A stretch of DNA of 63,110 nucleotides, counting the filler, from Hyphochytrium catenoides (lineage: Eukaryota; Protista; Hyphochytriomycota), in NCBI GenBank assembly GCA_900088475.1. It is 11 parts of 11 records of this genome, joined end to end, with 100 filler letters (N's around TTAATTAATTAA, not from the genome) between each part and the next. Parts side by side here need not be neighbours in the genome. Positions count along the whole stretch, not along the records: positions 28,050 to 32,319 come from FLMG01001985.1; 10 more parts are not named here. The stretch is one strand, 5' to 3'. A program made the position numbers and the translations under genes. Position 1 is the stretch's first letter; each line of letters opens with the position of its first letter. This document shows positions 1-63,110 of the stretch, one piece after another. Under the pieces are notes generated by a model. The model had not been told where the DNA came from and searched no databases. It saw only the letters and a list, made by a program, of their open reading frames with translations.

Positions 1-125
1 CCAGACAATCTGCACTTCAGTTCATTGCGCTAGAGTGTTCTTTCCTAGGCTTCCTCTGTGCCTACCACTAGCGTACGAGAGAGACGAGTCTCGGAGGCAT
101 TTCGAGAGGCTCTAAACGCTACAAT

Positions 126-780
126 GCATCTCTTCCTCGCTTGTTCAAGTTGATTGAGACAAAATTTTTGATGCGTAAAGTGCATTTAGTGTCTGAAAAA
201 CGGGTAAAACAAAGCAGAAACATCATGATAAGCTGCATCTCTTCCTCTTTGGTTCAGGTACATCGAGGCGAAGATAAGCCTTACCTGACGCGTACAGACC
301 ATTCAAAGCAGTGATAAAAGGCAAAAAGAAATAAAGCAGAAAAATCGTGATATTCAGCATGCATCTCTTCCTCGCTTGTTCAAGTTGATTGAGACAAAAA
401 ATTGTGATGCGAAAAGGCCATTTAATGTCTGAAAAACGGGCAAAACAGAGCAGAAATACCATGATAAGCTGCATCTCTTCCTCTTTGACTTCGGGTGGAT
501 CGAGATAAAGTTTCCTGGTGCGTAAAAGGCGTTAATGCACTGAGATAAAGCAAGGTCCATTTTATAAAGCAGTGAAAAGAGGAAGAAAATAAAAGCAGAA
601 TACCAGATAATTCAGCCTCTCTTCCTCTTTGGTTCGAGTGGATCGACACAAAGATTCCTGATGCGGAAAGACCATTTAAAGCAGTGCCAAAAGGCAAAAA
701 AAAAGCAGCAAAATCATGATATTCAGCCTCCTTCTGCTCGAGTAGATCGAGACGAAGCTTTCTGATGAGTTAAGACCATC
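126..780. repeat. Imperfect tandem minisatellite, ~110-145 bp units with ~235 bp higher-order period
   Basis: The motif GCATCTCTTCCTC/GCCTCTCTTCCTC recurs at ~126, 235, 361, 471, 615 and 726. Units 1 and 3 are near identical (gcttgttcaagttgattgagacaaaa...). Confidence 0.85.
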
Positions 781-1191
781 TGTCTAATGCTTTGAAGAGA
801 GGCTAACCCTTACGCCCTCGTGGTTAGTCCTCCGTTTCTTAGATCTTTTTATGGTTATAACCTTATCTCTTCTTGTCCTTGCTTGGCTTTTCTTGGCTCC
901 GTTCCTACCAAAACATAACTAGACCGAAATCGCCCTATGCTATTGTTTGGTCTCTCTTCTCTTTCCATGTCTCTTCTCTGTCCTTGCCCCCATCTCTCTC
1001 TGCCTCTCTCTTTCTCTCATGTCTCTTCTTGTGGTTACTCTCTTCGCTTGATGTGAAGAGTGAGCGCTGTCCTTGTTCCCTTATCTCTCTCTCTCTCTCT
1101 CTCTCTCGTGTCTTTTCTGGTGGGCACTCTCTTCGCTTGATGTGAACTGTGAGCGCAAGAACAAGGATGAAGAAGAGAGAGAGAGGCAAGA

Positions 1192-1238
<47 letters not shown>

Positions 1239-1888
1239 AGAGAGAGAGAGCCGTTGCTGTTTCTTGAAGTGGTCCTTCCTTCTACCATTATTGATAACTA
1301 ATGTAAAAAGAGGATGCCCTACCTCACAGTACCGTTTTAATTCCTTTCAGCGCTTTTATAAAAGCAAGCTTATTACAGGATCTGCCAAAAATACTGGGCT
1401 GTATTTTCGGAATGAACCTATCGTTTTCCCATCCAAATCGAATTTCTTTCCTTACGACTGTTTGTATAATACAGAGGTGAAACCTATTCTTGAACTTTGA
1501 AAGATTCAATTTAAAGAGAAAGTATAGCCGTTACTGACCTGCTTCAGCTGATTATCAAAATCTCCATCGCCTCCCTGGCCCCCCCAAAGACCCACCACTT
1601 CCTGTTGTGCCAGAGATGGTTGTGGCCGTTCAAAACCTACTATTTCGCTTACTGTGAAGTTTGACTATTTCACATTTTGCAAGGATCATTATTTGAGAGA
1701 GAACATGTGAAGTATGGAGAACAATGTGAAGTTTGCCTGCATGATAGGTACAATTAGAGGTAAATATGTCAATCCCGTTATGTGAAATATGGTGGATGTG
1801 GGCTTCCTTCCCACCTGGCCAGCAACTGAACGCCTTCCTGGCATGTAGTTGGTGGGCGCTCCTTTGTCTCTCTTCTCTCTCTCTCTCT

Positions 1889-1988
1889 NNNNNNNNNNNN
1901 NNNNNNNNNNNNNNNNNNNNNNNNNNNNNNNNTTAATTAATTAANNNNNNNNNNNNNNNNNNNNNNNNNNNNNNNNNNNNNNNNNNNN
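1889..1988. other. Artificial scaffold-joining spacer (first of ten)
   Basis: N44-TTAATTAATTAA-N44, with stops in all frames. Identical spacers at 9575-9674, 15103-15202, 27950-28049, 32320-32419, 37515-37614, 43705-43804, 48319-48418, 49680-49779 and 61945-62044. Confidence 0.98.
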
Positions 1989-2365
1989 GAGAGAGAGAGA
2001 GAAAGAGAAAAAGAGAAAAAGAGAAAGAGAGAAAGAGAGAGAGAGAGAGAGAAGGTTTATTCCTCCGATTAGACAAGTAGGATGCAGTGAAATGGTATAG
2101 TTTGGGCAGAAGAGAGAAAAGGAGGGAGAAGAGGAAGCAAGGACGCAGAGATGGAGCCGAAAGAGATTCCCAGAACAAGGAGAGAGAGGACAGCTCCTCA
2201 TTCCCACTGAATGATGAGAAGAATGAGAGAGAGAGAGAGAGAGAGAGATAACAAGCGAGAATTTGGTCCAATTAATAGGTAATTGTAAGATAAGAGATAA
2301 GGAAGAGAGAGAGATCCTCACTCGTCATGAAGCGTATAGCTGTCTCTCCAACAGATCATGCATAC

Positions 2366-2689
2366 CTGCGTACTGGCTGGCTCTCTCTCTTCGTCTCTCT
2401 CCCTCTCTTCCACGTCAGATTCTTCTGATTTGACCTCCTCGCGCCCTGATCGCAGTCTTCTCCTCCGTCGATTCGGAGAGAGAGAGGAAGACGACCGCCC
2501 ATGTCCGTTGTAGGAGAAAAAGGAAGAGGAAGAAAGCTTAGCATGTTCCTCTTCCTTTCTCCTTCTCTCTTCTTTCTTCTCCTCCTCGCTGTCTCTGGCG
2601 TGAAGTTCCTCTTCTCTGTCGTCCTTTCTCTCTTCTTCTCTCCTTTCCCGGAAAGAAGATTGGCTCCAACTTGTCTTTCGTGTTGGCAT
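2366..2689 (-). CDS. Possible first exon of an unknown low-complexity (E/R/S-rich) protein
   Basis: ATG at 2689, open for 108 codons (MPTRKTSWSQ...EPASTQ) to a CAG|GTATGC donor. No recognisable domain, and the next exon could not be resolved. Confidence 0.3.
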
Positions 2690-3005
2690 AGTTAGGAGAA
2701 GAGAGAGAAAGAAGAGAAGCGAAGAGAGACAACGGAGAAAAGAGAGCAAGAGAGACGATGGAAGAGAGCTGGAGAGAGAGGAGAGAGTAGTGCCCTTGAC
2801 AGAGAGGATCTGAGCGCAGAGAAATGTCAGTGTCGGAGCGCGGATAGCAGCAGAATCGACTGTCTTCGCGTCTCGGCAAGAGCAAAGAGGGAGAAAAATT
2901 ATGAAAGAGATAGACAAGATACATTATAAAAGAGCAAGCGTGCGGCGAGAGAAAGAGAGATGCACTTCTCGCGTTGACAAGGAGAGACCAATAGAGCAGC
3001 ATAGG

Positions 3006-3038
<33 letters not shown>

Positions 3039-3369
3039 CGAGAGCGAGAGAGAGAGAGAGAGAGAGAAAGAGTGAGAGAGAGAGTAATAGGTAAGGGAGA
3101 AAAATGTTTGGGATAAACCTGTCTTTTCACAGAGCAGAGAAGCAACGGATAAACGAGTCGCTAACGGTGAGGAAAGAATGATGAATGACCGCTAACGTCC
3201 ACTAAGGATGGTTGTGGGGAGGAGCTCAGCTACCATCTATGACCGTCCCAAGCTCTCCATAGGAGATGAGGGATGAGGCGGAGAGAGGCAGAGGGAGAGA
3301 GAAAGAGAGAGATAATTGACAGAGAGTGAGCACACTAGTAGAAGAAGATGACGGTGAGAGAGAGTACAA

Positions 3370-3498
3370 GAAAGGAAACTCTGTCGGAAAATGAGAGAGA
3401 GAAAGAAAGGAAACTCTGTCGGAAGATGAGAGAGAGAAAGAAAGGAAACTCTGTCGGAAGATGAGAGAGAGAAGGAAAGGAAACCCTTTCGGAAGATG
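3370..3498. repeat. ~35-bp tandem repeat x4
   Basis: AAGGAAACTCTGTCGGAAGATGAGAGAGAGA-like units at ~3372, 3408, 3443 and 3477. Confidence 0.85.
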
Positions 3499-3816
3499 TG
3501 TTAAGCAGAAGACAATGGTCCAGAGTATTGATAAATCTTGGACAATTGTATGGGAAAGAGGAGGGCGACCAGTGACCCTTGACCGCCACCATTAGAAGAG
3601 AGAGTGATCGGCTAGAGAGACAGAGAGGTTGTGCAGGAGAGAGAATGAGCAGCAAGGAAAGATGAAGGGTGAGACAAAACCACGTATAGACAAGAGAGAC
3701 GGGATAATGCTGTGCAGCATCTCTATAAATAAGAGAGATAAGACGTCCAGCCATTTCTTCGACTCCGCTCTCTCTCTCAGGGAGACATCCCGGCTCTTCA
3801 TGACCTTTTGACTAGA

Positions 3817-5910
3817 TCACCCTCTCTTTTCAGCAAAGAGGTAAGAGAAGGCCAACATAACTGCTCCGATCAGAAGCGAGAAGAGAGAGAAGGCATTGGC
3901 CCAAGAGAGAGTGAAAAGGGTCCTCCGTATCCCGTTACTGTCTTGAGCAGAAGGCTTCAAAAGGCTTTCTATTACGTCCTTCCGCCGCCGCTCTGCCTCT
4001 TCCATGGATGCTGAAGATGGGATGGAAAAAAAAGCGACAAACAATGCCAGACAGTGAGTAGATGAGAGAGAGGAGATGGTTAGGAGATTGAGACTGTCAA
4101 AGGAGAGAGCAAAATGGTCGCGAGAGAAGAGGAAGGAGAGAGTCGACCACGACGAGCGGGAAGGGAGAGGAAGGTCAGGACTTACTTGGCCCCGTAGAAG
4201 ATGAACTAGGCTCTCTCTCCTTCTCGGGCAGCTTGATCTTATTCGCCCAAAGCTTTTTTTCTCTCTCTCTCTCCTCTCTCCGCGCAGCCTCTACTTGGGT
4301 AAGCAGCTGAAACGGAGAGAAGACGAGGCTTTGGTCATCACCTTTTGAAAAGGGCAAGCGGCTGCTAATATCTTGCTTACATCTCTTCCAATCTCTTTTA
4401 CTCTCTCTCTGTCTTTTCCCACTCGCTTTCTTTCTTACCTCTCGGATTTTCCTATCAGTGGGAGACATCTTCAGCGCCTGCTGAAGATCCTCTCGAGCTT
4501 CCTCCAGATTCCTCCGCAAGAGTTGCGCCCAGCCTCGGCGAAAGAGTGCCTATAACTCCGGAAAACCGTCATTCGGGTGTGTGCCGCCGGTCTCTGAAGA
4601 AGAAAGGGCATGGAGAAGAGGCACAATCGCGGAGTTTACCTTGTCATTCTTGGGCTCGATCTTCAAGGCTTTGCAGCAGTGGTCAAAAGCTTCCTTGGCG
4701 GGATCTAAAGTTTCCTCTCTCTCTCTTTCTTCTCTCTCTCTCTCTTCTTCTTCTCCTCTCTCTTCTTCTCTCTTTCTTGGGCTTTCTGTTTTACTCTTGC
4801 TCTCTCTCTCTCCATCTTCAGCTTCTTTCAGGAGACAGAGGGCGAGGTTGAGGTGAACAGGAAGAGCGACTGCGTTGACAGCGTCCCGGTGCTGCTGCTC
4901 CAGCTGTGGATATGTTAGGAGAATAAGAGACACCCAGAGTGAGACAAGAGAATAAAGAGAGAGAGAGAGAGAAAGAAAGAAAGAGAGAGAGAGAGAGAAG
5001 AACTCTGTCAAGGAAGGTCACCCGGCGGAGAGAAGGAAGACATTGAAGGAGAGAGAAAGAAGGAGTAAAGCAAGCAGAGCCAGGTTAACAAGCAAGAAAG
5101 GAATACGAGAAAGTAGGCGACAGAGAAGGAAGAGAAAAAGAGCAGAGAGAGGAAGAAAGAGGAGACTGGGAGAGAGAGAAATGAATATAAACGTGAGAGA
5201 AGGTTGAGAAAGAGAGTGAGGAAGAGAGAAAGACCTCAAATAGCCATGAAGCCTCATCAAATTCTAAGTGGAAGAGAGCTCTTCTATAAGCTGCCACTGC
5301 TCTCTCTCTCTCTTTCTTCTGAAAGAGTTGGTTCCCTGACTCCTTGAGCTCCTTTCCTGTCTCCACCCTTGACTCGAAAACATAAGACTTCTCCTATAGA
5401 GCCAGAGGCAAAAGAAACAGAGAGAGAGAGAGAGAGAGAGAGAGCGACACAGAGAGAGAAAACGCGCCCGAGCGAAAGAGGAGGAGAAAGAGACAACTGA
5501 GAGAAAATTTGATGGAAGTGGAAGGGAGAGGGGAGCGACGGGAAGAGACAGAGAGAGCGAAAAGCGCGCTGACCAGGAAAGGATTAAGTGGGAAAGGTAC
5601 CTACAAAGGCTGAGTCTCCCAGATTACCTACCGCCGGTATCTCTCTGTCCCTCTCCCTCGCAAAAGTTGCTTCTCTCTCTTTCTCTCTATTTTTGTCTCT
5701 CCCTTTATGGGTCTCCCTCTGTCATCGCTATAATGTTAGGTTGACCTCTCCCCTTTTATGGCACTACTTCTCTTGTCTTGCTGCCTCTCTGTCCCTCTTC
5801 TTCTTCTTTCTCTCTCTCTCTTTCTCTCTCTCTCTCTTGTCAAACATGGTTCATATCCTGACCTTCTTCAAGAGCTCCTCCAGCACCGCTTCCTCCTCCT
5901 CCCCTGCCAT
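3817..5910 (-). CDS. TPR-domain co-chaperone (FKBP/CyP40-type three-TPR clamp) with C-terminal transmembrane tail anchor
   Basis: Six phase-consistent GT-AG exons: 5910-5863, 5393-5235, 4903-4640, 4549-4439, 4306-4186, 4010-3817. Motifs: KESGNQLF...AVAAYRRAL, VHLNLALCLLK, CCKALKIEPKNDKALFRRG...AREDLQQALKMSP. Ends in the hydrophobic AFSLFSLLIGAVMLAFSYLF-AEKRG*. Confidence 0.85.
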
Positions 5911-6313
5911 CGCACCTCCGCCTTTGGCACCTGCAGGACTTCGAAAAGAGAGAGAGAGAGCTACTTCCCTGTCAGCTTGCTTCTCTCCCTTTTCACTCTC
6001 TCTTTTCCTCTCTCTCTTCTCTCCCGTCTTGCTCCTTCTCCGAACTAGCAACTGGGCTGGAGACGAATGGGGCTCTACCCCCAGAAGAGGCGGAAAGGGC
6101 AAGAGAGAGAGAGAAAGAGGATGGAGCAGGAACAGGCGCCGATGGCGCGGGAGGAAGGGAAGAAGAGAGACATTTTTCTGGGGAGAGAGGGAAAGATTTG
6201 AGAGAAAGAGGGAGAGAATCCAGGGGGGTTTCTGAAATTAATAACAGAAACCAAGCAAGAAAGGATTCTGATCTTTTCCTCTGCGCATGATCTTTTTGCC
6301 TCTGTTCTGTTCT

Positions 6314-6370
<57 letters not shown>

Positions 6371-6625
6371 CTCTCTCTCTCTCTCTCTGTTCCTGTTCTC
6401 TCTCTCTCTCTTCTGCTCTATCCCTCTCCCCCCTTCTCTGGTCTTTGCCTTCGACACTCGCTCTGTCTCTCCTTTCTCCCTTCCAGCAAGAGAAGAACCC
6501 GGACACCAGCGCGCCAAGGCAGGAGGGTGTCTCTCACAGATCGAAAGCTTCTTCCTCTCGTGCAAACGCGTCCAAGTTGAGCTAGAGAGAGAGAGACACA
6601 GAGACAGAGAAAGAGTTGAGAAAGA

Positions 6626-6670
<45 letters not shown>

Positions 6671-6700
6671 CGTAGCCGGAAAAGGTAGCTCTATCAGAGA

Positions 6701-6966
6701 ATGAAGGTCGTAGTGGCTGCTGGTCACACTTTCCTAGGTATGTCCGCGCTCAGAAATGCACTGAGAGATAATTCAGAACCCTCTCTCTCTCTTCTCTGTC
6801 CAACTTCTTTGTATGACTCTTCACTCCCTCTCTCCCTCTTTCTGTTGCCTCTCTCTCTCTCCCTCCCTTTCTCCCCTCAGGTAACCTTCGTGTCAGGTGA
6901 TCTTTGCTCTTCCTAGCACTAAAACCTGAGTTACTCTATCCCATCTTCGTGCACTTACTCAGTCTT

Positions 6967-7015
<49 letters not shown>

Positions 7016-7406
7016 CTCTCTCTCTCTCTCNNNNNNNNNNNNNNNNNNNNNNNNNNNNNNNNNNNNNNACTCAACATCATCGCCACGCCTCCTTCTCCCT
7101 CTTCTGAAGAGCTGAGAGAGAGACTGAAAGAGAGAACAGAGTCTTCTTCTTCTCCTTTCTCTCTTATCCTTCTCTCCGAGGAGCACTCTGAGGCCATTGC
7201 GGAAGAGAGAAGACTGCTTGAACTCGCTGCAGGAGAGAGAGTAGAGCACATTGTGAAGCTCTCAGGACTCCATGAACTGATAGGAAAGAACTCTTCCTCT
7301 GCGCACGGGCGCTCTCACGCGCTGGTGGAGGAGGCGCTGGAGAAGAGTCCCTTCCGGTACACGATCCTAAGGAGATCGATGCTCATGCAGGACATGCTTA
7401 GAGGTA

Positions 7407-7441
<35 letters not shown>

Positions 7442-8123
7442 GAGACAGAGAGAGAGAAAAGAAAATGGAAAAGATGGCGCAAGAGAAGAAAAGAGAGAAG
7501 TTAGGACTGTACTCTCCGAAGCAGAGGGCCCAAGAAATGGGAAAGAATGTGAGAAGACAAGAAAAGGAGAGAGAGGGAGAAAGCTTGTGCAAAGGAGAGA
7601 AAAGAGTAAGGAGGTCGGCTTGTAGAAGAAGAAGATAGAGCGGCTCGTTGTTTTTACGGAGACAGAGAAGGAAGAGGAAGAGAGGCATGTCGAGATCAAG
7701 GAGAGAAGAGGGAGAGTCATGGCGAGATCAAGGAGAGAGAGGGTGACTAGAGAGAGAGAGAGAAAGGAGAGAAAGAGAGAGAGAGGGAGAGAAAGAAAAA
7801 AAAGAGAGAGAGAGAGAGAGATGGGGGCAACGACCTGAAACCAAAGAGTTACGTTGAAGACTCAAGCCTTTGTCCTCCTCTTCCCCTCTTCCTACTTCCT
7901 TCCTTCCTTCTGTGTCTTTTCTCTCTCTTATCTCTCTATCTCTCTCCCCCCAATGTCTTCAGCCCCACTGAAGGATATGATACGCGGTAGACTGATCTCT
8001 GTCCCTCACAAGGGTGGCGCCATCTCCTTCTTGGACGTCGAGGATCTCTTCCAATGCGTGGAGGAAGTGCTGAAGAAGCCGCCAAAGGAGAACACATATA
8101 ACCTCACAGGACCAGGTCTAGTG

Positions 8124-8155
<32 letters not shown>

Positions 8156-8638
8156 TCTCCGTGCCGCTTGCCCTTTGGTTTGCTCCCTGTCTTGGTTATT
8201 TGACAATTTTATCCCTAAACAGTGAGGCTGTCGCCTTTCTTCTCATCTCCACCTCTCAATCCCCGCTGGAGTCTCTCTCTCTTTCTTTTCTCTCTTTCTT
8301 TCTTTACTCATTCTCTCTCTCTCCTGCTTTGATATCCATCAGAGGCAATCACATGGGCTCAAGTGGCGGAGACTCTGTCTCACATTCTAGGAGATCCTGT
8401 TCGCTATTCTCCGATTCCTCTCTTCACCCTGCAGCCCTCTCTTTGGATCAAAGGCGTGGATCCTGATGAGATCAACCTGCAGGTGCAGTTGGGCAAGTTA
8501 GTCGGAGGAGGAAGAGCGGCGACAGTGACCAAAGATGTGGAGAAGATCCTTGGCCGCCGTCCTCTCTCTTTTGAACACTTTGCGAAGAAACATAAGGAAG
8601 AGTGGCCGCGAGCAGAGACGAAGAATAACGATGACTAA
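6701..8638 (+). CDS. NmrA-like atypical SDR / NAD(P)-binding Rossmann protein
   Basis: Starts MKVVVAAGHTFLG. Exons 7069-7403 (VEHIVKLS...HALVEEALEKSPFRYTILR), 7963-8115 (ISFLDVEDL...TYNLTGP) and 8343-8638 (EAITWAQVAETLSHILGDPVRY...TKDVEKILGRRPLSFEHFA) are phase-consistent. The 5' part crosses an N gap. Confidence 0.85.
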
Positions 8639-9166
8639 GGAAAAGAAAAGAGGGAGAGAGGCAGAGAGGGAGAGAGAGAGTGAAAGAGAGTGAGACAGAG
8701 AACCAGTAAGCGGCACTGAGAAAGAGAGAAAGCCTTAACACCGCAGAACGTGCTTCAAGAATAGGAGAGAGGCGTAGAGCACGATCTTCGCATCAAAAGA
8801 GACAGGAAGAGAGTTGACTGGCAGGTGGGAGAGACGGAAGGAGGAATGACAGCGGAGGGAAAGCTTGAGACAATCCTCTCGCTAAATAAGCTTGCCTAAA
8901 CTGAGGAAGAGAGAGAAGACGGAGGAGACAACTCTGTTTAGCTGCTTATTCTATCCGTGACGAGAGAGAGACGACGGACAAACGGCTGCATGATAACCTA
9001 ATAATACGCTTACAACGCGCTTGGTGCGGGCCCTAGTGCAGAGACTCTTTTTTTCTGTACATCTGTGTTAATAGGACTCAACATTTGTGCATGTCTCTCT
9101 CTCTCTCTCCATGTTGTCTTCTCTCTCTGTTTCTCTCTTTCTCACTCTCTCTCTTCTCCTATCTTC

Positions 9167-9334
9167 TTAGCGGGCTGATGATGCTTCGGCGATGTAGGCG
9201 TCAGGGACGAAGGTGAGTCCCTGGATGTGCTCCTGTCTGGAGTCAACAGAGTCTAGCATCCGCCACTCTGGAGTGTCAGTCGGGGTCTGACTTAAATATT
9301 CGCGAGGGGCATAGCGGACATCCTCCTCGCTCGC
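9167..9334 (-). CDS. Probable terminal exon of an unidentified gene truncated by the scaffold end
   Basis: Pyrimidine tract plus CAG acceptor at 9336-9335, then the non-repetitive ASEEDVRYAPREYLSQTPTDTPEWRMLDSVDSRQEHIQGLTFVPDAYIAEASSAR*. Confidence 0.5.
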   Translation of the reverse strand, partial: ASEEDVRYAPREYLSQTPTDTPEWRMLDSVDSRQEHIQGLTFVPDAYIAEASSAR

Positions 9335-9840
9335 CTGGTATTGGGGAAGAGAGGAAGCGGGGAAAGAGACAGTCAGACGGAGGCCGACGTGAGAGAGGAA
9401 TAAGTGTGCGGGAAGAGCTACGATTGGAGAGAAAGGAAAACTGACAGACAGAAAGGGAGACAGAAGGTGAGACCAAAGCAAAGGAACCTCAAAAGGTTGA
9501 CGTTAGAAGAAGCTGATGGTTGGCAATGCAGGTACCTAGGCTAAGACAGAAGAGAGAGAGAGAGAGAGAGAGAGNNNNNNNNNNNNNNNNNNNNNNNNNN
9601 NNNNNNNNNNNNNNNNNNTTAATTAATTAANNNNNNNNNNNNNNNNNNNNNNNNNNNNNNNNNNNNNNNNNNNNTTTCCCTTTTTTAAAAAACACTCAGT
9701 CTCTCTCCGATTCACTTCTCTCACTCCTTGGTTTTCCCCACTCTCTCTTCTCCAAGCACTCTCTCTCTCTCTCTTGCCTTGCTCTTTCTCTCCTGTTTCT
9801 CTGCTGTTGCTACTTCTTGGCGGACTGTCCGGTCCTATAG

Positions 9841-10270
9841 AATGAAGATTTTCCTTTCCTTGGTGATCAAAAGTAAGTCCTCTGGTCAGGGACAGGAGAA
9901 CCCAGGGACGTACGGAAGGAGTAGATCAATGGAGGTAGGGGAAGAGAAGAAAGAGAAAAAGAGCTTGTGAAAGTAGAAGAGACAGTGATGATGAAGGAGA
10001 GACACGCGTGAGAGGTCTAGTAAGAGAGACAAACTCTCTTCTCTCACCAGGATGATGGAGGGGACAGAGGAAGGGAAAGTGCGAGACAGAGGAAGTGAAG
10101 AGAGACAGGGCCCAGGAGGACAAAGGGAGAGAGGCGGAGTTCAGTCCTCTACTTTTCCTCTGGAAGTGTTCTCTTCTCTCTCCTCGACATTCAAACTTGA
10201 AGTCTTCATTGAGAGCTTCGACCCAACGGGAAGGAGAAAGGTGACACAGTCTCTCTCCCTCTCTCTCTTC

Positions 10271-10322
<52 letters not shown>

Positions 10323-10792
10323 TTTGTTCTTTTCGCTCTTTCGCGCACACCCTCTCTCTTTCTAGATTTCTTTTCTCTGAAGAACCTAGAGCAGCACGAG
10401 AAGGTCACAAAAGGCTACTTTCTAAGACGCGATATTCTCTTCTCTCCTATTTCTCTCTTCCAATCCCTCGCTCTTTCTTTCTTCCCCCTTCTCTCTCTCT
10501 CTCTCTCTCTCTTTTTCTCCGCGCTTGTCCTCTCTTTCTCCTTCTCCTCTCTTCTCTCTTAGCTCCTCTCTACAAATCCTTAACACCTGCTATCGCCGTG
10601 GTGACTACTAGGAGAGAAAGTTAGAGACAGGAACGGATGTGGATGAGGAAGACACCCGGCAAAGAAGCTTTGTCTTCCAGTTTCTGGACTTCCCTCCGTT
10701 GCAAATTGACGTGACAGGCAAGCTCCCCACACTGAACTCTTTTCTTCCAGGTAAGCGCCGCTTCTTCCCTTATTCCCTCGAGCTGTTTCTCT

Positions 10793-10843
<51 letters not shown>

Positions 10844-11550
10844 GGTTATCCACCTCTTCTTCCGTCCACCTGCTGTCTTCCTTGCTCCATGTTTGTTGCC
10901 TCTCTTCCGCGCAACCCAGCTCTCTCCCTTTTTTTCCTCTCTCGTCTTCTCTTTCTCTCTTTCTCTTCCTCCTCTTCCCTCTCTCCTCGTCCTCTTCGAT
11001 CTCTCCTCTGTTGACAATTCTCTTCTCTCCACTTGAGATTAAGACTGTGCTTCTCTTCCATGTCCACGCAGCGAGGGATGCCGCGAAGCAAGAGAGAGGT
11101 TCGAAGCACCGGGAACGGGAAGAGAAAGAAGAAGAGAGGAAAGAGAAAGAGGACAAGAGAGAAGATGTTCTAGATACGCATGGAGAAGAAGGAGAGAAGG
11201 GAGAGGCAGAGAATGGCGAAGACATGGTTCCAATTTTACGGGGGAAGTCTTGCATCTTTGAATACAACGCCCACGATCTCCACCACACGCTCAGGAGCAG
11301 CCCTTCTCCTCTCGCTATGATGCTTGTCTCCTTCCCAACCAGCGGGGAAAGGGAAGAGACAGAAAGAGGAGAGCAGGTCCTGCTAGAAAAGGAAGATGAC
11401 GTCTTTTCTTTCCCAGCTCTGGAAGGATGCTGCTGCTACGAAATGAGCAGCTTCGCAGCACAGGTATGGGGGAGAGGAAGAGGGAAGAGAGAGAGAGAGA
11501 GAGAGAGAGNNNNNNNNNNNNNNNNNNNNNNNNNNNNNNNNNNNNNNNNN

Positions 11551-11587
<37 letters not shown>

Positions 11588-14500
11588 AGGCTCCAAAAGG
11601 GAAATAGGTGACTTCCCTGAGGCTGGAAGTTAAGCTCTCAGAAGATAGAGCTGAGAGAGAAGAAAGAATGCGCGAGGAGGCAGAAGAGAGAGAGAAAAGA
11701 AGTGGAAAGAGAGATAGAACCGAACATAGGGCAAAGGAGAGCTTAGGCAGATGGGCTGCGGAGCTCATAACGTACTCGTCTAGAGGTCGTCAGGGCCTTG
11801 CATTAAGGTAAAAAGAGATCAAGAGATCGCAGATCGGTGGGGAGACTTCGGGGGTGCGAAACGCTTAGCATGCTCTCTCTCTTCTAGGAGCTTCCGGCTT
11901 CGCCTCCATCTCTTTGGGGCCGTGAACAGCGCTCTCTACCGCTGATGGCCCCGGGAGGTGAATGTATAGGAAGGATATCTCTCATCGTGTCTCTCTCCTC
12001 TTTAGGGGCACTAGGATCGCATCTCAAACAGGTAGCAGCTGGCTTTTTGACGTCTCTCTCTCTTCCTCTCCTTTATCAGCGTAGTATTGTCTCTTCTTCC
12101 TGTCAGATCCCTGGTCTGGCTTGAAGGCCTTCTGCTTTTCTATTGCTTGCTCAACTCTTGCGGGCATGGAGTCAATCGCTCTTCATTTTCAGTCGGGTTG
12201 GCGTTGGGCTGGTCTCTCTCTCTCTCTTTCTCTCTCTCTCTTTCTCTCTCTTTCTCTTTCTTTCTCTCTCTCTCTCTGATCTTACAAAGCACCCGCTGCA
12301 TGGTACAGCCAAACGGGTCACGGGCTGCTGGAGGCGAAGCACTTCGCTCTCAGGGGTGCGCAGATGTTAATCGTATTCCTCTCACTACTGGCCTCTCTTT
12401 GTCTATAAAGAGTGAGAAGAAAACAAACGAAGAAACGACGATGAGAAGTGTTCCATCGCTCGTGGAAGAGAGCAGAGCCAACTCCGACAGATTGGCCTTG
12501 AGAGAGAGCGAGGAGGAGGTTAGCGGGCAATCCTTAGAGGATAAACTGGAGACTTCAAGACAGTCCAAACAATCGGAGAGAGGGAAGAGAGGGACGAGAA
12601 GTCAGGGAAGGACCACCTTTCAGCGTCTCAACCTCTTCCGGAATATGAAGGCGAATAGCGGAGGACAATCGGAGAGCGAGACAGAGGAACCTAAGAGACA
12701 GACTGTTATCTCCTCCGGCCAATCTATATCGACAGGTCCTGCTAAGAGAAAGGAGAAGGCTATTGAGAAGCAAGGACAAGAAGCAGCCAAAGAGAGAGAA
12801 GGATGGCGCACAGAGTCCAGGTCACGGGAAAAGAACAAGCCCAAGAGTGAGCGACGCCCGATCGCCCCCAAACGACAGCTGCCAGCGAGTAAGCCGAGGC
12901 CATCACCCCATCCAAGCCCTGTCCCTGCTCCGGCTCAGCCTCCGAAGATACATAGCCATAGAACAGAAGAGAGAAGTCCTAAGAAAGACCAGATGCGTGA
13001 GAGAGAAACGATGAAGAGAGAAGAGAAGAGGTTGGCCTTCACTGATATATCGCAGCTACTAAGAGAGGAAATGGAGGAGCTGCATCATCCCCCGCCTCTG
13101 TTCTTCACAGCGGCTGCCAGGCAACCAAGCACTGGGAAAGGTACGAGGACCTCTCTCTCAGCTGACCGCCACACTCAGACGTCTCACTCTTCCTTTCTTT
13201 TTCTACGATGGTCGTCCTTCTCGGGATCTGGCTCCGACTCGTGCCAGCAGACGGAACTCCTGACAGGTAGTGAATATGAGGAATTTTCATTGCTTTCCTT
13301 ACATGTGCGCGGTGCTCAAGGCCTCTCTCCGTGTACGACAGGCTCTCTTCATTTCTCTCTCTCTTTTTGTCACCTCCTCCCTTCCTCTCTCTCTCTCTTA
13401 TCTTCATCCATCCTTCACATCTATCTGCAATTAAAGCTGTAAGAGGGAATGTGACTTTCTTAATGGCAGCGTATCAGACAAGAGGATCGAGCTTCATGAT
13501 CTGATAGAGGAAAGGGATGCTGAAGAAGTGAAGAGCTTGNNNNNNNNNNNNNNNNNNNNNNNNNNNNNNNNNNNNNNNNNNNNNNNNNCCTTTATACGTT
13601 GTCCTCTCCCAACCAATGCCCCTCCACTGCCCTTGGTTACCTCTTCTCTGTTGACGTCTTGTGGGTTGGCGTTCCCTTTATTTATCTCTCTTACGACATC
13701 ATCCTCCACTGAAGCCTGAAGCACGGCGCCCCAACAGTACCGCGAGCTATAGGAAGTCGACCATCCTCGAGGACAGAGGCGATAGAGGCAGAGACTTCCC
13801 TACATAGGTCAGAAAGAAATATGTAGAGGAGCCGCTGAGATAGCGGAGAGAAGAGAGAAACTGCCAAGAATTGAGGGCTTTCATTCTGGCTCAGAAGAGA
13901 GATATTGAGGCTTATTAGCTGTTGAACCATTGCTCTTTCTCTAACACTCACTCTCTCCGCCGCCAGCCTCCTAAGCCAAATCCTTGCAGAGCTCTCCACT
14001 ATCAAAGACAGAGATGCACCAGAGAGAGAAGAGGAGGCAGACCGTCAAAGAACGTAAGGGCTTCTCGTGTTGGCTGCTGCACACCTGTGTATACTATTTC
14101 TTAAAAAAAACTCACTCTCTCTTTATGTCAGACAAGAACGCGTGCAGACACCTTTGCAGCCATATACAAAGAAGGCAGAGAGATTGAGGGAAGTGGGCGA
14201 GGGACGGAGTGAGGTCTCTTGTCCACGAGAGACATCAGAATTCATAGAACCAGGAACCCTATTCAGTAGAGCTATGACGTGGAAAGAGAGACTCTCCCTT
14301 GCACGGAAGCAGGTGATTCTATAAGATAATACCCTTAGCTACTCTCTAATGAGGTCCTGATCTCTCTCAAACATGTGGGCTGTGCGTTGCGCTGGTCTCA
14401 CTCAATGCACCGCCCTCTCTCTGTCTCTCTCTGTCTGACTTTAGGTTTGACCCTTATGCCTGCCTCTTACGTCTCTATCTCTCTTATCTCGATCTTTCTC

Positions 14501-15014
14501 ATTGGCTTTCTTCGCCAATGCTCCTCTAAATACTCTTAACATCTCTCTCCTTTACCTCCGGTTGAACGTCTAAAGTCTTTCTCCTTCCGCCCCCGTCTCA
14601 GATCCTCCGCAACATGGAGAATTTGGACTCAAACCCTCTCGGACAGTATTCGGACAGGAGCCCTCCTCCTCTATCTTTTGGCGGCCAGAGCACCATGGTC
14701 TCCCATCAGGACGAGGCAGAAGACTATGCATCCCATGACGGCGGCCCTTCTACTTTCAGGGTGGACACGGAAGAGGAGACAGAGAGAATGCTGCAGGAAA
14801 GAGCTCCTTCGGTTCCCTGTTTCGAAGAACAGGAGGATAGCCCAGGTGCGGTCTCCTTGTTAATGGCTCCAGCCCATGGAGGTTTTGAAGGGATGGGGAG
14901 AGAGGCAGCCACACTAATGATGTCTATGTTCTCTCTTCCTATCTAGTCTCCATTGAACTTGTCCGCCAATCGCTCCGACTGCTTCCCCGAAAGAAGCCTT
15001 TCCGCAGACAATAA
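9841..15014 (+). CDS. MAP10 (KIAA1383)-like microtubule-associated protein, multi-exon, 5' partial
   Basis: Exons encode FKLEVFIE, FVFQFLDFPPLQI, RGKSCIFEY...LHHTL..PLAMML and LLSQILAELS. These match recalled MAP10 motifs (FRLLDFPTL, GRGKSCLF, LLNALLVELS), followed by a long disordered S/E/R/P region. Internal exon boundaries and the 3' end are approximate. Confidence 0.65.
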
Positions 15015-15483
15015 CAGTTGAGACATTCAAGACCAGTCAGAGCAAAGTGTGCTCTCTCTCTCTCTCTCGGCTATCCCATTTCTTCCTCAAGAGCTATCGT
15101 AANNNNNNNNNNNNNNNNNNNNNNNNNNNNNNNNNNNNNNNNNNNNTTAATTAATTAANNNNNNNNNNNNNNNNNNNNNNNNNNNNNNNNNNNNNNNNNN
15201 NNACCCGCCGAACTCCTCCCCCTAAGCGAAAAACTAGACAGGAGCTGGATGTGATAAGGAAAAACGCGAGAAACGGCACACGAGAAGCTCGGAAGATGAG
15301 AAAAGAGAGACGAAGAGAAAAATAAAGAGAGAGATCGAGAAAAAGCAAGAGAGAGACAGAGAGAGACAGACACAGAGAGAAAGTAAAGGAGAAAGACAGA
15401 GAGAAAAAAAAGAGGGAGAATCAACATCAGCATTGCAGCGGGAAAAAGAGACACTGTCTGTCTCTGTCTCTTCCTCTCCTCAC

Positions 15484-15975
15484 ATTTGGATCTTCATTCG
15501 CTTCTTTCAGCTTCTCTTCCAAGTCATCCTTCTCCACCTGCCGCAGCTCGTATCGGATCCCTACCATCCATGGAAGAGAACGAAGGAGAAACACCAGGGA
15601 GGAGAGGGACAGCAAGATGCGAAGGGAAGGGAGAAGCAGAGAGAGGGTGGGATGAGAGAGAAAAGGAAGGAATGATAGAGAGAGGGGAGAGACCAAAGGA
15701 GAGAAGATGAAAGAGAGAGCGGAGAGACAGAAAAGGGAGAGAGGAAAGAGATTGCAGTTTGACACGGAAACCGTCATAATATATAGATTGAGCGAATCGA
15801 GACAGAGAAGAAGGCAGGAAGAGAAGGAGAGAGAACGAGGGAGAGAGACTAAGCGAAAGAGCCTTCTTCTAATTATGAACGGACCGTCATTTTGGCATGC
15901 TCTCCCAGTCCAATCAGCGTACTTCTTCGCTGCAGGATCCGTGTTGGCAAGGAAGCCAACCTGTATGTGCGTGGA

Positions 15976-16012
<37 letters not shown>

Positions 16013-16793
16013 CGAAAGAGGACAGAGAATTGAGGACAGAATGGGAGGAAAGACAGTGCGACGAGAAGAACCTAATCCTGAGAAGTGAGAGCGTAGCAAT
16101 TCACGGGTGCCAAGGCGGGAGTGTGCGCGATGGAGCAGACTGCGCGCGCTAACAGAGAGAGAGAGAGAGAAGAAAAAAGAAAGAGAAAAGAGAGGGAAAG
16201 AGAAAGCGCGGGAGAGAAAGAGAGACGGAGAGAGAAGAGAAGGTATGGCATCTCTGGTGAGAGGTCAATGTCTCGAGGGCTTCCTCACCAGCTTGGGGCC
16301 GTGGCCGTTCAGTTTCTGTGCGATATAGCTGCGGATCTCCTCGCGGAATGGCGCAGCCACCTCCGCGGCATCGATGAGCTTCCCTTCAGCTGCGTAGAGG
16401 GAGGGAGAGTCACCACAGAGAGAGTTTGAGTGAGAGAGACAGAGAGAGAGAGAGGAAAGGGCCCGGGGGTGGGGAAGGGGAGAAAGAGAGGAGAGAGAGG
16501 GAGAGGACGAAAGGAGGAGGCCACGGCCGCGGGACAGTGGAGATAACGCGGGGGAAAGGGAGGCCGGGAGGAGGTTAGAAAACCGGAGAGAGGGCTAGAC
16601 TAGACTAAGACAGAAGTCAAAGGTGGAAGGAAGATCAAGAAAGAGCTCTGAAGCGCGGGGGAGAACACAGGGTAATGAAGACTGATGAGAGAGAGAGATA
16701 TAAGAGAACGTGTGCGCGTTGCGAATATGCATTCCAGAGAGAGAAGGGGACAAGGGAGAGAACGAGAAGCAGCTCTTAACCTTTGCTTTCCAT
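15484..16793 (-). CDS. MTD1: NAD-dependent methylenetetrahydrofolate dehydrogenase (MTD1 type), 5' portion
   Basis: Phase-consistent exons 16793-16781, 16389-16289, 15960-15885, 15560-15484 give MESKAEGKLIDAAEVAAPFREEIR...GPKLVGFLANTDPAAKKYADWTGRAC..GIRYELRQVEKDDLEEKLKEANEDPN. This matches the yeast Mtd1 GFLANNDPAAKMYATWT signature. Truncated at the scaffold edge. Confidence 0.92.
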
Positions 16794-16991
16794 AGTGACC
16801 TCGTCTGCCTGGATCTCCTGCTTTAATGACGCTTCGCACTGCCTCTGCCGTGGGCTCAAGATTTCCTGATGAGACGGAGCGCGAGGACTCCAGCACCGCT
16901 TCGGGCACTAGTGCTTGATCGCATCGCCTACCAACATTCTCTAGTTCGCCCTCTCTCTCTCACACACTCTCTCTCTCTTTCTCCATCTCCG

Positions 16992-17051
<60 letters not shown>

Positions 17052-17298
17052 AGAAAATTGAGTGCGGGACAGGTTCAGAAAGCACCACCAGTGGTGATCT
17101 GTAATAATACGGTCAGAACCTGCTCGGTAGCCCGCTTACGTAGACCTGCAATGGTCAGTAGTAATATAGCGTTCATTCTAGATATGTGATGTATTGAAAA
17201 GGTATTCATCGGAATAATCTCACTCGAATTCTCGATCCGCTTCGTCACGAAAGGTCACGGTCGAAAAGTGCCAAGATCTCTCTGTAAATGAGAGAGAG

Positions 17299-17337
<39 letters not shown>

Positions 17338-17386
17338 CAGAGAGAGAGAGAGAGAGAGAGAANNNNNNNNNNNNNNNNNNNNNNNN

Positions 17387-17424
<38 letters not shown>

Positions 17425-17826
17425 ACCTCGCAGCTTCCTACAACGCTATTGGAGGAATTCCAGAGGTCCCCTATAATAAAGCATGGGATAGAGGAAAGAG
17501 TTAGACCTGTCCAAGGAAGAGAGAGAAGGAGAGATTTCCACCGCCTCTCGACCCATACCAGATCTTTGAAAGCTTTCTCTATCTCTCTTCTTTGTCCTAG
17601 AGGTATACTTCTGCTTATGATAAAATATAGATGTTCAAGTGCAAATGGCCCCCGTCAAATTCTCCTCTGGTGCTCTCTCTCCTTTGTCTCTCTCTCTCAT
17701 TATTCTCTCTCCTNNNNNNNNNNNNNNNNNNNNNNNNNNNNNNNNNNNNNNNNNNNNNNNNNNNNNNNNNNNNCCTCTCTCTTTCTCTCTCTCTCTCTCT
17801 CTTCTATGTGTTCATGGCTTTACCTC

Positions 17827-18300
17827 TTACATCCGCGATGGGCCAGGCACAACTGTCGCGGAGATGATCCGAGGAGAATTGCGAGAAGAGACGACGACTG
17901 GCGGTTGATAAGCCACGACCGGCTGCGCCGTGACGACCACTTCTTCATAGTAATAAGGCTGGAGAGGACCCTTGTACCGGCGGTAGAGGCAGCAAGAGAG
18001 ACAGCAGGCAAGAGAGAGAGAGACAAGGAGGACAGGGACCAGCCAGTACCAGAGCGCGGCACTGGAGGAAGAAGAGCAGTAGCACCGTGGAGCGTCTATG
18101 CTGGTGGCTAAGCAGGAGAAAGTCATCGAATAGCCAGGAGTACACTCTTCGTCCAAGAGTTCTCTACATTTTGTGAGTTGTTGGCGGCAGTAGAAGGAGC
18201 TATCGCTTCTGATGGAGTCCAGGCCCAACGCTGCTGACGGGAGAAGGAGAAGAAGCGGCAGAAGAAAGAAGAAGAGAGAGACGCCTTTTCTCTCTCTCAT
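17827..18300 (-). CDS. Small single-pass membrane protein with Shisa/WBP1/VOPP1-like architecture
   Basis: 157 aa intronless ORF: signal peptide, 6-Cys ectodomain, TM helix ending CCLSCC, basic RRYK stop-transfer, and a P/Y/V-rich tail. Confidence 0.75.
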   Translation of the reverse strand: MRERKGVSLFFFLLPLLLLLPSAALGLDSIRSDSSFYCRQQLTKCRELLDEECTPGYSMTFSCLATSIDAPRCYCSSSSSAALWYWLVPVLLVSLSLACCLSCCLYRRYKGPLQPYYYEEVVVTAQPVVAYQPPVVVSSRNSPRIISATVVPGPSRM

Positions 18301-18989
18301 TTCTGCCTCAGTAGGAATCCTGCTAGCGCTGTATTGAGAAGGGTCCTAGATGTCTTGGTAGGGCAGTGAGATAAAGAGAAGAGAAGGTTGAGAAAGAGCT
18401 CTACTCAGCTAAGCAGAAACCAAGTTGTCCGCTTCTGATCGCACGGGCAGATTCTCCTAGTTCGCTTCTCTCTCTCTCTTTTCCTGGTTCTCTCTCTTCT
18501 ACTGGCGGCTTCTCTCTAGTTTCCTAGGAGTTAGGGCGGTTGGCGCTTCGCTGCTCTGAAAGACGTTGTTGGCTCCGAAGGAGAATGAGTCTTCTCTATC
18601 GTGTCTCTCGCCTCTCACGCACGTTTCCTCCCTCATGTTTCGCTCTGTCTCTGTCTGCAGCTCTCTCTCTCTTTCTCCGTGTGTGTGTGTCTCTCTCTGT
18701 CTCTCTCTTTTGTCTCTTTCTTTCTCTTTCTCTCTCTTCTCTCTCTCTCTCTCTCTCTCTTGCTTTAGTTCCCTTTGACTCTTGGTTCCTCCTCCACAAT
18801 CTTGACCCTTCGAAATGTTTCATTTCAGCTATTAATCTTTCCCTGTTACGTGTAGCTCTAAACAGTTTCTTGTGAGAAACGTTCCTCTGTATCTTTCAGC
18901 TGTGGAAAATTGACAGACTTAGAAACAAACGCGGAGAGAGAAAGAGAAAGTGACAGACAGACAGAGAGAGAGAGAGAGAGACAGGGAGC

Positions 18990-19020
<31 letters not shown>

Positions 19021-19356
19021 CAACACACCAGAGCAGAGTTTGTTCTCTCTTTCTTCCCATTGACGCATCGCTTTCATCTTACGGACGGATGGTCTCTCCA
19101 TCATTGAGCTCGGCCTCAGCGACCGGCCCAGCCCAGGCTAGGAGACCAACACTTCTTCTTCTCGGCTCAGCAGTCTTTCCATCTTCTACTCCTCTCAGAT
19201 TGAGATAGAGAGACAGATAGTGGCAAGATGCTAGGAAGCGGAGAGAGGAGGGAATAGAGGAGAAGGTTAGGCTCGCTTACCTAGCTTGAGAAGAGAAAGA
19301 GAGAGATAGTCTTATAGACGTGACAATGTAGCTCATGCTGACAGTTTTACGCTAGA

Positions 19357-19790
19357 CTACCGAGAGCGAGGGCACGGAGTTGGAAGACAGAGAGAGAGAG
19401 ATGGAGAGAGTGAGAAAAGAGAGGATGTGGAGGCAAGATCATCGGCAAGAAAAAGTAGTAATGATGAGGGCCACACACACGGTGGGAAGGGTAGGGAAAG
19501 AAGAGAACACGAGCCTGGGAGGAAAGAAAGGGTCAAGAAAGACGCCTGCTGCAGGAACAGTAAGAAGAGAGAGAGAAGACTAAAGAGAGAGCAGCTCGGG
19601 AGGGCGCGGCGGCGCAAGAAAGAACAGAGTGGGAGCGAGAGGGAACAAGCTTGGTTCTGCTGGCCGAGCGCAACGATGTCCGCTGGGTCTCTTTCAATGT
19701 GAAAGAGACAGAGAGTTTCTTAGACAGTCGTGTCCATCTCACAGCTTGTTCTCTCTTCTGTACTACACGTTCTCCTCTCTCTCTCTGTCT
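19357..19790. repeat. ~430-bp direct repeat, copy 1
   Basis: Highly similar to 20864-21290 (ctaccgagagcgag...atgatgagggccacacacacggtggg...gtttcttagacagtcgtgtccatctcacagc). Its last ~170 bp is also tandemly duplicated at ~19856-20040. Confidence 0.9.
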
Positions 19791-20441
19791 TCTCTCTCCC
19801 CTTTCTTTCTCTATTTTTCTCTCTCCGTTGCCTTTCCTCAGTGGGCCTATAACCTGAAAGAGACAGAGAGTTTCTTAGACAGCCGTGTCCATCACAAACT
19901 CACACCATTTTTTCTCTTCTGTACTACACCTTCTCTCTCTCTCTCTCTCTCTCTGTCTGTCTCTCTCTCTCTCTCTCTCCCTTTCTTTCTCTCTTTTTCT
20001 CTCTCCGTTGCGTTCCTTCAGTGGGCCCATAGCCTGGAAGAACAGTAAGGTTCTTACAAAGCGAGTGCACAGCGTAAGCGAAGGTTCTTGCTAGTAAGAG
20101 GCGGTCATTGAAGAAAGTAGTGGAGTGAGCAGTGAAGGATAAAAGCGACCTCACTGTCCCTGTTCCTAAAGCTAAGAGTCCTACCCATGGCACCTACTTC
20201 ATAGAGAGTTATTAGGAGTAAGAAGAATATGATAGAAGCAAGAAGATGAAGAAGGAGAAGAGAAGAACGACGAATGTGGTCAACTCTGTCCAGGTTTACT
20301 GGCCTAGAGTGCTTCTGAGGCACGTGTAAGTGCCAGTGTTGGTCATACGATAAGGCTTTGTGGCATAAATAATGTGAGTTCTATACTGGCTGCCAGTCAA
20401 TGCAACGTTAAGCCTCTAAGCTGTAAGGAGTCTCTGATGAA

Positions 20442-20863
20442 GTGGAGGCGGAAGTGTGCCTAGAAGCACTTGGTTTTCTCGTGTACCTGATGGTGGCTAC
20501 CCGTCCTGACCTGGCCTTCGTCATCGGCATGCTCTCACGACATAGCTGCAGCTATGGACAGGATCACTGGGCACCACTTGAAGAGGGTATTGCGGTACAT
20601 CAAAGGAACCGAGGACGACGAGCTTCGTCTAGGAGGACATTTTGATCTAAAGCCGCTAACCTTAGAAGCATATGCAGATGCCGATTGGGCTAACTGTACC
20701 GCCACTCGACGATCCATCTCGGGTTATTTGTATGTGTTCTCTGGGGCTTGGTGGAGCTGTTCCGTGGCGCTCAAAGGAGCAGTCTCTCGTGACTCTCTCC
20801 TCCACAGATGCGGAGTGTGTGGCCCTTACAGCAGCCATTCAACAAGTGTTAATACTCCGTCGC
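20442..20863 (+). mobile_element. Degenerate Ty1/Copia RT-RNase H fragment
   Basis: YLMVATRPDLAF, LKRVLRYIKGT, AYADADWA...RRSISGY and WRSKEQSLVTLSSTDAECVA, spread over frameshifted frames. Confidence 0.92.
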
Positions 20864-21290
20864 ACTACCGAGAGCGAGCGCACAGGGTTGGACGGAGAGA
20901 CAGAGACGGAGAGAGAGAGAGAGAGAGAGAAGAAGGGACGCGAAGGCAAGATCAGCGGCAAGAAAAAGCAGTAATGATGAGGGCCACACACACGGTGGGA
21001 AGGTTAGGGAAAGAAGAGAAGACGAGCCTGGGGAGAAAAAAAGGATCAAGAAAGACGCCTGCTGCAGGAACACTAAGAGAGAGAAGTCTAAAGAGAGAGC
21101 GGCTCGGGAGGGCGCAAGGAAAGAAGAGAGTGGAGCGAGAGAGAACACAAATTGGTTCTGCTGGCCGAGCGCAACGGTGGCTGGGTCTCTTTCAATGTGA
21201 AAGAGACAGAGAGTTTCTTAGACAGTCGTGTCCATCTCACAGCTTGTTCTCTCTTCTGTACTACACCTTCTCTCTCTCTTCTCTCTCTCT
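20864..21290. repeat. ~430-bp direct repeat, copy 2
   Basis: Matches 19357-19790 and abuts the truncated RNase H fragment directly. Confidence 0.9.
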
Positions 21291-21497
21291 CTCCCTAGCT
21301 CTCTCTCTCTCTCCCTTTCCTTCTCACTTTCTCTCTCTTTGCCTTTCTTCCGTAAACCTGTCCTATATCGCTTCGCTTTTAAGCGTCGCGCTTCAGAGAG
21401 ATGCACCGGGTCCTCGATGAGCCCTCAGTACCCCAGGAAAGAGCGGCAGATGAGAGACAAATAAGGCGAGAGAGAGAGAGACACGTTTAGAAAACAG

Positions 21498-24400
21498 CTA
21501 TCGTTCTCCCAGCTGGGCCATCTCTCTCTCCAGGGACCGCAGGACTCTTTCGCATTCTGGAAACTCTTCCAGAAGTTGCACTAGAAACTCTCTCCTGTCC
21601 TCAGGAACTGAGGTGCCCCTGCTCTCTGGATATAAAAGAAACTCTATCGCGACCAACTGAAAGGCAAACGTAGGGTAAGAGAGAGAAGAGGAGAGAAAAG
21701 AGAGAGAGGGAGAAAGAAGGAGGAGGGAAAGAGAGAGAGAAGCGAGGGAGCACCTACGCAAATGCAAAAGGTTGCAGAAAAGAGAGCAATCGTAAGGGAA
21801 GAGGAGAGAAAGAGAGAGAGAAAAAGCACTTGCGATTGAAAGATAATGAGGTGCTAATTGAAGAAAGAAACGAAGTGCAAGAACAGAGAGTGAAGAGAGA
21901 GAGAAAAGCGGGGAGATGGTTGCCGGAGACAGAAGAGAGTGTGGTGGAAAACGGTGTCTTACCGTTGGCGCTTTCATGATGGTTTCTCTCGCGATCTCTC
22001 TCCTTCTCCAGCTCCCTCGGTTCTCCTCCTGGGGCGCAAAAGGTCGACCTCGGCGCAGCCTGAAGCAGAAGCTGGCGAGGTGATGCAGACAGACAGAGCG
22101 ACAGCTAGCGCCGCGGTCTAGCAGCTGCGGGCCTCGAGTGAGCGCTGGGGACAGAGTTCAACAGAGAGAGAAGAGAGAGAGAGTGAGAGAGAGAAAGAGA
22201 GAGAGAGTGAGAGAGAGAGCGAGAGAGAGAGGCGACGATAAGCTCCGGAAGGAAAGGAACACTATTAAGACCACAGAGCAAAAGATAGCATGACCGTTGG
22301 GAAATGGAAAGATAGAGAAACAGGTGGCGCGTAAGTGAGAAAGAGGAAGACGAAACAGAGAAGAGAGGTTGGGGTTAAAGGGATGGGTAAAGAGAGAAGA
22401 AAGAACACACTGATTATTGGGATTGTGTCGACCTGGTAAAGAGAAAGGGAACAAAGAGGAAAAGCTTGAGGAGAGAGAGAGAGAAAGACACACATGAGGA
22501 GGAGAAGTAACCATAAAGAGAGAGAGAAGGAACGCGGCAGTTTCCTTGTGGAACATTTCTACCTCTAACATACTGCTCGAGAAGCTCCTCATCTTTATCT
22601 TCAGGATAAAGAAAACTTTCCTCTTCTGCTTGAGAAAAGGGAAGACGGAGAGGGAACAGAAGGTGCGCGCCGTGTGACTCATTCACCTTTCGCCAGACGG
22701 CGCGCCGGACCGGGAGAGCGACACAGGTCCGCACGAGACTAGTAACACATCTGCTCCAATAGAGAGCAAGAGGCGAGAGAAAGAGAGAGAGAGAGAGAAA
22801 GAGATGGTTGAGTGAAAGTAAAGACAGAGGGAATCGACAAATAAGAGATAGAGGAGTAAAGATCTAGAGAAGAGACAGAGAGAATGAAAGGCCGGTCTGG
22901 TCCGGCAGAGGGGAGAGGAGGGAGGTCCAGAAGACTGAGGTCAGAGAGAGAGAGAGAGAGAGGAGCAAATCAGGAGAAGGAGCCAAGAACGATCTTCGGT
23001 GATTGCACCGTCTCCCTTAGCGGCAACAGAGTCTATATACAGAGGGAGGAGAGAGCGTAAGAGAGAAAGCAAGAGAAAGAAACGAGAAGAAAAAGAGAGA
23101 GAGAGAGAGCGAGAAAGATGGAGGAGATACATACCTCCCGAACACTGTGTTACCATAGGAGGCCGATAGAAAGGTCTCCACCAAAAGATTGACGAACTCC
23201 TCAATGTCTCCCTTCCTTCTTCCTTCCTTTTCTCTCCCTTCAGGCCTAAAATACTGAAGAGAGGCGTCGAACAGCTTCTTTCCTCTCCCTTCTCTTCTCT
23301 CTTCTTCAACCTTTCTCTCCTCGCCTTCCGCTCGGGAAGAAAACACTGAAGAGGTCCAACGCTGGAGGAGAGAGAGGACCAATTCTCCGTCTTCCCCTAG
23401 CAGGATGTCCTCAGAGAGACAGAGATGGAAGAGATGCAGGAGCTTGACGTCCTCAGGAATCAGATCTGTGAAGTCTCGCATTGAAGAGGAAGACAGAGTA
23501 GTAGAGAGAGAAGATGAGGCCTGAGGGGTCAGAATCGTCGAGGGAGGCGGGAGAGGAGAGACAGGCTGTGTCTCTCTCTCTAGAAAGCGTAGAACTGTCC
23601 TTTGAATCTTCAACTTCTCTTCCTTGCTCTCAACTTCTATGCCTGATAGCGGGAGAAGGATCCAGTCGATCCCAATGGGAAGGAGAGAGCTCTGTCTCTT
23701 TCCTCTCTCCTCGGGAAGGAGGAGGCAGTTCTTCCTCTGTATGCAGTGACGTTGCAGTCTATGTATGGAGTGGGAGAGTACCTGGTCATCTTCAAACAGG
23801 AGAGACTCATAGACGGAGGTCAAGAGAGAACGAGAGAGTGCCGTCTCCGCGTCTTTCTTCTCCGCGTCGTGCCTCTTGGGCCCTTTGAAGAAAGAGTGAA
23901 GCGTATCAAGGGCGAGAAGCTCGTCTCCAGGAAGAAAATGAGCAAGAAGAGTATAAGCAACAGCTCTTTCCTTTCTCTGCCAGGCTTCCAGAGAGGAGAA
24001 AGAGAGAGACGGGGGCAGAGTTCTAGCAAAGACGGCCCTCACGAGGTGAAGGAGATGCAGATAAAAGTGCAGGCCAAGGCCTTTTAGACGGAGAGAGAGA
24101 GGATCCTCTCTCTGGAACGAAGACGATGAAGGAGCAGAACGAGACAGAGCGGTGAAAAGACCGTCAAATAAGGCATTCGCAGATTGCAAGATAGGCTCCG
24201 CAAGCTGTTTCCTGAGGGATGACTCTTCTTCGTCTTCCATCAGAAAGAGAGAGAGAGAGAGCCTGCAGGTGGCTAAGAGGACATCCAAGAGAACTGCGGT
24301 ACGCTGCGCTCTTTGGATCCCTTTCCTGCAGGGAGTGCGGGAGAAGGAAGTTGAATTAAGAGAGAAGAAAGAGAGAGAAGTTGCGCAGGAAGAACTGACG

Positions 24401-25456
24401 GAGGAGTTTATGCTCTTCCAGATGCTCGGCAGAATGTCTCTCCGAAGCTGTCTTTCTCTTTCTTCCTCTCCATAGAAGACAGAGTCCTTTGCCGAGACTG
24501 GTCTGAACGGTCCAAAGCCCTTGCTAAGACGACAGGAAGAGGCGATGAGATGTAGAGCGGAAGAGACCAGTTGCATCTCTGTGAGCTCTTTTCTCTCTCT
24601 TTCCTTTCTCCCTTGCTCTTCGTCTTCACTGGGCTCCTTTTCCTCTGTTTCTGAAGGAAGAAAGCCTTGGACCAAGAGACGAGAGCTCTTGATTCTCTCC
24701 GCAGCTGCGAGGATGGAAGCCTTGAGACTCTGCAGCGGCAGAAGAGAAGGAGCATCGTCTCCCTCAGATACTTCTTCCCGCTGTTCTCTCTTCATCTCTC
24801 TCTCTGCGTTGCGAAGACAGTCAATCAAGCCGTTTACTGCCCAGTAAGTCGCAGACTCGATCTGAGTCTCTCTCTCAGGGACATCCTGGAGGCTCTGTCT
24901 TGCCCCATGAAGAGGAGAGAGAAGAGGAAAGAGAAAAGAGAAGGAACCTCCCTCCAGCCCATAGTAAAGAGCTACGCGCCAAAGGCGAAGGACCTCCACC
25001 TGGGCGGAGAAGAGAGACAGCTGCTTCTCCTCTCTTCCGCTCTCTTCCTCCGCCTTGAGGGCGAGAAACCCTGAGAGAGAGAAAGAGTTTTCCTTACTAA
25101 GACTGAAGATTGAAGAAAGAGAAACAGGGAACAAGGAAGCAAAACAGAGACAAGAGAGATAGAAAAGACTAGCGACAAAGACAAGCGGAATCGCCTGAAA
25201 GAAGAGAGCGACAAGGGAAACATGTCAGAATATAAAAGTAGGGCAAACACACCAGCCGTGCACTACGGAAGAGGGATGCGATAAGAGAGGGAGGTAGAGA
25301 GATAAAGAGACCGCGAGGGGGGGAGAGAGAGAGAAAGAGATGATCGAACTAAAGAAAGGAATAAAAAGCAAGGAGAAGAAGGAAAGAGAAAGAGCAAACT
25401 ACTGTAAGAGAAAAAGAGAGAGAAAGAAAAAAAAAGAGAGAAAGAGAGAGCGAAAA

Positions 25457-25487
<31 letters not shown>

Positions 25488-26370
25488 CAGGACAGATTCC
25501 AAGGAATGTTCATACCAAACGCCTCTGTTAACAAGCCCTTCTTTTGAATTTCCTTGGCCATTTCTCTCTCTCTCTGAGCCAATAGCCGGAGAAGTCTAAT
25601 CGAGGCAGTGGCTGTAGGAGCGAGGAGAGGTTGAGAGAGAGACGAAGATGAAGCAGACGAGGGGGAGAGAAAGGATGACAGGACAGAGAAAAGGCCTGAG
25701 GAGGAAGAGAGAGAATGGGCGGCGTCTCCTGATAGTTCAACACAGGATTGAAGAGTCTCTAAGATGGCGAGCTTCACTGCTTCCTGCACCGCCGCAGAGC
25801 TCAGGAGAAACAGAAGCCGAGACACCAGGTTCGCACTGGTTCGTGAGTTAGACAAAAGCCAGAGATAAACAAAGAGAGAAGCACCCACAGGGGTAGAGAG
25901 CGAGAAGAGAGAGAGGCAGAGAGAGAGAATGGAGGGCAGTGAGAGAGAGAAAGAGAGAGAGAGTGGAGAGAAGAGTACTCAGCATACAAATAACATGAGA
26001 CAAGGACGACTTCAGGACGTGGCAGCTTTTACCTTAGCAGCTTTTCCAGTGCTTCTTCCACGTTTATGGAGACTGAAGGGGCCAAACCCTTCTTGCTCTG
26101 GCCCGCGGGCAGGCCGGGAAACGACAGCGAGAGAGAGGGAAGAGAAAGAAGGGGGAGGAAAGACAACAGCGATTAAAGAGGCAGCAGTGAGGGGCGAGAG
26201 ATACAGTGGAGAAAAGCAATTTGAAGAGAGAGACAGAGATCGAGAGATCAGTTTATTGCAGAACCATTTTTCCAATGGTAAAAGAGAAGAGAGAAATAAG
26301 GATCCCGAGACTTCCCACACACACAAAAGAGAGAGAGACAGAGAGAGAGAGACAGAGAGAGAGAGACAGA

Positions 26371-26428
<58 letters not shown>

Positions 26429-27585
26429 AAGAGTGAGAGAAGAAGATTTAAGCTTTACTTGGCTGTTAGGTCCACCGGGTCTGTCCTCGCTCTGGCTTCG
26501 GTAAAGGAGCTCGCCAAAATAAGTCTCAAAAAGCTGATCTTCAGCCTCTTCCGTCTCTCGACGGACCTGCACCAGACACAGGGGGAGAGAGAAGGGCACA
26601 GGATAAGGTATATGGTTGGCATCGAAAAAGGAAGGAGACAGCGAGAGACACGAAGGAGAGAGGCACGCAAGAGAGAGAGAGAGGAGAGTCCTTTGAGTAG
26701 GTATCTTTAGAAGGAAAAGGAAGCAGCAACTTAAAAGGTATAGAGGCAGAGAGGTGTAGGAGAAAGTCACGGGATGCAGGCATCGCAAAACAGAAAGCGA
26801 GAGTAGGAGGGAGAGAGAGAAAGAGAGAAAGGAAGAGAGAGAGAGAGCGAGAGAGAGAGAGAAACAGAACCGACGGAGGATGATGTCTTACAAGGAGTGC
26901 GTGCAAGCCAAAGACCGCAGCGGCAATGACTAAGCTGCTGTTCTCATCCAGCGCGAGACGGAGCACAGCCGGAAGAGCAGAAGGAACCACCTACGGGAGA
27001 GAAAGGAAAAGAAGAGAGAGAGGCAGCCAAAACAGTCAAACAAACAGAGCAAGCACTGTCTCTAGCTATCCCTCCCCTTGCTGAGAAGAGTTGAAACCAT
27101 CGTTCACGAGGGGAAGACAGGAACACCACTCGAGACTAGAAGAGATAAGGTTAAGAGAGTAACAGAGGCCCCAAGAGAACGGGGAGAGAGAGAGAAAGAA
27201 AATAAGAGAGAGAGAGAGAGAGAGCTTGAGAGAAGAGAGACCCAAGGGGAACCAAATGATATGAGACAGGTGTCGTTCTTTGCCCCTAGAGACCAGGAAC
27301 CTAGTATGATTGAGACGCGCAGAGCCTCGAACGTGGCAGTGAAGAAGAGAGAGTTTCTCATGGAGGAGAGAAAGCAGAGACGCCTACCATTTCCTTCTCT
27401 CCTTTCTCGTTTCTTTCTTCTCTCCATCTCCGGACGACGTTGCTGAGGGTGTTGAGAGAGAGAACGCGCTGGCTTGCAAACTGACTACGCGCGAGGAGCA
27501 AAAGCTCTTCTAAAGTGTACCCAGGGCGGGCAGGGTCAGAGCCATGATGGTGAGAAAAAGTTAGGGAAAGAATGTCCGACCAATA
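21498..27585 (-). CDS. RPAP1: RNA polymerase II-associated protein 1 (RPAP1/Rba50/MINIYO), multi-exon, 5' partial
   Basis: HHHGSDPARPGYTLEELLLLARSQFASQR (RPAP1_C signature), LRLALDEN, IRLLRLLA, EVLRLWRVALYYG, LLPIGIDWILLPL, FLSASYGNTVFG, LEQYVRAL and CLHHLASFCF, in the expected order. Large exon ~25075-23133; stop at 21498. Confidence 0.9.
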
Positions 27586-27652
27586 CTGCGAAAGTGGAGA
27601 GAAGGAAGAGAAAGGTAAGGTTCGACAAAAGAGAGAGGGACAGAGTGACAGA

Positions 27653-27705
<53 letters not shown>

Positions 27706-27860
27706 AGCCAGTGAGAAAGAAAGAGACTCGAGGAGAAAGGGAATACATGGGGTTAAGCGACGAGCATCAAGCGTTTCGTAAACATTCTGAAGAGAGAGAA
27801 GGAGGGAGAGAAGAAGAGAGGAAATAAAAAGCAAAGAGAGACAGAGAAAGAGACGGTAGG

Positions 27861-27891
<31 letters not shown>

Positions 27892-28049
27892 GTGAAGGAA
27901 GAGTAGTCTCTTGAGGAGGATATATAAAGCGCCGGTGACTTGTCTTCCANNNNNNNNNNNNNNNNNNNNNNNNNNNNNNNNNNNNNNNNNNNNTTAATTA
28001 ATTAANNNNNNNNNNNNNNNNNNNNNNNNNNNNNNNNNNNNNNNNNNNN

Positions 28050-28590
28050 CATCTGATGGCAGCTGGGGCTCCAGAAGCGATCTGATGTCCAGCTACCGAG
28101 GGAGAGGGAGCAGGATAAGATTGAGAGGCCGCAGACAGAGAGAGAGAGAGAGAGAGAGAAAGAAAGAGAGAGAGAGAGAGAAAAAGAGGGTGAGAGACAG
28201 AGAGAGAGAGAGACAGAGAGAGAAGAGAGAGAGGAAAGGATAGCTGATAGTGCTCGGTAAAGAGGGCAGTTGCGGAAGACTCGTCGAAAATTCCGAGCGC
28301 GAAGGAAGCCAGGAAGGCAAGCGTAAGTCGGGCAAAGCTCCTCTCGTGAGCCCCACATCGGGAACAAGACGAGGGAGGAGAGAAGAGAGAGACAGGGAGA
28401 GAAAGAGAGAGAGAAAGAGAAAGAGAAGCTTTTCTACCCTAAGGATAGCCTCTTGCACAGTGTTCTCCTTTATGTCATCTCCATCCAGTTCCTTCAACAC
28501 TGCAGCCAAGCCACCAGGAGTCAGGCGAAGACCTAGAGATGCAGCTGCAGACCGCAGTTGGGCATGGCCTGGAATGTCCTCCGCACTCAT
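28050..28590 (-). CDS. TDRD3/RMI1-family protein, N-terminal DUF1767 region (TDRD3-like), 3' truncated
   Basis: Exons 28590-28438 and 28092-28050 splice in phase 0 to MSAEDIPGHAQLRSAAASLGLRLTPGGLAAVLKELDGDDIKENTVQEAILRLDIRSLLEPQLPSD. This aligns by eye with the recalled TDRD3 N-terminus (GWYLSDEGIEAC...ALNTDLRTIGKKFLPSD). Confidence 0.7.
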
Positions 28591-28603
28591 GATAAAGAGG
28601 AAA

Positions 28604-28658
<55 letters not shown>

Positions 28659-29069
28659 GAGAGCAAGGATAACGATAAGCAGCAGCCGTGATGAGCACGG
28701 GAGAGTGGCCGCTACGAAGAGACGTCAGCAGGCCAAGCAAACGACGAAAGCACTGTCACTCGACAAAGAGGAGTGAGGCGATCTGACCGGAGAGAGAGGA
28801 AGGCGACCACGGCTCAGAGAAGAGAGAAAAGAGAGAGAGAGAGAAATGTGTGTGTGAGAGAGAGAGAGAGAGTGCAATATCTCTTGGAGTTCAATATCTC
28901 TTTACAAAAATTGAGCACCCTTAGCGACGAAATAAGGGTTGGCGTGGACGCCAGTCTTATACCTTTCACTATACAATGTATTGCTAACCAGTCTACATAT
29001 GATAGTGTTAGCCATAACCATACCAAAATACGCCAGGGTATGGAGGAGGCTGTGGATTTGTTCAGATCA

Positions 29070-29119
<50 letters not shown>

Positions 29120-29387
29120 ATCTTTCCTCTGATCGCTCTTCAACTGCAGTCCTAATACAGAGAGCTCACTTCAAGCAGACTCTTTTTCCTCTTCTGAGCG
29201 GAGAACTTCCTTCTCGTCCTCTCCTTTTTACACCCTCGTGGCCGGCTGGTTGTCTCTTCCCTCCCCTCATCTCTCTCTCTCTCCATCCGCGCAGCAGCAA
29301 GCTTTCGCAGAGCTTCGCTTGCCGTGCTCTGAGGTCCCATCTCTCTCTCTCTTTTTCGATTGTCCTCTCTCTATTCTCTCTTGCACA

Positions 29388-30922
29388 ATGGCGCCGCGGG
29401 TGGCGCTGATGGTGGCTGAGAAGCCTTCCATCTGCAATGCAATAGCAGACGCGCTGTCAAACCGCTCGCACGAGACCAGAGGAAGATCGCCACCAGTCCA
29501 TGAGTTCTTAGGACAGTTCAGAGGAGAGGAAGTGAAGTTTAGAGTCAGTGGAGGCTGTTCTCTCCTCCTGTCTCCCCTCCGATTCTCTCTCTCTCTCTGT
29601 CGTTCTCGCTCGTTCTTCCCTCTCTCTCTCTCTCCCTCACTCCTCTATTCTTCTCTTTGTATGCTCTACCTCTCTTCCACCCGAGCCGCTTCCAACGTCT
29701 TTTCACTTCATCATCATCTCTCTCTCTCTCTCTCTCTCTGTCTCTGTCTCTCTCTCTCCCTTCATGTTTGTTTACCTAGCTCTCTGTGCCGTTGGTTCAT
29801 CACCCCGACATCCTTACTTCTTTTTAGCTCCTTCAGAGTCTTCCGTTCTCTTGATCATCAAGCTATTGTCCCTCTTCTCTTTTACTCTCTCTCCTTGCTC
29901 TTTCGTGCTCTATAGCTGTTTATCTCTCTCAAACAAGCTCTTTCTTTCTCTCACTCCCTCTCTCTTTCTCTCTCTCACTCTCTCTCTCTCTCTCATCCTC
30001 TCGTCATAGGTAACCTCTGTTGTCGGTCACATCTTCAGCACGGACTTCCCCAAGGAATATTCCAGCTGGGACGCTGTGGACCCTGCCACTCTCTTCCGAG
30101 CACCTGTGCTGAAGGTTGCCGAGAAGGGAAGCATCATAAAGTAAGTAAGGGAACAAGGTGGAAGACAAGCGGGAGGAGAAACATAAAGCACAGAGAGGAG
30201 AGAGAGAGAGAGAAAGAAAGAGAGAGAGAGAAAAAGACAGAGAGAGAGAAGCGAAGGAGAGAGAAGAGGGAGAAGCGGAGCTAGACGGTACAGAGTCAGA
30301 GAGAAGGATCTAGAAGGACCACCAGCGACGAGAGAGACAGCGAAGGAGAGGCAGCGAGAGGGAAGAGAGACACAGGGACGGGGAAGAATGTTGGCCTGGA
30401 AGAAAGGAGAAGACGCAACGGGACAGTGGGTCTTGTAAGCTTCTGGACCCTCTTCTAACGGCAGTGCGCAGTCATCTAAAAAAGGAAGCGCAGGGCGTAG
30501 ATTACCTTGTTCTATGGCTAGATTGCGACCGAGAGGTATCAATGAGAGAGAGAGATGAGAACGGCCATGTCATCACATTTTCCTTCGCTCCTCCTTTTCA
30601 TTAACAAAACCCTCTCCTTTTGTCGGTACCTGCCTACACAGTTTCTCTCTCTCTCTCTCTTCTTTCCCCAGCTCCTGGCGGTCTCTCTCTATAACTCTCT
30701 ACTTTCCCCCACTTTCTCTCTTCATATACTTTTCGCGTTGCCTAATCTCCTCCTTCCCTCTTTCTGAACAGGGAGAGAACATTTGCTTTGAAGTGATTGA
30801 TGTTGTCCGGGCCAAGCTGAACCGCCTGCCACCCGGTCGCCAGCAAATTTATAGAGCAAAGTTCTCAGCGGTCACTAGGACAGATATAGAGCAAGCACTC
30901 AGAACGCTGGGCGAACCCAACC
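29388..30922 (+). CDS. TOP3B: DNA/RNA topoisomerase III beta, TOPRIM region, 3' truncated
   Basis: Exons 29388-29543, 30010-30140, 30472-30535, 30772-30922: LMVAEKPS, VHEFLGQFRG...[66 protein letters not shown] is the beta-type signature. Confidence 0.95.
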
Positions 30923-30935
30923 NNNNNNNNNNNNN

Positions 30936-31000
<65 letters not shown>

Positions 31001-31163
31001 CACACACACTCTCTCTCTCTCATTTTCCTTCCTCTCCCCCTCACTCTCTATCTCTCCCCTTCTTCTCTCTCTCGATTCTTTCCTCTCACTTATGTGTCTC
31101 TCTGTCTCGTTCTGTTCTCTCTCTCTCTCTCTCTCTGTTTCCTCTCTTTCTCTTGTCTCGTAC

Positions 31164-31504
31164 CGTGTTAGCGACTGACTGCTGTTCATTGATTCCTTGA
31201 GTGAAGAGAACAGCAGTGATCTCTATGGGTTTTCCTTCTTTGATTGAGGAAGGCAGGAGAGAGAAGAGAGAAGGCGGAACGGAGAGAGAGCACAATACTC
31301 TCTCTCCTTCTTCTTCTCGAATTTCGGTACAGAGAGAGTGATGCAGGAACGAGGTAGCCTGGGCAAGAGAGAGAGAAATGAGAAGGGAGAGAGAGTTTAG
31401 GGACAGAGACAGAAGAACGATATGACACGCTTGAAGCGAACAGAGCGAGGAAGGAAACAGAAGAATAGCTAGACAAGACAGTATAAGAGAGAGAGAGAGA
31501 GATT

Positions 31505-31546
<42 letters not shown>

Positions 31547-31778
31547 TATCTTGAGAGGTACGTTGGAGGAAACGAAAGAAGACATCGTATCAATTCCCAA
31601 GCGCGTAACACGACGCTCTAGGTCAAAAGGGCAGCAGAAACGAGAAAAAGAGAGAGAGAGACAGACGGAGAAAAGAAAGAGAGAGAAAAGAGTTTGCGAC
31701 CTGAATAACTCTTATTCTGACTGTATTGAGCCAGTTCACTCCTTCAACCATATCTTCTAACATTGTCATCTCCTTGCC
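31164..31778 (-). CDS. INPP4: Inositol polyphosphate 4-phosphatase (INPP4) internal exons
   Basis: Exon 31778-31701 (GKEMTMLEDMVEGVNWLNTVRIRVIQ) and exon 31358-31164 (...ITAVLFTQGINEQQSVANT) match the recalled INPP4 motifs EMAMLEDM and GINEQQ. The catalytic CX5R is not in the scaffold. Confidence 0.85.
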
Positions 31779-34700
31779 CTGAGCAGAAGACGGAAGCAAA
31801 GAGGAGAGAGAGAGAGTGAGAGAAAGAGAAGAGAGAAACAGCGAAAGAGAGGAAATCATCCTCCGTAAGAAAGAGAGAAATCGAGAAATGCGACATGGGT
31901 CTCATGCAGAAAGTGAGCGTATGGAGAAGGAAAAGCATACAACAAAGACAAGCAGAAAGAATCGAAAAAGACAGGGAGAGAGAGAGAGAGAGAAAGAAAA
32001 AACAGATCTAAAGGAGAGAGAAGGAAAGAGGTTCCGCATAAAAGAGAGAACTGACAGAACAACGCCAGCGGTTTGTTCCACTAGACGCTTTTCCCCATTA
32101 AACAGCCCTCTCTTTATCCTCTCTCTCTCTCTCTCTTTCAAGCAATCTCTTCTCATTCTCTCTCTCTTCTTTCTCCGTTATATACTCTGATGCTACCATC
32201 AAAGATGGATCAGAAAGAAGAGAAAGAAAGACCGACCACCTTTCACAGTCTGATTGAGTAGCACCTTTTTCTCCTTCCCTCTCTTTCTCTCTCTGTGTTA
32301 TCCTCTCTCTCTCTCTCTCNNNNNNNNNNNNNNNNNNNNNNNNNNNNNNNNNNNNNNNNNNNNTTAATTAATTAANNNNNNNNNNNNNNNNNNNNNNNNN
32401 NNNNNNNNNNNNNNNNNNNGAGCCCTTGTCTACTGATGTTATGCTTACCGTTACAGTGTAAGGATTTTCTGCTGGTACTAGGCCCTGTAGAAGTACGCGT
32501 AGAACTACCCGTACCGGTGCCTAGGGACCATTGGCACGGTGGATGCTAAGCATCGCACCGCTCATATAAGTAGCTGCCATAAACCGCTGTCATATTCCTC
32601 CGCCATAACCCCCTGCCATAAACCACTGCTTTCAATCGCTGCCATCAACGGCTGCCTTTTTCCTCATCGCTGCTTTCTTCGTAAAGCGTGCTCGCTATCT
32701 TCGTATCCCGCTGCGTTTTCCCTATTTCACTGCCCGTTCACTAACGCGCAACCCTTTCATTAGCCCGCGGCCATAACCCGCTGCTATAATCAGCGGCCAT
32801 TCTAAACTGCTGCGGTATCCCCCTGTCATAACTCTAATGCTCCCGAAATCATATCCTTGTCCGGCTGATGATTTTGCTCCTCTCCTGAATGCTTCCTACT
32901 TTTACTCCTACTCATCAAGTCTCCTCGCTCCTACTCTGCGTTCCGTTTTACTACCCTTAATCTTGAGAGCTCCGTTCTCGCTATAAATCCTTTTGGATGC
33001 TCTTTCTCTTCCAAGCTTTTCCTCTGTATCTCTCTCTCCTGGTTAGCATTTGCTCCCCCATTGTCTTTCCTAGCCTGAGATTCTCCCTAAAATTGCCCCT
33101 ATATACCTACTTCCCCTACTCGAATATCTCTCCCCTTTCTCCAACCACTTCTCTATCCCTTCTCGCGAACTGTATCCTTTGCACAACTCTTCTTGGTGTT
33201 CCTTGCGTCCTTCGCTCTTCGTCCTTCATCAGTTGTTCTTCCTCAACTGCTTTCTCATTGTCTCTCCTAGCTTCTAAAATTCTTCCACTCTACTCTTCCG
33301 TCCGCTCTACTCCTTTGCTCCTGTCCTATATGTTACCTAGATTCCGTCTAGAGTTGATTAGCACATAGTTGTTCTCTCTGGTCACCAGTCTGACACTTAG
33401 CACTTGTTTGCCACGTTGCTTTTTCTCAACTGAAATGACATTAGCTCTTTACCAGTACGAAGTGTCGTCTGCCTAAAGTGTTATGTTCTATCTACTCAGG
33501 TAAGTGCAATCTCCTCTGTCTGCTTAGTGTGACTCTTCTCGTTGGTATCCTTGCCTAGATTGTCACAGTCCGGGTGGGGCTCTCAGTCATCCTCTTGGAA
33601 TAGTTTAGCCTAGGGCCCATTGTCGGAGAGGTGGGTAGTCCCCTATCTGAGAGATGGATGGAGTGCTCTTTAACCAAGACTGAGTATACTACCCTGGAAT
33701 TTGGTAGGCAGTGAAGTTCTGATCCTGCTTCCCAGATCAGACTTAGTCGCCTAAATAAAGTGCCACAGAAACCTCTGTTTGTGGACAATAGTTACACTAT
33801 ATGCTTCCCTCTGCTTCTTTAATATCTACACTTTGTCAGTTATTCCTACTTACCCGCTCCCGCTTCACTCGGCTTATTCTCACGAATTTCGTCCTCTGTA
33901 CCACCCCATTTCTGATGCTTCCTCTCCCTTGCTCTTCGTCTTTATCTCTCTTTCTTCCAATCGGAAACTACTCCTCTATTCTTATCTTCCTAGCCTTTGG
34001 ATGCCCATTCTGTCATTTTTGCCGTTGACTCTTTTGCTCCTCACCGACATACTTCTCACCCTTTCTTCGATATCTCACCTTTTTGTCGTTCTCTCCCATT
34101 CTCCGCGCCTGCTTCACTACTCCACTGCACGTTCTCGCGACCTCCGTCATGTGAGCCATCCATTCCGATGCTCTTTCTCTCCGTTGACATTCGTCTTTAT
34201 CTCTCTTTTTATATTGGCATCTGCTCTCCGACTCTCTTTCCTAACCTTTAAAATGCTAATTTGGCCATTTCTCGTCCGCTTGAATCCTTTGCGCCTGCCG
34301 TACATGCTTGTCAGACATATGCAAAGATTCCACCTCTCTATCCCTCACTTCTACGTCCCCGTTCCTGCTTCTCTGTACCGCTGTCCTCCAACTCTGTCCT
34401 CTGTACAAATAACTTTTGTTGTTGTTGTTGTTTTTTTTCCTTCTTCTTCCCGTCTTCGTCTATATATCTCTTCTCCCCTGTTGACAGCTCCTCTTCATTC
34501 TTCTTTCCTACTTTTTTCATACTTTACTTTACGTTCCCGTCTCGTTGACAGCTTTGCTCCGTCTTACGTGCCTTTCACTGCCTGCACTCTAATATTTCAC
34601 CTAACCCTCGATTGTTCCTCGCTCCTGCTTCTATCTTTCCTGCGGTTTGTCCCTCACTCCTACTTCTACCTTTCCTGCAGGTAATTAAAAAGGAGGCAGT

Positions 34701-37233
34701 AGGGGAGAAGAAGCGGGAGCCGACGCATGGAGCATGCTCCGTGCCTTGGTCGAGTAAGGGAGAAAAGATGACAGGCGTTTTTCTTTCTCCTTTTTTGTTC
34801 CTTCTTCTACGCTTGCATCATCCTTTTTATCGGTCTACTCATGCATCCTTTATATCTCTTCGCTCCCTTTGTAACCTTCTTCCCGGTGACAAGCGGAAGG
34901 AATGTGGGCCGAAGATGACTGGAGGAAAAAAGGTGGACAGATGGAGTGTCCGTATTATTGAAAGATGTATAAACTTGGGTTAGGAAAAGGAGAAATAAAA
35001 CAGAGAAGCAAAGGAGGGGCCTGCATCCCAATTGATGCTCCCTCTCTACTGACGCTCTGTCGATTTATTTGTCTGCCAGATGTATAGATCTCTCGATCTC
35101 CGCACTACTCTCTCACAGTAACATAGACGATAGGGAAACACAAGAGGAGAAAGACATCAAGAGCACTGGAAGGAGCGAGAAGAAGAGAGAAAAAGAGATA
35201 AAGAAAAGCAAGAAGGTGCCTCGGCAGGACTTATAATAAGGAGGGTACTTGTTATTCTGTCAAGGCGGCAGACGAGAGGAGAGAAACACCACCCGACTCT
35301 CTCTTTATAAGGGAAAAGTGCTTCAGTGTTCTCTCTTCTCCTCTTCTTTCTTCTCCTTCATAACTCTGTGTCTCTTCTCGTTTATTTCTCCCTCTGGGAT
35401 CTTCATTCACTTCATTCGTTCTTCTCCTCGACCTCCAAGTTCTCTTTTTATCTTCCTCTATCGCGTTTTCTTGTCTGCTATTATTAGCATTAGCTTACGA
35501 TTTGAATTTCTTCCAAGACCGGAGAACGAAAAGGTAGGGTTCATTGCAAAGGCAACTGGAGATAGCGCCGATGGTATGTTGGGTCTTCTTGATTCGCCGT
35601 CCTTTGCCCGAAGCCCTTTGGGGAAAACAGATCTCTTCCCCTGTCTCGATAAACCGCTTGCAGATTTCCTCCCAACGCTGTCTCTATCTGCTCCTGCTTT
35701 CCTGCGTTCGTCCCTCACCGGCTTTGCCATAAGAAGCTAACTGCGGCTTCCGATACAAACCCAACTCAACCTTTCTCCTCTACCGCCCCCTTTCTTTTAA
35801 GGTATGCTCTATTCACTTATCTTGGGGAACGCAGGTCATGAGAGAAAGGAATTACAATTATCTGATCTAGATTACAATAAAAGGGGAACTTCCAACAAGA
35901 GATAGGTGTCCAGAGCATGCCACTGTGACTCCGAACGAGCGGTGCGAAGAAAGAGACATAGAAAAGAGTTGCGGACAACATTAGCTAAAACATGGGATGA
36001 AGGGCAGCTACGAGCACGAGATAGGTGCCCTGCCAGTCAAGAAACGCCAACGTTAGGGTGCTGGTCCTTCCGTGCCACTGTTCAACGTTGTCTATGATAA
36101 CTTCATTCTTCATCTTCTAGTAGCTACCACTTTCTTCCCTTACGCGTGTGTTTTTCTGCTTGCAGAAGGTCCCTATAGGCAGGAGCGTTCTCTATGCTGG
36201 GTCTCCCGTAGTTTAGTCTCTGAATCTATCTGTCCATGGACTCTTTCTTCACGCACCTCTTGATAATCAGAATAACGATAGTCAGAAGAAGAAGAACATG
36301 TAGCGACGATGGAGCTTGCAAGATGAGACAAAGAGTTGGGCCATTTCAGGATTGAGGAGACTGAAGGAGGGCATGCTAGGACGTAGCACTAAGAACCTAC
36401 TCACTAAAAAGTAGAGGGAAAGAGTGATGTAGCGAAAGCCGCTGCAAAGAGAAACATGAGATGGAATGTTGAGGTTTAGTATCAATTTGGGAGTTGGGAG
36501 CGATAGAAAGGAGGTCAGATTAGATAAGAAGGCTTCTGCTTCAAGATCGGGCTAAGACTTACACAGGAGCAGAGATGCAGAGGGAGGTAAGGTACGTAAA
36601 CTGAGGATTACCTGATAGAAATATAAGAAAACAGCGAGATGGTCTAGGAGGGAAAAGGACAGGTAGAGAATGAGAGGCGGAAGGAAGAAAGGGCATGGTT
36701 GGAGATGCTTGAAGCGCGAAATGGGAAAATGAACAGTGGTGAAAGAAAATAGACTCAGTGTCTTACACATATTAAGGTATATCTATTATGTAGAGAAGAG
36801 AAAGAGGAAAAGGGGGAAAAAATGTGATGGAGGGGAGAGGCCAGGTAATGTGTTAGCAAGCGAAGCGATGACGAATAGAAGTTAGTGAAGCTAATTAAAC
36901 GGTGACCATAGCTACGAGGAAAGAAGAAGAAAGAGATAGATTAGGCTAAATAAGTAAGGACAGAAAGCCCGCCTGGATGAAGAAAGAGAGAGCTAGGGTT
37001 CTTTTTAGCCCCTCCGGCGAAGTGGAGGAGAGAGGCAGTTGGGAAGGCTACATGCCAGCCTGTGATGTAGGGTTAGGAACCATAACCCTAACCCTACACG
37101 GGAGAATAGAAGACCGTAAGACTAGGGAGCTATATCAGGGGCCGTCGTGAGAAAAGCGAAGAAGAAAAGCGAAGGAGAGTCGTCTCTTTTTTCCCCTCCT
37201 TTCTGGCAGCCACTGGCTGGCTCCTAGTGTAGG

Positions 37234-37256
37234 CCTAACCCTAACCCTAACCCTAA
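37234..37256. repeat. Short interstitial telomeric repeat (CCCTAA)~4
   Basis: CCTAACCCTAACCCTAACCCTAA; further fragments at ~37069-37096. Confidence 0.75.
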
Positions 37257-37614
37257 GGCTCAATGTTAAAGTGATCTTTGTACCCCAGGTATGCACTAAT
37301 CTGATGAGAACTGTCAGTGTTCGCAGCGTATGATTGGAAGATCATTGGCGACATCCTTGAGGTTGTTAGAACCCCTTCGGAGAGAATAGTACAAAGGGAA
37401 AGATAGGTCATAGACGCTCTAGGAAGTATAGAGTGCAGGGGCTATAAGTGACGCTATTAGAATTGTTCCTCAGCGCTGGTGGTGGGTAAAATAGAAGAGG
37501 AGTGACAGAGCTTCNNNNNNNNNNNNNNNNNNNNNNNNNNNNNNNNNNNNNNNNNNNNTTAATTAATTAANNNNNNNNNNNNNNNNNNNNNNNNNNNNNN
37601 NNNNNNNNNNNNNN

Positions 37615-40600
37615 GCTACCCCACCTTCAATGAATGGGCTGACTACGACTTTGAGGATGTCGGCAGTAGCCACAGCTTTTGCAGAAAAGAAGTTCTTGTT
37701 GCCGCTTTAGAGCTAAGACGACGTGGTGTGGAGGGCCATGCGACAGCGTTAGAGGAGCTGGCGGAAGCCCTTGAAAATAGGTGCCACTGGATACACTGCA
37801 CCAGACACCCAGCCGGACAAGAAAACTTGGCCTCTTGGCGTGATAACGACGTTGACGTCGAAAAGCCACAACTGTTTACATCCTGGGCTAAAGTTCTACA
37901 CCTGCTCCTTTTGCTCAAAGACACAGCATCCACAGACTACAGTCCTAATAAACTGGGCCCGGCGGCCATCCAAGCCGTAACACATTCGAGGACGCGTAAG
38001 GGCCAAGCGACATTTTCCCAGATTGTAGGCGATATGTGCCCAAGAAGCTTCTTCTCCTTAGAGGAAGCCTGTGCGGGTACATCCACGAAGACTCTCTTCC
38101 GTAGTAAGTGCCTTTATCCCATAACGTCGCTTTCATAGCCGTCTCACTCTATGTGTTTATAGAGAACAGTGATAGTAGGATGGAACAAGTAGATTCAGGA
38201 TGCCATGAGAGCTCTCAAGAGGTGTCGCCTTCGTCGTCTGATTCGACGGAGAATATGGATTTCAGTAGGGTCTCCTTTTACGGAAACGATGACGTATCTC
38301 CCCAAACTTCCAGTATGGGGGCAAACTATGATACCTATTATCCACCATGGGTCTTCTCCAACCTATCCAAAGAGTCCCACCTTCTAACTGAGACTCAACG
38401 GATTGAACTCGATGCAATACCTGGGGATCCTTTGTTCAATCACTGTTTATTCCGTCAGCCCGAAGTACACGCAGGATTGCAGGAGCAGGACAGTTTCTCT
38501 ATTGAGGAGTCCACTATATTGAAGCAGAAAAAAGTGGATGGAGGTGCTCCTCTTCTAGGAGCGCAGAGGCACTTCGCTATGGATCCACGTTCTGATGGCT
38601 TCAAGCAACTGCGCTTTAGTCTCTCTCTTCCTCCGTTGGACGAAACAGCGATCGATCCGTTGAAAAGTGCAATGCTTACCAGGGAGTTTAGAAGAGCAGA
38701 GCATGACCCTTCAGTGCGGAGAGTACAGGTTAACGACGCCGCTTATTTTGGGAAGGAACGCTCTATTGCTCTGAGGTCAGCATACGTCACTCCAGCGAAA
38801 AAAGATAGCCGCTTTGCAGAAAAAGGACAAGAGGACTATGGCGTCCCAGATGGGTGGTTGTTCAGTGAAGCGTCTGCCAATACTTTCTCTGCCGTCTTCG
38901 CTGCCTTTTATACAGACCATCTGTCAGGGCGTCAGGGATTGATAAGCGACAAAAGGCTCCTTAAAGATGCCCAAAGTGCACTACGAGGTGTCCCTTCTTC
39001 CACCTTCCACGTTGACCACAATTATCGAAAATTGTGTTGGAACGACAGGGAAGGGAGACCACGCTTGAAGGGAACCACTTTTTCTTCGCTGAAGAACGCA
39101 ATGAACCAGGTTGCTAGAACGGGTACCCTTTATAAGAGGTTAGAGATCTTGATGACATACTTAGGACGTGGCGAAGCTGGACAAATCTGCCAGGCTTTCG
39201 CAGAAGAAGGAAAGAAGCAGCTTGAAGCCGTTTCTACTTTTCAGGATATATGCTCTCTTGTTGAACTCTCTTGCATCGTGGAGATGATGCTGGACAGCCT
39301 ATGTTTCTTGGCCCGCATTTGCAATTGTGACAACAATAAGGACTGGGAGTTGCTGTCTGATAGTCCTCAATGGAATCAAGATGTGACGTTGGGCTTCGCT
39401 TGCTCAGAACAAGCTGTCAAAAGATTCCCTAAGGGAGCAAATTTGCTGGCCAACCTGATGAAGATCACAAGGAATACTGCCTTCATGCTTACAGAGACAC
39501 AACGTTCGCTTATCACTCGGCTTCAAGGGGCTTCCTTGGTCCCCTACCTCAGGTTCTGCCTCCGATGGATGTGCTCTGGCACCGTCACAGAGGAGGACGA
39601 TGCTTATGGCGAGTTTGCCATTAGAGTTTCTCCACAATTGGCACTGAGCACTAAAGTGACATCAGAGATTGTGCGGAGTGGAGGGGAGTGCTTCTTCAGC
39701 GAAGCATTTACTGGCCCTTCCCAGCCATTGGGCAGTCCCAGTGAGGACAGTAGAAATCATGCACTGGAAGGGAGCGTAAGGCCCTGTTCAAAAGAATGCG
39801 TGGGCATTGCGCCTGACCTCTTGCCACCAAGAACTTCGGTACTACTAAGTAGAACCGGAAAGCTGCTTAATCTTATTCGGCTTACGTCCCCTGACGTCTA
39901 CAAGTTCTGCAGCTTAGATAATCAGGAGTTTGGCTCGGTCTTCTCAGATGGGGTTCTACAACCCTACAGTGTCAGGGTACTTATGGGGGTTGTCGAAGAA
40001 CAAGCGATCCTTGTGCTTGCGTACTTCGAAGGTCTTCAAACGCTCAGGACAGCTGTCAAGGATCGCCAGATCACGTTGAGGCGTCAAGGTTTGATCAAGC
40101 AACGAGCAATTTACTCGCAGCGAGCAGAAAGCGAGCGTAGTCATAGAGTGAAAGCTCTAACTCAGAAGAGAAGACTTTATAAGGAACTTATGCAAGTGGA
40201 GACAGATGTGGCTAGAGGGAACGGGCGCAACCGTATTGAGAACATCCCACGTCGCGATACATCGCAGCTAGAGGCCGCAGCGCGATCTCTTTTACTAAGG
40301 AAGTATGGCTCACTAATAGAAGATGCCGACACCAGGCTACGTGCCGCTACATGGAAGCGCTTGAGATTACAGAGACTCCCTGCAGCGAGGAAAGCGTTGG
40401 CTTCCCTTTATACCAAAGAAGCTGCCACTCTCCAGCTGGAGAAGAATGCCAAAGAACAAGCCAGTGACGGAAGCAGAGGAGAGGCAAGGGCTATGGCTTT
40501 GGAAAGTTCGAGTGAAGACACTAGCTTCTCAAACATCAGGGTGACAGAGCCACCCGGTGGCAGCGGTGCAGCAGCAGCAGCTCTCATCGAAGGCAATGGC

Positions 40601-43600
40601 GGGATGTTGGGAAGCTTCTCGGGCATTAGGATAGCTCAAAGTACTAGAGTAGGAGTCTCCGGATTACCAGATGGGGGTGACGACACTTTCAGGAGCTTCT
40701 CAGGCATCAAAATCTCGAACGTCACAAGATCCGGCATCTCAGACGCTGGGAAGCTTATAAAGCAGGAGGAGGATGGCCCATCAAGCTTTTCAAGCATTAG
40801 GATCCTGCAGGCACCAGGCGGAGAAGCGACGTACCTGAATTCAGAGGTAATTAGCACTAGCATTGAGAACCCCTCTAAATCGTTCTCCGGGGTTAGAGTT
40901 TCTCAGGCAACAAGAAACGGAACGTCTGAAGCTCGACAGCTTATAACCGGTGGAGGTCTCTTGGAGACTCTTCGTGGTGTCTTTCCTCTCACAACTGCCA
41001 AAGGAAACAACAATGAAGTCTTCCGTACCACCCCTGAGGCCGATACAGCTTCTGCATCAAGACAGACGGAAAGCTTATCGGGTGTTAGAATCTCTCATAG
41101 TACCAGATCGGGTGTCTCAGAAGCTGCTCTTATAATGGACGGTAAATCTTCGCGCCCTTCTACCTACTCTGGCATCAGACTTCTCCAAGCGCCAGGCGGA
41201 CGAATAACAGGCGTCACAGCACCAACGGACACAGACGGCCCAGCTGAGAGCTTTTCTGGCATCAAAGTTACTCAAGCAGCAGGTGGCAGTGGAGAAAACG
41301 CCAAAGAGCTACTATATGGCGACGGAGGAAAAGTGGCTCCCTTCTCATCCATCAGAGTCCTCAAAGCTCCAGGAGGTGACCTCAATCCCGTTAGAGAGGT
41401 TAGCTTCCAACCTGCTCCGTGGCAAACACTGCGAATAGGCACCTCTCTGCAGAACAGCCCCTCACTTCAAGACTCGACGGCATCCCATGATAAGGACCAT
41501 ACACTTGGGTCTGAGCGAGACTCTGATGGTGATTTGAAAACACCCCGTGACGAGGCCGCTTTGTATACAAGAGGGCAAAGCTGTAGAGGATCTATCCCTC
41601 ACGATAATGTCCTTCAGCTTGGAGAAGACGACGCTAACAACTCTGGGCTTTTACCTCCAAAGATAGAGCTCCTCACTTCAAATAGTTTGAAGCCCGAGCC
41701 CGAGCAGAAGTCTTCCTCTCCTAGAACGAAGCATTCTAACTTGGAGTCGCAATCTTTTCACGAGGTACAACCTGAACAAAGCGCTGACCCTCCATATAGC
41801 CAATGTAAGCTTCCGTTGTCTCTCCTACTAGAATCCTCTCCGACTACAATTCCGCCTTTACCTCAGTTCGCGGCTAATATCCGTCCATTCTACCTATTGC
41901 CTCTGCGTAGATGACGAACTCTTCGGTAAAACCGTAGCTCAAGAGGTATGATGCTTTGACTGATCTCAACCTTCTGGGTCCGATATTTACTTAATAATCT
42001 CTAGCTGAGGAGTTACCATGAACAGTATGGCGATTCATCCGCCGTGATAAGCTTTACGCCCTTCCAGTTGTCCTCGCAGTGCCTACACGTAATGGAGGAT
42101 TCAGGACGGAAGAGCCCCCATGATTCCTCTTCTGACTTGGACCTGGAGCAGACGCTGGGTGCTTTCATACGGAGGAGGGCTGAAGTAGTGGAGCAGGCGG
42201 CACTGAAGTTGTTCCTGATCGAGCTCGAGTGCGCCCAGTACTTTCGGTCCATCCGAAACTTCATGCTTCTGGAAGGTAGATGGTGCTTCGTACAAACTCC
42301 TCTACTCGCTGTCAACCCATCCATTCGTCTCGCTGTCCACGCTAATCTCTATCACCCCAGCTCCGGATCTTTTATAAGCGGTCATTGACTAAACCAAAAA
42401 CGCGTTATCTCGTTTAGGTAGCTATATGGACTCCTTCATGAGAGCTTTACTTCAGGCGTTGTATTCCAGAGATCCCAGAGAGAGGTCGTTTTTTTACGAT
42501 CTTACACGAGCAGTCCACAGTCAGGTTCCGCTCGATGGAGCAGATGAAGACAAGTTCTGCTCTAACTTCTCCTATCAAGTAGATCAGAAGAGACTCCAGG
42601 ACGGTAGAAATAACCAATATCTTCATCGTGCAACATAATACGCTTCCTCTAATGCCTAACTCTTTTTCACAGCTCTCGGCAAGGGTGCTTTAGAGCCGCA
42701 AGTCCTGGAGATCCTAAATCTATTGCGTCCCCAGTATGAAGTTAAGTGGCCTTTTGGTGTCATTGTTTCCCAGAAAATGCTACGGCAATATCAGACAATC
42801 CACGAACTGCTACTCAAGATTCATGCTAGCTCAATTCTTCTCTCAGATCTCCATCTATCGGCGAAGGCGGTAGGAGCCATCCTCCCGCTTTTAGTTCTTC
42901 AGTCGCCTAAACCTAATTGTGTTTGAAGCTTTTCAGCAGAGGCATCAGAGGAACTAGCACCCCATCCCCTCAGGAAACTGGCAGTCTTAGTGCTAGTAGA
43001 TGGCTAGAGTCTTACCGCCACGAGCTGCTCTATTTCATTCGAGAGATAGAAAGCTACTTCGCCATTGAGGTACTTTTAGACAGCCACCAGACCCCTTGTC
43101 TAGTATTTAAGCGTTTCCTTTTAGGTCCTCATGAGTGCTTCAAAAACATTCGAGAATGACTTAGCTCAGGTTGGCAGTGTCAATGGCCTTCAGGAAATCC
43201 ATGGAAGCTACGTCGCCAATATTTATGATAGGTCTGATACTCTCCTTTCCTTTTGTGCCTCTCTAAGAAAAAACTAACCCAGTTTTGACACAGGTGCTTC
43301 TTGGGTGAGGATGACTCTGAGGTGGGTCATTTGGTTACGTTGAGTACGGTGATCATTGTCTTCTCAAATAGATTATCTTGCAGGTACAAGAAGCATTAGA
43401 GGCTATCATTCGCAAGGCCCTGAAATTTCGCTCAGTTACCGTTGCCTATGCGTCGAGGACTGAAACCCTTCCTGAGGTAGGTGGGCTTGTTAAAAGGTGG
43501 CTGAAGGGCATTTTTAAGGCCTCATAATGTATCCATAGAGTACCTTTGCGCTCTTGGTGCGTGATAGACAGACTTTTGCAGCCAAACGAGCTTCGCTGAT

Positions 43601-43660
43601 ACGGACAGTACGCAAGAAGCTGGAGTCAAGGCCCGGCACTTCCAGAGCCCACTTAGAGGT
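37615..43660 (+). CDS. TUBGCP6: Gamma-tubulin complex component 6, partial at both scaffold ends
   Basis: N-terminal LELRRRG...ALEELAEAL. GRIP1 motifs LKDAQSALRGVPSSTF, PYLRF..W..SG...DAYGEF and GKLLNLIRL. GCP6-specific helix ARSLLLRKYGSL...ATWKRLRL, then a repeat insertion. GRIP2 motifs FLIELE...IRNFMLLEG, YEVKWPFGVIVS..QYQTIHELLL and RHELLYFI. Introns are mostly ~50-150 nt. Confidence 0.92.
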
Positions 43661-43810
43661 TTGGATAGAGTGTCCTCTCCTTTGTGTTGTCTAGTTTCGT
43701 GCTGNNNNNNNNNNNNNNNNNNNNNNNNNNNNNNNNNNNNNNNNNNNNTTAATTAATTAANNNNNNNNNNNNNNNNNNNNNNNNNNNNNNNNNNNNNNNN
43801 NNNNGTCAGA

Positions 43811-46800
43811 TGAAAGAACGTGAGAGAAAAGTTTGATCCTCAACACTCTCTTGGTGCTCTCCTAATCAATCTGTGCCTCGTTCCATCCTTTTCCTCATAT
43901 CGCCCTTTTGCTCAAAAGATGAGGTCAGGAATTTCTCCTCACATCTCTCTTCACCCATAACACAGTTTATACCGGTAATGACTATGCGTCCGAGAGCTAG
44001 ATGTGTATAGAGTGTGATTACTGACAACGAGCATTGTATCACTCAATACTCCCCCGCATACCTAGCTTCTCTGAATGGTCAGTAGTTCTTGCGATCCTCA
44101 TACTGTCCGTCTCACTCAACGCTCTCTGCCACAGGCAGACGAAGCTAGGTGGGTAGTAGTAGCAATAAGGGTACCGGTATCAGAGGGACAGACCCCAAGA
44201 TGAGGCCGCAGCGTGTGAAAGAGAGGAGTCGCTAAGGGCTTCGTGAGACAATCTGCGACCATGGCTGCAGAGGGAGTATATAATCCAGCTTAATTCTCCC
44301 AAGGGCTACCTTCTTTTGCAGGACGCAGTGCTTGACATCCAAAGTCTTTGTTGACTTTGGTCGAGGAGAGGAGCAGACACCGATGGCGCTCTTGTTGTCC
44401 TGGCCAATAGGGATGGGAAGCTGGTGCGAGAAGCCCAGCTGCTCGCTCAGGAACACACTAAAATGCTCCACAACCTGACTCAAGGACCAAAGAGAAACGC
44501 ACTCCGCTCCCGTGGTTGAGGACGCCCGAAGAGACTGCTTCTTTGACTTCCAGCAGGCAAAGGCCCCGCCGTTCAGACTCAAGAAATAGCCTGTGATGGA
44601 CTTGCGGTCTGCGGGCTCACTAGCCGAATCAGCATCAGCCTGGATAGAGAGTTGGATAGGAACATTCCCTCCTAGACAAAAGGAATAGTCTTGAGTTGCC
44701 TTCAGGTAGGTGAAGATACGTTTGACAGCCTCCCAGTGGACGTGGCGGAAGGCAGTTATATGTTGGCTCACGGCTTGCACTGCATAAGCAATGTCAGGCC
44801 GCGTGCAGACCATGACGTACAGCAAGAAACCGACTGCTTGCCGATAGGGGGATGGTAGATGTTTTGGGCAAGTACGTCTTAGGCACCGCTGGGATAGGAT
44901 TTGAGTAGGCATCAAGTAGGCTGAAGCGCTCCAAGATCTCGGTGATATACTTCGACTGTCCAAGGTATCTCTTCCTAACCGCTCTATCCCGCTTCACTTC
45001 TTGGATACCCAGGTAGTAGCCTAATTCCCCCAGATCCGTAATAGAGAAACGGGCCGACGAAATGTCCTTGAACTCCTGTTATTCGCTCGGTAGTGGGAGC
45101 AAAGAGATTGTTGGATTTGTATGGGATGATTGGACAATGTCATTAGTTGAGAGTGCTCTACTTATAAGCTCAACTGGGGTCCCATAATCTAGAGCTATTC
45201 TGACTATGCCAACTATTCCTAATAAACCCTAAGATATTCAGTCATAGAGATATCCCTGTCTAGAACAGTCAGTCCTCAAGTTATTCCTGGGTACTAACCA
45301 TAAGCCATAGATATAAACAGGTACATTTCGTTGGCTTCATATCTCGGCTTCTACTGGGAGTTTAGAGCTGAAACTTGGGTAGTTGAGCTTGCCAGCTTGT
45401 AGTCCACATAGCTGTGCCCTCAAACTCCAACACCTCCCCGCAGCTCGAACTCCCTATTGTGAAGGGTCGAAGCTGAACATTATCTAGAGATATTCTGACT
45501 ATGCCAATTATTCCTAATAAACCCTAAGATATTCAGTCATAGAGATATCCCTGTCTAGAACAGTCAGTTCTCAAGTTATTCCTGGGTACTGAGCATAAGC
45601 CATAGATATAAACAGGTACATTTCGTTGGCTTCATATCTCGGCTTCTACTGGGAGTTTAGAGCTGAAACTTGGGTAGTTGAGCTGGCCAGCTTGTAGTCC
45701 ACATAGCTGTGCCCTCAGACTCCAACAAAGAGAAGCATGTCATCAACGAAGATTCCGACGATCTCAAGGTTATCAGGTCTCGAAGAGTGCCTCTTGATAT
45801 AAAACTCCAAAGTCACAAACTCTGCGCTGGAACCCTTGGCCAACTAGATAATGGTGGAGGGTGTCATTCCACATCTTGGGACCCTGACCGAGGCTAGATA
45901 GGGACTTTTTCAGCCTCCAGACGTGGCCTGCCTGCCCAGGGGTTGCAAAGCAAAGGTGGTTGACGCATGTACACCTGCTCGTCGAGATTGTCGTTCAGGA
46001 AGGCGGTCTTGATATCGACATGGTGCACTTCTAGATCCAGGTGGCAGCGAGGGAGGGAAGACAGCGCACAGTGTCGTGTCCACTCACTGAGGCAAAGACC
46101 TCTCCAAAGTCAATACCTTGCTTTGGTCGATTGCCAAGAGCGACCAGACGAGCCTTGTACTTGTCCACGGAACCGTCGCTATGTAAGTTGACTCTAAAGA
46201 CCCACTGACACCGATGGCATGTGCGCCTGGCGGTGGAGACACTAGGTCGTAGACCTCATGAGCCTGCATTGACATAAGCTCTGAGGTAATGGCGGCTTGC
46301 CATTCTGTGGCATGAGGTCCTCCAGAGAGCGTTTCGCGTACTGTCCTTGGTTCAGAGACATGGAGAAGGTTGGCCTGACCTAATGGCAAAGAGAGAGATT
46401 CTTCCTGTAGCAGTCTATCCGCCATAGGACCGAGTGAAGGAGGGGGATTTGGTCGCGGCAGGAGAGGATGGAGAAGAATCTGCGGGTGGTGGGTCTTCAT
46501 TTTCCCCGACGTCGGTGTCCCTGTCTCCAAGGAACAATCTCTCTTTTCGCTGCGATTTGGTGCCGACACTGGGGAGCCAATGGCATCTGCTGCACCTGCT
46601 GTCCCGACCGAGCGTGCACTTCTTGATTGCTGCTTCTTCTTCTGTCCCGACCGCGCGTGCACTTTGCTCTTCTTGTCTCACTACTGCTTCTTCTTCAGCA
46701 TCTAGTGGTCCTGCTACTCCAGCTGTACGTAGTTGCTTCTTCGCTCGCGATTATTGGGAACAGAGAGACCTAAGCATGAGGCTCCTGCCTCCCGGCCTTC

Positions 46801-48318
46801 TTCAACAAAGATGCACCCGAGCGAGACTCGTCAATAATCATATATCACACCGCACAGAGATTCTCTACGTCATGGGGTCATACAGCCGATACCCATGCGT
46901 ACCAGAGTCGTACCCTACAAAGATGATATACCGAGAGCTCCGTGCATCAAGCTTCTTGAGCATCGTCGACGGCTTCAAGGCATACGCAAGTGAACCAAAG
47001 ACGCGTAGGCGACCAACATCAGGTGGTTTCCCGTACCATTTCTCGTACTACGGAATAGAGCCAGCGAGAGAGCCGCTGGGCAGCGGTTGACGACGTGAAC
47101 AGCTAAGGCCAATGCATCTGCCCAAAGCTCAGCAGCAATCAAAAGGCATCTCGTCGCTTGCATGACACTTCTCATCTACGTTCACAGCATCCGTTGCTAG
47201 AGGGTGAATAAGCAGATGTAGGTGAGTGCAGGATTCCGCGGCGAGAGCAGACACTGTGAGCAGCGCCGCTCATGAACTCTCCCCCCCCGCGATCGGAGCG
47301 AATCTCCTTGACACGCTGACCCGTCTGGTTCTCCATAAAGAGAATAAGCTCCTTCAGCTTACTTTCTGCCTCTGCTTTGCTTCTAAGAGATTGTACACAA
47401 AAGCACCTCCGCGAGTGATCATCTACAACGAGTAGGAAGTATACATGGCCTTGGTAGCTACGAGTATTGACAATGCCCACGTCAGCGTGCAGAAGTTCAA
47501 GCAGTCTAGTTGACTTGCGAGGCTGAGCGTGGTAAGGCTTACGTGTAGCTTGGCTAGGATGCAGGTCTCACAGAGGCACGCCAGCTGACAAGCTCTTTCA
47601 AGAGCTATACCTGAAACCTGTACGGCTAGTCTTCGAATATCTGTATGATTAAGATGATCAAGCCTTTTGTGCCACAGGGTGATAGGCTCTTGCTTGCTTG
47701 TAGCTGCGGCTAGTCTTGGAGGAGAAGAGTCACTTTTTCCCGTGCATCGGCAGTGTCTGAGGAGCAATAAAGGGTTCCATTGGTCAAACCAATACGTCTC
47801 ACTTGTTCTTGTGAGCTTAACTTTGCAATGTCCTTGACCACTGAAGGACTGAGAGCGTAAGCTCCACTACTTGAGGTAAATAACACTGCTTCACCAGAGG
47901 AATCTTGGATGTATTGTCCAATAGTAGAGAGAATATGCTTCGGAAAGCCTGGCGCATAGAGCACATCCGGCAGGTAGAGAGGAGTGGTAGCTCTATTGGC
48001 AGCACGGATAAGTATGCTTCCCTTTCCCACGGCAAAGACTGACCTGTTGTCCGCAGTAAAGAGAGGAAGAGGGTACAATAGGAGTGAAAGAAAGAAAGAG
48101 TGATCGATCTCCAGGAATGTTGCTGGAGCATCCGCTGTCTAGCACCCATTTGTGGCTGCTCTGGACTTCTCTCGCCTTCGCTGCAGCTTGCTGGATAGAA
48201 GCTAGGGTAAGGGATTCACCAGAGTTGAGAGAAGACTCATACTGATTGGCTAATCCCAATTCATTAGTATGAACTCCTCCGGGAGAAGAAGAGGAGGAGG
48301 ATAAGAGAGCAGCTAACA
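43811..48318 (-). mobile_element. Degenerate Ty1/Copia LTR retrotransposon (5' end cut by scaffold edge)
   Basis: Copia domain order: protease WVLDSGCS, WHKRLDH/CETCILAK, integrase (VDDHSR, IRSDRGGGEF, SNG..ER), RT (FVDD, TRPDIAYAV), RNase H (ADAD...RKSITGY, SKKQS). PPT GCGGGGGAG at ~44049-44057; probable 3' LTR 44048-43811 ending in CA. Multiple frameshifts. Confidence 0.95.
45108..45728 (-). mobile_element. Nested ~620-bp internally deleted LTR element (TRIM-sized)
   Basis: Termini TGTTGGA...TCCAACA. 246-bp direct repeats 45187-45432 and 45482-45727 (about 7 mismatches by eye). PPT GCGGGGAGG adjoins the complete LTR. Flanking AGAGA duplication; removing the element restores FVDDMLLFAPT in the host RT. 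Confidence 0.92.
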
Positions 48319-49638
48319 NNNNNNNNNNNNNNNNNNNNNNNNNNNNNNNNNNNNNNNNNNNNTTAATTAATTAANNNNNNNNNNNNNNNNNNNNNNNNNN
48401 NNNNNNNNNNNNNNNNNNCCCCCCCTCTCTCTCTCTCTCTCTCTCTGGCGCTGGCGCGCCCTCCTTGTGGTAATCCATCTCCTCCAAGTCTACCTTCCAT
48501 CACTTCTATCCCTCGGAATGTAATACAAAAGGGAGTAGTAGGGGCTGAGAAAAAGTAAGCTGCCGTATGGAGCATGCTCCATTCCTTGGTTGGGGACGGG
48601 TAAATGAGCAGGCTACCAATTATATGTTTGAAGAGAGTGAGTGGTGTCAGCGAAGTCGACTGAGAGAAGGGAGAGAGAGCACCAAGAAGAATTTGTACAG
48701 AAGACAGAATTTATCAGAAGGAGCAGAGAGAAGCAGGAGCGAGAAGATAGGAGTGAGGAACCAAAGAAGTAGTTGTTGGAGTACGGTGGGCATGAAGAGC
48801 ATGTAGGGTTAGGAAAAGAGTAAGGCGACGGCAAAGGGGCAAAGGGAATGTTATCATAAGGTTAGGACGAATATTGGGACAGTACTTGCTACGGTTTAGG
48901 GAGATGTAGACGAAGAGGAAAGGAGAGAAAGAGCACCTGATGCTGTTTGCACAGGAGAAGCAGTTGGAGAATAGGGCTGACAGAAGCCAGAGCGGGGACG
49001 TAGGAGTGAGGGACCTGGTACTAAATCTAGCGAGATCACGAGTTGCTCACGAGGAGTCACTTTCTGCCCTTACTAACCAAGGACCAGGCGAGTCAGAAGA
49101 AAGAATGGAGCACTCCGAGGAGGACCCATCATACACGGATGAGGAGCAGTTCCACAGTGGTTTGTACCAGGTGACAGTGTCTGAGACGGAAGACAAACAG
49201 GCGTATACAGCAGACCTGCCTACAGACACTATAGAACATTTACTATGGAGAGGGAAAAGCTACCTACAAGGCAAATATAACATACAGGAATCAGACCACG
49301 GAGGATATGGCACCTAGGGAGGATGCCCCAAAGGACATGGAAGGAGACATTACCTAGATAGCGACATTAAAGTAGCCAGAACGCTGCGGATACCTGTCCA
49401 AGGTACAGTATAAGTGTAAGGTTTACAGGACTTACAAAGGATGTAGCAGAACCGACAGAAGCAGATAAAGCAAGTAGGGTAGCGCAAGGAGAACATAAGT
49501 TAGGAGGTACAGTGAAGAACAGAGTAGATATGGTGCTTAGTAGAGAAGCTAAGAACTATTTCAGTCAGTTGAAAAGTTCCGGAACAAGACTAAGAACTCA
49601 CGCTATCATTCCTCTCCAGTCATCTTTGGCCCAGGTGC

Positions 49639-49679
49639 TTAGGGTTAGGGTTAGGGTTAGGGTTAGGGTTAGGGTTAGG
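49639..49679 (+). repeat. Telomeric repeat (TTAGGG)n at scaffold end
   Basis: About seven perfect TTAGGG units running into the spacer, with the G-rich strand pointing outward. Confidence 0.9.
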
Positions 49680-52249
49680 NNNNNNNNNNNNNNNNNNNNN
49701 NNNNNNNNNNNNNNNNNNNNNNNTTAATTAATTAANNNNNNNNNNNNNNNNNNNNNNNNNNNNNNNNNNNNNNNNNNNNTTCAGTCCTTGTGAGACTGCC
49801 TCTTCCTTGAGAAGATCGACAAAAGTATAGTGGATAGTCGAAGGTGCCGAAATTGGGCAATCTCTCGTTGACTGCTAGTGAACCTGGTTGAGGGCTTATT
49901 GGATTGCTCTGCGGCTTATTTCCCAAGAACAGAGAGGGACGAGAAGCTTTCTGCAACAAAGCTCTTGAATCTCTTGAAGTAAGCAAAGTTAACGCAGAGC
50001 GCTGCGATAGCGGCAATCCAATGTAGCAGCTAACAGCAGATTGCGCTGCAGTCCCAGACTACGCCAAACCGGAGATTAGACCTTCCAGAAAAATGCAGGA
50101 TCGCTCTCAGAAAGGAACGAGAGAGCGTTTATAAAAATAGTGACAACTCCTTCCCAAGATGATCAGCGGGCCCTGTACACCATCTCCCTCCTCCCTAGTC
50201 GCAGTCAGTTCTGATCTTCTGATCCTGCAGCACACACCTTGCTAACCCTCCGTGTTGAACAATGATTAGAGGTTCCCAGTTCCCAGAGCACTTTTAGAAC
50301 TACTGAAGAAGAAAGCCAGAGATCTTCTTTGTCTCCCGGATCTTTCCCTCGTTCCCTCTCATTCAAGGCGCGTCCACGATCAATCACTGCTTCAGCTGAA
50401 GCAGCCGCAAGCTATGATAATGACAGCAAAGCAAAGCAAAGAGCGGAAAGAGTTTCATCTCGACCTTGATCTCTCACACAGAGCAGCTGATCCCAACTCT
50501 TAGCCTTTCTTAGCGACAGGCCCGCTCGACAGAGAAGGTGCGGGCTTGAAAACTGTGAAACGCCAACCCGAGTCTACCGCGAGACAGAGTGAAGAGGATC
50601 ACGTGGAAATAACAAGGATACATCACGCAAGAGATGAGGTTGAAGGTTGGGAAACACACAATGAGAGTGAGGTGGGAATATCAAACATGTCTCATTCCAT
50701 AGAAGGAAGCTTTCACTGCTACAGAAAGCTTCGAAAGCATCGAGGATACTGCACGATAGGGTTAAACGGGCCTTCATATGAAGCCTTCATGAAATTAATG
50801 GGCTTGTAGCGAATATTTCGTAGGCCCAACGCTCAGCGGCTCAGGGATAAGAATCCTGTGTTATATTGTACAGCATTTGTTGTAGGGCTTTTAGGACTGC
50901 GTTGGGCCTACAGGTTCTTTAGTGCCAGCAACCTTGCAAGAATAGAGAGGAAAAGACCCAGCGTCATCACTCCCCTGCTCCCAGGCCCGTCATTATGAAG
51001 GAGACTATGGTTTTTATGGAAGTTTGGGCAGTGGTCCTCGAAGAGCTACCAGTACACGACTATGGAAAAGGCTTGCTGTATTGCTGTAGAAGTGAAACAA
51101 GGGGTTATTTTATTTTTAGAAAAGGGAGAAAGGACAGGAGGAGAAATTTTTGTGAGCTTGCACTTGCTATGTCGTCACTTGTAGCGCGATTCTCCTCATA
51201 AATAAAGTCATCTTTCCTAGTAGTTCTAGTAGTAGAGTAGGGAGGAAGAGCAATAGGATCTTGGGCTTTGGCCTTAATTAACAATAATGAGGAAGAAAAC
51301 AAACAGTAGAGCTAAAGGGGAGTATCTACCATCTACCAGTCTATGTATGGCGATTCGTGCACTTTTCCAACTAGTTCGTGCACTTTTCAGCTGTTCTTGC
51401 TCTGGAAAATGCTAATTATAATAAGTGGAGCAGTGATATAACGAGCAGAGCAAGAACAGCTGAACGCGATGTACACTTCTTTCGGCACCGCTTGATCAGG
51501 CAAATGTCCTTGGCTCTGCACGAGGAGGCAGCCCGAATGATTGTTTCCCGGTTGACCCCTTCTACGCCTTTTCTTGCTGCTTTCCACTCTTCTCCGCTTT
51601 CTTCTTCTCCTCCCTTTCTTTCTTTTCCTCCTTCTTCTTCTTCTCAACAACCTACGACCTCCCCGGCTCCTGTTCCTCCTCCTGTTGATGATGTTCAAGG
51701 GGAGATTCCAGAATTTTTTCTCTCCCGTATTATTGTTGGTGAGGAAGATGATCTCCCCGCGTCCTCCTCAGTGTCCCCACAGCTCTCGCTTCCTGCCCAA
51801 CATCCTCCCCGGCCGCCGCCCTTGGTGGTCAAGTGATAACGGAGCTGCTTTCTTCCTCTTTTTCTCTTTTCTGGCCTACTGGTACTTTTTGCTCTTGTTC
51901 TTCTTGCTCGTTGTACATCTTTCATATCTTCTTTTTTAAACAGTAGTCTACTAGTCACTTCTTTCTAATCATTGCTCGTTAAGTAAAGGCATCTCTAAAT
52001 AACAAAGAACAATTATGTCAAAGCTACTACCAAAAACTATAAATTTACTCTATCTCGAGATTATACCTGCAATGCCCTCCAGCAACAGCAGCTGCCGGAA
52101 GCTGAGCCAGGACCGCACTCTCATTTGCTCAGGCTGAGGCAATAAACTATGGGAAACCATCTCATCAGCGTTGCATCGTTGCAAGAGGACACAGATCTGT
52201 CTGTAGGCGGTGGCGGTGAAAGTAGAGAGAGGGAGGCTCACACTCCCAC

Positions 52250-53340
52250 ACCTGTCAGAGAGAGCCCTAAGCCATTCTTTCAGCGTGGAATGGACTGTTT
52301 CCTAGCAATTGTTAGTTATACTATACGTCGCCTTGAGAAGCTACGTTGTGGTGAAGAGGCAAACGGCAGTAGTAGTAAAAAGAGACGTTATCATCGTCGT
52401 CACTGTGCTACACTACCTCGCCACCGTCCTCATAACTGTTAGCCTTTTTGCTTAGCTGAGTGAGGACAGCATAGCCTTGGGCGGCCAATTCCAGTGGATC
52501 TGATAGACAGCGCTATGTAGATGATATAACAACAGAAAGAGTCCACAGAGCTCCAATCAGCTCTTAGTAATGAATCCAGCACTGCATTACCTCGTTATCA
52601 TACGCAGATGGAGATCATTGCGTATGAGGAGAAGGTTCTCCCGTCATATTCCTCCTCACTCTCTAAGACTACTACTATGAGAAGTTAGAGTCCTCTTTGA
52701 CCAGGCCCCCAATCAGAGCCCGGTACAAGGTGCCATTGCTACTGCTACTTGAAGAACACGACTATAGCCCGTCCACTGGTTCAGTGAGAAGTGTCAGTGT
52801 CCCTTCTTCGACGTCTTACCACTTCGACTGTAGAATAGACACCGGTTGCTTTGGTCAATCAGCATCACTCCTCTATCCTTTACGAGTAGTTCAGGTTTGG
52901 GGCCAGGACAACTACAACATCCGTCAGAAACTTACAGTCTACTCCTTTGTCCTGAGACCCGGACTCTGGACTACTCCCCGCGTCATCCTGCATCTGAACA
53001 GAGTCATCAGTCTCCAGGTATTGAAAATGTCACTTCTTCGCCGGGCTCATTCTTCCCGTCTTCTTCTTCTTTCTCTTCGTACGTCCCGTAGGCTTCTCAT
53101 CAGGCAAAAGGACCCGTCCCCTCAGTACGTATAGCTCATTCTCAGCAGACTCTTGAGCTACTCCTAGAAGCTGCAGATGATCCTTGCATCTTCGGCCTGC
53201 TTGCGTCACCTTATAGATCCTTCCCTCTTTGCTGGAACGTCAACTGCAATCCCCTTTCAATATCCGGTACAAGGAGTGATACTGTCATCCGTTTCAAGTA
53301 CCATCTCGACATCTCCCTCGTCGATTGCTAGCAGCTTGGC
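52250..53340 (-). mobile_element. Highly decayed Copia-like pol remnant
   Basis: Stop-riddled fragments resembling GAG-pre-integrase (GVAQESAENELYVL) and integrase (PHSAKQKG ~ PxxPQQNG). Lies next to the gag copies. Confidence 0.4.
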
Positions 53341-53355
53341 TCCACCGGCGGGGGT

Positions 53356-54240
53356 GAGCTCCATAGGTCCCTTTAGGCGTACTTAGGTCGTGCTGAGGCG
53401 TTGGAGGGTAAACTTGCCAGCCTGAGGAGACATGGAGAGGATGCTGACATGGTAGACTAACTACTGCAGGGGCTGATACCTAAGTTCCACCACGTCGCAG
53501 GTACGCTGGAAGCGGACCAGAACCTCACAAAATAAAAACTAACCAGTGCCTTGCTCAGCGCAGAGCGTAGAATGCGCCTGCGAGAGGAAAGCTACGGAGG
53601 GGATTATAATGATGAGGCGGAGCAGTCCCTGACAGCCACCACTCGTCGAGCGAGGACCAAAACGAAGCCTCCAAGAAGGGAGAACCCAGTCTCTTTCCTG
53701 AATACAGCTCTGTCGTAAGACATGTGAGTCGTGCATCATGAGTCCAGGATCCACCTTTGGTCCTTCTTAAGTCCTGGCCTTCTCGGAGCATCCTGCCCCG
53801 CGTTGTGGTTAGCTTAAGGCTTACGTGCATGTTCATCTTCGTCCGCCTTTCTTTCTTCTTCTTGGGCGTGTCTTCTTCCTCGTCCTCCTCCTCTTCTGAC
53901 GAGGACTCGTAGCCGGGGCAATCTACCTGCCTGTGATCAAGGCTGCCACAATGTCCAGCAGCCAAACCTCTTCTTATTGGGTTCTCCCTTTCCTGGAGAC
54001 TTCTTTTCAATCCTCCCGCGACGAGTGGTGGCTATCAGGGACTGCTCCGCCTCATTATGATCATCCCCTCCTCCGTACCGCTTCCAGCAGCATGTCTGCG
54101 ACGCGGTGGAACTTCGGTATCAACCCCTGCAGTGGTTAGTCTATCATGTCAGCATCCTCTCCAGGTCTCCTCAGGCTGGCAAGTTTAGCCTTCAAAGTCT
54201 CAGCACCACCAAAGTACGCCTGAAGGGACCTATGGAGCTC
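53356..54240. mobile_element. Two diverged Copia gag fragments in inverted orientation
   Basis: Arm 53356-53688 is the reverse complement of 53978-54240. Translation LLQGLIPKFHHVAGTLEADQNLT..KLTSALLSAERR is UBN2/Retrotran_gag-like. The minus copy continues into a zinc-knuckle remnant CGSLDHRQVDCP. Confidence 0.8.
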
Positions 54241-55028
54241 TTCTGATGTTTTCATTCATCATCTGATGAAGTTCACCCTATTTCTCGTGCTCGGCTTCCT
54301 ATATTATCTTTAGGATAAGAAGGCAGGAAAGGTGTTGGACCAAGTAATGTGAGATCCGCTCTATAGAATATCTAAGTATGATTCTTCCTTTGGTATCGAT
54401 GATGGTCGGGGCGGAGAGAGAGAGTTGATGGAGAGACCAACAACAGCTCCTCCTCTTCTTTCTTGCTTCTTCTGATGATTGATGAAGCACAACGTATCTT
54501 CCTACAGGTACCAGGAACTGCCAAGAATACACTGGTAGTGTTTTTGGCACTTTCGTTNNNNNNNNNNNNNNNNNNNNNNNNNNNNNNNNNNNNNNNNNNN
54601 NNNNNNNNNNNNNNNNNNNNNNNNNNNNNNNNNNNNNNNNNNNNNNNNNNNNNNNNNNNNNNNTGATGTCTGTTGGCAGTGGGGCAAGATTCTTAGAAGT
54701 ACTCCTCGGCTCACTTCTTCAGCCATCATCATCCTGTTTGTCTCACCACCATCCTCTTCTCTGTCTGGGTCACTTCCCTACTACCTGCTGCTTGTGCTGC
54801 CATCGCAAAAAGAAGAAGAAGAGAAGAGGCACCTGAATCTATCACTCCGGCTGTTTATCAGGCACATTGTAGCTACTTCGCTGACGAGAGGAGGAAACGA
54901 TCCTAGAGTGGACAACGACGGACTCTGCATGTGTACCTTCCAGAAGCAGAGCAGCCTAAAAATCACACAGTCGTCTTGTGCTTGATAGGTCGCGGTCGCG
55001 CTGTTCACCCAGCGGCTGCTGGCGGATA

Positions 55029-55502
55029 ATGGGGACCATTGAGTTAATGGACCTTGAGAATTTGTTCTATTACGTAGTGAATGAAGTCATCTTCGCCTTT
55101 CAGGTAAGCAAGATAGGGAGGAGCAAGTTACTGAGCATGCGTGGATAATGTCACATATACAGAACTATGGCTGGTATCTTGTCTTCGCGGGAGCTGTCAT
55201 CTACTCTGTAAAACCGTACGTCGTCAACTATATAGAAGAACGACGGCGCCTTAAAGGTCTTGCAGAAGCAAATGGTAGGAGAGATGATTTGCTGGATAGG
55301 GCATACACTGCCCGTTTCTTAGTCCAACGTTGCCATAAGCTCCATTTGCTGCCTAGCCTGTCAGCCAATAGTTCTTTGGTTGCCTAAGCCCTTTTTGTCC
55401 TACTGTTTGGTCCTAGATCCGGAAAGGGTCCGCATCCTTGACATTGAGCGAAACCGAGTGCGCGAGATGCAGCAGAAGCGGACCATCAACAAGCTACAGT
55501 GA
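55029..55502 (+). CDS. Selenoprotein S (VIMP)-like small membrane protein lacking the Sec-containing tail
   Basis: Exons 55029-55103, 55163-55274, 55417-55502 give ...FQNYGWYLVFAGAVIYSVKPYV...LAEANDPERVRILDIERNRVREMQQ. The YGWY-TM-helix-DP/EP-coiled coil pattern is that of SelS. Confidence 0.7.
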
Positions 55503-55642
55503 GATCAGGCTGCTCACATCCTGACTCTGCTAGTGTACTTCTGCCCTTCAATGTAAGGCAACGCACAAGATAAGGGTGTGAATGAAGGTTTAGAGATCGA
55601 TGTCTTTTATCACAGAGGGCTAAGTGACTCGTCGAACTCTAC

Positions 55643-57909
55643 TTAGAAGGACAATAGCATAGCTATGAGTAGGATAACTAGGACAAGAGCATAAACAGGC
55701 TGCTGAAGCGCACTTGCTGCGCTTTTCTTGTTGGCGTTGATGGCAGTGACCGTCGTGGGGGTGCTTTCTGTCTTTCCAGTAGGGACCGGTGCAGGGACCA
55801 CGGCTTGATTCTGCTCCTCGTCTTCGCTGGGGGGTTTCCACTGCTGTCCCGGCTTAGTGGGTGGCTGTGTGGGTATAGGGGCAGGTGCTGGGGCAGAGTT
55901 GCAGGCCGAAGTATCTGTACAAGGGCATCCTCTGCCCCCATCTACTGGGATATAGTGGCAATAGAGAACCTTGCTGTTACCTGTTCCAAAAGAGGAGGGT
56001 CATTTCTGGTGGGCTTTATATGAAGCGAATACCATAGACTTACCGCTCCCTCCATTGGGCCCAAACACATAGTCGTCAGCGAAGGTGTAAAATTGCACCT
56101 TCATCCAGTTCTTTGAGACCTGTATGCTGGTGTAGCCGTACCTATCACCTAGGGTCCAGATCCTGAAGGCATAGATAGACGATCAGTAAGCCGAAGACTG
56201 AACAACTTGATCTTTAGAACTTGTCGAAGTCCCTGTTGCCGTACCTCTTCGCTCCTGTCTCTGGCAGAGGATCACCAATGGACTCTGCGCTAATGCCGCC
56301 ACCAGATCCATCCATAATGAAGTGAGTCTGAGAAAACTCCTGATAGTCATGACTCATGGAGTGAGTGTGGCCGCACAGCCAGAGGTTGAGGTCCTTGCCA
56401 ATTGAGTCCACAATCGTCTGGTAATCTGGAGTATTGGGGTCAAAGTGATGGAGCGGCGAGTAGTGGGTTGTCACGATCTTCCAATCCGCCGTCGATGCCT
56501 TCAGGTCCTTTTGCAACCTCTCTATTCCAGTCTATAGAGAATGTCTTAGAGACTAACAATAGCTAGGTTCCTCCATGGACTACATACCTTGAACCAAGAC
56601 TCAATCTTGCCCTTGCACGCGTTGTAAATGTCCACTGGGGCGCACCCAGGGGCACCGGGGAACACGTTTTTGCAACCGCCGCAGTCTGCTAGAGTTTTCC
56701 CTAACCACCACGCGTGTATTAGTGTTGGGGAATGCGGAGATATTGTATCCAGTTGCTTTGCCAGTTAGCTCACCTTTGGCACATGTGGCTGGGATCTGCT
56801 GACCATAGCCATAGCACTGACAGCAGATCTCATTTAGGCCGTGAGATCCTGCGACATTTGTATCCAAGCTGTAGACCTCTACGGTAATTCCTCCCGCCGA
56901 GAAAGTTCTCTTGAAGTAGATATCATCAAAGGTCCATCTAGACACAGAGGTGAAGTATTCAGCCTATCTGTTATGTGGCGTAGATCTATAGCGATGGCTT
57001 ACTTTCCACTCCCTTTGTAGTTCCTTGTCGCGGCAACGTAACCATCAAGTGCCGCTGCCGCTTCACCTGGACTATTGCAAGGTCGGTGCCAGAGATCGTT
57101 CATTGCTGCGGTTCCTGGGTCGTCTCCACAGATGAAGCCGCTGCCCCCAACGTCATGATTCCCCAGACACATAAGCCATGGGACGTTAAGACTCGGCTGG
57201 CTGTACATATCCTCAAAGACCACCTTGAACATCTCCGAGTTCTGGTTCATGACGCCATCCCAGTAGAAATTATCTCTGTAGGTCGACACTGAGTGACGGA
57301 TAAACCTAGGGATAAATCAGGCCTTGGTCTTACCCCTGGGTTATTACGGCGCTTATCTTTGGTGTCATTTTAGAGGCCGTGTCTGCCATCAAGTTGGCAA
57401 CGTTCTTCTGTGCATGCCATTGCTTCCACCACTCGCTGGTGCCACAAGGGATAGGCTGCCCGCGCATGTTCACTCTGGAGCCCCATCCTTTGAGGGGTGG
57501 GTTGCAATCGGGCCCCACGGGCTGAGGAGCTCCTTGTTGCGCGACGGTGGCACCAAAGTCACCGAGAGTGAGGAAACTAAGCTCCCAGTTTGCTACAAGG
57601 GGTCAAGAAGCGTTACACAAGGGCCATGGACTATGCATACCGCGAGAGCGTACCTTGGGCGGGTGCTATCCACTTGGAAGGATCAATCTTAACTTTATCT
57701 TGCTCGACCAAGCTGTTGCCGGTCATCGTGCTATGAAATGCTCCTCGCCTGGCGAAAAGATTGAGGCCGAGAGAGCTAGGTAGGGTCCTTACGGACGCAA
57801 TCTGATAGGTGTGAATCATGCCAATCACTGCCAGAGATACCGCTGCCACCACCAAGAAGCGAAGAAGCCAGAGGCTTCCTCTAGTAGTGGAGGAATCTGC
57901 AGTCCGCAT
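55643..57909 (-). CDS. Calcineurin-like metallophosphoesterase (purple/tartrate-resistant acid phosphatase type), surface-anchored
   Basis: Motifs GDFG, GDNFY, GNHD, THY and GHTH; Cys-rich insert ICCQC; CHYIPVDG. N-terminal hydrophobic anchor, P/T linker, and C-terminal KSAASALQQPVYALVLVILLIAMLLSF*. Short GT-AG introns. Confidence 0.92.
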
Positions 57910-59583
57910 TGCTCTGAATGGAAAAGCGACGCAGACAAGCAATAAGAGAGATTGAACAGTCACGCTATTTCGCGTGACGGTAGCCCGACTGACGGTGGAC
58001 AAGCTGGAATGAAGGTGGGACGGTTTGAAAGCCTTTACACTGTTCCCTCGTTGATTCGGAGCTCTTGAGACTATAGGGCTCCGTCTAATAAGATGACCTT
58101 CGGGGGCTCAGATCTGTCCGTGGTCTCCTTCACCTGCTTCAGCACCTTGCTCCCACTTCTTCACCGGCTCGCAGTAAGCCGATCCTTCTCCTTCCTTCTC
58201 CTCCTCCTCCTTCTTGTCTCTGGCCTCTAATTGCTTATTACTAGCCGCTGGTCCCGCCCCCTGCCATGCCTGTCTTTGTTGCTGCCTCGCTGCCTCTTCG
58301 CCATTCCCTTCGTGGAGCCGCACAGGCCGATGAGGAACTGGGCGAAGAGTCATCCATTGAGACAATCGAACTTCAATCAAGAACCGTGATGATTGAGGAT
58401 TTCTAAGCCTTTATTCCGGTATATTTTAATTAACAGCAATGATAGTTTGGAATGAAGGGACGTCCTCCTATTGTGACGTTCGAGATTGGCTAACTATTTG
58501 CCTGAGCATGTACCACCTTCCCAGCCGACTATCCCTTACTACGCCCTTCAGAGCTCACAAATGGAGTAATATCCGGCAATATCAGGACCAGGCTCTCCAC
58601 CTAGTGCCTTTTTAACGATTATGGTCAATGTTAAATAGGTCATTTTATCTCATGTACTCAGCGTGAGCCATCATATAACTGAATATATCGGGACGAGGAT
58701 TACATGGAATGGTCAGAGCATACAAGGCGGGCCGCGGATGCTCAGCAATGCGATGAGCGATGCACCAGATAGATTTTTTTTAGTGCAGCAGCACCAAGAG
58801 GAGGGATGATGAGGGATGAACCGCCTTCGGACTCTCCAGCGTTTCTTATAGTTCCAGGTGCTGCTGAGATGGAAAGCTTGATGATGATGTGAAGCAGCCG
58901 CTGCTGATGAAGCCAGCAGCTTCATCAATGATCGGATCGCGAGGCGGAGGAAGGCGAGGCGGAGGAAGTGAGCAATGGAGCTGAGAATAGATAAGAGATG
59001 ACGTGAGAAATAAATGGGATCTGAGACCAAGAGACATGCAGAAAAGGAGTGGAGCCTGTAATGATCCATAGAGGGCACATCCTACTCCGTCCGTGAAGCG
59101 GCAGAGGCTGACTTATTTATGTTTGACCGGTGCTTGCGACAAACTACCTTATCAGGTTAGGTCCGTACATTGTGATGGAGCAGCTGGAGAGTGGGCCAGA
59201 CAGGACATCGAGTTTTGGAGGCTTTTCGCGGGTGGCATTTCTATCAACGGCTGTGCTAAGTCCCAGCTTGAGTACCGCTTGTTCGCACCTATTTAGGAAT
59301 TCTTTTATCGAGGTCCCTGAGTTCCCGACGGCTTTGACAACTGCTGAATGTCTAAAAGCTCTATCGAGGTCTTCAGAGGAGGGCGAACCTTGACCACCCT
59401 AGCATAAATGGTGCTCCTCCTTGGGGGCGCAGTTACTACCGAGGACAACACCCCCGCGCGGTCTGCTTCAGTAACCCCGGCGCTATAGCCGCGTGTGCTT
59501 GCCATCTCTTGAAAGCAAAGCTATGATAGGGCACCACTTTCATCATGCCCGCTAGAGAGGACTCTTTCCAGCCGTCGTCCATA

Positions 59584-59676
59584 ACACCATATACCGCAGA
59601 TCAACGCTAATAAGGTGTCACCAGGTCTAACACACCGTATACCGCAAATCAACGCTGATAATGTGACACCAGGTCT
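59584..59676. repeat. 48-bp tandem duplication
   Basis: acacc(a/g)tataccgca(g/a)atcaacgct(a/g)ataa...caccaggtct occurs twice. Confidence 0.85.
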
Positions 59677-59992
59677 GTTGACGGCCAAGAACTGTCGCCC
59701 GACCTGTCGGCGGTCAATAGTGCTAGATATAGAACTTGGAGGTGACTACTACGAAGTATTAGAGGATGACGTTCTAGAGAAGCCAGAGATGGGACCCAGA
59801 GACTAGCTGACTAGGAATAGGCAAGCCAGGTAGCCTCAATAACCAATATAGGTATTGAATTAGCGAGTGCAAGCTCCCATACTCCACACACACACTGCTA
59901 ACACCCGTCGTATGTTGCTCCTACTCTAGAAGATAAATAGTTACTGGTGAGTACTGTACACTCCTCCTCAAGATGTAGAGGCGCCGTCTTGT

Positions 59993-60634
59993 CTAGTAAG
60001 CCTCAGCCTCAGCTCCGAAGGTATCAGCCATAATCATCAGCAGGAGCATGCACATTACATAGTCCGTGCCAGCGGCGACGTACAGCGTCATTGCATTCTG
60101 GCCCCTCTCCCAGCTTTTTCTTGTGGTTGTCACGTCGCCAATTACCTTTGCCACCCTCTGACCCTTAGAGTTTTTGAACTGATAGGACGACTGGTTTCCT
60201 TGGATGGTCATTGAGGCCAGGCTGCCATCTGCTGCTGCCGCGGCTGCGTAGTTCTCTGACTCCCTAGTAGCCAGGACATATACCGAGCCTTTTAGGATTC
60301 CCTTGCTGTTGGGTCGGGTTGGTAGATGGACCACAGCCTTAATCCAGGAGGACGCATCTCTGATAATGTGCCGGAGCCTGTTGTTTATTGTCACTGACTC
60401 CACCGAAGCCACGAGCTTGTTCGTGGAATCGTACAACTGCTTGTTCTTCACGCTGAAGAGCGTCTGCCCATTTCTGTCAATGCAGTCGAAGTTCCCTGAC
60501 CAGCTCCAAATCTTGTGGTGGATCTTGAAGCTTGTCTCAAAGTTCACAGCGTAGTGAGGTGAGATAATTTTGATTGGCCGCTTCGTCTGTGAGACCAGCC
60601 TGCCGTCGAACTCCTTACTAGCGCAGCAACCCAT
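59993..60634 (-). CDS. LURP-one-related / tubby C-terminal-like (scramblase fold) protein with N-terminal acylation motif
   Basis: 213 aa intronless ORF: MGCCAS; IISPHY...KIWSWSGNF..IDRNGQTLFSV; GQRVAKV; TLYVAAGTDYVMCMLLLMIMAD C-terminal helix. Confidence 0.85.
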   Translation of the reverse strand: MGCCASKEFDGRLVSQTKRPIKIISPHYAVNFETSFKIHHKIWSWSGNFDCIDRNGQTLFSVKNKQLYDSTNKLVASVESVTINNRLRHIIRDASSWIKAVVHLPTRPNSKGILKGSVYVLATRESENYAAAAAADGSLASMTIQGNQSSYQFKNSKGQRVAKVIGDVTTTRKSWERGQNAMTLYVAAGTDYVMCMLLLMIMADTFGAEAEAY

Positions 60635-62046
60635 TGTCTCAGCAGCCTATATATGGCCTCTATTCAGAGACGTGGCGACGCGCTTCGTCGTTGCAAGGCG
60701 AAGCTATTTATGTCTGCTACTTTCTACAAAGAGTCTTTAATCCTAAGCGTGAAGGCAGTCCTAGACTTTCCTCTCCCTCGACCCCAATGAGCTGCAAAGT
60801 GGTGTGTGAGGTGTATTTAGCTGTGGCTGAGTGGATGCGCACTAGCCAAGCTTCTGGCTCTGTAGGGGTGTCCGCAAGCTCGCAATCTCTCAATCCATTG
60901 TGCGTGGCAAAAAAGTTAGCTCCACGCCGTCTCCTACCCTCATTACCATGCGTCTTTTAGCGGAACATTAACAGAGGCGCTGCGTCAGTGGAGAGAGAGT
61001 CGGACAGAGAAGAGAAGGTGAAGAAACGACACTCAGTAAGTGAGCAAGTCTTATAACGAAGAAAGGAAAGGTTGGCGAAGAGATGGATTCTCATCAGTAG
61101 AGAGAGCAGACTAAGAAAAACCTCTCATACGAAGAGAGAAAGGCGATCCACTAGCAACAGGAAGAAAGAGCACTCGTACCAAGTCTACGGTCACACATAC
61201 TAGTTCTACTAGAAGGAGGGGAAAGAGCCAGGGGGAAGTACGACGCGACAGGGAGGACATAGAGGAACGTTGTAGCGAGGGAGTGAGATAAGACGACAGC
61301 AGCCAGCAAACCAGCGGCTTCGTGATAGAAAGAGAGGGAAAAGGAAGAAGGAGAGAGCACAAGAACAAAGAAAACCCAAGAAGTTAGCCAGGAGAGAATA
61401 GACTGAATAGTTCTTGGAGAGTACGAGAGAGCGAGAAGAAGAGAGATAGTACTACTAGAGGAATGTTACCGAGAATGTCACAGAAGAGAGAGAGAGAGAG
61501 AGNNNNNNNNNNNNNNNNNNNNNNNNNNNNNNNNNNNNNNNNNNNNAGAGAGGGAGAGAGAGAGCGGCGGCAACATCTGGCGCAGCATCAGAGGCTCCAC
61601 CTCCTACATCTTCCGATAAGGGTCATTGTGTCTGTATCACAAGCCTTACAACCAGAGGTTATGCCTTTAGGGGTCAGAATCAGAGGTACAGTTTCTGACT
61701 TGAAAGGTTAACCAACATAATGAAGAGACAGATGCACCACCGAGATTAGCCTTAAGCCTTTCCTAACCCTATAATAATGGAAGACAGAGCGAAAGAGAGA
61801 TAGAGGTATGAGCGTGCATTTGCTAGACTCCCAAAAATGTGGCTTCTGACGACCGATCGGATAATAACAATGCGAGAGAAGAGGGGAGAGTGAGAGAGAG
61901 AGAGAATAAGAGAGAAAGAAAGAGAGAGAGAGAGAGAGAGAGAANNNNNNNNNNNNNNNNNNNNNNNNNNNNNNNNNNNNNNNNNNNNTTAATTAATTAA
62001 NNNNNNNNNNNNNNNNNNNNNNNNNNNNNNNNNNNNNNNNNNNNAC

Positions 62047-63110
62047 CTCTCCCCTTTCGGTGCTAGAGCCCTTGGCAGGAGAGGTGATATTCGCATCGAG
62101 AGTAATGCCGCTCGTCAGTTCCGCTGCCCCTCTCTCATAATTTGGATTGGGTGACGGAGAGACGGGACTGTCCTCGACGTGCCCAAAGTCGCCGAAGTCG
62201 TCAAGCTCCATCTCCGCAGCGACTACCTCTGTCTTCTCTTTTCTATCATTAACAGCCAAGAGGTCATGAGTCCCTCCAATGTTTGAAGCGTTTGGCTCTT
62301 GCTCCTCTGTTCCTTCCTTGCTTTCGATGCTAGAGCCGTTGGCAGGAGAGGTGACATTCGGATCGAGAGCAATGCCGCTCGTCAGTTCCGCTGCCCCTCT
62401 CTCATAGTTTGGATTGGGTGACGGAGAGATGGGACTGTCCTCAACGTGCCCAAAGTCGCCGAAGTCGTCATGCTCCATCTCCGCAGCGGGTACCTCTGTC
62501 TTCTCTTTTCTATCATTAGCACCCAAGAGGTCATGAGTCCCTTCAATGTTTAAAGCGTTTGGCTCTTGCCCCTCTGTTCCTTCCTTGCTTTCGGTGCTAG
62601 ATCCCTTGGCAGGAGAGGCGAGATTCGCATCGAGAGTAATGCCGCTCGTCAGTTCCGCTGCCCCTCTCTCATAATATGTACTGGGTGACGGAGAGATGGG
62701 ACTCTCCTCGACGTGCCCAAAGTCGCCGAAGTCGTCATGCTCCATCTCCTCAGCAGGTACCTCTGTCTTCTCTTCTCTATCATTAGCAGCCAAGAGGACA
62801 TGAGTTTCTTCAATGTTTAAAGCGTTTGGCTCTTGCTCCTCTGTTCCTTCATCGCACTGTAGCTCGTCCACGTCTCCCAGTTCCTGCACCGTTGTGTCTA
62901 CGGCCAATGAGATACCGCTAGAACCCACAATGTCTGCGTCCGCTGGCTCTGCATACTCCCCGGTCACTTCGACTTGTTCACCCATGATCTCGCGGGTATC
63001 ATGTCTCAATCCAGCTTCCTCTTCCTTGATAGACATACTTGGCTCCACCTCTAGTGCTTCTGAAATATTAGGTGTCTCTGCGGGTTGTTCAACGGGCTGT
63101 TCTTCTCTGC
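62047..63110 (-). CDS. Acidic tandem-repeat exon with DDFGDF adaptor-binding motifs (aftiphilin/gamma-synergin-like)
   Basis: Frame is open from the window end to a probable GT donor at 62046. Three 267-bp/89-aa repeats, each containing DDFGDFGHVE. Confidence 0.75.

What the first reader, a model, noticed from the sequence alone, without database searches (positions are those of the whole stretch)
28050..30922. TOP3B is head-to-head with a gene resembling its own partner TDRD3
Seen: ATGs at 28590 (-) and 29388 (+) lie ~800 bp apart in gap-free sequence. The plus gene is clearly topoisomerase III beta. The minus gene splices cleanly into a DUF1767-type N-terminus ending LRLDIRSLLEPQLPSD. Known: TDRD3 is the OB-fold cofactor of TOP3B (as RMI1 is for TOP3A), and the two genes are on different chromosomes in humans. 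Inference: an operon-like eukaryotic gene pair that co-regulates both subunits of the RNA-topoisomerase complex from one bidirectional promoter. I know of no description of this linkage.
Basis: partly seen in the sequence, partly recalled or inferred. Interest (0 to 1): 0.78.

Follow-up and report, generated by a model that had tools for sequence, protein, structure and literature searches.

The report
TOP3B beside a probable DUF1767 gene
A topoisomerase III-beta gene sits head-to-head, 797 bp away, with a small unverified gene whose first 65 residues carry the linker signature of the RMI1/TDRD3 topoisomerase-cofactor family, but the piece ends too early to say which of the two it is or whether the genes are co-regulated.

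Summary
ATG 28590 (-) and ATG 29388 (+) are 797 gap-free bases apart and face away from each other. The plus gene is topoisomerase III beta: four GT-AG exons match TOP3B residues 2-170, and each exon scores better against human TOP3B than TOP3A.

The minus gene is only a two-exon model of 51 + 14 aa, cut by the piece edge. There are no RNA runs. Exon 1 has no real homologue among 1.84 billion representative proteins, and no Pfam or PDB sequence hit.

Three things favour a DUF1767 (RMI1/TDRD3) N-terminus:
- Exon 2 matches the motif D-[LI]-R-x-[LI]-x4-L-P-[SD]-[DG], shared by human RMI1 and TDRD3, at the expected distance from the start. The chance expectation is about 6e-5 for the whole piece.
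- Exon 1 folds into three helices placed as in human RMI1.
- Codon scores favour the proposed frame.

TDRD3 and RMI1 cannot be told apart here. The OB-fold loop, UBA/Tudor domains and RMI1_C all lie off the piece.

The linkage was absent from every other TOP3B locus examined, about 25 in all, none from a close relative. Co-regulation from a shared promoter is untested. This is a plausible, modestly interesting lead, not an established TOP3B-TDRD3 unit.

The parts
29388..29543 (+). TOP3B exon 1 (52 aa, MAPRVALMVAEKPS...KFR; Toprim AEKPS motif); donor GT at 29544
30010..30140 (+). TOP3B exon 2 (VTSVVGHIF...GSIIK plus 2 nt); acceptor AG at 30008-30009, donor GTAAGT at 30141
30472..30535 (+). TOP3B exon 3 ((N)[21 protein letters not shown]; Toprim DxD motif)
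30772..30922 (+). TOP3B exon 4 (GENICFEV...LGEPN), cut by the N run 30923-30935
28591..29387 (.). 797-bp intergenic region between the two ATGs. (AG)31 at 28603-28663 and (CT)23 at 29073-29119 form a 53-nt inverted repeat. A unique core lies at about 28880-29060, with a 17-nt tandem duplication at 28870-28902. Purine/pyrimidine skew changes sign near 28950.
28438..28590 (-). Minus-gene exon 1 (model): 51 aa, MSAED...QEAILR, with three predicted helices (7-19, 25-35, 42-50). No sequence homologue found.
28093..28437 (-). Minus-gene intron (model): 345 nt, GTAGAA...polypyrimidine-TAG, phase 0. It stays in frame, and its only stop is the TAG at the acceptor.
28050..28092 (-). Minus-gene exon 2 (model), cut by the piece edge: LDIRSLLEPQLPSD. 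It carries the DUF1767-to-OB linker motif D-[LI]-R-x-[LI]-x4-L-P-[SD]-[DG].

Best explanation
This is a divergent (head-to-head) pair of protein-coding genes in a microsatellite-rich, heterozygous eukaryotic genome.

The plus gene is the 5' part of topoisomerase III beta. The minus gene starts 797 bp away and most likely encodes the N-terminal helical domain (DUF1767) of an RMI1/TDRD3-family OB-fold cofactor of a type IA topoisomerase. That domain is three helices followed by the conserved D-[LI]-R...L-P linker leading into the OB fold, which lies off the piece.

Shown: TOP3B identity, orientation, spacing, clean GT-AG splicing of both models, and the motif.

Inferred: that the minus gene is expressed and spliced as drawn, that it belongs to the DUF1767 family, and that the short intergenic region acts as a shared bidirectional promoter.

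Whether the gene is the TDRD3-type (TOP3B partner) or the RMI1-type (TOP3A partner) cannot be decided. Adjacency to TOP3B tilts me slightly towards TDRD3-type.
For: - TOP3B: exon-wise PDB hits favour beta over alpha, real TOP3B proteins align in order, and identity to named TOP3B proteins is 55-58%.
- The motif D[LI]R.[LI].{4}LP[SD][DG] occurs once in six frames of the piece, at 28051-28089 (-), in frame with exon 1 through a phase-0 GT-AG intron. Its chance expectation is about 6e-5 for the piece and 4e-7 for a 65-aa peptide. A looser pattern has 0 hits in 1.4 million six-frame residues of other loci.
- The motif begins at residue 53, against 44 in human TDRD3 and 60 in human RMI1. Those human sequences are from my recall; the numbering was checked against F53/P70 and V79-R96.
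- The motif's Pro corresponds to human P70 and yeast P88, which is functionally important.
- AlphaFold predicts helices at 7-19, 25-35 and 42-50 (pLDDT 75). Human RMI1 has helices at 3-19, 23-38 and 44-58.
- The model superposes on RMI1 residues 2-54 (4cgy_B) with Z 3.9, 2.5 A over 46 residues.
- Codon log-odds are highest in the proposed frame: 0.27 against at most 0.11 in the other frames, and -1.04 for the intron.
- The single heterozygous SNP in exon 1 (28552) is synonymous, at a third codon position.
Against: - Exon 1 alone has no Pfam hit at E<=10 and no TDRD3 or RMI1 hit in the PDB. It has no true homologue in 1.84 billion representatives: the three hits are repeat proteins. The word search and the ESM Atlas also found nothing.
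- Foldseek gave nothing. The RMI1 structural match is tied with dozens of generic three-helix bundles.
- The motif pattern rests on two human sequences recalled from memory.
- No RNA evidence exists.
- No OB fold is available to test.
- The linkage is absent from Nematostella, Oscarella and about 20 metagenomic TOP3B loci.
Confidence: 0.6

Rival explanations
1. The minus gene is the RMI1 orthologue, the TOP3A/RecQ cofactor that nearly all eukaryotes have. Its position next to TOP3B is then a coincidence or only a loose functional neighbourhood, not a pairing of complex subunits.
For: The motif fits RMI1 as well as TDRD3, with 6 of 13 identities to each. It includes a second Pro (window P60, human RMI1 P67) that TDRD3 lacks (my recall, numbering checked). 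Helix positions match RMI1, and the structural match is to 4cgy_B.
Against: The spacing between the helix-2 region and the motif is about 8 residues shorter than in human RMI1 and closer to TDRD3 (my recall). If adjacency is not random, TOP3B's own partner is the more economical reading.
Confidence: 0.25
2. The minus-strand model is not a DUF1767 protein. It is either a lineage-specific gene of other function or a non-coding upstream region whose open frame and motif are chance products of a reader choosing frame and splice.
For: No homologue was found by any sequence search. No RNA evidence exists. The whole region stays open in frame for 215 codons because the GA/CT-rich repeats rarely create stop codons. 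The fold matches are generic.
Against: The chance expectation of the motif is about 6e-5 even across all six frames of the piece. It sits at the right distance from an ATG after three predicted helices. Codon statistics favour the frame.
Confidence: 0.25
3. The adjacency is an assembly artefact. The microsatellites in the intergenic region joined two unrelated loci.
For: Public contigs break at every (GA)n/(CT)n tract and none bridges 28377-28433, 28551-28666, 28776-28885, 29013-29157 or 29383-29774. Loose ends at 28776, 28911 and 29365 diverge from the window. The part after the N run holds no TOP3B exon.
Against: The stretch 28050-30922 is gap-free in the assembly. All its unique segments are present at similar depth in the same runs, and the divergent ends look like a second haplotype.
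Confidence: 0.07

Closest known systems
Human TOP3B (PDB 5GVC, 5GVE, 9C9W)
   Same: The N-terminal Toprim domain matches residues 3-172 in order. The AEKPS and [16 protein letters not shown] motifs are kept. Identity over exon 4 is about 50%, and beta scores better than alpha for every exon.
   Different: Only the first ~170 residues are on the piece. The catalytic Tyr, the Zn ribbons and the RGG box cannot be checked.
TDRD3 (DUF1767-OB-UBA-Tudor; TOP3B cofactor, PDB 5GVD/5GVE)
   Same: A helical N-terminus is followed by D-[LI]-R-x-[LI]-x4-L-P-S-D. The LPSD is identical to human TDRD3 as I recall it, and the distance from the start is similar (53 against 44).
   Different: No sequence-search hit. 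The OB fold, the short insertion loop, UBA and Tudor are not on the piece. In humans TDRD3 and TOP3B lie on different chromosomes (13q and 22q, from my own knowledge).
RMI1 (DUF1767-OB; TOP3A cofactor, PDB 4CGY, 3MXN)
   Same: The three-helix bundle is in the same positions. The linker motif includes both prolines. The structural superposition on 4cgy_B residues 2-54 has Z 3.9.
   Different: The Z-score is not above generic three-helix bundles. There is no Pfam RMI1_N hit for exon 1 alone. The spacer before the motif is shorter than in human RMI1.
Bidirectional (head-to-head) gene pairs that share a promoter of under 1 kb, often linking functionally related genes
   Same: Divergent orientation, 797 bp between the ATGs, and mirrored pyrimidine-rich sense strands on both sides.
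   Different: No transcription start sites or expression data exist, and the pairing is not conserved in the other TOP3B loci examined.

Membership tests
Topoisomerase III beta (type IA) | N-terminal Toprim domain with the acidic/Lys motif (AEKPS) and the DxD...E motif | tested here: met
   MVAEKPS is in exon 1, and [16 protein letters not shown] is in exons 3 and 4. Exon 3 alone gives Pfam Toprim at E 0.021.
Topoisomerase III beta (type IA) | Closer to TOP3B than to TOP3A | tested here: met
   PDB phmmer per exon gives TOP3B 26, 27.5 and 41.9 bits against TOP3A none, 18.9 and 13.3. Identity to named TOP3B proteins is 55-58%.
Topoisomerase III beta (type IA) | Topoisom_bac core with catalytic Tyr, TOP3B Zn ribbon, RGG box | not testable with these tools
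   These lie beyond the N run at 30923. No further exon is found in 30936-32319.
DUF1767 / RMI1_N family (RMI1, TDRD3) | Profile match to Pfam RMI1_N | tested here: not met
Exon 1 alone gives 0 families at E<=10. Exon 2 (14 aa) is below the tool's minimum length.
DUF1767 / RMI1_N family (RMI1, TDRD3) | N-terminal bundle of three or four helices | tested here: inconclusive
   AlphaFold predicts three helices with pLDDT 75. They lie at RMI1-like positions. The 4cgy_B match has Z 3.9 at rank 28, tied with generic bundles. Foldseek gave nothing.
DUF1767 / RMI1_N family (RMI1, TDRD3) | Linker motif D-[LI]-R-x-[LI]-x4-L-P-[SD]-[DG] with the conserved Pro (human RMI1 P70, yeast P88) | tested here: met
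   DIRSLLEPQLPSD at 28051-28089 (-) is the only hit in six frames, with a chance expectation of about 6e-5. The pattern comes from recalled human sequences, with numbering checked.
DUF1767 / RMI1_N family (RMI1, TDRD3) | OB fold with a TOP3-binding insertion loop | not testable with these tools
   It lies beyond the piece edge at 28050.
TDRD3 orthologue | Short insertion loop, Arg96/Val109/Phe139-type core surface, UBA and Tudor domains | not testable with these tools
   These features are listed in PMC5296760. All lie off the piece.
Bidirectional-promoter gene pair | Head-to-head orientation with less than 1 kb between the gene starts | tested here: met
   797 bp between the ATGs.
Bidirectional-promoter gene pair | Divergent transcription start sites and co-expression | not testable with these tools
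   No RNA run holds the stretch.
Conserved TOP3B-DUF1767 linkage | The same neighbour in other genomes | tested here: not met
   Upstream neighbours elsewhere are a histidine kinase, SPT5, an ammonium transporter, an SH3 protein, peptidase S28, a PPTase, TMEM237, a VWA protein, or ORFs with no family hit. No RMI1_N domain or motif was found in 81 of the fetched loci, about 700 kb. None of these loci is from a close relative.

The most novel reading that the evidence does not exclude
The minus gene is a true TDRD3-type partner, and the pair is a selected, co-regulated bidirectional unit in this lineage. That would show that the TOP3B-TDRD3 RNA/DNA topoisomerase complex exists outside animals and is kept in stoichiometric balance by a shared promoter.
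Probability: 0.25. Interest if true: 0.55.

Novelty: new member of a known kind. Interest (0 to 1): 0.38.

Why it matters
TDRD3 dependence of TOP3B has been established only in animals, although TOP3B itself is found across eukaryotes. Genomic coupling of TOP3B to a DUF1767-OB cofactor in a non-model eukaryote would be independent evidence that the partnership is old. It would also give a simple handle, one promoter, for studying co-regulation of the complex. I found no paper describing such a linkage. As it stands this is a lead. The cofactor's identity and the co-regulation are both unproven, and the arrangement is not general.

Tried and rejected
- Pfam on single exons gave only a weak Toprim hit for TOP3B exon 3 and nothing for minus exon 1.
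- PDB phmmer with minus exon 1 found only hexokinase at E about 1.
- The exhaustive phmmer search gave three hits, all repeat proteins (cyclase-like, He_PIG/cadherin-like, MucBP). BLASTP found no alignment to the best-scoring one (P0001), so I rejected them as spurious.
- The word search with the 215-aa read-through ORF (region 51-101) found nothing.
- The ESM Atlas gave only unnamed clusters below 0.9.
- Foldseek against the PDB gave only EF-hand-like noise at E>1.
- Rfam and tRNA scans found nothing real. All hits were microsatellite hairpins below the gathering score.
- The sigma-70 promoter scan does not apply to a eukaryote.
- tblastn of the minus exons against 80 TOP3B loci found nothing.
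- The supplement of PMC5296760 holds its alignments only as images, so it yielded no family sequences.
- I could not obtain TDRD3 or RMI1 sequences by reference and did not type them from memory into any tool. No profile-profile test was therefore possible.
- Laying reads found only short DNA contigs that break at repeats.

Full report
**What is on the piece.** The piece 28050-32319 is eukaryotic DNA of about 50% G+C. It is full of (GA)n/(CT)n microsatellites. An N run at 30923-30935 splits it.

**The plus gene.** It starts at ATG 29388 and has four exons:
- 29388-29543
- 30010-30140
- 30472-30535
- 30772-30922

All introns are GT-AG. The last exon is cut by the N run.

Searched exon by exon against PDB sequences, each exon hits human TOP3B and lies in order along residues 3-172:

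| Exon | TOP3B (bits) | TOP3A (bits) |
|---|---|---|
| 1 | 26 | none |
| 2 | 27.5 | 18.9 |
| 4 | 41.9 | 13.3 |

. Exon 3 alone gives a weak Pfam Toprim hit. The AEKPS and [16 protein letters not shown] motifs are intact. The plus gene is therefore topoisomerase III beta.

The 1.38 kb after the N run holds no further TOP3B exon in any frame. That part is either a long intron or a doubtful scaffold join.

**The minus gene model.**
- ATG at 28590 (-) opens a 51-codon exon, MSAED...QEAILR. It ends at a GTAGAA donor.
- After 345 nt, a polypyrimidine tract and an AG at 28093-28094 lead in phase 0 into LDIRSLLEPQLPSD. There the piece ends.
- The intron stays in frame. Its only stop is the TAG at the acceptor, so a mechanical ORF finder reports a 215-aa read-through ORF.
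- The two ATGs are 797 bp apart in N-free sequence.

**Is the minus model real, and what is it?** No public RNA run holds the stretch. The DNA contigs of three runs are short and break at each microsatellite. They show a second haplotype but bridge nothing.

Exon 1 alone gave nothing in every sequence search:
- no Pfam family at E<=10
- no TDRD3 or RMI1 in the PDB
- nothing by word search
- nothing in the ESM Atlas
- only three repeat-protein artefacts in an exhaustive phmmer search of 1.84 billion representatives

This is weak negative evidence. The DUF1767 region is known to be very poorly conserved, at about 18% identity between yeast and human Rmi1 (PMC4696737).

The joined 65-aa step was left out. 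Exon 2, at 14 aa, is below the tools' minimum length.

**Positive evidence for DUF1767.**

*The linker motif.* As I recall them, human RMI1 (D60-G72) and human TDRD3 (D44-D56) share the motif D-L-R-x-[LI]-x4-L-P-[SD]-[DG]. [quoted passage not shown] My recalled numbering agrees with the residues named in two papers: F53 and P70 of RMI1, and V79, A80, A81, P82, A90-M94 and R96 of TDRD3. The Pro of L-P is human P70 and yeast P88, whose mutation impairs Rmi1.
- With L relaxed to [LI], this pattern occurs exactly once in all six frames of the piece. It is DIRSLLEPQLPSD at 28051-28089 (-), which is the proposed exon 2.
- From amino-acid composition, the chance expectation is about 6e-5 for the piece and 4e-7 for one 65-aa peptide.
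- A much looser pattern has no hit in 1.4 million residues of six-frame-translated TOP3B loci.
- The motif starts at residue 53 of the model, between the TDRD3 and RMI1 positions.

*The helices.* AlphaFold (single sequence, pLDDT 75) predicts three helices at 7-19, 25-35 and 42-50. [quoted passage not shown]
- An all-against-representatives structural search places RMI1 (4cgy_B, residues 2-54) at Z 3.9, 2.5 A over 46 residues.
- That is only rank 28, tied with generic three-helix bundles.
- Foldseek found nothing.

*Coding statistics.* A codon log-odds score trained on the TOP3B exons is highest in the proposed frame: 0.27 per codon, against at most 0.11 in the other five frames. It is -1.04 for the intron. 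The training set is very small. The one heterozygous SNP in exon 1 is synonymous.

Taken together, I put about 0.7 on the minus gene being a DUF1767-family gene.

**TDRD3 or RMI1?** Nothing on the piece decides this. The discriminating features all lie beyond 28050:
- insertion-loop length
- the Arg96/Val109/Phe139 surface
- UBA and Tudor domains in TDRD3
- the long loop and C-terminal OB fold in RMI1

. The motif has 6 of 13 identities to each human protein. The second proline resembles RMI1. The LPSD and the shorter spacer resemble TDRD3 (from my recall). Adjacency to TOP3B is a mild argument for the TDRD3 type.

**Is the linkage conserved?** A metagenome scan with TOP3B exon 4 gave 80 TOP3B loci. 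None is a close relative; identity is at most 60%. The divergent upstream neighbours, checked by Pfam, were:
- a histidine kinase
- SPT5
- an ammonium transporter, in 13 related loci
- an SH3 protein
- peptidase S28
- a phosphopantetheinyl transferase
- several ORFs with no family hit

None was RMI1_N, Tudor or UBA.

A word search with a TOP3B alignment returned 4,033 TOP3B proteins. Genomic context for four of them also showed no DUF1767 neighbour:

| Source | Upstream neighbour |
|---|---|
| Nematostella | TMEM237 |
| Oscarella | a VWA protein |
| two ENA metagenome contigs with an intronless TOP3B like Nematostella's | small ORFs with no family hit |

The arrangement is therefore not general. 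Whether close relatives share it could not be tested, because none was found.

**Promoter.** The intergenic region has a unique core at about 28880-29060, which includes a 17-nt tandem duplication. It is flanked by (AG)31 next to the minus ATG and (CT)23 on the TOP3B side. These form a 53-nt, 92% complementary inverted repeat. Purine/pyrimidine skew flips near 28950, so both genes have pyrimidine-rich sense-strand leaders. This fits divergent transcription but does not prove it, because TOP3B intron 2 has the opposite skew. Co-regulation remains an inference.

**Literature.** Full-text searches found no description of a TOP3B-TDRD3 head-to-head or bidirectional arrangement. Reviews place TOP3B in plants, trypanosomes and Giardia as well as animals, but describe the TDRD3 dependence only for animals.

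**Verdict.** The plus gene is TOP3B. The neighbour is probably a DUF1767-family cofactor gene, but it is an unverified 65-aa fragment. The TDRD3 assignment and the shared-promoter co-regulation are untested. Interest is moderate to low until the scaffold is extended or RNA data exist.

Noticed in passing
window 30936-32319: The 1.38 kb after the N run holds no TOP3B exon in any of six frames, although the introns before it are only 236-466 nt. It is either a long intron or a questionable scaffold join.
   Followed up: partly
window 28093-28740 (-): The 345-nt intron of the minus model is in frame, and its only stop is the acceptor TAG. A mechanical ORF finder therefore reports a 215-aa ORF made mostly of translated microsatellite. 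This is a trap for ORF-based gene calling in this genome.
   Followed up: yes
window 28552-30833: Two haplotypes or strains appear in the public DNA runs, differing by SNPs every ~50-100 bp and by microsatellite indels. Contig ends at 28776, 28911 and 29365 diverge from the window, which suggests structural heterozygosity in the intergenic region.
   Followed up: partly
window 28870-28902: A 17-nt unit (GAGTGCAATATCTCTTG) is tandemly duplicated in the unique core of the intergenic region. It may be a promoter element.
   Followed up: no
window 28594-28646 and 29073-29125: (GA)n and (CT)n tracts form a 53-nt, 92% complementary inverted repeat that brackets the intergenic core. Such mirror purine/pyrimidine tracts can form non-B DNA.
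   Followed up: no
L009, L014, L015, L018, L026-L030, L040, L042, L046, L054, L056: In 13 related metagenomic eukaryotic contigs, TOP3B has an ammonium transporter gene (Pfam Ammonium_transp) as its divergent upstream neighbour; seen in five of these contigs plus L027, inferred for the rest from ORF clustering. This looks like conserved synteny of another kind.
   Followed up: partly
L081-L084 (gene at 10001 to ~12570): TOP3B of Nematostella, and of two ENA metagenome contigs whose TOP3B is likewise intronless, is a single intronless ORF of 855-856 aa. The window's TOP3B has three introns in its first 170 codons.
   Followed up: no
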